Origin: Actinomycetales bacterium
Lineage (GTDB): Bacteria; Actinomycetota; Actinomycetes; Actinomycetales; Dermatophilaceae
Length of the DNA: 64,000 nucleotides
Assembly: GCA_038330415.1 (NCBI GenBank)
Contig: JBBQNZ010000001.1
Coordinates: 16,467-80,466 of the forward strand
Reading direction: 5' to 3'
Made by a program: the position numbers and the translations under genes
In this document: positions 1 through 64,000 of the stretch, piece by piece
Layout: every line of letters begins with the position of its first letter
How positions within the stretch are numbered: position 1 is the first letter of the stretch
The notes under the pieces: model-generated
Told to the model about the DNA's origin: nothing
Seen by the model: only the letters and a program-made list of their open reading frames with translations
Databases searched by the model: none

Positions 1-37
1 GCCCGGACCGCGGCACCCCACGACAGCGAGGACCACG

Positions 38-544
38 ATGAGCACCGAGCACACCACCCCGACCGCCCCGTCCGCCCCCGTGGCCACCGGCCCCGGCGCC
101 TCGGCACCGGACTGCTCGTGCTGGTCGCGCCGCGAGAGCCTGATGGTGGCAGGGGTGGCCGTGGCCGGCACCGCCGGGCTCACCGCGTGCAGCTCGAGCG
201 CCGGGGACGCCGTGTCCAGCGCCGCCGGCTCCGCTGCCTCGGGGGCCGCCTCGGCCGCCAGCGACGCCATCGCCGCGGCCGACATCCCGGTGGGGGGTGG
301 GAAGGTCTTCGACAAGCTCAAGGTCGTCATCACCCAGCCGACCGCCGGCGACTTCAAGGCATTCTCGGCCGTGTGCACCCACCAGGGCTGCACCGTGAAC
401 GGCGTCTCGAACGGCGTCATCACCTGCCCGTGCCACGGCTCGACCTTCGACATCGCCACCGGTGAGGTCACGCAGGGGCCGGCGACCCAGGCGCTGCCCG
501 CCAAGAGCGTGTCGGTGGGCGCCGACGGCATCAAGGTCACCTGA
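38..544 (+). CDS. Secreted Rieske (2Fe-2S) domain lipoprotein
   Basis: 168 aa ORF. The N-terminus has a Tat-like SRRESL motif, a hydrophobic stretch and a lipobox LTAC. The C-terminus has Rieske cluster motifs CTHQGC and CPCHGS. Confidence 0.8.
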   Translation: MSTEHTTPTAPSAPVATGPGASAPDCSCWSRRESLMVAGVAVAGTAGLTACSSSAGDAVSSAAGSAASGAASAASDAIAAADIPVGGGKVFDKLKVVITQPTAGDFKAFSAVCTHQGCTVNGVSNGVITCPCHGSTFDIATGEVTQGPATQALPAKSVSVGADGIKVT

Positions 545-569
545 CGGACCCCGGTCGTAGGGTTGCCGG

Positions 570-2612
570 GTGGCTGACCCCTCGACCTATCGTCCCCGGC
601 CGGGCGAGATCCCGACCGACCCCGGCGTCTACCGGTTCCGTGACCGCGACGGCCGGGTCATCTACGTGGGCAAGGCCAAGAACCTGCGGCAGCGGTTGTC
701 CTCCTACTTCCAGGACGTCGCGGCGCTGCACCACCGCACCGCCACCATGGTGCGCACCGGCGCCAGCGTCGAGTGGACCGTCGTCACGACCGAGGTCGAG
801 GCCCTCCAGCTCGAGTACGCGTGGATCAAGGAGTTCGACCCGCGGTTCAACGTCAAGTACCGCGACGACAAGTCCTACCCGTACCTCGCGGTCACCTTGG
901 GCGAGGAGTACCCGCGGGCCCAGGTGATGCGCGGCGCCAAGCGCAAGGGCACCCGCTACTTCGGCCCCTACGCCCACGCCTGGGCGATCCGCGAGACCCT
1001 CGACCTCGCCCTGCGCGTCTTCCCGGTGCGCACCTGCTCCGCCGGGGTGTTCAAGCGGGCCAGCCAGGTCGGTCGCCCGTGCCTGCTGGGCTACATCGAC
1101 AAGTGCAGCGCCCCCTGCGTGGGCCGGGTCGACGCGGCGCGACACCGCGAGATCGCCGAGGACTTCTGCGACTTCATGGCCGGCGAGACCGGCCGCTTCG
1201 TCACCCGCCTCACCAAGGAGATGAAGGGGGCGGCCGCCGAGCTCGACTTCGAGCGGGCCGCCCGGCTGCGCGACGACATCGGGGCGCTGGAGCGCGTGCT
1301 CGAGAAGTCGGCCGTGGTGCTGCCCGACGCCACCGACGCCGACGTGTTCGCCCTGGCCGAGGACGAGCTCGAGGTGGCCGTGCAGCTCTTCCACGTGCGC
1401 GGCGGCCGGGTGCGCGGCCAGCGCGGCTGGGTGGCCGAGCGAGACGCCGAGACCACGCCCGAGGTCGTCGAGCACCTGCTCCAGCAGGTCTACGGCAGCG
1501 AGGCCGGTGACGCCGTGCCGCGTGAGGTGCTCGTGCCGGTGCTGCCCGACGACGCCGAGGCCCTCTCGCTGTGGCTGTCGACCCTGCGCGGCAGCCGGGT
1601 CGACCTGCGGGTGCCCCGCCGCGGCGACAAGCGCACCCTGATGGAGACCGTCTCCCGCAACGCCAGCCAGAGCCTGGCCCGGCACAAGGTGACAAGGGCC
1701 GGCGACCTCACCACCCGCAGCCAGGCGCTGCAGCAGCTGCAGGACACCCTCGAGCTCGACGAGGCCCCGCTGCGCATCGAGTGCTTCGACATCAGCCACG
1801 TGCAGGGCACCCAGGTCGTCGGCTCGATGGTCGTCTTCGAAGACGGCCTGCCGCGCAAGTCCGAGTACCGCCGGTTCATCGTTCGAGGCGACGAGACCGG
1901 GGCCACCGACGACACCGCCGCGATGCACGAGGTGCTCACCCGCCGGTTCCGCCGCGGTCGCGCCGAGGTCGAGCTCGCCGAGGTCGAGAGCGCCCAGGGC
2001 GAGAGTGCGCAGGGCGAGAGTGCACCGGCCGACGCGTCGGATGCCGCTGAGCCGGCCCCCGAGGTCGGGTCGCGCCCCGCTCGGTTCGCCTACCGGCCCA
2101 ACCTGGTCGTCGTCGACGGCGGGTTGCCGCAGGTCAACGCCGCCGCGCGGGCCCTGGAGGATGTCGGGGTCGTCGACGTCGCGGTCGTCGGGCTCGCCAA
2201 GCGGCTCGAGGAGGTCTGGGTGCCGGGGGAGGAGTACCCCGTGGTGCTGCCCCGCACCAGCGAGGGTCTCTACCTCCTGCAGCGGCTGCGCGACGAGGCG
2301 CACCGGTTCGCGATCACCTTCCACCGGCAGCGGCGCTCCAAGGCGATGACGACCAGCCAGCTCGACGGCATCCCGGGCCTGGGCGAGAAGCGCCGCAAGG
2401 CGCTGCTCAAGGCGTTCGGGTCGGTCAAGCGCATCCGGGCCGCCTCGGTCGACGAGCTGGCGGCCGTGCCCGGCATAGGGCCTGCGCTGGCAGCGGTGGT
2501 TGCGGCACAGTTGGGGTCGGGCGCCGACAGCATGCCGGCGGTCAACCTCGCCACCGGCGAGGTGGTCGACGACGAAGGGGCAGACCGTGGCGATCGAGCG
2601 GGCCGTGGCTGA
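570..2612 (+). CDS. uvrC: Excinuclease ABC subunit C
   Basis: 680 aa. GIY-YIG N-terminus ([28 protein letters not shown]), central endonuclease region, C-terminal helix-hairpin-helix ([19 protein letters not shown]). GTG start. Confidence 0.95.
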
Positions 2613-3519
2613 CGACGAGCCGGAGGGCGGCGACGTCACGCCGGTGCCGCGTCCCACCGACTTCGTCATCGTGACGGGGATGAGCGGGGCGGGGCGATCG
2701 ACGGCCGCGAACGTCATCGAGGACCGCGGCTGGTACGTCGTCGACAACCTGCCGCCGCAGCTGCTCGCCGCCATGGCCGCCCTGGCGAGCGAGGTGCGCG
2801 ACTCCGGCGTGAGCGACCTGCAGCTCGCCGCCGTGGTCGACGTGCGGGCGAGGGCGTTCACCTCCGAGCTGCAGGCCGGGCTGGCTGCGCTGCGCGACGC
2901 CGGCTGGCACCCCCACCTGATCTTCCTCGACGCCACGGACGAGGCCCTGGTCCGCCGCTTCGAGAGCGTGCGGCGCCCACACCCGCTGCAGGGTGAGGGG
3001 CGGCTGCTCGACGGCATCCAGGCCGAGCGCGAGATGTTGGGAGACCTGCGCGCCGACGCCCAGGTCGTCATCGACACCTCGGGGCTGAACGTGCACCAGC
3101 TCGGGCGCAAGCTCACCCCGCTGCTCGGTGGGGAGGACGGGCCGACCGTGCGGCTGGCCCTGCTGTCGTTCGGCTTCAAGTACGGCGTGCCGCTCGACGC
3201 CGACTTCGTCTTCGACATGCGCTTCCTGCCCAACCCGTTCTGGGTGCCCGAGCTCAAGGCGCTCACCGGGGCCGATGCCCTGGTCGCCGACTGGGTCATG
3301 GGACAGCCGGGAGCCACCGAGTTCCTCGACCGCGTCGTCGCACTGATGGAGCCCGTCACCGAGGGCTACCTGCGCGAGGGGCGGCGCTACGCCACCATCG
3401 CGATCGGGTGCACCGGGGGCAAGCACCGCTCGGTGGCGATGACCCAGGCCGTCGCCGCCCGGCTCACGACCGAGCAGGTGGCCAGCTTCGTCGTGCACCG
3501 CGACCTGGGGCGCGAGTGA
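2587..3519 (+). CDS. rapZ: RNase adapter / nucleotide-binding protein RapZ (YvcJ family)
   Basis: Walker [10 protein letters not shown] and the conserved C-terminal block [14 protein letters not shown]. Start placed at GTG 2587, preceded by GAAGGGG. GTG 2605 is an alternative. The upstream part of ORF 2500..3519 overlaps the uvrC 3' end. Confidence 0.88.
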
Positions 3520-4472
3520 CCGGGCCGGTCGTCGCCGCGCTGGGTGGCGGCCACGGCCTGGCCGCCACGCTCACCGCCCTGCGCTACGTCACCGACGAGA
3601 TCACCGCCATCGTCACGGTCGCCGATGACGGCGGCTCCTCCGGCCGGCTGCGCGACGAGTTCGGCGTGCTGCCCCCCGGCGACCTGCGGATGGCGCTCGC
3701 CGCGTTGTGCAGCGAGAGCGAGTGGGGCCAGACGTGGCGCGACGTGCTGCAGCACCGGTTCGCGGGCGACGGGCCGCTCGGTGGGCACAACCTGGGCAAC
3801 CTGCTGATCGTCGCCCTGTGGGAGCTGCACGACGACCCCGTCGCCGGGCTCGAGCTCGTGGGGCGGCTGCTCCAGGCGCAGGGCCGGGTGCTGCCGATGG
3901 CGGCGGTGCCGCTCACCATCGAGGCCGACGTCAGCGGGCTCGACCCCGACCAGCCGGATGCCGTGCGCACCGTCATCGGGCAGGCGCAGGTCGCCGTGAC
4001 CCCCGGTGAGGTGGGCGCCGTGCGCCTCGTGCCGGCGGACCCGCCGGCCTACCCCGAGTCGGTGGCCGCCATCCGCAGCGCCGACTGGGTGGTGCTGGGC
4101 CCGGGCTCGTGGTTCACCTCGGTGATGACCCACCTGCTGGTGCCCGAGCTCTCCGAGGCGCTCGGGGTGACCCGGGCGCGACGCCTCCTGGTGCTCAACC
4201 TCGACCCCGGGACGGGTGAGACGGCCGGCTTCAGTGCGGGGCGTCATCTCGAGACGTTCGTCACCCTCGCGCCCCATCTGCGCCTCGACGCCGTGCTCGC
4301 CGACCCTGCCGTCGTCGACGACGAAACGGCTTTGGCGCAACAGTGCCTGCGGCTCGGCGCGCAGCTGTTCGTGACCCCCGTGGGTCGCCGCGACCGACCC
4401 GGCGAGCACGACCCGCTGCGCTACGCCGCGGCCCTGCGGGACATTTTCACCACCCCGAGACCGGTCCGGTGA
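3516..4472 (+). CDS. yvcK: YvcK/CofD-family gluconeogenesis factor (CuvA-like)
   Basis: N-terminal GGGHGL motif and YvcK-like body. Its GTG overlaps the rapZ stop (GTGA). Conserved uvrC-rapZ-yvcK-whiA order. Confidence 0.88.
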
Positions 4473-4483
4473 CGCGTGGCAGG

Positions 4484-5473
4484 ATGACCGCCATGGCAAT
4501 GACGGCAAAGGTGAAGGACGAGCTGAGCAGGCACGTGGTGACCAAGCCGTGCTGCCGCAAGTCCGAGGTCGCCGCCACACTGAGGTTCGCCGGGGGGCTG
4601 CACATCATCGGGGGCCGCATCGTGGTCGAGGCCGAGCTCGACACCGCCAACGCCGCCCGGCGGCTGCGGCGTGAGCTCACCGAGGTCTACGGCCACACCC
4701 CCGAGGTGCTGGTGCTGGCGGCCGGAGGGCTGCGCAAGGGCAGCCGCTATGTCGTGCGGGTCGTGCAGGACGGCGAGTCACTGGCCCGGCAGACCGGGCT
4801 GATCGACAGCCGCGGCCGCCCGGTGCGCGGGCTGCCGCCCAAGGTCGTGAGCGGCTCGGTGTGCGACGCCGAGGCCGCCTGGCGGGGGGCCTTCCTCGCC
4901 CACGGCTCACTCACCGAGCCGGGCCGCTCCTCGGCGCTGGAGATCACCTGCCCCGGGCCCGAGGCGGCACTCGCCCTGGTCGGGGCGGCCCGCCGGATGG
5001 GCATCTCGGCCAAGGCCCGCGAGGTGCGCGGGGTCGACCGGGTCGTCATCCGCGACGGCGACGCCATCGGGGTGATGCTCACCCGGCTCGGCGCCCACGA
5101 CGCCGTGCTCGCCTGGGAGGAGCGCCGCATCCGGCGCGAGGTGCGCGCCACCGCCAACCGGCTGGCCAACTTCGACGACGCCAACCTGCGCCGCTCGGCC
5201 CGCGCGGCCGTGGCCGCCGGGGCTCGGGTGGAGCGGGCGCTGGAGATCCTCGGCGACGACATCCCAGACCACCTGCGCGAGGCCGGTGAGCTGCGCCTGC
5301 AGCACAAGGATGCCTCGCTCGAAGAGCTCGGCCAGCTGGCCCAGCCGCCGATGACCAAGGACGCCGTGGCCGGCCGCATCCGCCGTCTGCTCGCGATGGC
5401 CGACAAGCGGGCGTCCGATGACGGCATCCCCAACACCGAGGCCGGGCTCACGCCGGACATGCTCGACACCTGA
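4484..5473 (+). CDS. whiA: DNA-binding sporulation/cell-division regulator WhiA
   Basis: Starts [16 protein letters not shown] at ATG 4484, preceded by AGG. C-terminal HTH region ([24 protein letters not shown]). Conserved position after yvcK. Confidence 0.92.
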
Positions 5474-5476
5474 GCC

Positions 5477-5947
5477 GTGGCGAACCTGCTGCAGTGGGCC
5501 CCCGCCACGACCGAGGGGGCCTTCTGGTTCGTCGTCGACCACGTGGCGACCCGGTGGACCGAGGGCCCGCAGACCTGGTACGACCTCACCGCGGAGCAGC
5601 GCACGGTGCTGGTGCTGGGGGTCTGGCGCCAGTCGGTGCAGACCGGGGGGTTCCAGGAGTACTTCCGCTACGACAGCGCCGACACCGCCATGGAGGCGCT
5701 CGACGCGGCGCGGCTGCTGCCGCCCGGCTACCGGGCGGTGCTGGCGGATGCCGTGCGCGTGTTCGGCCTGCCGTACCCGACCGACGTGTGGGCCCGCGAG
5801 GAGATCCTCGACGAGGTGCTCGCCCGCGACCCCTTCCGCCTCGACGAGGTCGACATGGCGATGCGCGCGCTGGAGCGCGAGGAGCCGTGCGACGGCATCC
5901 TCGACGCCTGGGTCTGGTCGCACCGCGCGGCCTTCTTCGACGGCTGA
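5477..5947 (+). CDS. DUF4375 / DMP19-like (DNA-mimic-like) protein, function unknown
   Basis: 156 aa with high third-position GC. GTG start 4 nt after the whiA stop. Core block VWRQSVQTGGFQEYFRYDSADTAMEALDAARLL resembles the NGGFxQ(F/Y)F signature of the DMP19/DUF4375 family. Assigned from memory, not searched. Confidence 0.6.
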   Translation: MANLLQWAPATTEGAFWFVVDHVATRWTEGPQTWYDLTAEQRTVLVLGVWRQSVQTGGFQEYFRYDSADTAMEALDAARLLPPGYRAVLADAVRVFGLPYPTDVWAREEILDEVLARDPFRLDEVDMAMRALEREEPCDGILDAWVWSHRAAFFDG

Positions 5948-6067
5948 GGACCGGAGCAGATCGGGAAAGCCGGGCGCGTGCGAAAGCGGTTACTCGCCCG
6001 TACGCCGGACGGTGTGGGGAGCCCCTGCGGACAGGTCTAGGGTGGAGGTGACCCAAGGTGCCGCTGA

Positions 6068-7111
<1,044 letters not shown>

Positions 7112-7133
7112 AGCGAACGGGACCGATCCGACC

Positions 7134-8330
7134 ATGGGTGACATCGCCTCCCTCGGCGACCTGCGCGGCAAGCGCGTGCTCGTCCGCTCCGACCTCAACG
7201 TGCCGCTCGACGGAACGACGATCACGGACGACGGACGCATCCGGGCGTCGGTCCCGACCATCTCGAGCCTCGCCGAGGCGGGCGCACGCGTCATCGTGTG
7301 CGCCCACCTCGGCCGGCCCAAGGGCGCTCCGGAGGAGCGCTACTCGCTGGCCCCGCTCGTGAGCCGGCTCTCCGAGCTGCTCGGTCGCCCGGTCACCTTC
7401 GCCACCGACACGGTGGGCGAGAGTGCCCAGGCGGCCGTCGCGGGCATGTCCGACGGTGACGTCGTGCTGCTCGAGAACCTCCGCTTCAACCCCGGCGAGA
7501 CCGCCAAGCCCGACGACGAGCGCGCCGAGTTCGCCGACGCCCTCGCCGGCCTGGCCGACGCCTACGTCTCCGACGGCTTCGGCGTGGTGCACCGCAAGCA
7601 GGCATCGGTCTACGACGTCGCCACCCGGCTCCCGGCGGCGATGGGTGGCCTGGTCGCCACCGAGGTCGAGGTGCTCAAGCGCCTCACCGTCGACCCCGAG
7701 CGCCCGTACGCCGTGGTGCTCGGCGGCGCGAAGGTCGCCGACAAGCTGGCCGTCATCGACAACCTGATGCAGACCGCCGACCGCCTGCTCATCGGCGGGG
7801 GCATGCTCTTCACCTTCCTCGCGGCCCAGGGCCACGAGATCGGGAAGAGCCTGTTCGACGCCGAGAGCGTCGACGCCTGCAAGGACTACCTGCAGCGCGC
7901 GCAGGCCACCGGGGTCGAGATCGTGCTGCCCGTCGACATCGTGTGCGGCCGCGAGTTCTCCGCCGACACCGAGACCGTCACGGTCGCGGCCGACGCCATC
8001 CCCGCCGACATGATCGGCCTGGACATCGGCCCCAGGTCGGCGCAGCTCTACGCCGAGAAGCTCGCCGACACCCGCACCGTCTTCTGGAACGGCCCGATGG
8101 GCGCCTTCGAGATGGCGCCGTTCGCCGCGGGCACCCGCCGGCTGGCCGAGGCGCTCGTCGAGGTCACCGAGAAGGGCGCCCTGACCGTCGTCGGCGGCGG
8201 CGACTCTGCGGCCGCGGTGCGCCAGCTCGGCTTCCGCGACGACCAGTTCGGCCACATCTCCACCGGTGGCGGCGCATCGCTGGAGTACCTCGAGGGCAAG
8301 GAACTGCCCGGCATCGCCATCCTGTCCTGA
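7134..8330 (+). CDS. pgk: Phosphoglycerate kinase
   Basis: 398 aa. N-terminal [22 protein letters not shown] and GGGDSAAAV blocks typical of Pgk. gap-pgk-tpiA order. Confidence 0.97.
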
Positions 8331-8360
8331 CCCCGCACGACCGTTCACCAAGGAGCACCC

Positions 8361-9158
8361 ATGGCCTCCGGCCGCACCCCCCTCATGGCGGGGAACTGGA
8401 AGATGAACCTGGACCACCTCCAGGCCACCCACCTCGTGCAGAAGCTCGACTGGACCCTCAAGGACGGCAAGCACGACTTCGGTGCCGTCGAGGTGGCGGT
8501 GCTGCCGCCGTTCACCGACATCCGCAGCGTGCAGACGCTGATCGACGGTGACCGCCTCGAGCTCAAGCACGGCGCCCAGGACCTCTCCATGCACGACGCC
8601 GGCGCCTACACGGGCGAGATCAGCGGGGCCTTCCTCGCCAAGCTCGGCTGTGCCTACGTCACGGTCGGCCACAGCGAGCGGCGCGAGTACCACGCCGAGG
8701 GCGACGAGGTCGTCAACGCCAAGGTGCAGGCCGCCTTCCGGCACGGCATCACGCCGATCTTCTGCTGTGGCGAGGGCCTCGACATCCGTCAGGCCGGCAC
8801 CCACGTCGAGCACGTGCTCGCCCAGGTCGAGGCCGGTCTGAAGGACGTGCCCGTCGAGCAGGCCAGGAGCGTCGTCGTCGCCTACGAGCCGATCTGGGCC
8901 ATCGGCACCGGTGAGGTCGCCACGCCCGAGGACGCCCAGGAGGTGTGCGCCGCCATCCGCACCAAGCTCGCCGAGCTCTACAGCGGCGACGTCGCCGACG
9001 GCATCCGGGTGCTCTACGGCGGCTCGGTGAAGTCGGGCAACGTCGCGGCCATCATGGCCAAGGAGGACGTCGACGGTGCACTGGTCGGTGGGGCCTCGAT
9101 CGACCCGGTCGAGTTCGCCGCGATCTGCCGCTTCCGCGACCACCTGCAGACCTCCTGA
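8361..9158 (+). CDS. tpiA: Triosephosphate isomerase
   Basis: MAGNWKMN N-terminus, [18 protein letters not shown] catalytic loop. 265 aa. Confidence 0.97.
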
Positions 9159-9164
9159 CCCCGG

Positions 9165-9202
9165 CCGTTCGAGGTGCCTACCGCGGTCGGCACCTCGAAC
9201 GG
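9165..9202 (+). terminator. Perfect 14-bp stem hairpin after tpiA (terminator or attenuator before secG)
   Basis: CCGTTCGAGGTGCC, a 10-nt loop, then GGCACCTCGAACGG, followed by TTAT. It begins 7 nt after the tpiA stop. Confidence 0.45.
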
Positions 9203-9245
9203 TTATCCTTGAGCGGTTGCCCCCGACCCACCCGAAGGACTGCTC

Positions 9246-9488
9246 GTGCAAGCGGTACAAATCGGCCTTGAGATCCTCCTGGTCATCACCGGCCTGTTCC
9301 TGACCCTGCTGATCCTGTTGCACAAGGGCAAGGGCGGTGGCCTGTCCGACATGTTCGGTGGTGGCATGTCCAGCTCACTGGGTGGCAGCTCGGTCGCCGA
9401 GCGCAACCTCGACCGGATCACCGTCGGGGTCGCACTGGTGTGGTTCACGGTCGTCGTGGGCCTCGGCGTCCTTGCTCGCTTCGCCTGA
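9246..9488 (+). CDS. secG: Preprotein translocase subunit SecG
   Basis: 80 aa, two hydrophobic segments flanking the glycine-rich loop GKGGGLSDMFGGG. Conserved position after tpiA. Confidence 0.85.
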   Translation: MQAVQIGLEILLVITGLFLTLLILLHKGKGGGLSDMFGGGMSSSLGGSSVAERNLDRITVGVALVWFTVVVGLGVLARFA

Positions 9489-9503
9489 CAGGAATAGGTA
9501 GAC

Positions 9504-9854
9504 ATGGCTGGTGGTAACGCGATCCGTGGGTCGCGCGTCGGTGCGGGCCCGATGGGCGAGGCCGAGCGCGGCGAGGTGGCCCCCCGGGTGCACATCTCGT
9601 TCTGGTGCTCCAACGCGCACGAGACCAGGCCGAGCTTCTCCGAGGAGCCCGGCCTGGCCATCCCCGAGCAGTGGGACTGCCCGCGCTGCGGCCTCCCGGC
9701 CGGTCGCGACAGGGAGAACCCCCCGGCGGCGCCGCGGGTGGAGCCCTACAAGACCCACCTGGCCTACGTGAAGGAGCGCCGCTCCGACGAAGACGGCGAA
9801 GCCATCCTCGACGAGGCGCTGCAGACGCTGCGCGACCGCGGCCTGATCCAGTAG
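9504..9854 (+). CDS. rbpA: RNA polymerase-binding protein RbpA
   Basis: 116 aa. N-terminal GSRVGAG, zinc-ribbon-like residues (WCSNAHE ... CPRCG), and a C-terminal basic linker plus sigma-interaction helix (YKTHLAYVKERRS). Confidence 0.85.
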   Translation: MAGGNAIRGSRVGAGPMGEAERGEVAPRVHISFWCSNAHETRPSFSEEPGLAIPEQWDCPRCGLPAGRDRENPPAAPRVEPYKTHLAYVKERRSDEDGEAILDEALQTLRDRGLIQ

Positions 9855-9873
9855 ATCCGGCAGGACCGCGAGG

Positions 9874-10380
9874 TCAGCTGCGGCCGACCTGCCCGAGGTG
9901 GCCGACGACGCCGCTGATCCAGCCCCGCTCGCGCCCCAGCCAGCGGGTCGCCACCAGCATCCGGGTCACGACCGGCACGCTACGGCGTGGCGGCTCCACG
10001 GCCAGGTCGGTGCCGAACGGGTCGGTCGCCACGACCCACCGGTAGCCGCCGGCGGTGACCAGGTGGTCGCCGATCGCGGTGCCGAGCAGCTCGACGACCG
10101 TCGAGGAGTCCTCGTCGCCGTGGCTGTCCAGGGCGCGGTCGTAGGCGGCGGCGATGCTGTCGAGGTCGGCCGGGTCGATGCGGTGCGCGGCGTAGCCCGC
10201 GCGCACCGACTCCAGGGCCGCCTCCTCGTCGGCGGTGAGCCGGCGGATGCCGATCTCCTCGACCGCCTCGATGCCCTCGAGGCCGTCGCCGTCACCGGCG
10301 CCGCTCACGGCATCCGGGTCGTCGTCGGGCTGGGGGGAGGAGTCGTCGTCACGTCCGCGCAGCTTGTCGAGGAAGCCCAT
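9874..10380 (-). CDS. Hypothetical acidic protein (possibly DUF3806-like), last gene of the pentose-phosphate operon
   Basis: ATG at 10380 lies 5 nt downstream of the pgl stop. Product starts MGFLDKLRGRDDDSS, with an Asp/Gly-rich N-terminus and a globular C-terminal half. The upstream part of ORF 9874..10563 overlaps pgl and is not used. Confidence 0.55.
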   Translation of the reverse strand: MGFLDKLRGRDDDSSPQPDDDPDAVSGAGDGDGLEGIEAVEEIGIRRLTADEEAALESVRAGYAAHRIDPADLDSIAAAYDRALDSHGDEDSSTVVELLGTAIGDHLVTAGGYRWVVATDPFGTDLAVEPPRRSVPVVTRMLVATRWLGRERGWISGVVGHLGQVGRS

Positions 10381-10385
10381 CTCGC

Positions 10386-11123
10386 TCAGCGCTCCAGGTC
10401 GGCTGCGGCGTCGGTGTCGACGAGCCACAGGGTGCGATCCACGCCGTGCACGTGCGCGGCGGGGGTGGTTTCGAAGGGCGCGCCGGTGACCCCACGCCGC
10501 ACGGCGTCGGCCTTGTCGGCGCCGCTGACGAGGAACCACACCTCGCGCGAGCGCTCGAGGCACTCGCGGGTCAGCGACACCCGGGTCGGGGGCGGCTTGG
10601 GGGAGTCGTGCACGGCCACCGCGGGAGCGCCGACCTCCCGGGCCGTCGGGTGGTTGGGGAAGAGCGACGCGACGTGGCCGTCGGGCCCGACGCCGAGCAC
10701 CATCACGTCGAACAGGTCGGCGCCGGCGGCGTGCAGGGCGTCGCTGTAGGCCCGAGCGCTCTGCTCGGCGGACTCGCTCTGGTCGGGGCCGAGCACGCGG
10801 TGCACGTGGGCCGGGTCGAGGCCGAGGCCCGCGAGCCCGGCGGCGTCGTTCTGGGTGTCGTTGCGGTCGGCGTCGCCGGCCGGTAGCCAGCGCTCGTCAC
10901 CCCACCAGACGTGCACTTGCGACCAGTCGACGGCGTCGCGGGCCGGCACGGCACAGACCGACTCGATGAACCGCGAGCCCATCGAGCCGCCGGTCATCGA
11001 CACGTGGGCCACCCCGCGCGCCGACTGGGCGTCGACGACCGCCACGACCAGCCGGGCGGCAGCGGCATCGGCGAGGGCCTGCCGCCCCCGGTGCACCACC
11101 ACGGTGGCTGCGGTTTCGGTCAT
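10386..11123 (-). CDS. pgl: 6-phosphogluconolactonase
   Basis: Motifs SMTGGS, VWWGDERW and VLGVGPDGHVASLFP. ATGA overlap with the opcA stop. Confidence 0.9.
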   Translation of the reverse strand: MTETAATVVVHRGRQALADAAAARLVVAVVDAQSARGVAHVSMTGGSMGSRFIESVCAVPARDAVDWSQVHVWWGDERWLPAGDADRNDTQNDAAGLAGLGLDPAHVHRVLGPDQSESAEQSARAYSDALHAAGADLFDVMVLGVGPDGHVASLFPNHPTAREVGAPAVAVHDSPKPPPTRVSLTRECLERSREVWFLVSGADKADAVRRGVTGAPFETTPAAHVHGVDRTLWLVDTDAAADLER

Positions 11124-12252
11124 GAGCGGCGCTCCTTCACCTCGGACAGCTGCTTGGCGGCGGCCTGCTTCACCGCTGCGGGGTCATCGGCCTTGCCGGG
11201 CATCGGCATCGCCTCGACCATCTGACTGCTGGCGCTGGCCCGGGCGGCCTTGCGCAGCCGGACCGCGGTGCGCTCGGCCTCGGCCACCGAGGGCGCCCGG
11301 CCGGCGCGGATCGCCTCGGTGGCGGTCTGCCGTGACACGGTGCACGCCCGAAGGCCGGTCACCAGGGCGTCCTCGTAGACCTCGTCGGGGTCCAGGCGGC
11401 GCAGCTCGTCGGCCAGGCACTCGGCGTCCGAGCGGTGGGGGAGCGCCAGCGTGCGCACCGGCTGGCCGGGCTGGGACAGCGTGGCGGTGTTGCCGTCGAG
11501 CGGGCGCACAAGGTCGACGGTGCCGCTCGCTCGCTCCAGCCGCACCGAGATGATGCCGCTGCGGTTGCGGGCGCGGGCGATGACGACCGGGCACTTCAGC
11601 CGCACTGCCAGCCAGCCGGCGAGCAGGTCACCCGAGGGGGAGTCGGTGGCGGCCACGACCGTGACGCTCGTGACCTGATCGTAGGGTGGCTGGTCGAGCG
11701 CCGCGGCGAGCAGGCCTCGCCACAGGGTGATGCGCGACCACGCCAGGTCGGTGTCGCCGTCGACGTAACCGGCGGCGAGGCGACGCAGCACGGAGCGCGG
11801 CGCCGAGCTGGACTGGGCGGAGTCGGTGACCCGGCGCTGCGCCATCGCCCCGACCGGGTCGGCCGAGGGCCTGCTCGGCCCGTGGGTGGGCCACCACGCG
11901 ACGATGGGGGAGTCGGCCAGCAGCAGCGGTGTGACGACGGCCCGGCCGTGGTTCGCGAGCTTGCCGTAGAGCCGCAGCACCACGACCTCGGACGCCCCCG
12001 CGTCGCCGCCGAGCCGGATCTGGGCGTCGAGCCGGGCGGCACCGCGCTTGTTCCCGGCCACCACGACGATGATCCGGCAGGGGTGCTGGCGGCTGGCCCG
12101 GTTGGCCGTCTCGATCGCGGCGTCGGCGTCGGACTCGTCGACGACGACGAGCAGGGTGAGCACCCGGGACAGCGCCATCGAGCCGGTGTCGGCGCGCAGC
12201 CGCACCAGCTTCTTGGCGACGTCGGCGGTGGTGGTGCTGGGCAGGTCGACGA

Positions 12253-12268
<16 letters not shown>
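11120..12268 (-). CDS. opcA: Glucose-6-phosphate dehydrogenase assembly protein OpcA
   Basis: 382 aa, located between zwf and pgl as in other actinobacteria. OpcA-like sequence. GTG start overlaps the zwf 3' end by 16 nt. Confidence 0.88.
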
Positions 12269-13793
<1,525 letters not shown>

Positions 13794-13797
<4 letters not shown>

Positions 13798-15419
13798 TCG
13801 CGGCCCCGACCGAGCGCGGCACGCACCTGGGCCAGCCCTGCGTCGTGCATGGCCAAGTGCAGCCGCAGCACGGGGCGCCCGTGGTCGGCGAGCACCGTGG
13901 CGTCGCCCCCGGCCTGCGACGCGATGAACTGGCCCAGGGTGAAGTCGCGCCCCGGCACGGCGAGGTCCTGCGCGGGTGCCGTGGTGACCTGCACGTAGAC
14001 GCCGGTCGGCGGCCCGCCCTTGTGGTACTGCCCGGTGGAGTGCAGGAAGCGCGGGCCCCAGCCGAACGTGGCGGGGCGGCCGGTGCGGTCGAACAGGTCG
14101 CGCGCGACGTGCTCGAGGTCGGCGTCGGCCTCGCGGTCGAGGTAGGCCATCACCGCGACGTAGCCGTGCTCGCCGTCGAGCCGGCCGAGCAGCGCGTCGA
14201 CCGCGGCCTCGACGGTGGAGGCGACACCGAGCCAGTCGCCGCCCAGCGCGCGCACCTCGACGGCGCCGTCGGTGAAGGCGGGCTCGTCGCCCGCGCCGAT
14301 ACCGGCGTCGAGCAGCTCGCGGGCAGCGGCCTTGGCGCTCTCGACGTCGGGCTGGTCGAACGGGTTGATGCCGAGCAGCCGGCCGGCGACCGCCGTGGCG
14401 GCCTCCCACAGCATCAACTGCGCGCCGAGCGGGCCGGCGACGGTCACCCCGGATGCCGGGTGGTCGGCATCCGCGGTCTCGTCGTCGGCGTCGGACGCGA
14501 CGAGGCGCACGACGGTGCCGTCGGCGTAGAGGTGGGCCGGCGAGTCGCCGATGGCGACGACGGGCAGGATGCCGGTGCCGTCCTTGCCGGTGGACTCGGC
14601 GATGAGCTGCTCGGCCCACGCGCCGAAGCCGACGCTCTCGGTGCCGTCGTCGACGAGCACCAGCTTGTCGCGCAGCGGCTCGGTGCCGGCCATCGCGGCG
14701 CCCAGGCGCAGGGCCGGGTTGGCGTCGTCGTCGGCGGCCAGCAGGTCGGCCACGGCTTCGGCATCGTCGAGCAGCGCCTCGACGTCGGCCCCGGCCAGGC
14801 CGCTCGGCACCAGGCCGAACGCGGTGAGGGCGGAGTAGCGGCCACCGACGTCGGGGTCGGCGTTGACGACCCGGAAGCCGGCGCCGCGCGCCTCGCCGTC
14901 GAGCGGGCTGCCCGGGTCGGTGACGATGACCATCCGGGTGGTGGGGTCGATGCCGGCGTCGGTGAAGGCCTGCACGAACACCCGTCGCTGGCTGTCGGTC
15001 TCGACGGTGGAACCCGACTTGCTCGAGACCACGACGACGGTGCGGTCGAGGTCGGTGAGCGCGCCGCGCACGACGTCGGGGTCGGAGGAGTCGAGCACCA
15101 CGATCGGTACTCCTGCCGTGGCGCAGATGACCTCGGGGGCCAGCGAGGAGCCGCCCATGCCGCACAGCACCACGCGGTCGTATCCGGTGGCGGCGAGCTC
15201 GTCGCGCATGGCGGCGATCTCCCCGACGAGGTGGCGGGAGGTGCGGGGGAGCCCGGTCCACGACAGCCGCTTGGCGGACTCGGCCTCGGCGGCCTCGCCC
15301 CACAACGTGTGGTCCTTGGCGAACAGCCGGCTCGCCACCCGGTCGGCGACCAGCGCCGGCACGTGGGACGCGACTGCATCGGCCGCCGCGCCGGTGGCCG
15401 CGACGGCGAGGGTGCTCAC
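13794..15419 (-). CDS. pgi: Glucose-6-phosphate isomerase
   Basis: SIS-type motifs [12 protein letters not shown] and [15 protein letters not shown] start overlaps the tal stop (GTGA). Confidence 0.88.
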
Positions 15420-16528
15420 GCCGTGGCCTTCTCGAGCTCGCGGGTGACCCCGTCGAGCAGCTCTCCCCAGGACTTCGCGAACTTGTCGACGCCCTCGCGC
15501 TCGAGCTTGGCGGTGACCTCGGCGTAGGAGATGCCCAGCCGCTCGAGGCTGTCGAGCACCTCGGCGGCCTCGGCGTAGTAGGGCGTCACGGTGTCGCCGG
15601 TGACCTCGCCGTGGTCGTCGGTGGCGTCGAGGGTCTTCTCCGGCATCGTGTTGACGGTGCCGGGCGCGACGAGCTCGGTGACGTACATGGTGTCGGGGTA
15701 GTCGGGGTCCTTGACGCCGGTGGACGCCCACAGCGGGCGCTGCTCGTGCGCCCCGGCATCCTTCAGCGACTGCCAGCGCGGGGTCGAGAAGACCTCCTCG
15801 TAGGCCTGGTAGGCCAGCCGGGCGTTCGCCACGGCCGCCTTGCCGCGCAGCGCCTTCGCCTCGTCGGTGCCGAGCTCGTCGAGCCGGGCGTCGACCTCGG
15901 AGTCGACCCGCGAGACGAAGAACGACGCGACCGAGTGGATGCCGGACAGGTCGGCCTCGCTCTCGCGCGCCTTCTCGAGGCCGGCGAGGAACGCGTTCAT
16001 GACGGCGCGGTAGCGGTCGAGGGCGAAGATCAACGTCACGTTGACCGAGATGCCGGCCCCCATCACCTCGGTGATGGCGGGCAGACCCTCGACGGTGGCG
16101 GGGATCTTGATGAGCACGTTCGGGCGGTCGACGGCCTTCGCGAGGGCCTTGGCCTCCTCGACCGTCTTCGCGGTGTCGTGGGCCAGCCGCGGGTCGACCT
16201 CGATCGACACCCGGCCGTCCTGGCCGCCGGTGGCCTCGTAGACCGGCAGGAATACGTCGCACGCGTCGCGGACGTCCTGCGTCGTGAGGGCGAACACGGC
16301 CTCGTTCACCGTCTTCCCGGCATCCGCCAGCTCGCTGACCTGGGCGTCGTACGCGTGCCCCTCGGACAGCGCGGCCTGGAAGATCGACGGGTTCGTGGTG
16401 ACGCCGACGACCCCCTTGGTGTCGATGAGCTGCTGGAGGTTGCCCGAGGTGAGGCGCTCCCGGGACAGGTCGTCGAGCCAGATCGAGACGCCGTTGGCGG
16501 CGAGGTCCTTCAGTGCTGTGCTGGTCAT
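15416..16528 (-). CDS. tal: Transaldolase
   Basis: Starts [24 protein letters not shown]. Motifs GVTTNPSIF and the LIKIPAT Schiff-base lysine context. 370 aa. Confidence 0.95.
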
Positions 16529-16533
16529 GCTGC

Positions 16534-18813
16534 TCACTTCCCCGCCGAGGCCTTGCGGCTCGGCGCACGTGTGGTGCCGACATCGGTGCCGGTGTCCTTG
16601 CGGGCTCGCGGTGCGGTGTCGTTGACGGTGGGCACCCGCCCCGCCCCGCGCGCCGCCTTGAGGGAGTCCTTGGCGGCCTTGACGACGGCCTCGGGCGTGA
16701 ACCCGAACTCTCGGAACAGGGTTGCGGCATCCGCGGAGGCACCGAAGTGCTCGATGCTGATGCAGCGACCCGAGTCGCCGACCAGGTCGTGCCACCCCAT
16801 CGCCACCCCTGCTTCGACGCTGACGCGGGCGCGGACCGTGGGCGGAAGGACCTTGTTCTGGTAGGAGCGCGGCTGCTCCTCGAACCATTCCCGGCACGGC
16901 ATGGACACCACGCGGGTGCCGACGCCGGCCTTCTCCAGGCGCAGCCGCGCCTCGAGCGCGAGCGACACCTCGGAGCCGGTGGCGATGATCACCACGTCGG
17001 GGGCTCCGGAGGCGGCGTCGATGAGCACGTAGGCGCCCTTGCGGACGCCGGTCGCCTTGGCGTGCTCGGTGCGGTCGACGATCGGCAGCGGCTGGCGGGA
17101 CAGCGCCAGGCCGGCCGGGTGGCCGCGACGCAGGACCTCGGCCCACGCCTGCGCGGTCTCGTTGGCGTCGGCGGGGCGCACCACGGCCAGGCCGGGAATG
17201 GCGCGCAGGGCGGCGAGGTGCTCGATCGGCTGGTGCGTCGGGCCGTCTTCACCCAGCCCGATGGAGTCGTGCGTCCACACGTACGTCACCGGGATCTGCT
17301 GGATCGCGGCCAGCCGCACCGCGGGGCGCATGTAGTCGGAGAACACCAGGAAGGTGCCACCGTAGGGGCGGGTCATGCCCTCGAGGGCGATGCCGTTCAG
17401 GATCATGCCCATGGCGTTCTCGCGGATGCCGAAGTGCAGGGTGCGCCCGTAGGGGCCGCCCTTCCACTCCTGCGTCTGCTTGCCCGTGGGGATGAAGGAG
17501 TCGGCGCCGGCCATGGTCGTGTTGTTGGACTCGGCGAGGTCGGCGGAGCCGCCCCACAGCTCGGGCAGCTCGGCGGCCAGCGCCCCCAGCACCTTGCCGG
17601 ATGCCGCGCGCGTCGCCAGCCCCTTGGGGTCGGCGGGGAAGTCGGGCAGGGACTTCTCGAAGCCGTCGGGCAGGCGGGCGTCGACGAGGCGGTCGAGCAG
17701 GGTGGCCCGCTCGGCGTTGGCCTTGCGCCACGCGGCATACCGCTTGTTCCAGTCCTGGTGGGCGGCCTTGCCGCGCTTCTTGACCTCACGGGTGTGGGCG
17801 AGCACCGCCTTGTCGACCTCGAAGGACTTCTTCGGGTCGAAGCCGAGCAGCTCCTTGGTGGCGGCGACCTCGTCGGCGCCGAGCGCCGAGCCGTGCGACT
17901 TGCCGGTGCCGCGGGCCGTGGGGGCCGGCCAGGCGATGACGGTGTGCAGGCGCACCAGGGTGGGCTTGCTGCGCGAGGTCTTGCTCTTCTCCAGCGCCGC
18001 GAACAGGGTGTCGACGTCCTCGGTGTAGTCGGCGGTGCCGGCGGGGTTGTTCGACCGACGCCAGTCGATGTCGACGACCTCCCAGCCGTAAGCCTCGTAG
18101 CGCTTGGCGACGTCCTCGCTGAACGAGATGTCGGTGTCGTCCTCGATCGAGATCTGGTTGGCGTCGTAGACGACGGTGAGGTTGCCGAGCTCCTGGTGGC
18201 CGGCGAGCGAGGACGCCTCGGACGCCACGCCCTCCATCAGGTCACCGTCGGAGGCGAGCGCCCAGACGTGGTGGTCGAACACGCTCTGCCCGGGCTTGGC
18301 GTCGGGGTCGAGCAGGCCGCGCTGGCGGCGCTGCGCCATCGCCATGCCGACCGCGGAGGCCAGCCCTGAGCCGAGCGGGCCGGTGGTGATCTCGACACCC
18401 TTGGTGTGGTGCACCTCGGGGTGTCCGGGGGTGAGGGAGCCCCAGGTGCGCAGCGCCTTGAGGTCCTTCAGCTCCAGGCCGTAGCCGCTGAGGAAGAGCT
18501 GGATGTACTGGGTCAGCGAGGAGTGGCCGCAGGACAGCACGAACCGGTCGCGGCCGAGCCACGTCGGGTCGGACGGGTCGTGCGTCATCACGTTCTGGTA
18601 GATCAGGTAGGCGACGGGGGCCAGGCTCATCGCGGTGCCGGGGTGGCCGTTGCCGGCCTGCTGCACGGCGTCGGCGGCCAGCACGCGCACGGTGTCGACC
18701 GCTCGCACGTCGAGGTCGGTCCACTTCGCCTTCTTCGCGACAGGCCGGGAGATCTCCGGGCTCCGTCCCTGGGTCGCGGTGGTGGTGCGCCTGCTGGTGG
18801 TTGTCGTGCTCAC
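16534..18813 (-). CDS. tkt: Transketolase
   Basis: ThDP motifs [18 protein letters not shown] and [16 protein letters not shown]. The start is uncertain and no ATG is available. GTG 18813 gives a Thr-rich N-terminal extension. GTG 18741 is an alternative. Confidence 0.9.
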
Positions 18814-18958
18814 TGGGGCCTCTCTCGCGGGGATCGTGCACACGGTGGGGACGGGTCCGCCGTCCACCCTAGTGTCTGGACTACCCCGCACTGGGGCTCC
18901 GCCAACCCGGTCAAGGTTAGAATCACCGAGCACCCGACCGGCCGACCCGAAGGACGAC

Positions 18959-19900
18959 GTGGCCACCTCCTCGATCACGACCGATCCCTCGGTCCAACGG
19001 CTCGACCGACGCCGCACGGTGACGAACTACCTGGCCATCACCAAGCCTCGGATCATCGAGCTCCTGCTCGTCACGACCGTCCCGGTCATGTTCCTTGCCG
19101 AGGGCGGGGTGCCCTCGCTCTGGCTGGTGCTCGCGACCCTGGTCGGCGGCACGCTCAGCGCCGGTGCGGCCAACACCTTCAACTCCGTCTACGACCGCGA
19201 CATCGACCGGCTGATGCACCGCACCAGCTCCCGGCCGATGGTCACCGGCGAGATCAGCCCGCGCAACGCGCTGGTCTTCGCCGCCGTGCTCACCGTCGTC
19301 TCGACGGTCTGGTTCGCCCTCGTCGTCAACGTGCTGTCGGCCGCCCTGTCGGTGGCCGCCATCGTGCTCTACGCCGTCGGCTACACGATCCTGCTCAAGC
19401 GCCGCACGTCGCAGAACATCGTGTGGGGCGGCCTGGCCGGCTGCATGCCCACCCTGATCGGCTGGTCGGCCGTCACCGGCACCGTGCAGTGGCCGGCCAT
19501 CGTCCTCTTCTTCCTCATCTTCTTCTGGACGCCCCCGCACTACTGGCCGCTGTCGATGGCGTTCCGCGACGACTACTCCGCCGCCGGGGTGCCGATGCTG
19601 CCCGTCGAGCAGGGGCCCGTCGTGGTCGGTCGGCAGATCGTCCTCTACTCCTGGGTGATGGTCGCGACCTCGCTGGTGCTCGTGCCGGTGGCGTCGATGG
19701 GCTGGGTCTACGCCGTCACCGCCGTGCTCGCCGGCGGGCTCTTCCTGCTCGAGGCGCACCGCCTGTTCCGGGCCGCCAAGGGCGGGGCCACCGGCCCGGC
19801 GCTGAAGCCGATGCGGCTGTTCCACTACTCGATCACCTACGTGACGGTCGTCTTCCTCGCCGTGGCCCTCGACCCGCTGCTGCACGTCGCCATCGGCTGA
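18959..19900 (+). CDS. ctaB: Protoheme IX farnesyltransferase (heme O synthase)
   Basis: UbiA-family motif [15 protein letters not shown] and multiple TM segments. GTG 18959 is preceded by GAAGGA. Divergent from tkt as in mycobacteria. Confidence 0.9.
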
Positions 19901-21195
19901 TCCGGCAGGTCGCGGATCCGGCCGTAGGGGCCGAACAACGGGGCGAAGGCGGATGCCGCGTAGAGCGCTGCCATCGCGGTGACCGTCTCGCGCACCCCGA
20001 CGTGGGTGCCGAGCCACCCGGCGGCCAGGCCGGCCAGGGGCATGGTGCCGAAGTTGACGAGGGACGACGTCGAGGTGGTTCGGGCGAGCAGCTCGGGTGG
20101 GGTGTAGCGCATCCGGAAGGTGCCCCGCAGCACGTTCGCGGCCACGACGCCGGCGCCGACGAGGGCCAGGCCGAGCGGCACGAGCACCACCCGCAGCCCG
20201 GGCTGGCCCAGCGCGATGAGCAGTGCGGGAGGGCCGGCGGCGACCTGCAGCACCACCATGGCGCGGGCGTCCCCGAGGTGCGTCGCGGCCCGGCGGGCGA
20301 TGCCGGCGCCGACGAGCCCACCCAGGCTGCCGGCCGTGAGCACGACGCCGACCCGGCCGGGGTCGAGGTCGCGCACGAGGAACAGCACCAGCAGCGTGTA
20401 GTAGCCGGTCAGGGCGAAGTTCGCAACGCCGCCCTGCACGGTGAAGAAGCGCAGGAACGGGTCGTGGAACACCACCCGGATGCCGGTGGCCACCTCGCGC
20501 CGCAGTGGCTCACGGTGCGTGGGCACGGGAGGCTGGGGCACCAGGGTGCGGGGGTCCAGCCGGTGCAGGCACAGCGCCGATACGAGGAACGACACGACGT
20601 CGACGAGCACCGCCGAGGCGGCGGAGAAGACGGCGACGAGCAGGCCGCCCACCCCCGGCCCGACCACCTGCATCGCCGACTCGGTGCCGACGACTCGGGC
20701 GTTCGCCGTCGCGAGGTCGGGTGCGGCGACGATGCGGGGCACGAGGGGGAGATAGGCGGTGCGCAGGAACACCGCGGCGCCGCCGACTCCCAGCGTCGCC
20801 AGCACCAGGTGGGGGAGGGTGAGGAGGCCGAGCGCCCACGCCAGCGGTACCGACCCGATGGCCGCGGCCGCTGCGATGTCTGCGGCGATCATGACCCGGC
20901 GCGCGTCGCTGCGGTCGACCCACGCGCCGGCCGGCAGGCCGATGAGCAGCCAGGGCAGCCAGGCGGCGGCGGTGAGCAGGCCCATCCAGCCCGGGCCGGC
21001 ATCGAAGACCGTGACGGCGACCAGCGGCACCACGACGGAGGTGGTCATCGAGCCGAGCACCGACACGCCCTCGCCGACCCAGAGCAGCCGGAAATTGCGG
21101 TTGCCTGCGATCGGGGGAGCGGTGGCCGGGCCGCCGGTGCTGCCCGAGCGGGCGGCGACGTCAACGGCATCCGGGGTTCCGCCCGCCGCCCTCAC
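19837..21195 (-). CDS. MFS transporter (EntS/MFS_3-like)
   Basis: 452 aa with about 12 hydrophobic segments. [16 protein letters not shown]-terminal motif. GTG start overlaps the stop of the upstream ArsR-type gene (GTGA). Confidence 0.8.
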
Positions 21196-21761
21196 GGCTG
21201 GCTCGGGAAGCCGCGGGAGAAGGCGTAGACCGGTTCGCGGTGCTCGCCGTCGTCGGGCACCGGCCGGTCGGCCCAGCGGCGCAGCAGCGCAGCCACCTCA
21301 TCGGACAGCTCGCCCAGCTCGTGCGGGGACAGCCGCATCCAGGCGGAGGTCGCGAAGGAGACGGCGTCCCACGTCGGGTCGGAGTCCGCGTTCGCCATCC
21401 AGTCGCGCACCCGGGTCTCCTGGCGCCGCAGCGCGAGGGCCTCCGCCTCGAGTGCCGCGTCGACCGCAGCCGGGTCGGTGAGCTCCTGCCGGCTCCACCG
21501 GGTGGCCGCGGAGACCAGCCGCCACCAGCGCTCACGTCGGTCGCGGGCCAGCTCCGGCGCCTCCTCCACCAGCCCGGCCGCGGCCAGCACCTTGAGGTGG
21601 TGGCTCGCGTTGCCGACGGCCTGGCCGGTGCGCGCGGCCAGCATGGATGCCGTCGACGGGCCGTCGACCTTGAGCGCGTCCATGATCCGCGAGCGGAAGG
21701 GATGGGCCAGCGCGGCCAGGGGGGCGGCCTCGCGCAGGGTGCGTACCTCGGGTCGCGTCAT
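21192..21761 (-). CDS. ArsR/SmtB-type winged-helix transcriptional regulator
   Basis: HTH block LAHPFRSRIMDALKVDGPSTASMLAARTGQAVGNASHHLKVLAAAGLVEE. ATG at 21761. Co-oriented with, and overlapping, the MFS gene. Confidence 0.8.
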   Translation of the reverse strand: MTRPEVRTLREAAPLAALAHPFRSRIMDALKVDGPSTASMLAARTGQAVGNASHHLKVLAAAGLVEEAPELARDRRERWWRLVSAATRWSRQELTDPAAVDAALEAEALALRRQETRVRDWMANADSDPTWDAVSFATSAWMRLSPHELGELSDEVAALLRRWADRPVPDDGEHREPVYAFSRGFPSQP

Positions 21762-21792
21762 GCCTCCCACGCTAACTCCACAATGAATGTTG

Positions 21793-21808
21793 CACAAGAA
21801 GTCTTGTG
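21793..21808. promoter_or_regulatory. Perfect 7-2-7 palindrome, candidate operator of the ArsR-MFS operon
   Basis: CACAAGA-AG-TCTTGTG in a locally AT-richer stretch, about 32 nt upstream of the ArsR start codon. Confidence 0.4.
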
Positions 21809-21864
21809 TATGTCCCTCCGCCACGTTGCCCACGGTGCCCGGATGCCGTGGGTTCCGGGGGACC

Positions 21865-21917
21865 GACCCGAGCCGGGAGTCGCGACCCGAGCCGGGAGTC
21901 GCGACCCGAGCCCGGAG
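21865..21917. repeat. 19-bp tandem direct repeat, 2.8 copies
   Basis: GACCCGAGCCGGGAGTCGC occurs twice exactly, followed by a partial copy with one mismatch. Located in the ArsR / small-ORF intergenic region. Confidence 0.7.
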
Positions 21918-22071
21918 AACTGAGGTGGTGGCCTGGGAATGAGGTACCTCAGACGCTGCGGATGCCGGTGGAGATACGCACGACGCCCGATGTGGCGCTC
22001 CACCTCAGCCGACGAATGTTGACGACGTCGGGATCGACCGATCCGGACACCGAACTCCCCAGGAGCACATC

Positions 22072-22317
22072 GTGAGCCTCTACATCGACAACAACGTCGT
22101 CCAGGCCGACATCGACCGGCGCTTCGAGCTGGCCGGCGTCGACATCCACGACACCACCCACCGTGCCCGGAACGGGTCGGACCTGCCGACCCGTCCGCTG
22201 GCGATTCACCCCCTCGCGGCGTTCTTCGCCCGCCTCGTCGGCGGCAGCGCCACGTCGAGGACGTCGCGGTCGCACCGTGACGCCCAGGCCGCCAGCGGCC
22301 GCCCGCGCCACCCGTGA
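22072..22317 (+). CDS. Small hypothetical protein (81 aa) translationally coupled to the LAL regulator
   Basis: GTG start preceded by AGGAG at 6-nt spacing. Nearly all codons end in G/C, consistent with the coding frame in this genome. Its stop overlaps the downstream GTG (GTGA). I recognise no family. Confidence 0.45.
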   Translation: MSLYIDNNVVQADIDRRFELAGVDIHDTTHRARNGSDLPTRPLAIHPLAAFFARLVGGSATSRTSRSHRDAQAASGRPRHP

Positions 22318-25265
22318 CCACGCTCGCGTCGGCACCCAGTGCCATGATCGGCACCGTGCCGCCGAGAACCACGACCGAGCTGGTCGGTCGCCACGAGGAG
22401 GTCCACCGCATCCTCGACGCCCTGGGCTGGGCCGACGGGGGCGGCGGGGCCGCCCTCCTCGGTGGCGACGCCGGTATCGGCAAGACCGCGGTGGTCGGGC
22501 ACCTCACCCGGCTCGCCCTCGACCGGCGCACGCTCGTCGGGCACTGCGTCGGCGAGGGCGGCACCAGCCTGCCGTACCTGCCCTTCGTCGAGATGTTCGC
22601 GGCCCTCGACAGCCGCGAGCGCGAACTCGTCGACGAGCTGGTCGCCGACCACCCCGGGCTGGTGCCGCTCGTCCCGCGCGTGGCGTCCGGGGCCCGCGAG
22701 GATGCCGTGCGCGCCGACCTCGTCGAGGCCGTGCACGGCGCCCTCGCGGACCTCGGGCGCCGCGGCCCGCTGCTCGTGGTCGTCGAGGACGTGCACTGGG
22801 CCGACGAGTCGACCCGCGACCTGCTCACCCTGCTGTTCACCCGCGGGCTCACCGACGGCGTGGCCCTGCTCGCCACCTACCGCAGCGACGACGTGCACCG
22901 GCGGCACCCGCTGGCCGGCGCCCTCGCCGTGTGGTCGCGCCTTCCCGGGCTCACCCGGGTCGACCTCGGGCCGCTGCCCGACTCCGACCTGCGTCGCGTG
23001 GTGCGCCGCGCCGGCGTGGGCCTCGACGACGACGCCGTCGAGCTCGTCGCGCGACGCGCCGAGGGCAACGCGTTCTTCGCCGAGGAGCTCGCCACGGCCA
23101 CCGGTGACCGCGGTGCCGACCCCGCCGACCTCGCGCGCCTGCTGCTCACCCGGGTCGACCGGCTCGACGACACGGCGCAGGCCGTCGTGCGGGTCGCCGC
23201 CGTCATCGGCCGCCGGGTGCCGCACGCCCTGCTCGACACAGTGGCCGGTGTCGATGCCGTCACGCTGGGCGGTGCGCTGCGGGCCGCCGTCGAGCACCAC
23301 GTGCTCGAGCCGTGGGGTGAGCAGGGTTACGAGTTCCGCCACGCCCTGCTCGCCGAGGCGGTCAGCGACGACCTGCTGCCCGCCGAGCGCCTCCAGCTGC
23401 ACCGCGCCTGCGTCGAGGCCCTGCGTGCCGACCCGACGCTCGGAACCTCGGCCGACCTCGCGCGCCACGCCCTGGCGGCCGGTGACCGGGCCGCGGCCCT
23501 GCAGGCCTCGGTCCTCGCCGGTGACGCCGCCCAGCGGATGGGCGGCCCGGCCGAGGCGCTCGCCCACTACGAGATGGCGCTCACCCTGGCCGACGTCGTG
23601 GGACCCCGCGCGGGCGGTGCCGGCGAGGCGGGTGACGGCGCCGACCCGGCATCCGGGCACGCCCTCACCCTGCGCGCGGTCGGGGCCGCCATCGGCAGCG
23701 GACGCACCGGCCGGGCGATGGCCCTGCTGCGCGCTCGGCTCGAGACCGACCTGCCCACCGACCACGAGCGGGCCGAGCTGCTCGGCGCCCTGGCCTTCGC
23801 GGCCCGGCTCACCGAGGAGCGCATCGACACGCTCGCCCTCACCGACGAGGCGCTGCGGCTGCTGGCCCCGGGCGCCCCGGTGGGCCTACGCGTGGGGCTG
23901 CTCGCGCGGCGCGCCGAGGCCCTGATGGACAGCGGGGCGGAACCGGAGGCACTCGAGGTCGCCGACGAGGCGATGGCGCTGGCGGTGGAGCACGACCTGG
24001 CCGTCGACCGCACCGACCTCGCCTCCATCCTCGCCCGGCTCAGCGAGACCTCCGGCGACCCGCGCGAGTCGATCCGCCGGCTCGAGGGGGCGGTGGCGGC
24101 GTGGACCCGCGAGCCCGACCTCGCGCTGCTGCGCGCCATGGACATCCTGGCCTCGGTGCACTTCCGCCAGGGTGACCACGAGGCGGCGCTGGCGGCGTAT
24201 GAGCGCACCGTGGCCGAGGCCCGGCGGGCCGGCCTGGAGTGGTCGGTCTACGGGGTCGACGCCCGGGCCATGGTGGTGACGACCGCCTACGAGATGGGCG
24301 AGTGGGACCGCGCCGCTGGCGCGGCCGAGCACGACATCGAGACGGGGATGCCGGCCTGGGCGGCCGCCAGCATCGACGCCGCCGCCGGGGGGCTGCTCGC
24401 GGCACGGGGGCAGCTGAGCGCCACCGATCTGCTCGCCGCCACCCGCCCGTGGTGGGTCGACGACGGGCGCACGGCGGTGCAGTCCGGGATCGCCGCGGTC
24501 GACCTCCTCGGTAGTGGCGGCGACGTCGACCGGATGCTCGCCGTGCACGACGAGGTCGTCGACTTCCTGCGCGGCCTCTGGGGTCGGGGCCAGGTGGCGG
24601 TCGAGGTGCGGCTGGCCGCCCTCGCCATGGGCCACCTCGCCACGGCGCTGCGCTCCCGCCCGCCGGCAGGTCGCCGCGACCTCCTGGCGCAGGTCGACCG
24701 GCTGTGGCTGCAGGCCCAGGAGGTGTGGGGCGAGGGTTCGCTGCTGCACCCGCCGCTGCTGGAGGGCCGGGCGTGGCAGGTGCGGGCGCAGGCAGAGCAC
24801 CAGCGGGCGCGCTGGGCCGGAGGCGACGACGTGCCCCTCGACGGGCTCGTGGCCCGCTGGCGCGAGGTGGTCGACCGGTTCGAGCAGTACGGCGAGCGCT
24901 ACGAGGCGTCGCGCGGCCGGTGGCGCCTCGCCGAGGTGCTCGTCGCAGCCGGTGACCCGAGCGCCGTCCACGAGCTGCGGCTCGCCCGCGAGACGGCGCA
25001 GGCGCTCGGCGCCCGGCCACTGCTCGCGGCCCTCGAGCACCTGGCTCCGCGGAACGAGCGGGCTCCCGGCACGCTCACCGCCCGCGAGGCCGAGGTGCTG
25101 GGCCTGCTCGCGGAGGGCAGGTCCAACGGCGAGATCGGCCGGGCCCTGTTCATCAGCACCAAGACGGCCAGCGTGCACGTGTCCAACATCCTGGCCAAGC
25201 TCGGCGCGGCGTCGCGCGGTGAGGCCGTCGCGGTCGCGAGGGCCGGCGGCCTCCTCGACGAATGA
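22314..25265 (+). CDS. Large ATP-binding LuxR-family (LAL) transcriptional regulator
   Basis: N-terminal AAA/NTPase with Walker A GDAGIGKT, a long helical/TPR-like middle, and a C-terminal LuxR HTH (LTAREAEVLGLLAEGRSNGEIGRALFISTKTASVHVSNILAKLG). The start could instead be ATG 22344. Confidence 0.85.
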   Translation: MTTLASAPSAMIGTVPPRTTTELVGRHEEVHRILDALGWADGGGGAALLGGDAGIGKTAVVGHLTRLALDRRTLVGHCVGEGGTSLPYLPFVEMFAALDSRERELVDELVADHPGLVPLVPRVASGAREDAVRADLVEAVHGALADLGRRGPLLVVVEDVHWADESTRDLLTLLFTRGLTDGVALLATYRSDDVHRRHPLAGALAVWSRLPGLTRVDLGPLPDSDLRRVVRRAGVGLDDDAVELVARRAEGNAFFAEELATATGDRGADPADLARLLLTRVDRLDDTAQAVVRVAAVIGRRVPHALLDTVAGVDAVTLGGALRAAVEHHVLEPWGEQGYEFRHALLAEAVSDDLLPAERLQLHRACVEALRADPTLGTSADLARHALAAGDRAAALQASVLAGDAAQRMGGPAEALAHYEMALTLADVVGPRAGGAGEAGDGADPASGHALTLRAVGAAIGSGRTGRAMALLRARLETDLPTDHERAELLGALAFAARLTEERIDTLALTDEALRLLAPGAPVGLRVGLLARRAEALMDSGAEPEALEVADEAMALAVEHDLAVDRTDLASILARLSETSGDPRESIRRLEGAVAAWTREPDLALLRAMDILASVHFRQGDHEAALAAYERTVAEARRAGLEWSVYGVDARAMVVTTAYEMGEWDRAAGAAEHDIETGMPAWAAASIDAAAGGLLAARGQLSATDLLAATRPWWVDDGRTAVQSGIAAVDLLGSGGDVDRMLAVHDEVVDFLRGLWGRGQVAVEVRLAALAMGHLATALRSRPPAGRRDLLAQVDRLWLQAQEVWGEGSLLHPPLLEGRAWQVRAQAEHQRARWAGGDDVPLDGLVARWREVVDRFEQYGERYEASRGRWRLAEVLVAAGDPSAVHELRLARETAQALGARPLLAALEHLAPRNERAPGTLTAREAEVLGLLAEGRSNGEIGRALFISTKTASVHVSNILAKLGAASRGEAVAVARAGGLLDE

Positions 25266-25287
25266 GCCCTGACCTTGTAGGGCAGAA

Positions 25288-25306
25288 GCCGCCCGAACCG
25301 GGCGGC
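25288..25306. terminator. GC-rich hairpin between convergent LAL regulator and ctaA
   Basis: GCCGCCCG-AAC-CGGGCGGC, a perfect 8-bp stem with no U-tract. Confidence 0.35.
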
Positions 25307-25332
25307 CTGCGGCGTGTTGCGCGGCCGTTCCC

Positions 25333-26274
25333 CTACGAGGTCGGGGAGGGGTCGAGGCGGCGCAGGGCGAGGATGCCGTTGGTGAGCGCCACCACGAGCA
25401 GGCTGGCCCCGAGCATGTGGGCGATGACGAGCGCCTCGGGCAGGTTCGTGAAGTACTGCACGTAGCCGATCAGCCCCTGCGCGAGCGCGACGCCGAGCAC
25501 CACGAGCCAGGCCCGGGCCGGGCCGGGCTCGTCGTCTACCGCGGTGAGCCGCGCGGCCAGCCAGGTGGCGACGACCAGCCCGATGAAGATCATCACGAGG
25601 TCGGCGTGCAGCCACGAGACGGTGCGCGGGTCGAAGCCGAAGCGGTTCGGCTCGTCGGCGTCGCCGGAGTGCGGGCCGGAGCCGGTGACCACCGTGCCGA
25701 GCACCAGCACGGCGCCGCCGACCACCACGCTGACCCACGCGAGGCGGGTCACCAGGGGCGCGACGAGCGGGCGTGGCGGTCCGGCGGCCTCGTGGCGGGC
25801 GAACCAGAGGTAGGACGACACGGCCACCAGGCCCATCGACACCAGGAAGTGCGCGGCCACGATGGCCGGGTTGAGCCCCAGCAGCACGGTGACCCCGCCG
25901 AGCAGCGCCTGACCCAGCACGCCGACCAGCACCAGGCCCGCACCGACCTTCATCGGGCGCCGCGGAGCCCACCGCCACACGGCCAGCACGGTCGCGACCG
26001 CGAGTACGAGGAGCACGCCGGTCAGGGTGCGGTTGCCGAACTCGATGTACTTGTGGAAGCCCTCGGCCTGCTCGACGGTGGGGGTGATCGAGCCGTCGGT
26101 GCACTCGGGCCAGGTGGGGCAGCCGAGGCCGCTGCCGGTGACCCGCACCAGGCCGCCGGTCACGACGATGCCGACCTCGGCCACCAGGTTGGCCAGGAGG
26201 ATCGGGGCCAGCCAGCGGGAGCCGGGGCGCGGCGCCGCTTCGGGCGCGGGGGTGGTGGTGCTCGTACTCGTCAC
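25333..26274 (-). CDS. ctaA: Heme A synthase (COX15/CtaA family)
   Basis: 313 aa polytopic membrane protein with the CPTWPEC motif and conserved His in TM segments. Confidence 0.88.
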   Translation of the reverse strand: MTSTSTTTPAPEAAPRPGSRWLAPILLANLVAEVGIVVTGGLVRVTGSGLGCPTWPECTDGSITPTVEQAEGFHKYIEFGNRTLTGVLLVLAVATVLAVWRWAPRRPMKVGAGLVLVGVLGQALLGGVTVLLGLNPAIVAAHFLVSMGLVAVSSYLWFARHEAAGPPRPLVAPLVTRLAWVSVVVGGAVLVLGTVVTGSGPHSGDADEPNRFGFDPRTVSWLHADLVMIFIGLVVATWLAARLTAVDDEPGPARAWLVVLGVALAQGLIGYVQYFTNLPEALVIAHMLGASLLVVALTNGILALRRLDPSPTS

Positions 26275-26319
26275 GGCACAAGGTTACGGCGGCCCCGAGG
26301 GTGCCCTGTGCAGGGTTGG

Positions 26320-27080
26320 TCAGTCGCCCCAGCGGAAGAACCGGCGGGCGAGGACACCGCCGGCCAGGCCCCACACCACCAGCACGGCCCACTGCGCCCA
26401 CGGCCACCCGCCGGCGACGACGGCGGTGCGCATCGCGTCGCCCAGCGCACCGGAGGGCAGCAGCGCGGCCACGGTGCCCAGCGCCCCGGGCAGGAGGGCG
26501 GTGGGCAACAGCACCCCGAGCCCGAGCAGCACCACCCAGACCAGGTTGGCGATCGCGAGCACGGCCTCGGCCCGCACGGTGCCGGCGAGCAGCAGCGCCA
26601 GGGCCACGAACGCGGCGCTCCCGAGCAGCACCGTCACGAGCATGGGCAGGATGCCGCCCGCCTCCGGCCGCGCCCCGAGCGCGACTCCCAGCGCCCCGAG
26701 CACGACGACCTGCACGGCCAGCACCGAGAGCACCGCCAGGCACTTGGCGGCGAGCAGCCCTCCGCGTCCGAGGGGGGTGGTGCCGAGCAGGCGCAGCACC
26801 CCGGCGCGTCGGTCGAACCCGGTGGAGATCGCCTGCCCGGTGAATGCGGTGGAGACGACGGCCAGCGCCAGTGCCCCGGCGAGCGCGACGTCGGCGCGGG
26901 GTTCGGGTCCGAGGTCGGGCACCGAGGCCAGGGCGAGCCCGACCAGGGCCAGCGCGGGCAGCACCACCGAGACGAGCAGCTGCTCGCCGTTCGCGAGCAG
27001 GGCCCGCGTCTCGAACGACGCCCGCGAGAGCACCCGCTGCCGAGCGGCGGCCGCCGCCGGACGGTCCGGAGCCACCGCGC

Positions 27081-27084
<4 letters not shown>
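26320..27084 (-). CDS. ABC-2 type transporter permease
   Basis: About 254 aa with six hydrophobic segments. ATG overlaps the stop of the upstream ATPase gene (ATGA). The rest of the 648-aa ORF is read-through. Confidence 0.8.
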
Positions 27085-27791
<707 letters not shown>

Positions 27792-27816
27792 GGCTCGACA
27801 TCCTAGGCTGGCGCCC

Positions 27817-28488
27817 ATGCCCCGCATCGACAGGGAGGCCGCGCCCGCCACCATGGTGGCCGCCGCGCCAGCCGCCCTTGCCCTCCTGCTCGGCCGACCG
27901 CGGACGGCGGCCGTGCTCGGCCTCCTCCCGGTCGCCGTGGCCGCCTTCTTCCGCGACCCCGAGCGCACCCCCGACCACGCCGCCGTGCCGGTCGACGACG
28001 TGCTCTCCCCGGCCGACGGCAAGGTGATGCACGCGGGCGCCGCCGTCGAGGGGCTGGCCCCCGAGGGGGAGTGGCAGCAGGTCAGCATCTTCCTGTCCGC
28101 CTTCGACGTGCACATCAACCGGGCTCCGTACGGCGGCCGGGTCGTCGAGGTGCAACAGCGGCCCGGTCAGTGGCTGGCGGCGTACAAGCACGAGAGCGCC
28201 CACCTCAACGAGCGCAGCGACATCACCGTCGAGCGGCAGGTCGGCGACGAGCTGCGCCGGGTGCACTTCCGGCAGATCGTCGGCCTGATGGCCCGTCGGG
28301 TGGTCACCCGGGTCTCCGAGACCGACGAGCTCACCACCGGCCAGCGGGTGGGGCTGATGAAGTTCGGCTCGCGGATGGACGTGTTCGTGCCGCCCGAGTG
28401 CGACCTGCTCGTCGCCACCGGTGATCGGGTCGTCGCCGGCGAGACCGTGATCGCCCGGTGGGCGCGCCCGGTCCGGGTGACCGGGTGA
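27817..28488 (+). CDS. psd: Phosphatidylserine decarboxylase (short, archaetidylserine-decarboxylase-like form)
   Basis: 223 aa. Self-cleavage context KFGSRMDVF, plus FLSAFDVHINRAPYGG. ATG 27817. Confidence 0.85.
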   Translation: MPRIDREAAPATMVAAAPAALALLLGRPRTAAVLGLLPVAVAAFFRDPERTPDHAAVPVDDVLSPADGKVMHAGAAVEGLAPEGEWQQVSIFLSAFDVHINRAPYGGRVVEVQQRPGQWLAAYKHESAHLNERSDITVERQVGDELRRVHFRQIVGLMARRVVTRVSETDELTTGQRVGLMKFGSRMDVFVPPECDLLVATGDRVVAGETVIARWARPVRVTG

Positions 28489-29432
28489 CCAGCCCGGCGG
28501 CGCCGGGGCGCCGCCGCATCCTCGACCGCTGGCGGCTGGTGTCGCCGACCGGCGCCCAGGTCGTCAGCCTTCGCCAGCTGCCCAAGCGCGAGCGTGCCCG
28601 GCTGCTCGCGCCGAGCGCCTTCACCACCTTGAACATGATCAGCGGGCTGTCCTCGGTGATGCTCGCCTTCGACGGGCACTTCACCCTGGCCGCCGCGCTC
28701 ATCGCGGTGTCGATCGTCCTTGACATCGCCGACGGTTTCGTGGCCCGGCTGATCGGGGCCACCTCGCCGTTCGGCCTGCAGCTCGACTCACTCGCCGACC
28801 TGATCTCGTTCGGCCTCGCACCGGCAATCCTGGTGCACACCTGGGCGCTCGACGAGTGGCCGATCCTGTCCTGGCTGGCGGCCTTCTTCTGGCTGGCGTG
28901 TGCGGCGTTCCGGCTGGCCCGGTTCAACGTCACCATCGACCCGCTGGCCGACAAGCGCTACTTCGTCGGGCTGCCCTCGCCCGGCGCCGCCGCCGTCGTC
29001 ATGGCGACCATCCTGGCGCTCGACTCGCCGCACTTCGGCCCGGGCACCGGCCCCTGGCAGGCCTGGTTTCCCCTGCTGGTCAGCGTGGTGCCGGCGCTGC
29101 TGATGGTGATGACGGTGCGCTTCCGGTCCTTTCGCAACCTGCTCTCGCCGCAGACCCGCAACGCCCGGCTCACCACCGGGGGCGTCGGCCTCGCCGTCCT
29201 TTCCGGTCTGCTCCTGGCTCCCGGGCTGACCAGCCTCATCGTCGCCTACGGCTACGTGCTCACCGCCCCGCTGGGGGTGCTCACCGCACCGTTGCGCGAG
29301 CGGTGGTTGGGGCCGGAGTCCGTCGCACCACCGCGGCGCCGGATGCCGTCGGTCTTCCTCCCGCTCGACGACGAGGACGATGACGACGACACCGACGCCG
29401 ATCCCGGCTCCGACGAGGGTGTCGAGACTTAG
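28485..29432 (+). CDS. pssA: CDP-diacylglycerol--serine O-phosphatidyltransferase
   Basis: CDP-alcohol phosphatidyltransferase motif DIADGFVARLIGATSPFGLQLDSLAD. GTG overlaps the psd stop (GTGA). Acidic C-terminal tail DDEDDDDDTDAD. Confidence 0.85.
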   Translation: MTSPAAPGRRRILDRWRLVSPTGAQVVSLRQLPKRERARLLAPSAFTTLNMISGLSSVMLAFDGHFTLAAALIAVSIVLDIADGFVARLIGATSPFGLQLDSLADLISFGLAPAILVHTWALDEWPILSWLAAFFWLACAAFRLARFNVTIDPLADKRYFVGLPSPGAAAVVMATILALDSPHFGPGTGPWQAWFPLLVSVVPALLMVMTVRFRSFRNLLSPQTRNARLTTGGVGLAVLSGLLLAPGLTSLIVAYGYVLTAPLGVLTAPLRERWLGPESVAPPRRRMPSVFLPLDDEDDDDDTDADPGSDEGVET

Positions 29433-29439
29433 GACACCC

Positions 29440-29479
29440 TTGCTTGGACACGCCGCCGCCAATTACCTAACATGGGTGT
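29440..29479 (+). promoter_or_regulatory. Candidate sufR/suf operon promoter, possibly giving a leaderless transcript
   Basis: Locally AT-richer. TTGGAC (29444-49), an 18-nt spacer, then TAACAT (29468-73), which ends 6 nt before the sufR GTG. GGACAC direct repeats lie nearby. Confidence 0.3.
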
Positions 29480-30168
29480 GTGGTTAATACCGATGCACAC
29501 GTCCTGGAGTCGCGCACCCGCGACCGGGTGCTGCGCGTCGTCAGCCAGGAGGGGCCGGTCAGCATCACCACCCTCGTCGAGCGGCTCGGCCTCACCGAGA
29601 CCGCCGTCCGCCGCCAGGTCGACACGCTGCACGCCGAGGGGCTGGTCGAGTCCCGCGAGGCCACCGGCCCGCGCCGGCGCGGCCGCCCGGCCAAGTCGTG
29701 GGTGCTCACCGAGCACGGCCACCGCGCCCTGGTCAGCGACTACGACCACCTCGCCGGTGAGGCCCTGCGCTTCCTGAGCGACACCGTCGGTGCCGACGCG
29801 GTGCACCAGTTCGCCGAGCACCGGGTCGCCTCCCTCGAGCAGCGCTACGCCGACCGCATCGACGCCGCCGGTGACGACACCGCCGCCCGGGCCGGCGCCC
29901 TGGTCGACGCGCTCAACGCCGACGGCTACGCGGCATCCGCCCGCCCGGTCGGCCCGGCGGGCGCCGGCCAGCTCACCGGCATCCAGCTCTGCCAGGGCCA
30001 CTGCCCGGTGCAGCACGTCGCGGCCGAGTTCCCCCAGTTCTGCGAGGCCGAGACCGAGGCGTTCTCACGCCTGCTCGGCGTCCACGTCCAGCGCCTGGCC
30101 ACCCTGGCCCACGGCGACCACGTCTGCACCACCTTCGTCCCCACACCGACCACCGAGAGGCCCTCGTC

Positions 30169-30172
<4 letters not shown>
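29480..30172 (+). CDS. sufR: Fe-S cluster assembly transcriptional regulator SufR
   Basis: N-terminal winged HTH ([30 protein letters not shown]). C-terminal Cys cluster [18 protein letters not shown]. Immediately upstream of, and overlapping, sufB. Confidence 0.8.
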
Positions 30173-31589
<1,417 letters not shown>

Positions 31590-31590
<1 letters not shown>

Positions 31591-32768
31591 TGTCGCTGCT
31601 GACCCCCCAGCGCCCCACTGCGGGCGCGCACACCGACAGCGCCGCGACGATGGTGCCGAACCAGTCGCGTGCCGAGCGCACGACGTCCTACGCCGTCGCC
31701 GACTTCCCGCTGCCCACCGGGCGCGAGGAGGAATGGCGGTTCACCCCGGTCGACCGCCTCGGGGCGCTGTTCCACGACGAGGCCACCGGTGGCCGCCTCG
31801 ACCTCACGCACGACCTCCCCGACGGCGTCACCTTGTCGACGGTGAGCGTCGACGAGTGGCGCGCCAGCGCGGCGCCCGCCCCGGGTGACCGGGCCGCCGC
31901 CGTCGCCGGCGCGCACAGTGACGGCGCGCTCGTGCTCGACGTCCCCGCCGACGCCGAGCTCGACGAGCCGATCCGCATCCGGCTCGCCGGCACCCGGCAC
32001 GAGGTCGTGCACGGCCTGCTGCTCGTGCGGGTCGGCCGGTTCGCTCGCGCCACGGTCGTGCTCGAGCACTCCGGCACCTCCGAGTACGGCGAGGTCGTCT
32101 CGGTCGTCGCCGGCGACGGCGCGCAAGTGACCCTGGTGACCGTGCAGGAGTGGGACGACGACGCCCACCACCTGGCCCAGCACGACCTGGTCATCGGCCG
32201 CGACGCCGCGGTGCGGCACATCGCCGTGTCGATCGGCGGCGGCATCGTCCGGTTCAACACCAACGCCACCTACGCCGGCCCCGGCGGCTCGTTCGAGGGC
32301 CTCGGTGTCTACTTCGCGGATGCCGGGCAGCACCTCGAGCACCGCCTCTTCGTCGACCACGGCGCACCGCAGTGCCGCTCCAACGTCGAGTACAAGGGCG
32401 CGCTGCAGGGCGACACCGCACACACCGTGTGGGTCGGCGACGTGCTGATCCGCGCCAGTGCCGAGGGCACCGACACCTACGAGCTCAACCGCAACCTGGT
32501 GCTCACCGAGGGTGCCCGGGCCGACTCGGTGCCCAACCTCGAGATCGAGACCGGCGAGATCAAGGGTGCCGGGCACGCCTCTGCCACAGGCCGGTTCGAC
32601 GACCAGCAGCTGTTCTACCTGATGGCGCGCGGCATCCCAGAAGACGAGGCGCGCCGCCTCGTCGTGCGTGGGTTCTTCGCCAGCGTGGTCGGGCGCATCG
32701 GCGTCCCCGAGGTTCAGGACCGCCTGATGCTGGCCATCGAGCGTGAGCTCGCGGGCGGTGCTGCATGA
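31590..32768 (+). CDS. sufD: Fe-S cluster assembly protein SufD
   Basis: ATG overlaps the sufB stop. SufD-like C-terminal beta-helix region (GAGHASATGRFDDQQLFYLMARGI). Confidence 0.92.
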
Positions 32769-33106
32769 GCGAGCAGCTGACCGACACCGGTTTCGTGCGG
32801 GTATGCCGGCTCGACGAGCTGCCCGCCGAGGGCCCGGTTCTCGCCGAGATCGAAGGCAGGCGGGTGACGTTGGTGCGCACCGACGACGGCGTCCTGCGCT
32901 GCGTCGACGACACCTGCACCCACGCCAACGTCTCGCTGGCCGAGGGCGAGCTCGACGACTGCACCCTCGAGTGCTGGCTGCACGGCTCGCGCTTCGACCT
33001 GCGCACCGGCGAGCCCTCCGGCCCACCGGCCATCGTCCCCATCGCCGTCCACACCGTCCGCATCGAGGGCGACGAGGTCTTCGTCGCCCTGTCAGAGGAG
33101 AGCTGA
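32765..33106 (+). CDS. Rieske-type [2Fe-2S] ferredoxin embedded in the suf operon
   Basis: 113 aa with CTHANVSL and CWLHGSRF Rieske motifs. ATGA overlap with sufD. Confidence 0.85.
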   Translation: MSEQLTDTGFVRVCRLDELPAEGPVLAEIEGRRVTLVRTDDGVLRCVDDTCTHANVSLAEGELDDCTLECWLHGSRFDLRTGEPSGPPAIVPIAVHTVRIEGDEVFVALSEES

Positions 33107-33113
33107 GCACTGC

Positions 33114-35174
<2,061 letters not shown>

Positions 35175-35175
<1 letters not shown>

Positions 35176-35615
35176 TGGACCTCTACCAGGAGCTCATCCT
35201 CGAGCACTACAAGCGCCCCGTGCGCGCCGGCCTGCGCGACCCGTTCGAGGCCGAGGTGCACCACGTCAACCCCACCTGTGGCGACGAGGTCACCCTGCGC
35301 GTGCACATCACCGGCGCGGGCGACGACGCCGTCGTCGAAGACGTGTCGTACGACGCGATGGGCTGCTCGATCAGCGTAGCCTCGGCGTCGATCCTCGCCG
35401 AGGAGATCACCGGCGAGTCCGTCGCCCACGCGCGCGAGACGGTCGAGGCGATGCGCTCGATGCTCACCAGCCGGGGCGAGGACCCCGGCGACGAGGAGCA
35501 GATCGGCGACGGCGTCGCCCTCTCCGGAGTCGCGAAGTACCCCGCCCGCGTGAAATGCGCCCTCCTGTCCTGGATGGCCTTCACCGATGCCCTGCACCAG
35601 GCCGAAGGAGCTTAA
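35175..35615 (+). CDS. sufU: Fe-S cluster assembly sulfur-transfer protein SufU
   Basis: Starts MDLYQELILEHYKRP. Motifs NPTCGDEV and GCSISVASAS. ATG overlaps the sufS stop. Confidence 0.92.
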
Positions 35616-35618
35616 GGC

Positions 35619-35945
35619 ATGACCGAGACCACCACTCCTGCAAACGTTGCTGACGTCGAGGAGGCCCTGCGCGACGTCGTCGACCCCGAGCTCGGCATCA
35701 ACGTCGTCGACCTGGGCCTCGTCTACGGCATCACCGTCGACGGCCAGAACCACGCCGTCATCGACATGACCCTCACCTCGGCGGCCTGCCCGCTCACCGA
35801 TGTCATCGAGGACCAGACCGAGCAGTCGCTCGAGGGCCTGGTCGCCTCGTACCGGGTCAACTGGGTCTGGATGCCGCCGTGGGGCCCCGACAAGATCACC
35901 GACGACGGTCGCGAGCAGTTGCGCGCCCTCGGCTTCAACATCTGA
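35619..35945 (+). CDS. sufT: Fe-S cluster assembly factor SufT (DUF59)
   Basis: 108 aa. DUF59 motifs VVDPELGINVVDLGLVY and LTSAACPL. Confidence 0.88.
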   Translation: MTETTTPANVADVEEALRDVVDPELGINVVDLGLVYGITVDGQNHAVIDMTLTSAACPLTDVIEDQTEQSLEGLVASYRVNWVWMPPWGPDKITDDGREQLRALGFNI

Positions 35946-35958
35946 TCCGCAGCCCCTC

Positions 35959-36483
35959 GTGACCCAGCGCGTCGTCGAGGTCGCGCCCGCGCGGCTCGAC
36001 GGCTGGCTGGAACGCTTCGCCGCGAACAACCCCGACGGCCCCCAGCGGGTCGTCGGGGTCGCGCGTTTCGACCACGACCCGCTCGCCGTGGTCCTGGTGC
36101 GCCGAGGCGGGTATGCCGTGGGGGTCGGCTCGGGCGACCGGCTCACCGCCCACAAGGTCGGCAGCCGCTACGTGCAGTCGCGCACCGCGGCCGGTGGCTG
36201 GAGCCAGCAGCGCTTCGCCCGCCGCCGCGCCAACCAGGCCGACGGCTTGGTCAGCGCCGCGGTGGAGCACGCGGTACGGCTGCTCACCGGCATCCGCCCC
36301 GGGGGTGCCGTGCTCGGTGGCGACAAGGCACTCGTGGCGAGCCTGCTCGAGGACCCGCGGCTGGCCGGCATCCGTGACCTGCCGCGCCGCGAGCTCTACG
36401 ATCTGCCCGACCCGCGCCTCGACGTGCTCGAACGCGCTCTGGAACGCGGTCGCGCGGTGCGGGTCACCATCGACGAGCCCTGA
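35959..36483 (+). CDS. acVLRF1-family (Vms1/ANKZF1-like) putative peptidyl-tRNA hydrolase
   Basis: 174 aa. GTG 13 nt after the sufT stop. Hallmark block KVGSRYVQSRTAAGGWSQQRFARRRANQ contains a GxxQ-type glutamine loop. Family recognised from memory of the NCBI acVLRF1 model. Confidence 0.7.
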   Translation: MTQRVVEVAPARLDGWLERFAANNPDGPQRVVGVARFDHDPLAVVLVRRGGYAVGVGSGDRLTAHKVGSRYVQSRTAAGGWSQQRFARRRANQADGLVSAAVEHAVRLLTGIRPGGAVLGGDKALVASLLEDPRLAGIRDLPRRELYDLPDPRLDVLERALERGRAVRVTIDEP

Positions 36484-36529
36484 CGGCCTCGCTCGAAGCA
36501 GATCGTCTGCCACGCCTTGACCTGCTTGG

Positions 36530-36573
36530 GTTTGCGGTGCAAACTAATGAATACAAAGGTTTGTCCCACAAAG
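36530..36573. promoter_or_regulatory. Cluster of TTTG(C/T)/(G/A)CAAA half-sites, candidate operator for the downstream HTH_34 regulator
   Basis: GTTTGC-GGT-GCAAAC (36530-44), ACAAA-GG-TTTGT (36553-64) and a further ACAAAG (36568-73), in the only AT-rich stretch upstream of 36587. Confidence 0.4.
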
Positions 36574-36586
36574 TCAGGATGACGCC

Positions 36587-37213
36587 ATGACCGGTTCCAG
36601 CTCCACCGACACCTTCGACCCACGTGACGCGAAGGCGCTGCTGGAGACCACCGACCACGCGACGCGCCGAGCCCTGGATGTCAGGGGGGACCTGCTCTTC
36701 ACCGCGTGGGGAGTCGCCTGGGCGGTGGGCTACCTGTCGATCTGGTGGTCAACCCGTGGCCAGACCCCTTACACCGGACCGGCCGGGTGGGCCTACGGCA
36801 CCCTGTTCGTGGCCCTGCTCGCAGCCGCAGCCGTGACCGTCGTGCTGATCTCTCGGGCAGCGGCAGGCATCAGCGGCGCCTCGACCCGGGCGGGCACCTT
36901 CTACGGGTTGACCTGGGCCGTCGGGTTCCTGCTGTGGCAGTCGGTCATGGGCGCCGTCGCCGCGGCCGGTGTGCCCGACGACGTGGCCGGACTCCTCGGT
37001 GCCGCAGGGCCGGCGCTCATCGTCGCCGTCATCTACTGCGTCTCTGCGGCGATGTGGGAGGACGCGTCCTTCTTCGTCGCCGGCTGCGTGCTCGCCCTGG
37101 CGACCGCTGTCGGGGTGTGGACCGGTCCGAGCACCGCCTCCCTCGTCATCGGCGTGGTCGGAGGCATCGGGTTCGCGACCGCTGCCGGCCTCTCGCGCCG
37201 GAGCCGGGTGTGA
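36587..37213 (+). CDS. Hypothetical integral membrane protein
   Basis: 208 aa with five to six hydrophobic segments. ATG preceded by AGGA. Its stop overlaps the GTG of the following regulator. Confidence 0.6.
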   Translation: MTGSSSTDTFDPRDAKALLETTDHATRRALDVRGDLLFTAWGVAWAVGYLSIWWSTRGQTPYTGPAGWAYGTLFVALLAAAAVTVVLISRAAAGISGASTRAGTFYGLTWAVGFLLWQSVMGAVAAAGVPDDVAGLLGAAGPALIVAVIYCVSAAMWEDASFFVAGCVLALATAVGVWTGPSTASLVIGVVGGIGFATAAGLSRRSRV

Positions 37214-37542
37214 CGCCTGACGACTCCGGCAGTTCCGCGGCCCTCCCGGTCGCCGACGCGATCCTCGACCCCGTCATCCACGCCCCGGTTCGGCTGCGCA
37301 TCGTCGCTGCTCTGGCCGCTGTCCCGGAGCGCGACGCGATCTCGTTCACCAGGCTGCAGCAGCTGCTCGACCTCACCGCCGGCAACCTCACGACCCACCT
37401 GCGGCGCCTGGAGGAGGCCGGCTACGTCCAGGCCGTGCGCCTCGGGCAGGGGCGTACCGCGCAGACGTCGGCATCACTCACGCCCGCCGGGCGGGCGGCG
37501 CTGGCGGCCTACCGAGCCGCACTGGCGCAGATCCTGGGCTGA
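37210..37542 (+). CDS. Winged-helix transcriptional regulator (HTH_34-like)
   Basis: ILDPVIHAPVRLRIVAALAAV...ISFTRLQQLLDLTAGNLTTHLRRLEEAGYV matches the HTH_34 pattern. GTGA-type overlap with the membrane protein gene. Confidence 0.75.
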   Translation: MTPDDSGSSAALPVADAILDPVIHAPVRLRIVAALAAVPERDAISFTRLQQLLDLTAGNLTTHLRRLEEAGYVQAVRLGQGRTAQTSASLTPAGRAALAAYRAALAQILG

Positions 37543-37546
37543 CTCA

Positions 37547-38458
37547 CTAGACCGTGGCGGCCGCGAAGGTGTTGCACTGGTTGAGGTCGCCGGTCTTGTA
37601 GCCCTGCAGGAACCAGCGCTGGCGGGACTCCGCGGAGCCGTGCGTCCAGGTCTCGGGGTTGACCCGGCCCTGGGTGGCCTGCTGGATGCGGTCGTCGCCG
37701 ACCGACGAGGCGGCCGAGAGCGCGTCCTGGATGTCCTGGGTGCTGAGCGGCTTGAGGAACGGGGTGTTGGTGTCCTCGTCGGGCACGGTCGTGGCGTGCT
37801 TGGCCCAGACGCCGCCGAGGCAGTCGGCCATCAGCTCGGTCCTCACCGCAGCCGACTGCGCCCCTTGCGGGTCGCGCTGTGCCTCGCCGAGCAGGCCCAG
37901 CTGGTCCTGCAGGGCGTGCCCGTACTCGTGGGCGACGACGTACTCCTGCGCGAGCGGCCCACCGCTGGAACCGAACTGGTCCTGCAGGATCTGGAAGAAG
38001 CTCGCGTCGATGTAGACCCTCTTGTCGAGCGGGCAGTAGAACGGGCCGACCTGGTTGCTCGCCGTGCCGCACGCCGACCGTGCCGTGCCGTCGTAGAGCA
38101 CGGTCTTCGTCGGCTGCCACTCCTTGCCGAAGCGGGGCAGCTCGGAGGCCCAGAATGCCTGCACCGAGTTGACCGTGCCGATGATGCGGCACTCGATGTT
38201 CGCGTTCGCGTCGGCGCCGGTCTTGCACTCCTGGAAGGCGTTGGGGTCCTCGCTGCCCGCGACGCCGACCTGGCTCGGGTCGAGACCGGCGGTGGCCCCG
38301 TTGTCGCCGCCGAACACTCCGTTCAAGAGCAGGGTGAGAATGAGGATGACGATGCCACCGAGGCCGCCGCCGACGACCATGCCCCCTGGGGCGCCGCCTC
38401 CACCGCCGCCGGAGGACACCTGCGAGGTGTCGAGGGTGACGTTGTCGTTGAAGCTCAT
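37547..38458 (-). CDS. Neutral zinc metallopeptidase (YpfJ-like), membrane anchored
   Basis: Gly-rich N-terminus plus one TM segment. HExxH motif VAHEYGHALQ. ATG 38458. Confidence 0.85.
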   Translation of the reverse strand: MSFNDNVTLDTSQVSSGGGGGGAPGGMVVGGGLGGIVILILTLLLNGVFGGDNGATAGLDPSQVGVAGSEDPNAFQECKTGADANANIECRIIGTVNSVQAFWASELPRFGKEWQPTKTVLYDGTARSACGTASNQVGPFYCPLDKRVYIDASFFQILQDQFGSSGGPLAQEYVVAHEYGHALQDQLGLLGEAQRDPQGAQSAAVRTELMADCLGGVWAKHATTVPDEDTNTPFLKPLSTQDIQDALSAASSVGDDRIQQATQGRVNPETWTHGSAESRQRWFLQGYKTGDLNQCNTFAAATV

Positions 38459-38643
38459 CTCCGGGCCTCCGTGGCGGGCGCCCCCGTGCGGCGCGCAGTG
38501 GGTGCACCACCCTAGTGGCGGCATCGGGCGGGGTGGGCCAGGTGGGGAGGACCGCGTGATCGGTCGGAGGGACCGCGCGGGACGGCTATTCTGGATGGTC
38601 GTGGCCGTCTCGGGCCGCCGCCCCCACCACCGAAGGTCTCACC

Positions 38644-40242
<1,599 letters not shown>

Positions 40243-40272
40243 CCTCCGCGCCCGACGCGAGAGGATGGGGCC

Positions 40273-41364
40273 ATGAGGAGCTCGCGCGCGATGGCGGCCA
40301 CGCTCCTCACCGTGGGCGCACTGCTCGTCACGGCGTGCACGACCAGCCCGGATGCCGTGACGCCACCGTCCGCTCCCGCCTCGCCACCCGCGTCGACGGC
40401 GGCGTCCGCGTCGGCCACCTCGAGCTCGTCGGCGAGGGCCACCGCGACCTCGAGCGCGACCGGCGGCACGGCATCCGTGCGCTTCTCGGCGCTCGGCGAC
40501 ATCAACTCGACCGACGCGTCCGACGCCGTCCTGCACTCGATCGGCGACCGCCACGACGACTTCACGCTCGCGCTGGGCGACCTGTCCTACGGCGACGACG
40601 GCGAAGAGGGGGCCTGGTGCCGCTTCGTCACCGACCGCGTCGGGGCGAGCCACCCGTTCGAGCTGGTCTCGGGAAACCACGAGTCCGACGGCCCGAACGG
40701 CGACATCGACCGCTTCGCCCGCTGCCTGCCCAACCGGCTGCCGGGCCTGGCCGGAAGCTACGGGCGGCAGTGGTACGTCGACCAGCCGGCGGCGCACCCT
40801 GTCGTGCGGGTCGTGATGATCTCGCCGGCGCTCGACTTCGGGCACGGCGAGTGGTCCTACGCCAAGGGCACCCCTCACTACGACTGGTTGCGCAGCGCCG
40901 TCACCGGGGCGCGCGCGGCCGGGATCCCGTGGGTCGTCGTGGGCCTGCACAAGCCCTGCCTGTCGGTCGGCAACTACCAGTGTGACCCCGGCGCCGACGT
41001 CGTCGACCTGCTCCTCGACACCGGGGTCGACCTCGTCCTGACCGGCCACGAGCACCTCTACCAGCGCACGAAGGCGCTCGCCCTGGGCGCCGGCTGCCCC
41101 ACCATCCGCCCCGGGCGCTACGACCCCGCCTGCGTCACGGCCGACGGCGGCACCACCTTCGTCACGATCGGCACCGGTGGCACGCCGCTGCGGGACGTGC
41201 ACGGGTCGGACTCCGAGCGCCAGTACTTCGCCGCACTCAGCGGAAAGGACCTCGACCCGTCGTTCGGGTCGCTCGACGTGCAGGTGACCGCCGACCGGCT
41301 CACGGCATCCTTCGTGCCGGTCGCGGGCGGAACCTTCACGGACGAGCTGGTGCTCACCCGCTGA
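40273..41364 (+). CDS. Metallophosphoesterase lipoprotein
   Basis: Signal peptide plus lipobox LVTAC. Ser/Ala-rich linker. Calcineurin-like motifs GDLSYGDD, SGNHE and TGHEH. Confidence 0.75.
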   Translation: MRSSRAMAATLLTVGALLVTACTTSPDAVTPPSAPASPPASTAASASATSSSSARATATSSATGGTASVRFSALGDINSTDASDAVLHSIGDRHDDFTLALGDLSYGDDGEEGAWCRFVTDRVGASHPFELVSGNHESDGPNGDIDRFARCLPNRLPGLAGSYGRQWYVDQPAAHPVVRVVMISPALDFGHGEWSYAKGTPHYDWLRSAVTGARAAGIPWVVVGLHKPCLSVGNYQCDPGADVVDLLLDTGVDLVLTGHEHLYQRTKALALGAGCPTIRPGRYDPACVTADGGTTFVTIGTGGTPLRDVHGSDSERQYFAALSGKDLDPSFGSLDVQVTADRLTASFVPVAGGTFTDELVLTR

Positions 41365-42232
41365 GCGTGCGCAGCACGTGCGCGGTGATCGTGTCGCGAG
41401 CCCGGCGGCCCTCGGGCGTCGGCAGCAGCGGGTAGTCGTGCGGTGAGCCCGGCTCCACGTGCAGGGTGAGGTCGACCGTGGCCGGCGCCAGCCCGTGCAG
41501 CCGGTCGCAGTCGGGTCGGCAGATGTCGCGCGACCCCACCAGCACGAGGGTGGGCGGTAGCCCGCCCAGGTCGCCGTACAGCGGGCTCACCGTGGGGTCG
41601 GTGAGGTCGCGCCCGGCCGCCCAGTGGGTCGCGATCGGCAGCATGCCGGCCCGGGTGAGCCACGGGTCGCGCTGTTCGACCGGCCCGATGGCCGGGTTGG
41701 TCATCGACAGGTCGAGCCAGGGTGCGATGAGCGTGAGCCCGGCGATGCTGCCGTCGCCGGCGTGGGCCTGCGCCAGCAGCAGGGTCAGCGTCCCTCCCGC
41801 GGAGTCGCCCAGCACGTGCAGCGATGACAGTGGCGCGAGGCGAGCGTGCAGGACCGCGAGGAACGCCTCGGCGTCGGTGACGTCGGCCGCCGGCGCCAGG
41901 GGGTAGCGCGCCACGTGCACCTCGCGGCCGGTGGTGTCGGCGAGGTGGGCGACGAGTGACCAGTGTTGCGCCTGGATGCCGTTGACGAAGGCGCCGCCGT
42001 GCAGGTACGCGAGCGCACCGGACCCCGGCACGGCATCCGGCCGCGGGCGCACCGTCACCACCTCGCCGCCGCCGAGCGCCTCGGTCGTGAGGCGCCCGGC
42101 GAGCTCGTCGGGGGCGGGTGCCGCGGGCAGGGCGTGGGCCATGCTGCGCAGCCCCGCCTCGCGCGTGCGGTAGCGCTTCTTGCGGGTGGCGCGCAGGTAG
42201 CCGCGTACAGCCACGGTCTGCCAGCTGGTCAC
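41354..42232 (-). CDS. Alpha/beta hydrolase (HSL/family IV esterase-like)
   Basis: Oxyanion motif HGGAF and nucleophile elbow GDSAGG. Confidence 0.8.
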   Translation of the reverse strand: MTSWQTVAVRGYLRATRKKRYRTREAGLRSMAHALPAAPAPDELAGRLTTEALGGGEVVTVRPRPDAVPGSGALAYLHGGAFVNGIQAQHWSLVAHLADTTGREVHVARYPLAPAADVTDAEAFLAVLHARLAPLSSLHVLGDSAGGTLTLLLAQAHAGDGSIAGLTLIAPWLDLSMTNPAIGPVEQRDPWLTRAGMLPIATHWAAGRDLTDPTVSPLYGDLGGLPPTLVLVGSRDICRPDCDRLHGLAPATVDLTLHVEPGSPHDYPLLPTPEGRRARDTITAHVLRTLSG

Positions 42233-42251
42233 CGGCGCAACGATGCCACGC

Positions 42252-43634
42252 TCAGACGGGGATGGCGGGCAACCGGGTCAGCGCCTCGGCGACGGCCTGC
42301 TGCAGCTCGGTGTCGGCCCAGGTGTGGTCGACGAGGTCGCCACTGAGGTAGGCGTCGTAGGCGGGCAGGTCGAGGTGGCCGTGGCCGCACAGGGCGGTGA
42401 GGATGACCTTCTCCTCGCCCGTCTCGATGCACGCGATCGCCTCGTCGACGGCCGCCGCGAGGGCGTGCGTCGGCTCGGGAGCCGGCACGATGCCCTCGGT
42501 GCGGGCGAACAGCACCCCGGCCGCGAAGCAGTCCTTCTGCGTCTTGGCGATCGCCTCGATGAGGTCCTCCTCGTAGAGGTGGCTGATCAGCGGGCTCATC
42601 CCGTGGTAGCGCAGGCCGCCCGCGTGGATCGGGTCGGGGATGAAGTCGTGGCCCAGCGTGTGCATCTTCAGCATCGGGGTCAGGCCGGCGACGTCGCCGA
42701 AGTCGTAGGCGTAGGTGCCCTGGGTGAGGCTCGGGCAGGAGGCCGGCTCGACCGCCCGGATGACCGGGCCGGTGCCCGAGGCGAGCTTCTCGCGCAGGAA
42801 GGGGAAGGTCAGCCCGCCGAAGTTCGAGCCACCGCCGGTGCACCCGACGATGAGGTCGACGCTCTCGCCGATCTTCGCGAGCTGGAGCAGGGCCTCCTCG
42901 CCGATGATCGTCTGGTGCAGCAGCACGTGGTTGAGCACCGAGCCCAGGGCGTAGTTGGCGGTGGGATCCTGGGCGGCCATCTCGACGGCCTCGCTGATCG
43001 CCAGGCCGAGCGAGCCGGGGGAGTCGGGGTCGCTGGCGAGCATCGTGCGCCCGGCCTCGGTGAGGTCTGAGGGGCTGGGGTGCACGGTGCCGCCGAACAA
43101 CTCCATCATGATCCTGCGGTAGGGCTTGGCGTCGTAGGAGGCCCGCACCTGCCAGACCTCGCACTCCAGGTCGAACTGGGCACAGGCGAACGCGAGCGCC
43201 GTGCCCCACTGCCCGGCACCGGTCTCGGTGGTGAGCTTCCGGATGCCGGCCTTGGCATTGTAGTAGGCCTGCGGCACAGCGGTGTTCGGCTTGTGCGACC
43301 CGGCGGGTGAGACGCCTTCGTACTTGTAGTAGATGCGAGCTGGAGTGCCGAGCGCCTTCTCCAGCCGGTGGGCCCGGTAGAGGGGAGAGGGCCGCCACAG
43401 CTTGTAGACGTCCTGCACCTCCTGCGGGATGTCGATGTACTGCTCGGTGCTCACCTCCTGGGCGATGAGGTCCATCGGGAAGATCGGCGCGAGGTCGTCG
43501 GGGCCGACCGGCTGCCCGGTGCCCGGGTGCAGCGGCGGCGGGGGAGGGGTCGGCAGGTCGTGGAGGATGTTGTACCAGCGCGTCGGCATCTCGTCCTCGT
43601 CGAGCAGGACCTTGTGGCGCAGCGGTGCGGACAC
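42252..43634 (-). CDS. TrpB-like PLP-dependent enzyme (TrpB2 type)
   Basis: [13 protein letters not shown]-terminus, PLP lysine context [38 protein letters not shown] 43634 preceded by GGGAGAGG. Confidence 0.88.
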
Positions 43635-43794
43635 GGCATACCTCTCCCTCGGCGGCGTCCGCCCCGGTGGCGGCGCCGCCGTCATCCTCCGGTGGGGCAC
43701 CAGCGGGCACAAGGGGGTGCCCACGGGCAGGAACACCTGTCGGGAGCCGGTGGTTGACTGACAGGGCCAGACGACGACTTGAGGAGCACGACCA

Positions 43795-45681
43795 GTGAGT
43801 ATGCAAGGGTGGCAGGCGTTGCACAGCCTGAGCAGGGACTCCAGTGTCAAGGAGCGCCGCCTGGCTCCGGGCACGACCCGTCGGGTGCTCAGGTACGCCA
43901 CCCCCTACAAGGTGCAGATCGGCTGGTTCCTCGGGGTCGTCGTCGTCGAGTCGGTGCTTGTCGTCGCCTCGCCGCTGCTGCTGAAGTCGCTGGTCGACGA
44001 CGGCATCTACCCCAAGGACTCCGAAGTCGTCGTGCGGCTGTCCCTGATCATCGCCCTGATCGCGATTCTCGGTGCAGGGCTGACCCTGGTCGAGCGGTGG
44101 TTCTCCGCCCGCATCGGTGAGGGCCTGATCTACGACCTGCGCACCCAGGTGTTCTCGCACGTGCTGCGCCAGCCGGTCGCTTTCTTCACCCGGGCCCAGA
44201 CCGGTGCGCTCGTGACACGCCTGGGCAACGACGTGATCGGCGCCCAGCAGGCGTTCACCTCGGTGCTCTCCAGCGTCGTCAGCAACGCGATCACCCTGGT
44301 GCTGATCATCATCGCGATGGCCACGTTGTCCTGGCCGCTGACCCTCGGCGCCCTGGCCCTCGTCCCGTTCTTCCTCATCCCCGCGCGGCTGATGGGGCGC
44401 CGGCTCGCCAGCCTCGCGCACGAGCAGATGGTGCAGAACGCCGAGGTCGGTACCCGGATGACCGAGCGCTTCAACGTGGCCGGCGCCCTGCTCGTCAAGC
44501 TGTTCGGTCGCCCCGCCGTCGAGGACCAGGAGTACTCCGTGCGGGCCGCGAAGGTGCGCGACATCGGCGTGCGCATCGCCGTCAACCGCTCGGTCTTCTT
44601 CGTCGCCCTCACCCTGGTCGCCTCGCTGGCCACCGCGATGGTCTACGGCGTCGGTGGCCTGATGGCCGTCAACGACACCCTCACCGTGGGCACCCTGCTC
44701 GCCCTCACCGCGCTGCTGGCCCGGCTCTACGGCCCGCTCACCGCGATCTCCAACGTGCGCGTCGACATCCTCACCGCCCTGGTGTCGTTCGAGCGGGTGT
44801 TCGAGGTGCTCGACCTCGAGCAGCTCGTGGGGGAGGCGCCCGACGCGCGCCCGGTCCCCGCGGGCCCGGTGCGCGTCGAGGTCGACGGGGTGTCGTTCTC
44901 CTACCCGTCAGCCGACGAGGTGTCGCTGGCCTCGCTCGAGACCACCGCTTCGGGCGACCGGCGCGGCAGCGGGCCGGTGCTGCACGAGGTGTCCTTCACC
45001 GTCGAGCCGGGCAGCCTCGTCGCGCTCGTCGGCCCCAGTGGTGCCGGCAAGACGACGATCACCTCGCTCGTCGCGCGCCTGTACGACCCCACGGCCGGCG
45101 CCATCCGGATCAACGGGCTCGACCTGCGCCAGGCCCAGACCGAGTCGTTGCACGACGCGGTCGGTGTCGTCACCCAGGACGCCCACCTCTTCCACGACAC
45201 GATCCGCGCCAACCTCGCCTACGCCGCGCCGGAGGCCACCGAAGACGACATGGTGGCGGCGCTGCGGGCCGCGCAGGTCTGGTCACTCGTCAACTCGCTG
45301 CCTTCCGGGCTCGACACGGTGGTCGGCGACCGCGGCCACCGGCTCTCCGGCGGCGAGAAGCAGCGGCTCGCCATCGCCCGGCTGCTGCTCAAGGGTCCCG
45401 GGCTGATCGTCCTCGACGAGGCGACCGCCCACCTCGACAGCGAGTCCGAGCAGGCCCTCCAGCGAGCTCTCGACCACGCCCTGCGCGACCGTTCGGCCCT
45501 GGTCATCGCCCACCGGCTCAGCACGGTGCGGCACGCCGACCAGATCCTAGTCGTCGACGACGGCACCGTCGTCGAGCGCGGCACCCACTCCGAGCTGGTT
45601 GCCTCCGGAGGGCTGTACAGCGAGCTCTACCGCACGCAGTTCAGCGACGAGATCGGCGAGGTGCTCGACGCCCGCGCCTGA
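43795..45681 (+). CDS. ABC exporter, fused permease/ATPase (MsbA-like)
   Basis: Six N-terminal TM segments, then Walker [10 protein letters not shown], signature LSGGEKQR, Walker [16 protein letters not shown] preceded by GAGGAG. Confidence 0.9.
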
Positions 45682-45725
45682 GGCACCCGACCGGCACCTC
45701 AGCAGGCCACGTCCATCGCGGACGG

Positions 45726-46541
45726 CTACTCGTCCTCCTCGTCCCAGATCCGGGTCTTCTTCGGCTTCGCGCGGTACTGCTCGGGGTTCTCCAGCCGCAG
45801 CTCGCGGCGGATGCCGAACGGGATCAGCACGAAGCCCATCACCATGAGCAGCCACCACTGGTACGCGTACGCCTGGTGCGGGCCGAGGTCGCGGTCGGGG
45901 TCGCCGAGCGCCTGCGGCCGTGGCGGCGAGGAGCCGTCGGGCAGCGTCTCGGACTGCAGCAGCACGTAGCCCGGCAGCACCGCGCCGTTGCCCAGGACGC
46001 CGGACGCGTCGCGCAGGTTGAGGCTGGCGATCTGGTTGTCGGGGAGCCGGCGGTTCCTCGACGCCTGGCCGGGGCGCACCCAGCCCACCACCTCCACCTC
46101 GCCGGAGGGCGCCGGGGCGACCTCGGGCAGCACGCTGGCCCCGCTCTCCGACTCGGCCACCCAGCCGCGGTCGACGATGACATCAGGGCCGCCGGTGCTC
46201 GGCCGGAAGGCCCACAGCACCTCGTAGCCGGGCTCGCTCTCGAGGGGTCGGTTGCGCACGAAGACCGGCCCACCGGCATACCGCCCGGAGACCGTCACCC
46301 GGGTCCACTCGTCCTTCGGGTCGAGCCCTGCCGGGGTGAGCACCGTCGACAACGGCACGGGTGCCGCCCGGTAGTGGGTGTCGAGGCGCTCGTTGCGCTG
46401 CTGCTTGGCCTCGAACCGGTGGTACTGCCACCAGCCGAGGTGGTAGCAGGTGAACGCCACCAGCCCCGCCAGGAGGAGGGCGCCCAGCCAGCGAGGTGTT
46501 ACGAGCCGCCTGAGCACGTAGCCACGGTACGCGACGTACAT
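45726..46541 (-). CDS. SURF1-family cytochrome oxidase assembly protein
   Basis: Two terminal TM segments flank a soluble domain. GWWQYHRF N-terminal motif. ATG 46541. The longer ORF is read-through. Confidence 0.8.
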   Translation of the reverse strand: MYVAYRGYVLRRLVTPRWLGALLLAGLVAFTCYHLGWWQYHRFEAKQQRNERLDTHYRAAPVPLSTVLTPAGLDPKDEWTRVTVSGRYAGGPVFVRNRPLESEPGYEVLWAFRPSTGGPDVIVDRGWVAESESGASVLPEVAPAPSGEVEVVGWVRPGQASRNRRLPDNQIASLNLRDASGVLGNGAVLPGYVLLQSETLPDGSSPPRPQALGDPDRDLGPHQAYAYQWWLLMVMGFVLIPFGIRRELRLENPEQYRAKPKKTRIWDEEDE

Positions 46542-46550
46542 TGGTCGCCT

Positions 46551-47552
46551 ATGACCGACCTTCCAGCCCCTCGCCTGCTCGACCGCTTCGGCCGCGCCGG
46601 CCGTGACCTTCGCGTGTCCGTCACCGACCGGTGCAACCTGCGCTGCAGCTACTGCATGCCGGCGGAGGGCCTGGACTGGCTGCCCAAGCCCGAGATGCTC
46701 ACCGACGACGAGCTGGTGCGGCTGGTCACCGTGATGGTCGGCCTCGGGGTCACCCAGGTGCGGCTGACCGGCGGCGAGCCACTGCTGCGCCGCAGCCTGG
46801 TCGACGTCGTCGGCCGCATCGCGGCCCTCGAGCCCCGGCCGCGCATCGCCATGACCACCAACGGCATCGGGCTCGACCGACTCGCCGCCCCCCTCGCCGC
46901 GGCAGGGCTCGACCGGGTCAACGTCAGCCTCGACACCATCGACCCCGAGCACTTCGGCCGGCTCACCCGGCGCGACCGCTTCAACGACGTGGTGGCCGGC
47001 CTCAAGGCCGCTGCCGAAGCCGGGCTCACCCCGGTGAAGGTCAACGCCGTGGCCATGCGCGGCGTCAACGACACCGACGTCCCCGACCTGTTGCAGTGGT
47101 GCCTCGACCGGGGCTACGACCTGCGCTTCATCGAGCAGATGCCGCTCGACGCGCAGCACGCCTGGGACCGCTCGCTGATGGTGTCGCAGGCCGAGATCCT
47201 GGAGCGGCTGGGGGAGCGCTTCGCGCTCACCCCGGTGCCCGACCGGGGCAGCGCCCCGGCCGAGCTGTTCTACGTCGACGGCGGGCCGGCCACCGTGGGC
47301 GTCATCGCCAGCGTGTCGGCGCCGTTCTGCGCCAGCTGCGACCGGGTGCGGCTCACGGCCGATGGTCAGCTGCGCAACTGCCTGTTCGCCCGCCGCGAGG
47401 TCGACCTGCGAGGCCCCATCCGGGCCGGCGCCACCGACACCGAGCTCGCCGACCTGGTCATCGCCGAGATGTGGGCCAAGAAGTCGGGCCACGGCATCGA
47501 GAAGGCCGGCTTCGAGCAGCCCGACCGCCCGATGTCAGCGATCGGTGGCTGA
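46551..47552 (+). CDS. moaA: GTP 3',8-cyclase (molybdenum cofactor biosynthesis)
   Basis: Radical SAM CNLRCSYC motif, GGEPLLR, and the C-terminal cluster CASCDRVRLTADG. Confidence 0.93.
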   Translation: MTDLPAPRLLDRFGRAGRDLRVSVTDRCNLRCSYCMPAEGLDWLPKPEMLTDDELVRLVTVMVGLGVTQVRLTGGEPLLRRSLVDVVGRIAALEPRPRIAMTTNGIGLDRLAAPLAAAGLDRVNVSLDTIDPEHFGRLTRRDRFNDVVAGLKAAAEAGLTPVKVNAVAMRGVNDTDVPDLLQWCLDRGYDLRFIEQMPLDAQHAWDRSLMVSQAEILERLGERFALTPVPDRGSAPAELFYVDGGPATVGVIASVSAPFCASCDRVRLTADGQLRNCLFARREVDLRGPIRAGATDTELADLVIAEMWAKKSGHGIEKAGFEQPDRPMSAIGG

Positions 47553-47873
47553 GTCCTGCGGGTCCCACGGCTCGTAGGGCGCCCGGGTGATCTGCGGGGT
47601 CTGGTCGACCACGGGCAGCACCGGGCGCACCCGGCCGCTGACCCGCGGCATCACGGCGTTGGCGGCGACCACGGCGACGAACGGCAGGAACACCGCACCG
47701 GCGGCGAAGATCCACCGGTACCACGCGTCGACCACCACGAGCAGGATGAAGCACGCGGTGCGGATCGCCATGGTAATGAGGTACTGCTTGAGCCTGCGGG
47801 CCTGGTCCTCGGTGCGCGCCTCGGGCGCGCTCGTCACCGACTGGACGTCGTGGTCGTGACGGGTGGTGGGCAC
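47535..47873 (-). CDS. Small membrane protein (DUF3099-like)
   Basis: About 112 aa with two adjacent TM helices (IRTACFILLVVV, AGAVFLPFVAVVAAN). Start uncertain (GTG 47873). Confidence 0.6.
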   Translation of the reverse strand: MPTTRHDHDVQSVTSAPEARTEDQARRLKQYLITMAIRTACFILLVVVDAWYRWIFAAGAVFLPFVAVVAANAVMPRVSGRVRPVLPVVDQTPQITRAPYEPWDPQDSATDR

Positions 47874-47915
47874 CCGTCCACTGTATGTCGCGCTGCTCCG
47901 GCTACCCAGCGGTAG

Positions 47916-48647
<732 letters not shown>

Positions 48648-48719
48648 CTCAACCCCCACCACGCCGACCAGCACCGCACGACGTCACGACCGCACGCCTC
48701 CCACCGAAAGGTCCACCAC

Positions 48720-49478
48720 ATGTTGCTCGAGGGCAAGAAGCTGCTCGTCACCGGCGTCCTCATGGACTCCTCGATCGCCTTCCACGTCGCCAGGTTCGCC
48801 CAGGAGCAGGGCGCCGAGGTGGTGCTCACGTCCTTCGGGCGCACCATGAAGATCACCTCCGCGATCGCCAAGCGGCTGCCGCAGACCCCGCCGGTCGTCG
48901 AGCTCGACGTCACCAACGACGACGACCTCGGCGCGCTGGCCGACCGGGTGCGCGAGCACCTGCCGCACCTCGACGGCGTGGTGCACTCGATCGGCTTCGC
49001 GCCGCAGGGAGCCTTCAACTTCATGGAGGCCGGCTGGGACGACGTGTCCACCGCGGTGCACGTCTCGGCCTACTCGCTCGCCTCGCTCACCAAGGCCGCC
49101 CTGCCACTGATGGGCCCGGGCGGCAGCGTCGTCGGCCTCACCTTCGACGCCCGGTTCGCCTGGCCGGTCTACGACTGGATGGGGGTGGCCAAGGCCGCGT
49201 TCGAGTCGACCAACCGCTACCTCGCCCGCGACCTCGGCCCGATGGGCATCCGCTCCAACATCGTGGCCGCCGGCCCGATCCGCACCACCGCGGCCAAGTC
49301 GATCCCCGGCTTCGAGCGGTTCGAGGAGGAGTGGGGCAGCCGCTCACCACTCGGCTGGGACGTCAACGACGCGGAGCCCGCTGCCAAGGCCTGCATCGCC
49401 CTGCTGTCCGACTGGTTCCCCGCCACGACCGGCGAGATGGTGCACGTCGACGGCGGCTTCCACGCGATGGGCGTCTGA
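48720..49478 (+). CDS. inhA: NADH-dependent enoyl-ACP reductase
   Basis: Collinear with mycobacterial InhA strings (SSIAFHVARFAQEQGAEVVLT, GVVHSIGFAPQ, YDWMGVAKAA, LLSDWFPATTGEMVHVDGG). Confidence 0.92.
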   Translation: MLLEGKKLLVTGVLMDSSIAFHVARFAQEQGAEVVLTSFGRTMKITSAIAKRLPQTPPVVELDVTNDDDLGALADRVREHLPHLDGVVHSIGFAPQGAFNFMEAGWDDVSTAVHVSAYSLASLTKAALPLMGPGGSVVGLTFDARFAWPVYDWMGVAKAAFESTNRYLARDLGPMGIRSNIVAAGPIRTTAAKSIPGFERFEEEWGSRSPLGWDVNDAEPAAKACIALLSDWFPATTGEMVHVDGGFHAMGV

Positions 49479-49537
49479 GCCCACTCGGGGGGCGCCGGGC
49501 AACGACGGCAGCCGGTCTGCACCACTAGGCTCCCCGG

Positions 49538-51760
49538 GTGAGCAGCGAGCCCGCCCAGACCCGCGAGACGACACCCCAGCCCGGCGTCACCACCCGCGAG
49601 GTGCGCCTGCTCGAGGGTCCGAACCTCTACTTCCCCCGCCCGGCCGTCAAGGTGACCCTCGCCCTGCCCGGCTACCTCGACGCCCCGGACGACGCTCTGC
49701 GCGCGATCAAGACCGCCGCCGGTCTGCGCCGCGGCCAGACCGGCGCCCCGGGCTCCGAGCAGCGCCAGCAGGTGCTGCTGCGCCTGGTCGAGCGGGTGGC
49801 CCGCTCGCTGGCGGCCGAGGTCGGCACCCGACGGCTGGGCGTGCGCACCCGGGCGGCCAACGAGACCGACGTCGTGGTCTGCGCTTTCGTGTGGCGGCAC
49901 CGGGCCCGGGCCGAGACCCTGGGTACCGCGATCGGCCTGGTGCTCGGCGACCTGCTCGACGGCCATGCCTTCCCGGATGCCGTGGCGTACCGCGCCGCGG
50001 CGGTCGCGGCCGCCACGGCGCCGGGTGACGGGCCCCGGCTGGTGACGCCCCGCATCCCGGTCGCCTCCGTGACGGGCACCAACGGCAAGACCACCACGAC
50101 CCGTCTGTTGGCCCACATCTGCATGACCGCCGGGTTCACCACCGGCTGGAGCTCCACCGACGGGGTCGTCGTCCAGGGTGAGGTCATCGAGCCGGGCGAC
50201 TACTCCGGCCCGGCCGGGGCACGCGCCGTGCTCGAGGCGCCCGGGGTGCAGATCGGCATCCTCGAGACGGCCCGCGGCGGGATGCTGCTGCGCGGCATGG
50301 GCGTCACCCACAACGACGTCTCGGTGGTCACCAACGTGTCGGCCGACCACCTGGGCATGCAGGGCATCGACACCGTCGACCAGCTCGCGGAGGTCAAGGC
50401 CATCGTCACCAGGGTGACCCGGCCGCACGGCTGGGTGGTGCTCAACGGCGAGGACCCGCGGGTCTGGGCGATGCGCACCGGCATCCGGGCCCGTCCGTGG
50501 GTCTTCACCGCAGACGCCGGGGCGCCGGCCGTGCGCGAGGCCCTGGGTGCCGGGGGCCGGGCGCTGACCGTCCTCGACGACCACCTCACCGTGCTGCGAC
50601 CCGACGCTGCACCCGACCGGCTCGTGCGCGTCGTCGACCTTCCGATGGCGCTGTCCGGCTTGTCGCACCACAACGTGCTCAACGCCCTGGCGGGCGCGGC
50701 GGCGGCGCTCGGGCTCGGCATCGACCGCGATGCCGTCGTCGAGGGGCTGCGCACCTTCCGCCCCGACGACGTGCTCAACCCGGGCCGGATGAACACCTAC
50801 ACGGTGCCGATCGAGGGCGGAGACGCCACCGTGGTGGTCGACCTCGCGCACAACGAGGCCGGGCTCGAGGCGCTGCTCGACGTGGCCCGTGGCCTCGTGG
50901 CGCCGGGGGGCCGGGTGCACCTGGCCCTGGGCACGGCCGGTGACCGCACCGACGAGATCCTGCGGGCACTCGGCGAGATCGCCGGCCTGCGCGCCGACCA
51001 CGTCGTGGCGGCGCACAAGGCGCAGTACCTGCGCGGGCGCACCGTCGAGGAGCTCGAGGCGCAGCTACGCATCGGGCTCGCCCACGCGGGCGTGGGTGAC
51101 GTCGCGTCCTACCCCACAGAGCTGTCGGGCCTACAGGCGCTGGTGGATGCCGCCGACGATGGTGACGTGGTGGCCGTCATGTGCCACGCCGAGCGGGTCG
51201 AGATCCTCGACTGGCTGCATTCGCGCAGCGCCACGTCCGACGACCCCGACGCGATCCGCCGCAAGGTGGTGCGCGCCCGCGGCGAGCACGACTGCGAGGA
51301 CGAGATCGCGGCGCTGTGGGAGCTGCCGGATGCCGCGGCGCGCGTCGCCACTGCCGCCGCCCTCTACGCCGCACACCCCGGTGACGCCCGGATCGCGTAC
51401 GAGTACGCCGGCACCCACGACAGCGCCGGTGCCGAGGCGGCCGCCGTGGCGCTCTACGAGGAGGCCCTCGCCGCCGGCCTGCGTGAGCCTCACCGGCACC
51501 GCGCCCAGGTGCAGCTGGCGTCGAGCCTGCGCAACGTCGGCCGGGTCGAGGAGGCGGTGGCCGTCATCGATGACGTGGCGGCACGGCATCCGGACAGCCT
51601 GGGCGTCGCGGCCTTCCGCGCGCTGGTGCACCACGACGCGGGTGCTCCGACCCGAGCCCTGGCCGAGCTGCTCTCCGCGATCGCGTCGACGAGCACCGAC
51701 CCGGATGTCGTCCGCTACCGCCGGGCCCTCACCGCCTACGCCGCCGAGCTGTCCGACTGA
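49538..51760 (+). CDS. Cyanophycin-synthetase-like protein lacking the ATP-grasp domain: CphA N-domain plus Mur-ligase-like M domain plus C-terminal TPR_5-like domain
   Basis: 740 aa. The N-terminus aligns by eye with the CphA N domain encoded at 53547..56393 (REVRLLEGPNLY vs ESRVYRGGNIW; VVVCAFVWRHRARAETLGTAIGLV vs YNVIYSYTNEEVALAAGRLAVRLV). It then runs directly into VTGTNGKTTTTR, ARGGMLLRG, TNVSADHLGMQGIDTVDQLAEVKAIV and DLAHNEAG. The last ~130 aa resemble TPR_5 proteins (ALYEEALAAGL...QVQLASSLRNVGR...VRYRRALTAYAAEL). Confidence 0.8.
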   Translation: MSSEPAQTRETTPQPGVTTREVRLLEGPNLYFPRPAVKVTLALPGYLDAPDDALRAIKTAAGLRRGQTGAPGSEQRQQVLLRLVERVARSLAAEVGTRRLGVRTRAANETDVVVCAFVWRHRARAETLGTAIGLVLGDLLDGHAFPDAVAYRAAAVAAATAPGDGPRLVTPRIPVASVTGTNGKTTTTRLLAHICMTAGFTTGWSSTDGVVVQGEVIEPGDYSGPAGARAVLEAPGVQIGILETARGGMLLRGMGVTHNDVSVVTNVSADHLGMQGIDTVDQLAEVKAIVTRVTRPHGWVVLNGEDPRVWAMRTGIRARPWVFTADAGAPAVREALGAGGRALTVLDDHLTVLRPDAAPDRLVRVVDLPMALSGLSHHNVLNALAGAAAALGLGIDRDAVVEGLRTFRPDDVLNPGRMNTYTVPIEGGDATVVVDLAHNEAGLEALLDVARGLVAPGGRVHLALGTAGDRTDEILRALGEIAGLRADHVVAAHKAQYLRGRTVEELEAQLRIGLAHAGVGDVASYPTELSGLQALVDAADDGDVVAVMCHAERVEILDWLHSRSATSDDPDAIRRKVVRARGEHDCEDEIAALWELPDAAARVATAAALYAAHPGDARIAYEYAGTHDSAGAEAAAVALYEEALAAGLREPHRHRAQVQLASSLRNVGRVEEAVAVIDDVAARHPDSLGVAAFRALVHHDAGAPTRALAELLSAIASTSTDPDVVRYRRALTAYAAELSD

Positions 51761-51787
51761 GCGCAGCGCCCCCACCCGAACCGGTGC

Positions 51788-53491
51788 TCAGTTGACGGCC
51801 GGCGGCTCCGTTCCCGGCCGAGGGGCGAACCGGTGCAGCATCTCGTCCACGTGCGCCGAGGTCGCGGCGCTACCGCGCGGTGATCCAGTCATCAGGGCCA
51901 GGAACCGGTCGGCCCGCAGCGACTCCAGTCGCAGGTCCTCGACGGCCCGGACAGTCGCCGTGCGGGGGACCTGGCGCAGGAGAGCGATCTCGCCGAAGGA
52001 CTCGCCGGGGCCCAGCCGGGTGATCGGCTCGCCGTCGCCGACGACCTCCGCCGTGCCCGCGACCACGACGTAGAACCGGTCGCCGGCATCACCCTGCCGG
52101 AAGACCGTCTCCCCGGCCGGCACGAGCACGTGGTCGAGCTGTCGGGCGACGGTCTCGAGGGCGGGTAGGGGCAGCGCGTCGAGCAGGGGGACTCCCCGTA
52201 GGAGGGCCAGCTCCTCGTCGCGCCCGACGATGACGGCGTCCAGGGCGGCGAGCCGGCGCCAGGAGAGCGCGACGGCGACGGGCGTGAGCAACCCCAGCAC
52301 GACCAGGCTCGTGCGCAGGTCGAGGACGTTGATGGCGACCGGGGTCAGCAACGCGCCCAGGCCAACGCAGACGGCCACGACGCTCTCCAGCAGGCCGAAG
52401 ACGCGGGCGAGCACGTTGGCGGGGGAGATGCGGGCGAGAACGGTGAAGCCCCCGACGTCGATGAGGGCGTTGCCGGCGCCGACGGCCGCGAGCATGACCA
52501 TCGCCGACGCCGCTGACGGGAACAGCCCGATAACGACCAGGGGCGCACCCCACAGGGCTGCGCCGAGCCCGAACCAGGCCGCCAGGTGGCGCGATCCCAC
52601 GAGGAGCGCAGCGGCCGCGGAGGCGAGCACCGCCCCGGCGCCGAGGGCGGCGTTCAGCACCCCCACACCGGGGTACCCGAGATCCACGAGCTCGATCGCG
52701 ACGACCACGGCGAGGACCGTGATCGCCCCCCGCATGAACGTCTGCGCCCCGATGAGCGCGATCAGGAGTCGCAGGTCGCGGTTGGCGTGCACGGCACGCA
52801 CCCCGCCGAGGGTGCGGTCGAGCGGGCCGTCGTCATCGGGCTCACCGGCGTCGAGCGGAGTCGGTTCGGGATGGACGCGCGCCATCAGCCAGCCGGCCCA
52901 CGCCGATGCCACGGCGGCCATGGCGAGCACCTGGGCCGCGCCGCCCGATGCGAGCAGCACCGCGCTGATCGCGGGTCCGGCCAGCGTCGCCGCCGAGTCC
53001 AGGGCCCCGCGAACGACGTTGGCCCCCGCGAGCTCGGTCGGCGTCACGCACAACGACGGCAGGAGCGCGGAGTGGACCGGACGGAAGAGCACGGCGGCGG
53101 CCGACGACACCGTCACGAGCGCGTACACCGTCACCGCGGGACCGTCCGCGAACACCGCCCAGCCGGCGAGGGCGATGGACACGGCGCGGACGACCGAGAC
53201 GGCGACGAGCACCTGGTCCCGAGGCCACCGGTCGGCGTACTGGGTGGCCAGCGGGGCCACCACGGCAGCGGGGAGCACCCGGACGAGGGCCACGACACCC
53301 ACCTCCGTGGCGCCGCCGCGGCCGTAGGCGTAGACGGCGAGGACGACGGTGACGGCCCACTCGGCGGTCCAGGCGCCGAAGAATGCCGCCTGTGCTCGCC
53401 GCAGGCCCGGGTTGCGCCAGTTCGTCGCGAAGGCGCCCGCAGCCGCGCGCAGGCGAGACGGCCGCAGGCGTCCGGAGGCCTTCGACGCCAT
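51788..53491 (-). CDS. MFS transporter fused to a C-terminal cyclic-nucleotide-binding domain
   Basis: About 12 TM segments, then a CAP-family effector domain (FRQGDAGDRFYVVVAG...GESFGEIALLRQVPRTATVRA). Lies 55 nt downstream of cphA on the same strand. Confidence 0.85.
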   Translation of the reverse strand: MASKASGRLRPSRLRAAAGAFATNWRNPGLRRAQAAFFGAWTAEWAVTVVLAVYAYGRGGATEVGVVALVRVLPAAVVAPLATQYADRWPRDQVLVAVSVVRAVSIALAGWAVFADGPAVTVYALVTVSSAAAVLFRPVHSALLPSLCVTPTELAGANVVRGALDSAATLAGPAISAVLLASGGAAQVLAMAAVASAWAGWLMARVHPEPTPLDAGEPDDDGPLDRTLGGVRAVHANRDLRLLIALIGAQTFMRGAITVLAVVVAIELVDLGYPGVGVLNAALGAGAVLASAAAALLVGSRHLAAWFGLGAALWGAPLVVIGLFPSAASAMVMLAAVGAGNALIDVGGFTVLARISPANVLARVFGLLESVVAVCVGLGALLTPVAINVLDLRTSLVVLGLLTPVAVALSWRRLAALDAVIVGRDEELALLRGVPLLDALPLPALETVARQLDHVLVPAGETVFRQGDAGDRFYVVVAGTAEVVGDGEPITRLGPGESFGEIALLRQVPRTATVRAVEDLRLESLRADRFLALMTGSPRGSAATSAHVDEMLHRFAPRPGTEPPAVN

Positions 53492-53546
53492 CGTCGAAGG
53501 CTAGCCACTCGGCTGGCGCGGCGGCAGGCCCCGGCCGGAGCGCTGA

Positions 53547-56393
53547 TCAGCCGGTGGGCGGCGCAGGCTCGATGTCGCGGGCGGCGGTGTCGCCGGCCTC
53601 GCGGGCCTCCTCCTGCATCGTCTCGGAGTCGAGGTCGGGGTCGCCGACGCCGTCGCGGTTGTGGCTGCCGGGCTGCGCCTGCTGGGTCATCGACTCGAGC
53701 TCGGACATCACCGCCGCGTGCTGGTCGACACTCATGACGACGATGTCACCCGGGTTGGCACGGGCCATCACGTGCCGCACCGCCTCCGACTCGTCGAGCA
53801 CGACCTCGACCTGGCGGCAGCGAACCCCGGGCTCGCCGACCCGGCTGCGGGCGCCCTCGGCGACCGCGGCCGCGGTGAACCCTCGCTCCCGACCTCGCAG
53901 CCGCTGGTCCTCGCGCACCACCACCACGTCGAAGTGCTCCGCCGCGACGGCACCGAGCTCGCGCATGTCCTCCTCGCGCCGGTCCCCGGCGGTGGCGATC
54001 ATGCCGATCCGCGAGATCTTGCCGAGGTCGGTCTGCCCGGCCTTCATCGCGGCGTACCGCTCGACGAAGTCGCCGAGCACCCGCATGCCGGGGGCGTTGT
54101 GGCAGTAGTCGACGATCACGTCGACGTTGTGCACGTTGATCTGGTTCATCCGGCCGGGGGAGAGGTAGTACGAGGTCGTGAAGGTGCGCAGGCCCTGCCG
54201 GATCTCGTGCAGCCCCGCACCGCTGGCGAACGCCGCGCCCGCGGCCGCCATCGCGTTGGCCACGTTGAACAGCGCCGTGCCGCCGAAGGACGAGGGCAGC
54301 AGGTGGGTCCACGCCAGCTGCATCGAGCGGCGCCCGTGCCGGATGACGATCATGTCGCCGCGGTCGGTGCGGTCGAGCACCACCGCCCGGCCGCCGTTGC
54401 GGCAGTGGTTGTCGATGAATTCGCGCACCTTGCTTCCCGGCTCCTCGAGGCTGAACCAGACGACCGAACCCGAGCAGCGCCGCCGCATCCGCCGCACCAG
54501 GGCGTCGTCGGCGTTGAGCACCGCGAACCCGTCGCGCGGCACCGCCTCGACGACGACGGCCTTGACGTCGGCGAGCTGCTCGAGGGTGTCGATGCCGCGC
54601 ATGCCCAGGTGGTCGGGCGCGACGTTCGTCACCACAGCGACGTCGTTGCGGTCGTAGCCCAGCCCCTCGCGCAGGATGCCGCCGCGCGCCACCTCCATCA
54701 CGGCGAAGTCGACGCGCGGGTTCTGCAGCACCATCCGCGCCGAGCGCGGCCCGGAGGCGTCGGACTTCACGACCAGCCGCTCGTCGATGACGATGCCGTC
54801 GGTCGAGGTCATGCCGACCTGGCGGCCGACGCCCTTCATGATGTGCGCGATCATCCGCGAGGTCGTCGTCTTGCCGTTGGTGCCGGTCACGGCGACGATC
54901 GGCACCCGCGACGGTGCCCCGGGCGGGAAGAGCAGGTCGACCACCGGCTTGGCGATGTACTGCGGCTCGCCGATGGTCGGGTGCGTGTGCATCCGAAAGC
55001 CCGGTGCCGCGTTGACCTCGCAGATCGCGCCGCCGGCCTCGCGCACCGGCGAGGCGATGTCCGGGCAGATGAAGTCGATGCCCGCCACGTCGAGCCCGAT
55101 CAGCCGGGCCGCCTCCTCGGCGATCTCGACGTTGTCGGGGTGGGCGTCGAAGGTGCGGTCGATGGAGATGCCACCGGTGGACATGTTGCCGGTCAGGGCC
55201 AGCTTGACCATGGTGTCGAGCGGCGGCACGTCGTCCAGGGTGAGGCCCTGCTCGCGCAGCAGCTCCAGCGCCGCCGCGTCGACCTTGATCTTGGTGAGCA
55301 CCTTCTCGTGGCCCACCCCGCGGCGCGGGTCGGCGTTGGTCAGCTCGACGAGCTCGCCCACGGTGTGCGTGCCGTCGCCGGTGACGTGCGCGGGCACCCG
55401 CTCGGCGATGGCCTGCATCCGGCCCCCGACGATGAGGCAGCGGTAGTCGCGGCCGGTCACCATCGACTCGACGATGACGTAGCCGCCGCGCGACTGGTCC
55501 TCGGCCACCGCGAACGCCTCGAGGACCTCTGCGTCGCTGTCCAGGTTCAGGCACACCCCACGACCGTGGTTGCCGTCGAGCGGCTTGACGACCACCGGGA
55601 AGCCGATCCGGCGGGCGGCGGCGACCGCACCCTCGGCCGAGCGCACCGTCTCCTGCTTGGGCACCGGCAGCCCGGCCGAGCCGAGCAGCTTGGTGGTCAT
55701 GTCCTTGTCGCCGGCGATGTCGACGGCCAGCGCGCCGGTCTTCGACGTCATCGTGGCGCGGATCCGCTGCTGGTGCACGCCCTGCCCGAGTTGCACCAGG
55801 CTGCCGCTGTTGAGCCGGATGAAGGGGATGTCGCGGCTGACCGCCTCCTCCAGGATCGCCCCGGTCGACGGGCCGAACGCGGTGCGCTCGGCCCGGGTCA
55901 GGAAGGTCTCGAGCTCGGCGCCGAAGTCGAACTCCGGGTCCTCCTGGACCAGGTGGTTGACCAGGCGCACCGCGAGGCGGCCGGCCGCCAGGGCGACCTC
56001 CTCGTTGGTGTAGCTGTAGATGACGTTGTAGACGCCGGGGCTGCCCTTGACCATGCGGGTCTTCCCGCGGCGCTGGTCGTGACCGGCCTCCTGCTGCAGC
56101 TGCAGGGCGACGTGCTCGGCGACGTGCCCGACCCAGGTGCCGTCGCGCAGGCGCTCGATGAAGCCGCCCTTGACCCCCTTGGAGCAGGTGTGGTTCTCGA
56201 GCCCGGGCAGCAGCTCGACGAGCCGGTCGGTGAAGCCGGGGAGGGTGTCGGTCGGATATCCCTCGAGCACACCGAGGTCGACCACGAGGTGGATGGACGG
56301 GTTGTAGGACCAGATGTTGCCACCGCGGTAGACGCGCGACTCGACGATGCGCAGGTCGGGGGCGGCGGGGCCGGTCGGGCTGGGACGGTCCAT
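53547..56393 (-). CDS. cphA: Cyanophycin synthetase
   Basis: 948 aa from ATG 56393. N domain, ATP-grasp G domain (GFPVVVKPLDGNHGRGV, EVNAAPGFRMH) and Mur-ligase-like M domain (VTGTNGKTTTSR, TNVAPDHLGMRGID, DYCHNAPG). Acidic C-terminal tail. Confidence 0.93.
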   Translation of the reverse strand: MDRPSPTGPAAPDLRIVESRVYRGGNIWSYNPSIHLVVDLGVLEGYPTDTLPGFTDRLVELLPGLENHTCSKGVKGGFIERLRDGTWVGHVAEHVALQLQQEAGHDQRRGKTRMVKGSPGVYNVIYSYTNEEVALAAGRLAVRLVNHLVQEDPEFDFGAELETFLTRAERTAFGPSTGAILEEAVSRDIPFIRLNSGSLVQLGQGVHQQRIRATMTSKTGALAVDIAGDKDMTTKLLGSAGLPVPKQETVRSAEGAVAAARRIGFPVVVKPLDGNHGRGVCLNLDSDAEVLEAFAVAEDQSRGGYVIVESMVTGRDYRCLIVGGRMQAIAERVPAHVTGDGTHTVGELVELTNADPRRGVGHEKVLTKIKVDAAALELLREQGLTLDDVPPLDTMVKLALTGNMSTGGISIDRTFDAHPDNVEIAEEAARLIGLDVAGIDFICPDIASPVREAGGAICEVNAAPGFRMHTHPTIGEPQYIAKPVVDLLFPPGAPSRVPIVAVTGTNGKTTTSRMIAHIMKGVGRQVGMTSTDGIVIDERLVVKSDASGPRSARMVLQNPRVDFAVMEVARGGILREGLGYDRNDVAVVTNVAPDHLGMRGIDTLEQLADVKAVVVEAVPRDGFAVLNADDALVRRMRRRCSGSVVWFSLEEPGSKVREFIDNHCRNGGRAVVLDRTDRGDMIVIRHGRRSMQLAWTHLLPSSFGGTALFNVANAMAAAGAAFASGAGLHEIRQGLRTFTTSYYLSPGRMNQINVHNVDVIVDYCHNAPGMRVLGDFVERYAAMKAGQTDLGKISRIGMIATAGDRREEDMRELGAVAAEHFDVVVVREDQRLRGRERGFTAAAVAEGARSRVGEPGVRCRQVEVVLDESEAVRHVMARANPGDIVVMSVDQHAAVMSELESMTQQAQPGSHNRDGVGDPDLDSETMQEEAREAGDTAARDIEPAPPTG

Positions 56394-56448
56394 CGGCGCT
56401 TCTCCTCGGGGGGCGGTGGGTGGCGGGCGGGGTGGAGCGCGGGAGCGG

Positions 56449-57306
56449 TCAGGCCTTGGCCGAGGCGACCGAGGCGAGCAGGTCGGGGTGCTGCTCGACG
56501 AAAGCGGTGAGCCGCCGCTCCCGCAGGTCGAAGGTCGCCCCGGCGGGCAGGGTGTGCACCGTCGCCCCCGACACGAGCACGGGGGCACCGGCGCGGGCGT
56601 CCGGGGCGTCGGTGACGGCGGTCGTGCAGTCGACGACGAACACCGCACCGGAGCCACGCACGGTGAACTCGCGGCCGTCGGTCACCACCATGGCCGTGTC
56701 CTCGTCGATCCCGATGCCGAGCAGGTGCGGCGACGGGGCGATCACGGACATCAGGCGACCGTAGCGCGACCGCTGGTCGAAGTGCTGGTCCACGACCACT
56801 CCCCGGACCAGGCCGAGGCCCGCGGAGATCTGGCTGGCGCGCTGGCGCGGCGTGATGCCCTCGTCACCCATCGAGATCATGAAGTCGCTCATGATCGAGG
56901 CGCCGGCCGAGGTGCCTCCGATGACGGTGCCGCGGTCGTGCGCCCGGTGCAGCGCCTCGCCGAGCGGGGTGCCCGGGAGCAGCTGCGAGAGCCGCAGCTG
57001 GCTGCCGCCGCTCATGAAGACGCCGGTGGCGTCGTCGACCAGCGCCACGAGCTCGGGGTCGTGCGAGTCCTGCCGGGTCGCTGGGTTGACCACCGACACG
57101 CCGGGAGCGCCGAGCCGGGTGAACACCTCGGTGTAGGAGTTGACCACCTCGTCCTGGAAGGACGAGGCCGTGGGGACCAGCACCAGCCTGGCGCGGCGGC
57201 CGCCGGACAGCTTGACGAACTGGCGCAGGAGCGAGGACCGGCCGACCCGGTCCTCCGCCCCACCGATGATGAAGAGCGTGGGCGTGGTCGAGGGGTAGCG
57301 CGGCAC
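56449..57306 (-). CDS. cphB: Cyanophycinase (peptidase S51)
   Basis: 285 aa. LFIIGGAED, FMSGGSQ, and the catalytic serine context GGTSAGASIM. GTG start 4 nt after the serB stop. Confidence 0.88.
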   Translation of the reverse strand: MPRYPSTTPTLFIIGGAEDRVGRSSLLRQFVKLSGGRRARLVLVPTASSFQDEVVNSYTEVFTRLGAPGVSVVNPATRQDSHDPELVALVDDATGVFMSGGSQLRLSQLLPGTPLGEALHRAHDRGTVIGGTSAGASIMSDFMISMGDEGITPRQRASQISAGLGLVRGVVVDQHFDQRSRYGRLMSVIAPSPHLLGIGIDEDTAMVVTDGREFTVRGSGAVFVVDCTTAVTDAPDARAGAPVLVSGATVHTLPAGATFDLRERRLTAFVEQHPDLLASVASAKA

Positions 57307-57310
57307 CGGG

Positions 57311-58549
57311 TCAGCCTAGTAGTGCGTCGTCGTGGGCATCGGCGTCCTCGATCTCCTCGCGGGAGATGCCGAGCAGGAACAGCACGGCATCCAGGTACGG
57401 CACGGTGAGGGAGGTGTCGGCCTGGCGGCGCACCATCGGCTTGGCGTTGAACGCGACACCGAGCCCGGCGACGGCCAGCATGTCGAGGTCGTTGGCGCCG
57501 TCGCCGATGGCGACGGTGCGAGCGAGCGGCAGCCCCTCGAGCGCGGCGAACTCGCGCAGCGCCGCCGCCTTGCCGGCCCGGTCGACCACGGCGCCGACCA
57601 CCCGGCCGGTGAGCATGCCGTCGACCACCTCGAGGCGGTTGGCGCGCACGTGGTCGATGCCGAGCTCGCGAGCGATCGGTTCGACGACCTCCAGGAAGCC
57701 GCCCGACACGACGCCCACGGTGAAGCCGAGGCGCTTGAGGGTGCGCACCAGGGTGCGGGCGCCGGGGGTGAGGCGCACGGCATCCCGCACCTCGGCGAGC
57801 ACCGACACCGGAAGGCCCGCCAACGCCGCCACCCTGGAGTGCAGGCTCTGCGCGAAGTCGAGCTCGCCGCGCATCGCGGCCTCGGTGAGCGCGGCCACCT
57901 CGGCGGCCCGGCCCGCGTGCTCGGCCAGCAGCTCGATGACCTCGTCCTGGATGAGGGTGGAGTCGACGTCCATGACGATGAGGCGACCGCCGCGGCGGGC
58001 GAGCCCGGCGGGCGCGACGGCGATGTCGGCTCCGACCTGGTGCGAGACCAACGCGAGGTCGTGGCGCAGGCCGTTGACGTCGGCGCCCGAGACGTCGAGC
58101 TCGACGGTCGTGACCGGGTAGCGCGACAGCCGCCGGATGCGGTCGATGTTGGCGCCGTGGTCGGTGATAGCGGACGCCACCGCCGCCACGTGGTGCGTCT
58201 CGAGGGGCGCGCCCATCACGACCACTGCGGCCCGGCCGGTGCGCCGCGGGGCGTTGTCACCGCGCCCGGAGACGAGGTCGACCCGCATCCCGAGCCGCGA
58301 CCCGGCGCGGGTCAGCCGGTCGATGAGCACGTTCTCGTCGCGGCCGGGCGAGAGCAGCACCGACAGTGCCAGGTGGCCTCGCACGACGACCTGCTCGAGG
58401 TCCAGCACGTCGGCGCCCACGGTCGAGGCGGCCTCGAACAGCACCTTGGTCACGCCCGGGCGGTCGGGGCCGTTGAGGGTGAGCAGGAGCGTGCGGGCGT
58501 TCGGGTCGGGCAGCGGCGCCGCGGATGGGTCGACGGGGGCGGAAGGCAC
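57311..58549 (-). CDS. serB: Phosphoserine phosphatase with N-terminal ACT domains (SerB2-like)
   Basis: HAD motif I VMDVDSTLIQDE and motif III/IV GDGANDLDML. Two ACT-like repeats at the N-terminus. Confidence 0.9.
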   Translation of the reverse strand: MPSAPVDPSAAPLPDPNARTLLLTLNGPDRPGVTKVLFEAASTVGADVLDLEQVVVRGHLALSVLLSPGRDENVLIDRLTRAGSRLGMRVDLVSGRGDNAPRRTGRAAVVVMGAPLETHHVAAVASAITDHGANIDRIRRLSRYPVTTVELDVSGADVNGLRHDLALVSHQVGADIAVAPAGLARRGGRLIVMDVDSTLIQDEVIELLAEHAGRAAEVAALTEAAMRGELDFAQSLHSRVAALAGLPVSVLAEVRDAVRLTPGARTLVRTLKRLGFTVGVVSGGFLEVVEPIARELGIDHVRANRLEVVDGMLTGRVVGAVVDRAGKAAALREFAALEGLPLARTVAIGDGANDLDMLAVAGLGVAFNAKPMVRRQADTSLTVPYLDAVLFLLGISREEIEDADAHDDALLG

Positions 58550-58558
58550 CCGTGCAGG

Positions 58559-59374
58559 TTACCGAGCGCGGGCGTCGCGCCAGGCCACGAGGTCACGCAC
58601 CGGACCGAGGTCGTAGTCGGGCCCGCTCAGGCCCACCGTGAAGAGCCGGGTGCCGACGTCGTAGAGCGCCTCGGCGCCGGCGGCGTAGTCGCCGACGTCC
58701 TCGGGAAGCCGCCCCGGTGTCGGGGACACCCCCGACGACCGCTCGATCTCGGCGGGGTCGCGCCCGATCTTGGCGCACCACTCGTCGAGCACGGCGTGCT
58801 TGTGGGCAATCGTGTCGGGCTCGCCGAAGCCGTGCCAGATGTCGGCCTGCTCGGCAACGATGCGCAGCGTCTTGCGCTCGCCACCGCCACCGATGAGCAC
58901 CGGGATGTCGCGCGTCGGCGCCGGGTTGAGCTTGGCCCAGCGCGACTTGATGAGGGGCAGGTCGCGGTCGAGCGCGTCGAGCCGCCCTCCGGCCGTGCCG
59001 AACTCGTAGCCGTACTCGTCGTAGTCGCGCTCGAACCAGCCCGACCCGATGCCGAGGATCAGCCGGCCGTCGCTGATGTGGTCGACGGTGCGGGCCATGT
59101 CGGCGAGCAGCTGCGGGTTGCGGTAGCTGTTGCACGTCACCAGGGCGCCGATCTCGACCCGCGAGGTCGCCTCGGCCCAGGCGCCGAGCACCGTCCAGCA
59201 CTCGAAGTGGGCGCCGTCAGCGGGGCCGTAGAGCGGGTAGAAGTGGTCCCAGGTGAAGACCACGTCGACCCCGATCTCCTCGGCGTCGGCGCAGGCCTGC
59301 CGGATCGAGGCGTACGTGGAGTGCTGGGGCTGCAGCTGCACCCCGATCCGCACGGGACGGTCGACCCCGGTCAC
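58559..59374 (-). CDS. LLM-class (luciferase-like) F420-dependent oxidoreductase
   Basis: 271 aa TIM-barrel LLM pattern ([33 protein letters not shown]). GTG overlaps the glgC stop. Confidence 0.82.
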
Positions 59375-60630
59375 GGGGTGACCACTTGGCCCTTGCCGAC
59401 GACGGTGATGCCGGACTCGGTGACCGAGAAGCCGCGCTCGAGGTCACGCGCCGGGTCGTAGCCGATCGAGGTGGCCTCGGGGATGACCACGTTCTTGTCG
59501 ATGATCGCCCGCTGGATGCGGCAGTTCCGACCGATCTGCACGCCGTCGAGGATGACGCTGCTGTCGACCTCGGTGTAGCTGTGGACGTGCACGTCGGGGG
59601 AGACGACCGAGCCGTTGATCCGGGCCCCGGAGATGACCACACCGGGGGAGACGGCCGAGTTCAGCGCCTCGCCGAACCGGCCGTGGTCGCCGTGCACGAA
59701 CTTGGCCGGCGGGTAGGGGCCGTAGCTCGTGTAGATCGGCCAGTCGTAGTTGTAGAGGTTGAAGACCGGGTGGATCGACACGAGGTCCATGTGCGCGTCG
59801 AAGTAGGAGTCCATCGTCCCCACGTCGCGCCAGTAGCCCATGTCGCGCTCGGTGCCGCCGGGGATGACGTTGTTCTTGAAGTCGTAGGCGAACGCGTCGC
59901 CCTGCTCGACCAGGGCGGGCACGATGTCGCCGCCCATGTCGTGCTTGGACCCCTTGAGGGTCGCGTCGGCGTGGACGGCATCCATGAGCACGTCGGCGTC
60001 GAACACGTAGTTGCCCATGCTGGCGAGGATCTCGCCGGGGGAGTCGGGCAGTCCGTCGGGGGCGGTCGGCTTCTCGAGGAACGCCCTGATCCTGGTGGGG
60101 TCGTCGGGCACGACGTCGATGACGCCGAACTCGGTCGACATCGCGATGGGCTGGCGGATGGCGGCCACGGTCACCCCCGCGCCGGACTCGACGTGCTGCT
60201 CGACCATCTGCGAGAAGTCCATCCGGTACACGTGGTCCGCACCGACCACCACGACGATGTCGGGCTTCTCGTCGGTGATCGTGTTGAAGCTCTGGAAGAT
60301 CGCGTCGGCGCTGCCCTGGTACCAGGACTTGTCGATGCGCTGCTGGGCCGGGATGGGCGCGACGTAGTTGCCGAGCATCGTCGACATCCGCCACGTCCGG
60401 GTCACGTGCCGGTCCAGGCTGTGCGACTTGTACTGGGTGAGCACGACGACCTTGAGGTAGCCCGAGTTCACCACGTTGGACAACGCGAAGTCGATGAGCC
60501 GGTAGATGCCACCGAACGGCACCGCCGGCTTGGCTCGGTCGGCCGTGAGCGGCATCAGCCGTTTTCCCTCCCCGCCGGCGAGGACGATGACCAGGACCTT
60601 TGGACCTCCGCTGCGGTACGCCATGGGCAC
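59371..60630 (-). CDS. glgC: Glucose-1-phosphate adenylyltransferase
   Basis: [26 protein letters not shown]-terminal motif and a left-handed beta-helix C-terminus. Start at GTG 60630 or ATG 60624. Confidence 0.95.
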
Positions 60631-60688
60631 ACGCTAGTGGGGTCCCTCCCTCCCCGCGACGCCGCGAACCTCACTAGGGTGAGTTTTC

Positions 60689-61897
60689 GTGCGAATCGAC
60701 ATCCTCAGCAAGGAGTACCCCCCGGCGATCTACGGCGGAGCGGGGGTCCACGTGGCCGAGCTGGTCAGGGCGCTGCGCGAGCGCGGTGACCTCGACGTGC
60801 GGGTGCACGCGTTCGGCGAGCCCCGTGAGGAGGAAGGCACCACCGGTCACCCCGATCTGGCCGAGCTCGCCGGCGCGAACGCCGCGCTCACCACACTGGG
60901 GGTCGACCTGTTGCTCGCTGCCGCCTGCGAGGGAGCCGACCTCGTGCACTCGCACACCTGGTACGCCAACATGGGCGGCCACCTGGCGGCGCTGATGGGC
61001 GACATCCCGCACGTGGTCAGCGCGCACAGCCTGGAGCCGATGCGGCCGTGGAAGGCCGAGCAGCTCGGCGGCGGCTACCGCGTGTCGTCGTGGGTCGAGA
61101 AGACCGCCTACGAGGCGGCGGATGCCGTGATCGCCGTCAGTGCGGGCATGCGCGAGGACATCCTGCGCTCCTACCCGTCGATCGACCCCGACCGCGTCAA
61201 GGTGGTGCACAACGGCATCGACTCGCAGCTGTGGGCTGCTCGGCGCGACGAGGAGGTCGTGCGGCGGCACGGCGTCGACCCCGACCGGCCGAGCGTCATC
61301 TTCGTCGGCCGCATCACGCGGCAGAAGGGGCTGCCCTACCTGCTGCGCGCGGCGGCCGAGCTGCCGCCCGAGGTCCAGCTTGTGCTGCTGGCCGGCGCCC
61401 CCGACACCCCTGAGATCAAGGCTGAGGTCGAGAGCCTCATCGACACCCTTCGGGAGACCCGCGACGGCGTGGTGTGGGTGCCGACCATGCTGCCGCGCAA
61501 CGAGGTCGTGGCGATGCTGAGCAGCGCCACCGTGTTCGTCTGCCCGTCGGTCTACGAGCCCCTCGGCATCGTCAACCTCGAGGCGATGGCGTGCGAGCTG
61601 CCGGTGGTCGCGACGGCGACCGGCGGCATCCCCGAGGTCGTCGTGCACGGCGAGACCGGCTGGCTCGTGCCCATCGACCAGGTGCAGGACGGCACCGGCA
61701 CCCCGGTCGAACCCGACCGCTTCGTCGCCGACCTCGCAGCCGCCCTCACGGATGCCGTGAGCGACACCTCACGCGCCGAGCGGATGGGCCTGGCGGGGCG
61801 TCGCCGAGCCGTGGAGTCGTTCTCCTGGGCCTCGATCGGCGACCAGACCCACGAGGTCTACCTCGACGTGCTGAGGCGCCGGGGGGCGACGCCCTGA
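60689..61897 (+). CDS. glgA: Actinobacterial GlgA-type GT4 glycosyltransferase (glycogen synthase / maltose-1-phosphate synthase GlgM-like)
   Basis: 402 aa. GT4 C-terminal motif PSVYEPLGIVNLEAMACELPVVATATGGIPEVV. Divergent from glgC. Confidence 0.88.
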   Translation: MRIDILSKEYPPAIYGGAGVHVAELVRALRERGDLDVRVHAFGEPREEEGTTGHPDLAELAGANAALTTLGVDLLLAAACEGADLVHSHTWYANMGGHLAALMGDIPHVVSAHSLEPMRPWKAEQLGGGYRVSSWVEKTAYEAADAVIAVSAGMREDILRSYPSIDPDRVKVVHNGIDSQLWAARRDEEVVRRHGVDPDRPSVIFVGRITRQKGLPYLLRAAAELPPEVQLVLLAGAPDTPEIKAEVESLIDTLRETRDGVVWVPTMLPRNEVVAMLSSATVFVCPSVYEPLGIVNLEAMACELPVVATATGGIPEVVVHGETGWLVPIDQVQDGTGTPVEPDRFVADLAAALTDAVSDTSRAERMGLAGRRRAVESFSWASIGDQTHEVYLDVLRRRGATP

Positions 61898-61916
61898 CTC
61901 AGTTAGGGTTCTGGGC

Positions 61917-62699
<783 letters not shown>

Positions 62700-62768
62700 G
62701 CGCAGTGGGAACCGCCCACACCGGGCAAACGTCGATGTGGTGACTCACCACGGAAAGGGGGTCTGGCG

Positions 62769-63272
62769 ATGGACTGGCTGACCGACAACGTCTGGCTGTT
62801 CTGGATCGGGGCCGCACTGGTCCTGGCCGCCATCGAGGCGGCGACCGTCGACTTCGTCTTCATCATGTTCGCCGGGGGTGCGCTGGCCGCAGCCGTGGCG
62901 GCCGGGCTCGGGGCCTCCTTCCCGATCCAGGTCGTCATCGCGGTCGGGGTGGCGATCCTGCTGCTCTTCTCGGTGCGGCCCCTCATCAAACGGCAGTTCC
63001 TCGACGGCGAGGTCGACCACCAGATCGGTGCCTCGGGCCTCGTCGGGCGCCAGGCCCGCGTGCTGCAGTCCGTCACCGACAGCGATGGCCGGGTCAAGCT
63101 CGGCGGCGAGACCTGGTCGGCCCGCCTCGCTGCGGGCACCACCAGCACGGTGGGCCCGGGCGAGGAGGTGCGAGTCATCGCCATCCAGGGTGCCACCGCC
63201 ATCGTCTCGCCGGTCCCGCCCACCGACCACCCCGCCACCGGCGGGTTCACGACCACCGACCCCTACACCTGA
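62769..63272 (+). CDS. NfeD-family membrane protein
   Basis: N-terminal TM helices and a C-terminal OB-like domain (GRVKLGGETWSARL). Immediately upstream of an SPFH gene, the canonical pairing. Confidence 0.8.
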   Translation: MDWLTDNVWLFWIGAALVLAAIEAATVDFVFIMFAGGALAAAVAAGLGASFPIQVVIAVGVAILLLFSVRPLIKRQFLDGEVDHQIGASGLVGRQARVLQSVTDSDGRVKLGGETWSARLAAGTTSTVGPGEEVRVIAIQGATAIVSPVPPTDHPATGGFTTTDPYT

Positions 63273-63305
63273 CCCGCGCTCCGGCGCCCCGCGAAAGGCT
63301 GCCCC

Positions 63306-64000
63306 ATGCCGAACGGCCTACTGCCGCTCATCGTCCTGCTGCTCCTTGCCCTGTTCGTCATCATCGTGCTCGTGCGCACGGTGAAGATCGTGCCGCAGCA
63401 GACCGCGCTCATCATCGAGCGCCTCGGCCGCTACTCCCGCACGCTCGAACCGGGCCTGGCCCTGCTCGTGCCGTTCGTCGACGTCGTTCGCGCCAACATC
63501 GACCTGCGCGAGCAGGTGGTGTCGTTCCCGCCGCAACCGGTGATCACCAGCGACAACCTGGTCGTGAGCATCGACACCGTCATCTACTACCAGGTCATCG
63601 ACCCCAAGTCGGCCGTCTACGAGATCGCCAACTTCATCCAGGGCATCGAGCAGCTCACGGTCACCACGCTGCGCAACGTGATCGGCTCGCTCGACCTCGA
63701 GCAGACGCTGACCAGCCGCGACCAGATCAACGCTCAGCTGCGTGGCGTGCTCGACGAGGCCACCGGCAAGTGGGGCATCCGGGTCAACCGGGTCGAGCTC
63801 AAGGCGATCGACCCGCCGCACTCGATCCAGGAGTCGATGGAGAAGCAGATGCGGGCCGAGCGCGACCGGCGCGCCATCGTGCTCACCGCCGAGGGCAGCA
63901 AGGCCAGCCAGATCCTCACCGCCGAGGGCGAGAAGCAGAGCTCGATCCTGCGCGCCGAGGGCTCGGCCCAGGCCCGCATCCTCGAGGCGCAGGGCCAGGC
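63306..64000 (+). CDS. SPFH/band 7 (stomatin-like) protein, 3' end outside the window
   Basis: Absent from the ORF track because no stop lies in the window. I translated it by hand from ATG 63306 (preceded by GAAAGG) and it stays open to position 64000. N-terminal TM segment, then VKIVPQQTALIIERLGRY, ITSDNLVVSIDTVIYYQV, LRNVIGSLDLEQTLTSRD and WGIRVNRVELKAIDPP. Confidence 0.88.
   Translation, partial: MPNGLLPLIVLLLLALFVIIVLVRTVKIVPQQTALIIERLGRYSRTLEPGLALLVPFVDVVRANIDLREQVVSFPPQPVITSDNLVVSIDTVIYYQVIDPKSAVYEIANFIQGIEQLTVTTLRNVIGSLDLEQTLTSRDQINAQLRGVLDEATGKWGIRVNRVELKAIDPPHSIQESMEKQMRAERDRRAIVLTAEGSKASQILTAEGEKQSSILRAEGSAQARILEAQGQ

Follow-up and report, generated by a model that had tools for sequence, protein, structure and literature searches.

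Gene content of the locus

The window, i.e., the whole 64,000-nt stretch of DNA from a member of the family Dermatophilaceae that was analyzed here, encodes a bona fide cyanophycin synthetase (CphA1), a cyanophycinase (CphB), and, 1.8 kb from the former, a second CphA-like protein that lacks the ATP-grasp (G) domain (Table 1). The CphA1 protein matches the TIGR02068 model over its full length, combines the Cyanophycin_syn, ATP-grasp, and Mur domains, and has an intact M domain as well as an intact C70-x19-H90-x-x-E93-H94 motif in its N domain. The open reading frame of the G-less paralog has exactly the boundaries assigned to it in the first-pass annotation of this DNA. It lies directly downstream of the co-directional fabG-fabI gene pair, from which it is separated by 59 nt, and the same upstream synteny is seen in loci L001, L003-L008, L010, L013, and L091. 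The gene for the MFS transporter fusion that separates the paralog from cphA1 occupies this position in the present genome only, being absent there in Nostocoides (L001) and Knoellia (L091). The genes found between the homologs of the paralog and cphA1 in loci L004, L007, L008, and L010 (coding for a Dyp peroxidase, PCuAC, a glycosidase, and an ABC sugar system) proved to be unrelated insertions. A scan of the high-GC region of the paralog for promoters and terminators found nothing, and Rfam and tRNA scans across the whole window were both empty.

Table 1. Location of the G-less cphA paralog, its predicted domains, and the neighboring genes in the window
Feature	Coordinates	Strand	Basis or remarks
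fabG (47934-48647) and fabI/inhA-like gene (48720-49478)	47934..49478	+	Pfam
G-less CphA paralog, N-Mcore-Mlid-TPR_5 (whole gene)	49538..51760	+	740 aa, GTG start
Diverged CphA-type N domain, residues ~17-160	49586..50017	+	Profile search against PDB, hhalign, AF2 and Foldseek
Mcore, Mur_ligase_M, residues ~171-410	50048..50767	+	Pfam, alignment to SuCphA1, family invariants
ATP-binding P-loop VTGTNGKTTT, residues 178-187	50069..50098	+	Sequence; same letters in CphA1 of the window
Mlid, Mur_ligase_C, residues ~411-565	50768..51232	+	Pfam; TeCphA1 R731 and H748 mapped onto the protein
Predicted incoming-substrate pocket, residues 468-501	50939..51040	+	Group-specific conservation; alignment to E. 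coli MurE 1e8c
C-terminal TPR_5 helical-repeat domain, residues 619-738	51392..51751	+	Pfam TPR_5, E 7.8e-29
MFS transporter fused to a cyclic-nucleotide-binding domain	51788..53491	-	Pfam; between the paralog and cphA1
Bona fide CphA1, N-G-M, 948 aa	53547..56393	-	TIGR02068, 1148 bits (cutoff, 850); Pfam
Cyanophycinase CphB, Peptidase_S51	56449..57306	-	Pfam, E 1.2e-26

Domain architecture of the G-less paralog

Comparison with Pfam recovered the set of domains that had been expected from the sequence alone: Mur_ligase_M (residues 178 to 390; E value of 1.4e-16) and Mur_ligase_C (residues 416 to 548; 2e-11), both above the gathering thresholds, followed by a C-terminal TPR_5 domain, with no ATP-grasp or RimK family, cryptic or otherwise, down to an E value of 1. 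In pairwise BLASTP, residues 172 to 501 aligned with residues 496 to 835 of the CphA1 encoded in the window (41% identity, 141/346; E value of 6e-56). The CphA1 equivalog model TIGR02068 matched only in its M part (model positions 477 to 849, residues 171 to 550), scoring 341.3 bits against the cutoff of 850, so that the protein does not qualify as a full-length CphA1. This match is the only one in NCBIfam, which has no dedicated model for either of the two G-less clans described below. The full-length AF2 model (pLDDT of 91.4, pTM of 0.82) ends the N domain at about residue 160 and starts the M domain at about residue 171, with no G domain between them. In Foldseek, this model was aligned to CphA1 structures over ∼880 columns from N through M, the G domain forming the gap (E value of about 1e-30, TMq of 0.61 to 0.63).

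Because the Pfam model of the N domain (PF18921) matched neither this protein nor nine of its relatives, profile and fold comparisons were used for the N-terminal region. The collinearity with the CphA N domain claimed in the first-pass annotation is weak in pairwise BLAST (E value of 1.1) but was borne out by these methods. A profile of 23 N regions of the family matched the CphA1 N terminus in PDB (7lgn residues 10 to 135, E value of 1.6e-5; 7lgm, 2.5e-3), and hhalign aligned the region collinearly with the N domain of the CphA1 of the window (149 columns, E value of 1.5e-5). An AF2 model of residues 1 to 171 (pLDDT of 91, pTM of 0.84) retrieved N domains of CphA1 and CphA2 as all of its top 15 Foldseek hits (probability of 0.97 to 1.0, TMq up to 0.61), the rest being noise. 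The N-terminal 170 residues thus have the CphA N fold and not the UDP-MurNAc-binding fold of Mur domain 1. The family hallmark of this region is E21-x-R23-x-L25-x-G27-P28-N29...P35. The Cx19HxxEH metallopeptidase motif, as defined for the CphA1 N domain (PMC9262961), is missing: residues 82 to 86 read RLVER in place of HxxEH, and the metal-binding Cys loop is deleted. From its sequence, this N domain is predicted to be catalytically degenerate, i.e., peptidase-dead.

The TPR_5 domain (PF12688) scored 100.8 bits against a gathering threshold of 24.2, matching positions 3 to 119 of the 119-position model, and also matched PDB entry 3k9i (protein BH0479; E value of 1e-9), which agrees with the TPR_5-like C terminus proposed earlier. 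Typical members of the TPR_5 family are stand-alone, functionally uncharacterized proteins of ∼120 aa, whereas here essentially the whole model is matched by the C-terminal 120 aa of a ligase. This tail is confined to the Dermatophilaceae-type members and is absent from the relatives of ∼540 to 590 aa. A 292-aa protein encoded downstream of the Kribbella gene was considered as a detached version of it and rejected (hhalign probability of 0.2%). The GDPD(L/F) C-terminal tail of CphA1 gave no support for a docking site of the TPR domain, as it is found in the CphA1 proteins of both TPR and non-TPR taxa.

An old family of G-less CphA-type proteins

The family can be defined by an N domain of ∼170 aa that starts with E-x-R-x-L-x-G-P-N...P-A-x-K, followed by an M domain that carries GD(Y/F/W)(S/T)GPxGA and xYLRGR. 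The protein studied here has all of these elements (E21, R23, L25, G27-P28-N29, P35-A36-x-K38, GDYSGPAGA at residues 220 to 228, and QYLRGR at residues 496 to 501). In a neighbor-joining tree without an outgroup, the G-less M domains split from those of CphA1 with a bootstrap support of 86/100, and they form two sub-clans, one from Actinomycetota and Chloroflexota and the other from Gammaproteobacteria, Myxococcota, and Acidobacteriota. Members of the family, in which clans A and B are distinguished below, have diverged to about 35 to 40% identity. The N regions of the clans could not be matched in full: only the first strand of clan B aligned with clan A (28 columns, probability of 40%), and the similarity proposed for the clan B region is confined to the common start motif.

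The M domain of the protein encoded in the window is no closer to that of the adjacent CphA1 than to any other CphA1. The description of its G domain as cleanly missing did not hold in this respect, as the protein is not a copy of CphA from which G has been removed; its M domain and those of its G-less relatives group apart from every CphA1 M domain sampled. From the sequence comparisons, the G-less proteins are an old and widespread CphA-type family and not the product of a local deletion. All that speaks for a pseudogene or annotation artefact, with the paralog as a duplicate of the neighboring gene in decay or after recent truncation, is the position next to cphA1 and the 41% identity of the M domains. 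This reading has a negligible probability and is considered refuted by the separate clan of the M domain and by the conservation of full-length orthologs (63 to 94% identity in Dermatophilaceae) across many genera; the GC3 of 0.94 (in a genome of 72% GC) and the confident AF2 model also go against it.

One protein (P0138, locus L092) combines a CphA1-type M domain, an N' domain, and a G-less-type M' domain in a single polypeptide. Its gene adjoins cphB and iaaA, and no G domain is encoded within 8 kb of it. That both M types coexist in a single chain is an argument for distinct roles of the two within one pathway. In the full-text literature searched, neither a G-less CphA-like protein nor this architecture was found described, in keeping with the first-pass annotation, which did not recognize it as a characterized enzyme; a search for CphA3 gave only papers on an Aeromonas beta-lactamase.

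Catalytic residues and substrate pocket of the M domain

The M domain is complete, as stated in the first-pass annotation. Every motif quoted there (VTGTNGKTTT, ARGG(M/I)L, TNV..DHLGM.GIDT..QLA.VKA.V, and D..HN..G) is present in both the paralog and the CphA1 of the window. The catalytic and signature residues of Mcore comprise G180-T-N-G-K184-T185, T207, E243 (in ETARGG), N266, D270-H271, and K287, while in Mlid the mapping from TeCphA1 places R417 and H438-N439 at ATP contacts; G468-D469-R470 is conserved as well. The ATP-binding, Mg-binding, and catalytic residues were defined in TeCphA1 (PMC9427784), in which K499, T500, T522, E558, R731, H748, and A755 correspond to K184, T185, T207, E243, R417, H438, and A445, respectively. 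All the residues so defined are retained and are invariant across the G-less family, and His271 of the DHxG motif and Lys287 are conserved, too; the loss of catalytic residues that would have spoken against an active enzyme was not observed. The protein has the features of a Mur ligase (P-loop, Mg-binding Glu, DHxG His, the following Lys, and the C-terminal Arg and His-Asn) and matches MurE in Foldseek with an E value of about 1e-16. In addition, it retains GD..GP, ETARGG, and RGR, which are signatures of the CphA clade that are absent from other Mur ligases.

These data bear on the possibility that the protein is a pseudo-enzyme that regulates or scaffolds CphA1 or cyanophycin granules, with the N and M domains binding the polymer and the TPR domain binding a protein. 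The loss of the peptidase site in the N domain and the protein-protein contacts suggested by the TPR tail would fit such a role. Nevertheless, it is very unlikely, given that all the ATP, Mg, and catalytic residues have stayed invariant at about 35 to 40% identity and that most members of the family have no TPR tail.

The surroundings of the active site look different. In Mur ligases, the pocket at this place selects the incoming amine, and DNPR is the specificity motif of MurE. The following argument draws on conservation patterns and on the homology with MurE; CphA1 residues are numbered as in the protein of the window, and both G-less clans were compared with 78 CphA1 sequences. The pocket of the paralog reads GDR-T471-D-E-I474 ... 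H493-K494-A-Q-Y497-L-R-G-R501, the CphA1 equivalents being GDRR806..D809 and (R/K)(E/Q)D-x-x-LRGR. The near-invariant S551, R806, D809, KED Asp, and F821 of CphA1 are all replaced, the first four by G227, T471, I474, and K494, respectively. The replacement of S551 by Gly is found in 100% of sequences of both G-less clans; R806 (93% conserved in CphA1) and the KED Asp (80%) are lost in the G-less family, and clan A lacks D809. The family also has a one-residue insertion in the pocket and an invariant Tyr497, which falls on Arg416 of the MurE DNPR motif in the alignment to E. coli MurE (1e8c). Tyr497, Gly227, and an aromatic residue at position 222 have been kept across the two old G-less clans. 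Since the pocket has lost residues that are nearly invariant in CphA1 and gained family-specific ones, the protein probably does not duplicate the arginine addition by CphA1.

An alternative with shared CphA1 chemistry is a trans-acting ligase of Arg (or Lys) that finishes or repairs the undecorated Asp residues left by CphA1 or by partial degradation. The catalytic set and the GD..GP, ETARGG, and RGR signatures shared with the CphA1 M domain, the preserved N/Mcore unit, and the linkage to cphA1-cphB speak for such an enzyme. It is unlikely, though, in view of the pocket replacements and of the family-specific residues just listed. Redundancy is further countered by P0138, with both M types, and by the partner CphA1 proteins, whose M domains look intact and keep the CphA1-conserved residues. 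A dead M domain in the partner, for which the G-less enzyme would substitute, was accordingly rejected. Owing to the departures of the pocket from nearly invariant CphA1 residues, a different amino acid or another specificity is favored over simple arginine repair.

Gene neighborhoods

The G-less gene was found within 8 kb of cphA1 in 22 of the ∼28 informative loci (15 from clan A and 7 from clan B), nearly always together with cphB. These loci come from Actinomycetota, Chloroflexota, Gammaproteobacteria, Myxococcota, and Acidobacteriota and show at least five arrangements of the two genes, including convergent ones and ones with or without fabG-fabI upstream. Tight tandems are also represented, such as cphB-x-cphA1-Gless with a 26-nt gap (L083) and cphA1-Gless-iadA (L087). 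In Actinomycetota, the G-less gene shares the direction of fabG-fabI and converges on cphA1-cphB, so that within this phylum the linkage could be inherited synteny rather than a result of selection. In locus L002, cphA1 was absent from the examined flank. A Thermomicrobiales/Chloroflexia sub-branch has the order ParB - Rce1-like - Gless - MoaA (L012, L086, L088, and L090; also L089), with no cphA1 within 10 kb.

This last context would fit a Mur-type ligase acting on an unrelated carboxylate, e.g., a cell envelope or cofactor-linked peptide, the proximity to cphA being a historical accident. So would the position of the actinobacterial gene, which follows fabG-fabI and is convergent with cphA1, and that of MoaA, which is also encoded ∼2 kb upstream of the G-less gene in actinobacterial loci. 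Still, the adjacency to cphA1/cphB recurs in five phyla in varied layouts, including the tight tandem and the placement between cphA1 and iadA; a member of the Thermomicrobiales type (L014) adjoins cphA1-cphB; and the N-domain fold is known from CphA1 and CphA2 only. Such a function therefore appears quite improbable.

Relation to known enzymes

Among known systems, CphA1 (TIGR02068; PDB entries 7LG5, 7WAC, 7LGM, and 7LGN) is similar in the fold and N-terminal position of the N domain, the identical P-loop and Mg and ATP ligands, the three clade signatures, the ∼41% M-domain identity, the compatible placement of N and M, and the adjoining cphA1/cphB genes. In CphA1, the cyanophycin chain with its terminal Asp is held between N and Mcore, and the paralog keeps this two-domain unit, its N domain being packed against the Mur-ligase domain. 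It differs in lacking the ∼325-aa G domain, which extends the Asp backbone, as well as in the substituted pocket with its insertion and Tyr497, the TPR_5 tail, and the separate M clan.

CphA2 consists of the N and G domains and a truncated, inactive M domain (PMC10273328), so that the first-pass annotation was correct in describing it as the opposite arrangement. Both CphA2 (PDB entries 7TA5 and 8FXH) and the G-less protein are reduced CphA paralogs that coexist with CphA1 and have a noncatalytic N domain (its fold matches 8fxi and 7ta5). They are, however, mirror images: G is the sole active site of CphA2, whereas the G-less protein has a complete and apparently active M domain and cannot be assigned to CphA2.

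MurE and other Mur ligases (PDB entries 1E8C and 2WTZ), along with pseudomurein ligases, share the fold of the ATP-binding central and C-terminal domains and the acyl-phosphate chemistry. In the G-less protein, the UDP-MurNAc-binding N-terminal domain is replaced by the CphA N domain and DNPR by K-A-Q-Y.

Predicted function

Taken from sequence and fold comparisons, the most probable assignment (a probability of roughly 60%) is that of a catalytically competent stand-alone N-M paralog, an ATP-dependent ligase whose substrate would be cyanophycin or fragments of it and whose specificity would differ from the arginine addition by CphA1. The substrate would be bound in the N/Mcore groove, the M site would use ATP-Mg to phosphorylate one of its carboxylates and then ligate an amine to it, and the TPR tail would most likely dock the enzyme to a partner protein. 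It is a reasonable expectation, raised already in the first-pass annotation, that an N+M enzyme could not make the polymer alone. Candidate reactions include a modification of cyanophycin in which Asp side chains or Arg alpha-carboxylates receive another amino acid; the capping or priming of chain termini; and Mur-type religation of beta-Asp-Arg units, analogous to CphA2. More speculatively, the whole G-less N-M family might represent a not-yet-described cyanophycin-related ligation, either of a third monomer or cap or of the backbone or dipeptide by Mur-type chemistry; this extension is doubtful.

Cyanophycin metabolism is at present explained by CphA1, CphA2, cyanophycinases, and isoaspartyl dipeptidases. 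With a third conserved class of CphA-type enzymes, encoded beside cphA1/cphB in no fewer than five phyla, this scheme would lack a step, and the occurrence of the G-less family by cyanophycin genes points to such a step in making or remodeling the polymer, for which polymer modification, chain capping or priming, and fragment recycling are the candidates. If a third monomer or cap is added, many noncyanobacterial “cyanophycins” would differ chemically from the textbook Asp-Arg polymer. If the ligation is of the Mur type on backbone or dipeptide, P0138-like proteins would be an ATP-grasp-independent cyanophycin synthetase. Cyanophycin is under development as a biopolymer and a nitrogen recovery tool. 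It has been proposed as a storage compound in wastewater organisms of the Tetrasphaera/Phosphoribacter type, which belong to Dermatophilaceae (PMC9123174).

A second cphA-like gene adjoining cphA is also found in the CphA/CphA' pairs of betaproteobacteria (Cupriavidus, Acidovorax, and Nitrosomonas), but a G domain is encoded by both genes of these pairs, which have no cphB in their vicinity (L037, L046, L048, L051, L056, L066, and L071). These pairs, whose genes co-fit with an ABC exporter and DUF1854 (bioRxiv 10.1101/072470), are a different family. In the databases, members of the G-less family are labeled “tetratricopeptide repeat protein,” “Mur ligase family protein,” or, erroneously, “cyanophycin synthetase,” and thousands of these entries would be corrected by a model built for the family.

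Domain architecture and the N-terminal region

The 740-aa N-M-TPR_5 protein belongs to a family of CphA-like proteins that lack the ATP-grasp (G) domain, retain an intact catalytic set in a Mur-ligase (M) domain whose pocket is distinct from that of the cyanophycin synthetase CphA1, and are linked to cphA1 and the cyanophycinase gene cphB. The third-position GC content of its gene (0.94, in a genome of 72% GC) is the signature of a real gene. The domain order proposed in the first-pass annotation was recovered with Pfam (see the table), in which no match to an ATP-grasp family came up at E≤1. TIGR02068, the NCBIfam equivalog for cyanophycin synthetase, covers residues 171-550 only (model positions 477-849); its score of 341 bits falls below the cutoff of 850. 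BLASTP pairs residues 172-501 with residues 496-835 of the CphA1 encoded in the same window at 41% identity (141/346; E = 6e-56), and all the M-domain motifs quoted from the initial reading are found in this comparison. The top sequence matches in PDB are five CphA1 entries (E = 1e-62 to 1e-58), aligned in the M domain only. For the window cphA1 itself, the mechanically called ORF over-extends upstream (1036 aa from a GTG at 56657; 53547-56657, minus strand) and runs into the end of cphB; homology favors a 948-aa protein with its start at 56393.

Coordinates of the features discussed (L, homologous loci from other genomes; positions of other features are those in the window)
Feature	Location	Strand	Details
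N-M-TPR_5 gene	49538..51760	+	GTG start, 740 aa
Mur_ligase_M	Protein residues 178-390		Pfam
Mur_ligase_C	Protein residues 416-548		Pfam
TPR_5, full-length domain	Protein residues 619-738		Pfam, E = 7.8e-29
cphA1, bona fide	53547..56393	-	TIGR02068, 1148 bits over the whole model; Cyanophycin_syn, ATP-grasp, and Mur domains
cphB	56449..57306	-	Cyanophycinase; after cphA1
Acidic tail of CphA1	53547-53700	-	Also at CphA1 C termini of L001, L003-L005, L007-L010
MoaA ORF	45876-47552	+	558 aa, over-extended
MFS transporter fusion	51788-53491	-	C-terminal cyclic-nucleotide-binding domain
P0138 gene	L092 8001-10919		972 aa; Gram-negative MAG
M20 peptidase	L002 4175-5320
M20 peptidase	L018 ~8667-9671
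M20 peptidase	L083 13098-14264
M20 peptidase	L084 4098-5336
Split cphA1	L087 2274-6774
Genes with broken frames	L013 10483-16579		Actinomycetota MAG

The N-terminal 170 residues, described at first as collinear with the CphA N domain, were the weakest part of that observation: pairwise BLAST against the window CphA1 gave E = 1.1 only, and Pfam PF18921 did not score on the protein or on nine relatives. Three further tests bore the assignment out. The profile built from alignment A3, which holds N regions from 23 family members, matches the extreme N termini of CphA1 structures in PDB (7lgn residues 10-135 at E = 1.6e-5; 7lgm at E = 2.5e-3) and, in hhalign, is collinear with the window CphA1 N domain over 149 columns (probability 80%, E = 1.5e-5). 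The AlphaFold2 model of residues 1-171 (pLDDT 91.0, pTM 0.84) had as its best 15 Foldseek matches in PDB exclusively N domains of CphA1 and of its reduced paralog CphA2 (probability 0.97-1.0, TMq up to 0.61), followed by the next match at probability 0.33. The full-length model (pLDDT 91.4, pTM 0.82) aligned with CphA1 chains over ~880 columns, spanning the N and M domains with a gap at G (E about 1e-30, TMq 0.61-0.63), the TPR tail being without counterpart. Judging from the profile, hhalign, and fold evidence, this region is a diverged CphA N domain, and its predicted placement relative to the M domain resembles that in CphA1.

The N domain of primer-independent CphA1 enzymes contains a metallopeptidase site, Cx19HxxEH (PMC9262961), which can be read from the sequence of the window CphA1 as C70, H90, E93, and H94. 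In the N-M-TPR_5 protein, the segment that hhalign aligns to HxxEH is R82-L-V-E85-R86, the Cys-bearing loop is deleted, and the family alignment of N regions contains no conserved His or Cys. With this site lost, the N domain is not catalytic.

Catalytic residues and the M-domain pocket

The M domain was aligned to SuCphA1 and read against the ATP, Mg, and catalytic residue roles established for TeCphA1 (PMC9427784). TeCphA1 residues N497, K499, T500, T522, E558, R731, H748, and A755 correspond to N182, K184, T185, T207, E243, R417, H438, and A445, respectively; all ATP/Mg/catalytic residues are kept, the sole difference from the TeCphA1 set being the adenine-stacking F692, which is replaced by H378. 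Together with D270-H271 and K287, also present, this set is invariant or nearly so in relatives down to ~35% identity. The first-pass annotation had named loss of the conserved M-domain catalytic residues as refuting its reading; with the residues in place, the protein looks like an active ligase rather than a pseudo-enzyme.

Pocket residues were compared among 25 clan A, 13 clan B (the two sub-clans of G-less M domains), and 78 CphA1 M domains. Both clans keep the CphA-specific signatures GD..GP, ETARGG, and RGR. In both, Ser551 of the window CphA1 (94% of CphA1 domains) is replaced by Gly227 (100%), preceded by an aromatic residue; R806 of the GDRR motif (93%) is replaced by T/A/P/S, and F821 (88%) by A/P. 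The CphA1 segment (R/K)(E/Q)D-x-x-LRGR is one residue longer in both, x-x-x-x-Y-LRGR, with Tyr497 occurring in all clan A domains (100%) and in 76% of those of clan B, and D809 (92%) is lost in clan A only. HMMER aligns residues 340-411 of E. coli MurE (1e8c) with residues 416-492, and ungapped extension of this alignment places the MurE DNPR on K494-A-Q-Y497. DNPR (MurE residues 413-416) is the diaminopimelate-recognition motif. Given this position, the two segments departing from CphA1 would correspond to those with which Mur ligases choose the amino acid to be added.

The CphA1 enzymes encoded beside G-less genes keep all CphA1-conserved M residues. In the 972-aa relative P0138, a CphA1-type M domain (GDRRDED, KQDDELRGR) is fused to a G-less-type N'-M' unit (GPAG, PQYLRG). 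Taken together, the intact partner enzymes and this fusion argue for a G-less activity that is different from, and non-redundant with, that of the CphA1 M domain. The P0138 gene is directly followed by cphB and an Asparaginase_2 (IaaA-type) gene, with no ATP-grasp domain within 8 kb, and may represent a ligase system that is related to cyanophycin and has no G domain.

Family and phylogeny

The best 120 matches are full-length N-M-TPR orthologs (63-94% identity) from Ornithinibacter, Fodinibacter, Oryzobacter, Nostocoides, Knoellia, Phycicoccus, and other Dermatophilaceae, annotated as either "tetratricopeptide repeat protein" or "cyanophycin synthetase"; the TPR_5 tail is confined to this lineage. 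An exhaustive search of 50% cluster representatives yielded 1207 proteins at E≤1e-30. Many of these are 540-590 aa long and cover query residues ~20-580 at 40-52% identity, an N-M arrangement without the TPR tail, and another group, of ~570 aa, is matched in the M part alone.

In a neighbor-joining tree of 117 M domains (bootstrapped on 70 taxa; distance-based and without an outgroup, so that the root position is not fixed), all G-less M domains are separated from all CphA1 M domains (86/100). Clan A, which includes the N-M-TPR_5 protein, comprises Actinomycetota, Chloroflexota, and a Clostridia-labeled MAG (83/100); clan B comprises Gammaproteobacteria, Myxococcota, and Acidobacteriota (97/100). 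The M domain of the N-M-TPR_5 protein shows no specific kinship to the neighboring cphA1. As far as this tree goes, the N-M architecture is an old one and did not arise when a cphA1 duplicate recently lost G. One clan B member, the 757-aa P0220, carries a ~190-aa insertion within the N region that, by eye, resembles a DUF559/Vsr-like endonuclease domain (RYVLDFYC, LAIELDGGQH).

Genomic context of the G-less genes

In the window, an ABC transporter, MoaA, two small genes, fabG, and fabI precede the N-M-TPR_5 gene, which is followed by a minus-strand set (MFS/cNMP-binding transporter, cphA1, cphB, serB, a luciferase-like gene, and glgC) and then by glgA. In Knoellia (L091) and Nostocoides (L001), the gene order matches that of the window except that the MFS gene is missing, the G-less gene and cphA1 being convergent and 30-37 nt apart. 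The MFS fusion in the window may have been inserted there, or it may be a transporter under cNMP control that the cyanophycin locus has recruited.

The wider survey scanned one genome per GTDB species, probing flanks by tblastn with the N, G, and M domains, CphB, and other neighbors, with diverse representatives added; the loci are a sample, and the following counts are lower bounds. In clan A, cphA1 lies within 8 kb of the G-less gene in at least the window, L001, L003, L004, L005, L007, L008, L009, L010, L013, L014, L018, L083, L084, and L091, with cphB beside cphA1 in all but L008, whose flank ends inside cphA1. These loci include L009, where the fabG-fabI context is absent, L083, with a tandem cphB-x-cphA1-G-less order and a 26-nt gap, and L014, L018, and L084, from Chloroflexota or unknown taxa. 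A clan B gene lies directly beside cphA1 in at least L015 (Luteimonas), L023, L027, L041 (Plesiocystis), L057, L075 (Acidobacteriota), and L087, again with cphB in all but L087, in which the G-less gene stands between cphA1 and an isoaspartyl dipeptidase gene; L078, cut at a contig end, is a probable further case.

No cphA1 was found within 8 kb upstream or 2 kb downstream in L002, nor in the flank of L089. A Thermomicrobiales/Chloroflexia sub-branch (L012, L086, L088, and L090) has a conserved order of ParB, Rce1-like CPBP protease, G-less gene, and MoaA, with no cphA1 within 10 kb where flank exists; L014 has the N-terminal type of this sub-branch, yet adjoins cphA1-cphB. MoaA also lies ~2 kb upstream of the G-less gene in actinobacterial loci, including the window, and is thus co-located across phyla; the window ORF is over-extended, with the radical-SAM domain starting at residue ~247 and relatives of 336-348 aa. 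In Actinomycetota, adjacency of the G-less gene and cphA1 could be inherited synteny. Its recurrence in five phyla, with the genes arranged in at least five ways, is hard to explain without a functional link.

Comparison with known systems and predicted activity

The N-M-TPR_5 protein is not a CphA1: it has no G domain, scores below the TIGR02068 cutoff, and differs in its pocket residues. Nor is it a CphA2, whose architecture (PMC10273328) is the mirror image, in agreement with the opposite arrangement described at first. As a member of the Mur ligase superfamily, it carries a CphA N domain where other Mur ligases have the UDP-binding domain. In the beta-proteobacterial cphA/cphA' tandems (L037, L046, L048, L051, L056, L066, and L071), in contrast, both genes keep G, and the flanks contain no cphB. 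These tandems have been discussed previously (bioRxiv 10.1101/072470). Their gene content is consistent with the suggestion in the literature of a different, possibly exported, polymer. There is no Pfam or NCBIfam model for the N-M family, and no description of it was found in the openly accessible literature that was searched. To specialists, it would come as a surprise that CphA-type enzymes include a third class, widespread beside cphA1/cphB.

Within a CphA1 chain, the N domain and Mcore are in contact, and an Asp-terminated cyanophycin analogue is bound between the two (PMC9427784); this N/Mcore unit is preserved in the N-M protein. Such a protein would probably bind cyanophycin, or a fragment of it, via the N/Mcore groove and catalyze an ATP-dependent carboxylate-amine ligation with a specificity unlike the arginine addition of CphA1, while the TPR_5 tail probably docks a partner protein.

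An M20 peptidase gene is found beside the G-less gene in four otherwise differing loci (see the table) and not in the window. Among NCBIfam models, these peptidases match the glutamate carboxypeptidase (CPG2-like) subfamily best, though below the cutoff. Their recurrence hints weakly at a C-terminal residue that can be removed.

Other features of the loci

In L087, cphA1 is divided between two gene calls that overlap by 4 nt, one for N+G (477 aa) and one for M (451 aa); the clan B gene comes next, and then an isoaspartyl dipeptidase gene that is itself split. These splits may be genuine or may be frameshifts in a metagenome contig. In L013, the G-less gene, cphA1, and cphB have broken frames, with tblastn HSPs split across frames, from either long-read indel error or locus decay. 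The CphA1 proteins of actinobacteria have in common an acidic tail of ~45 aa at the C terminus, in which the motif AQ(A/P)G...GDPD(L/F) is conserved; the occurrence of this motif shows no correlation with the presence of the TPR tail. Cyanobacterial CphA1 proteins are without this acidic tail, and the proteobacterial partner CphA1s end instead in DERGVR(I/L)AREE.D.
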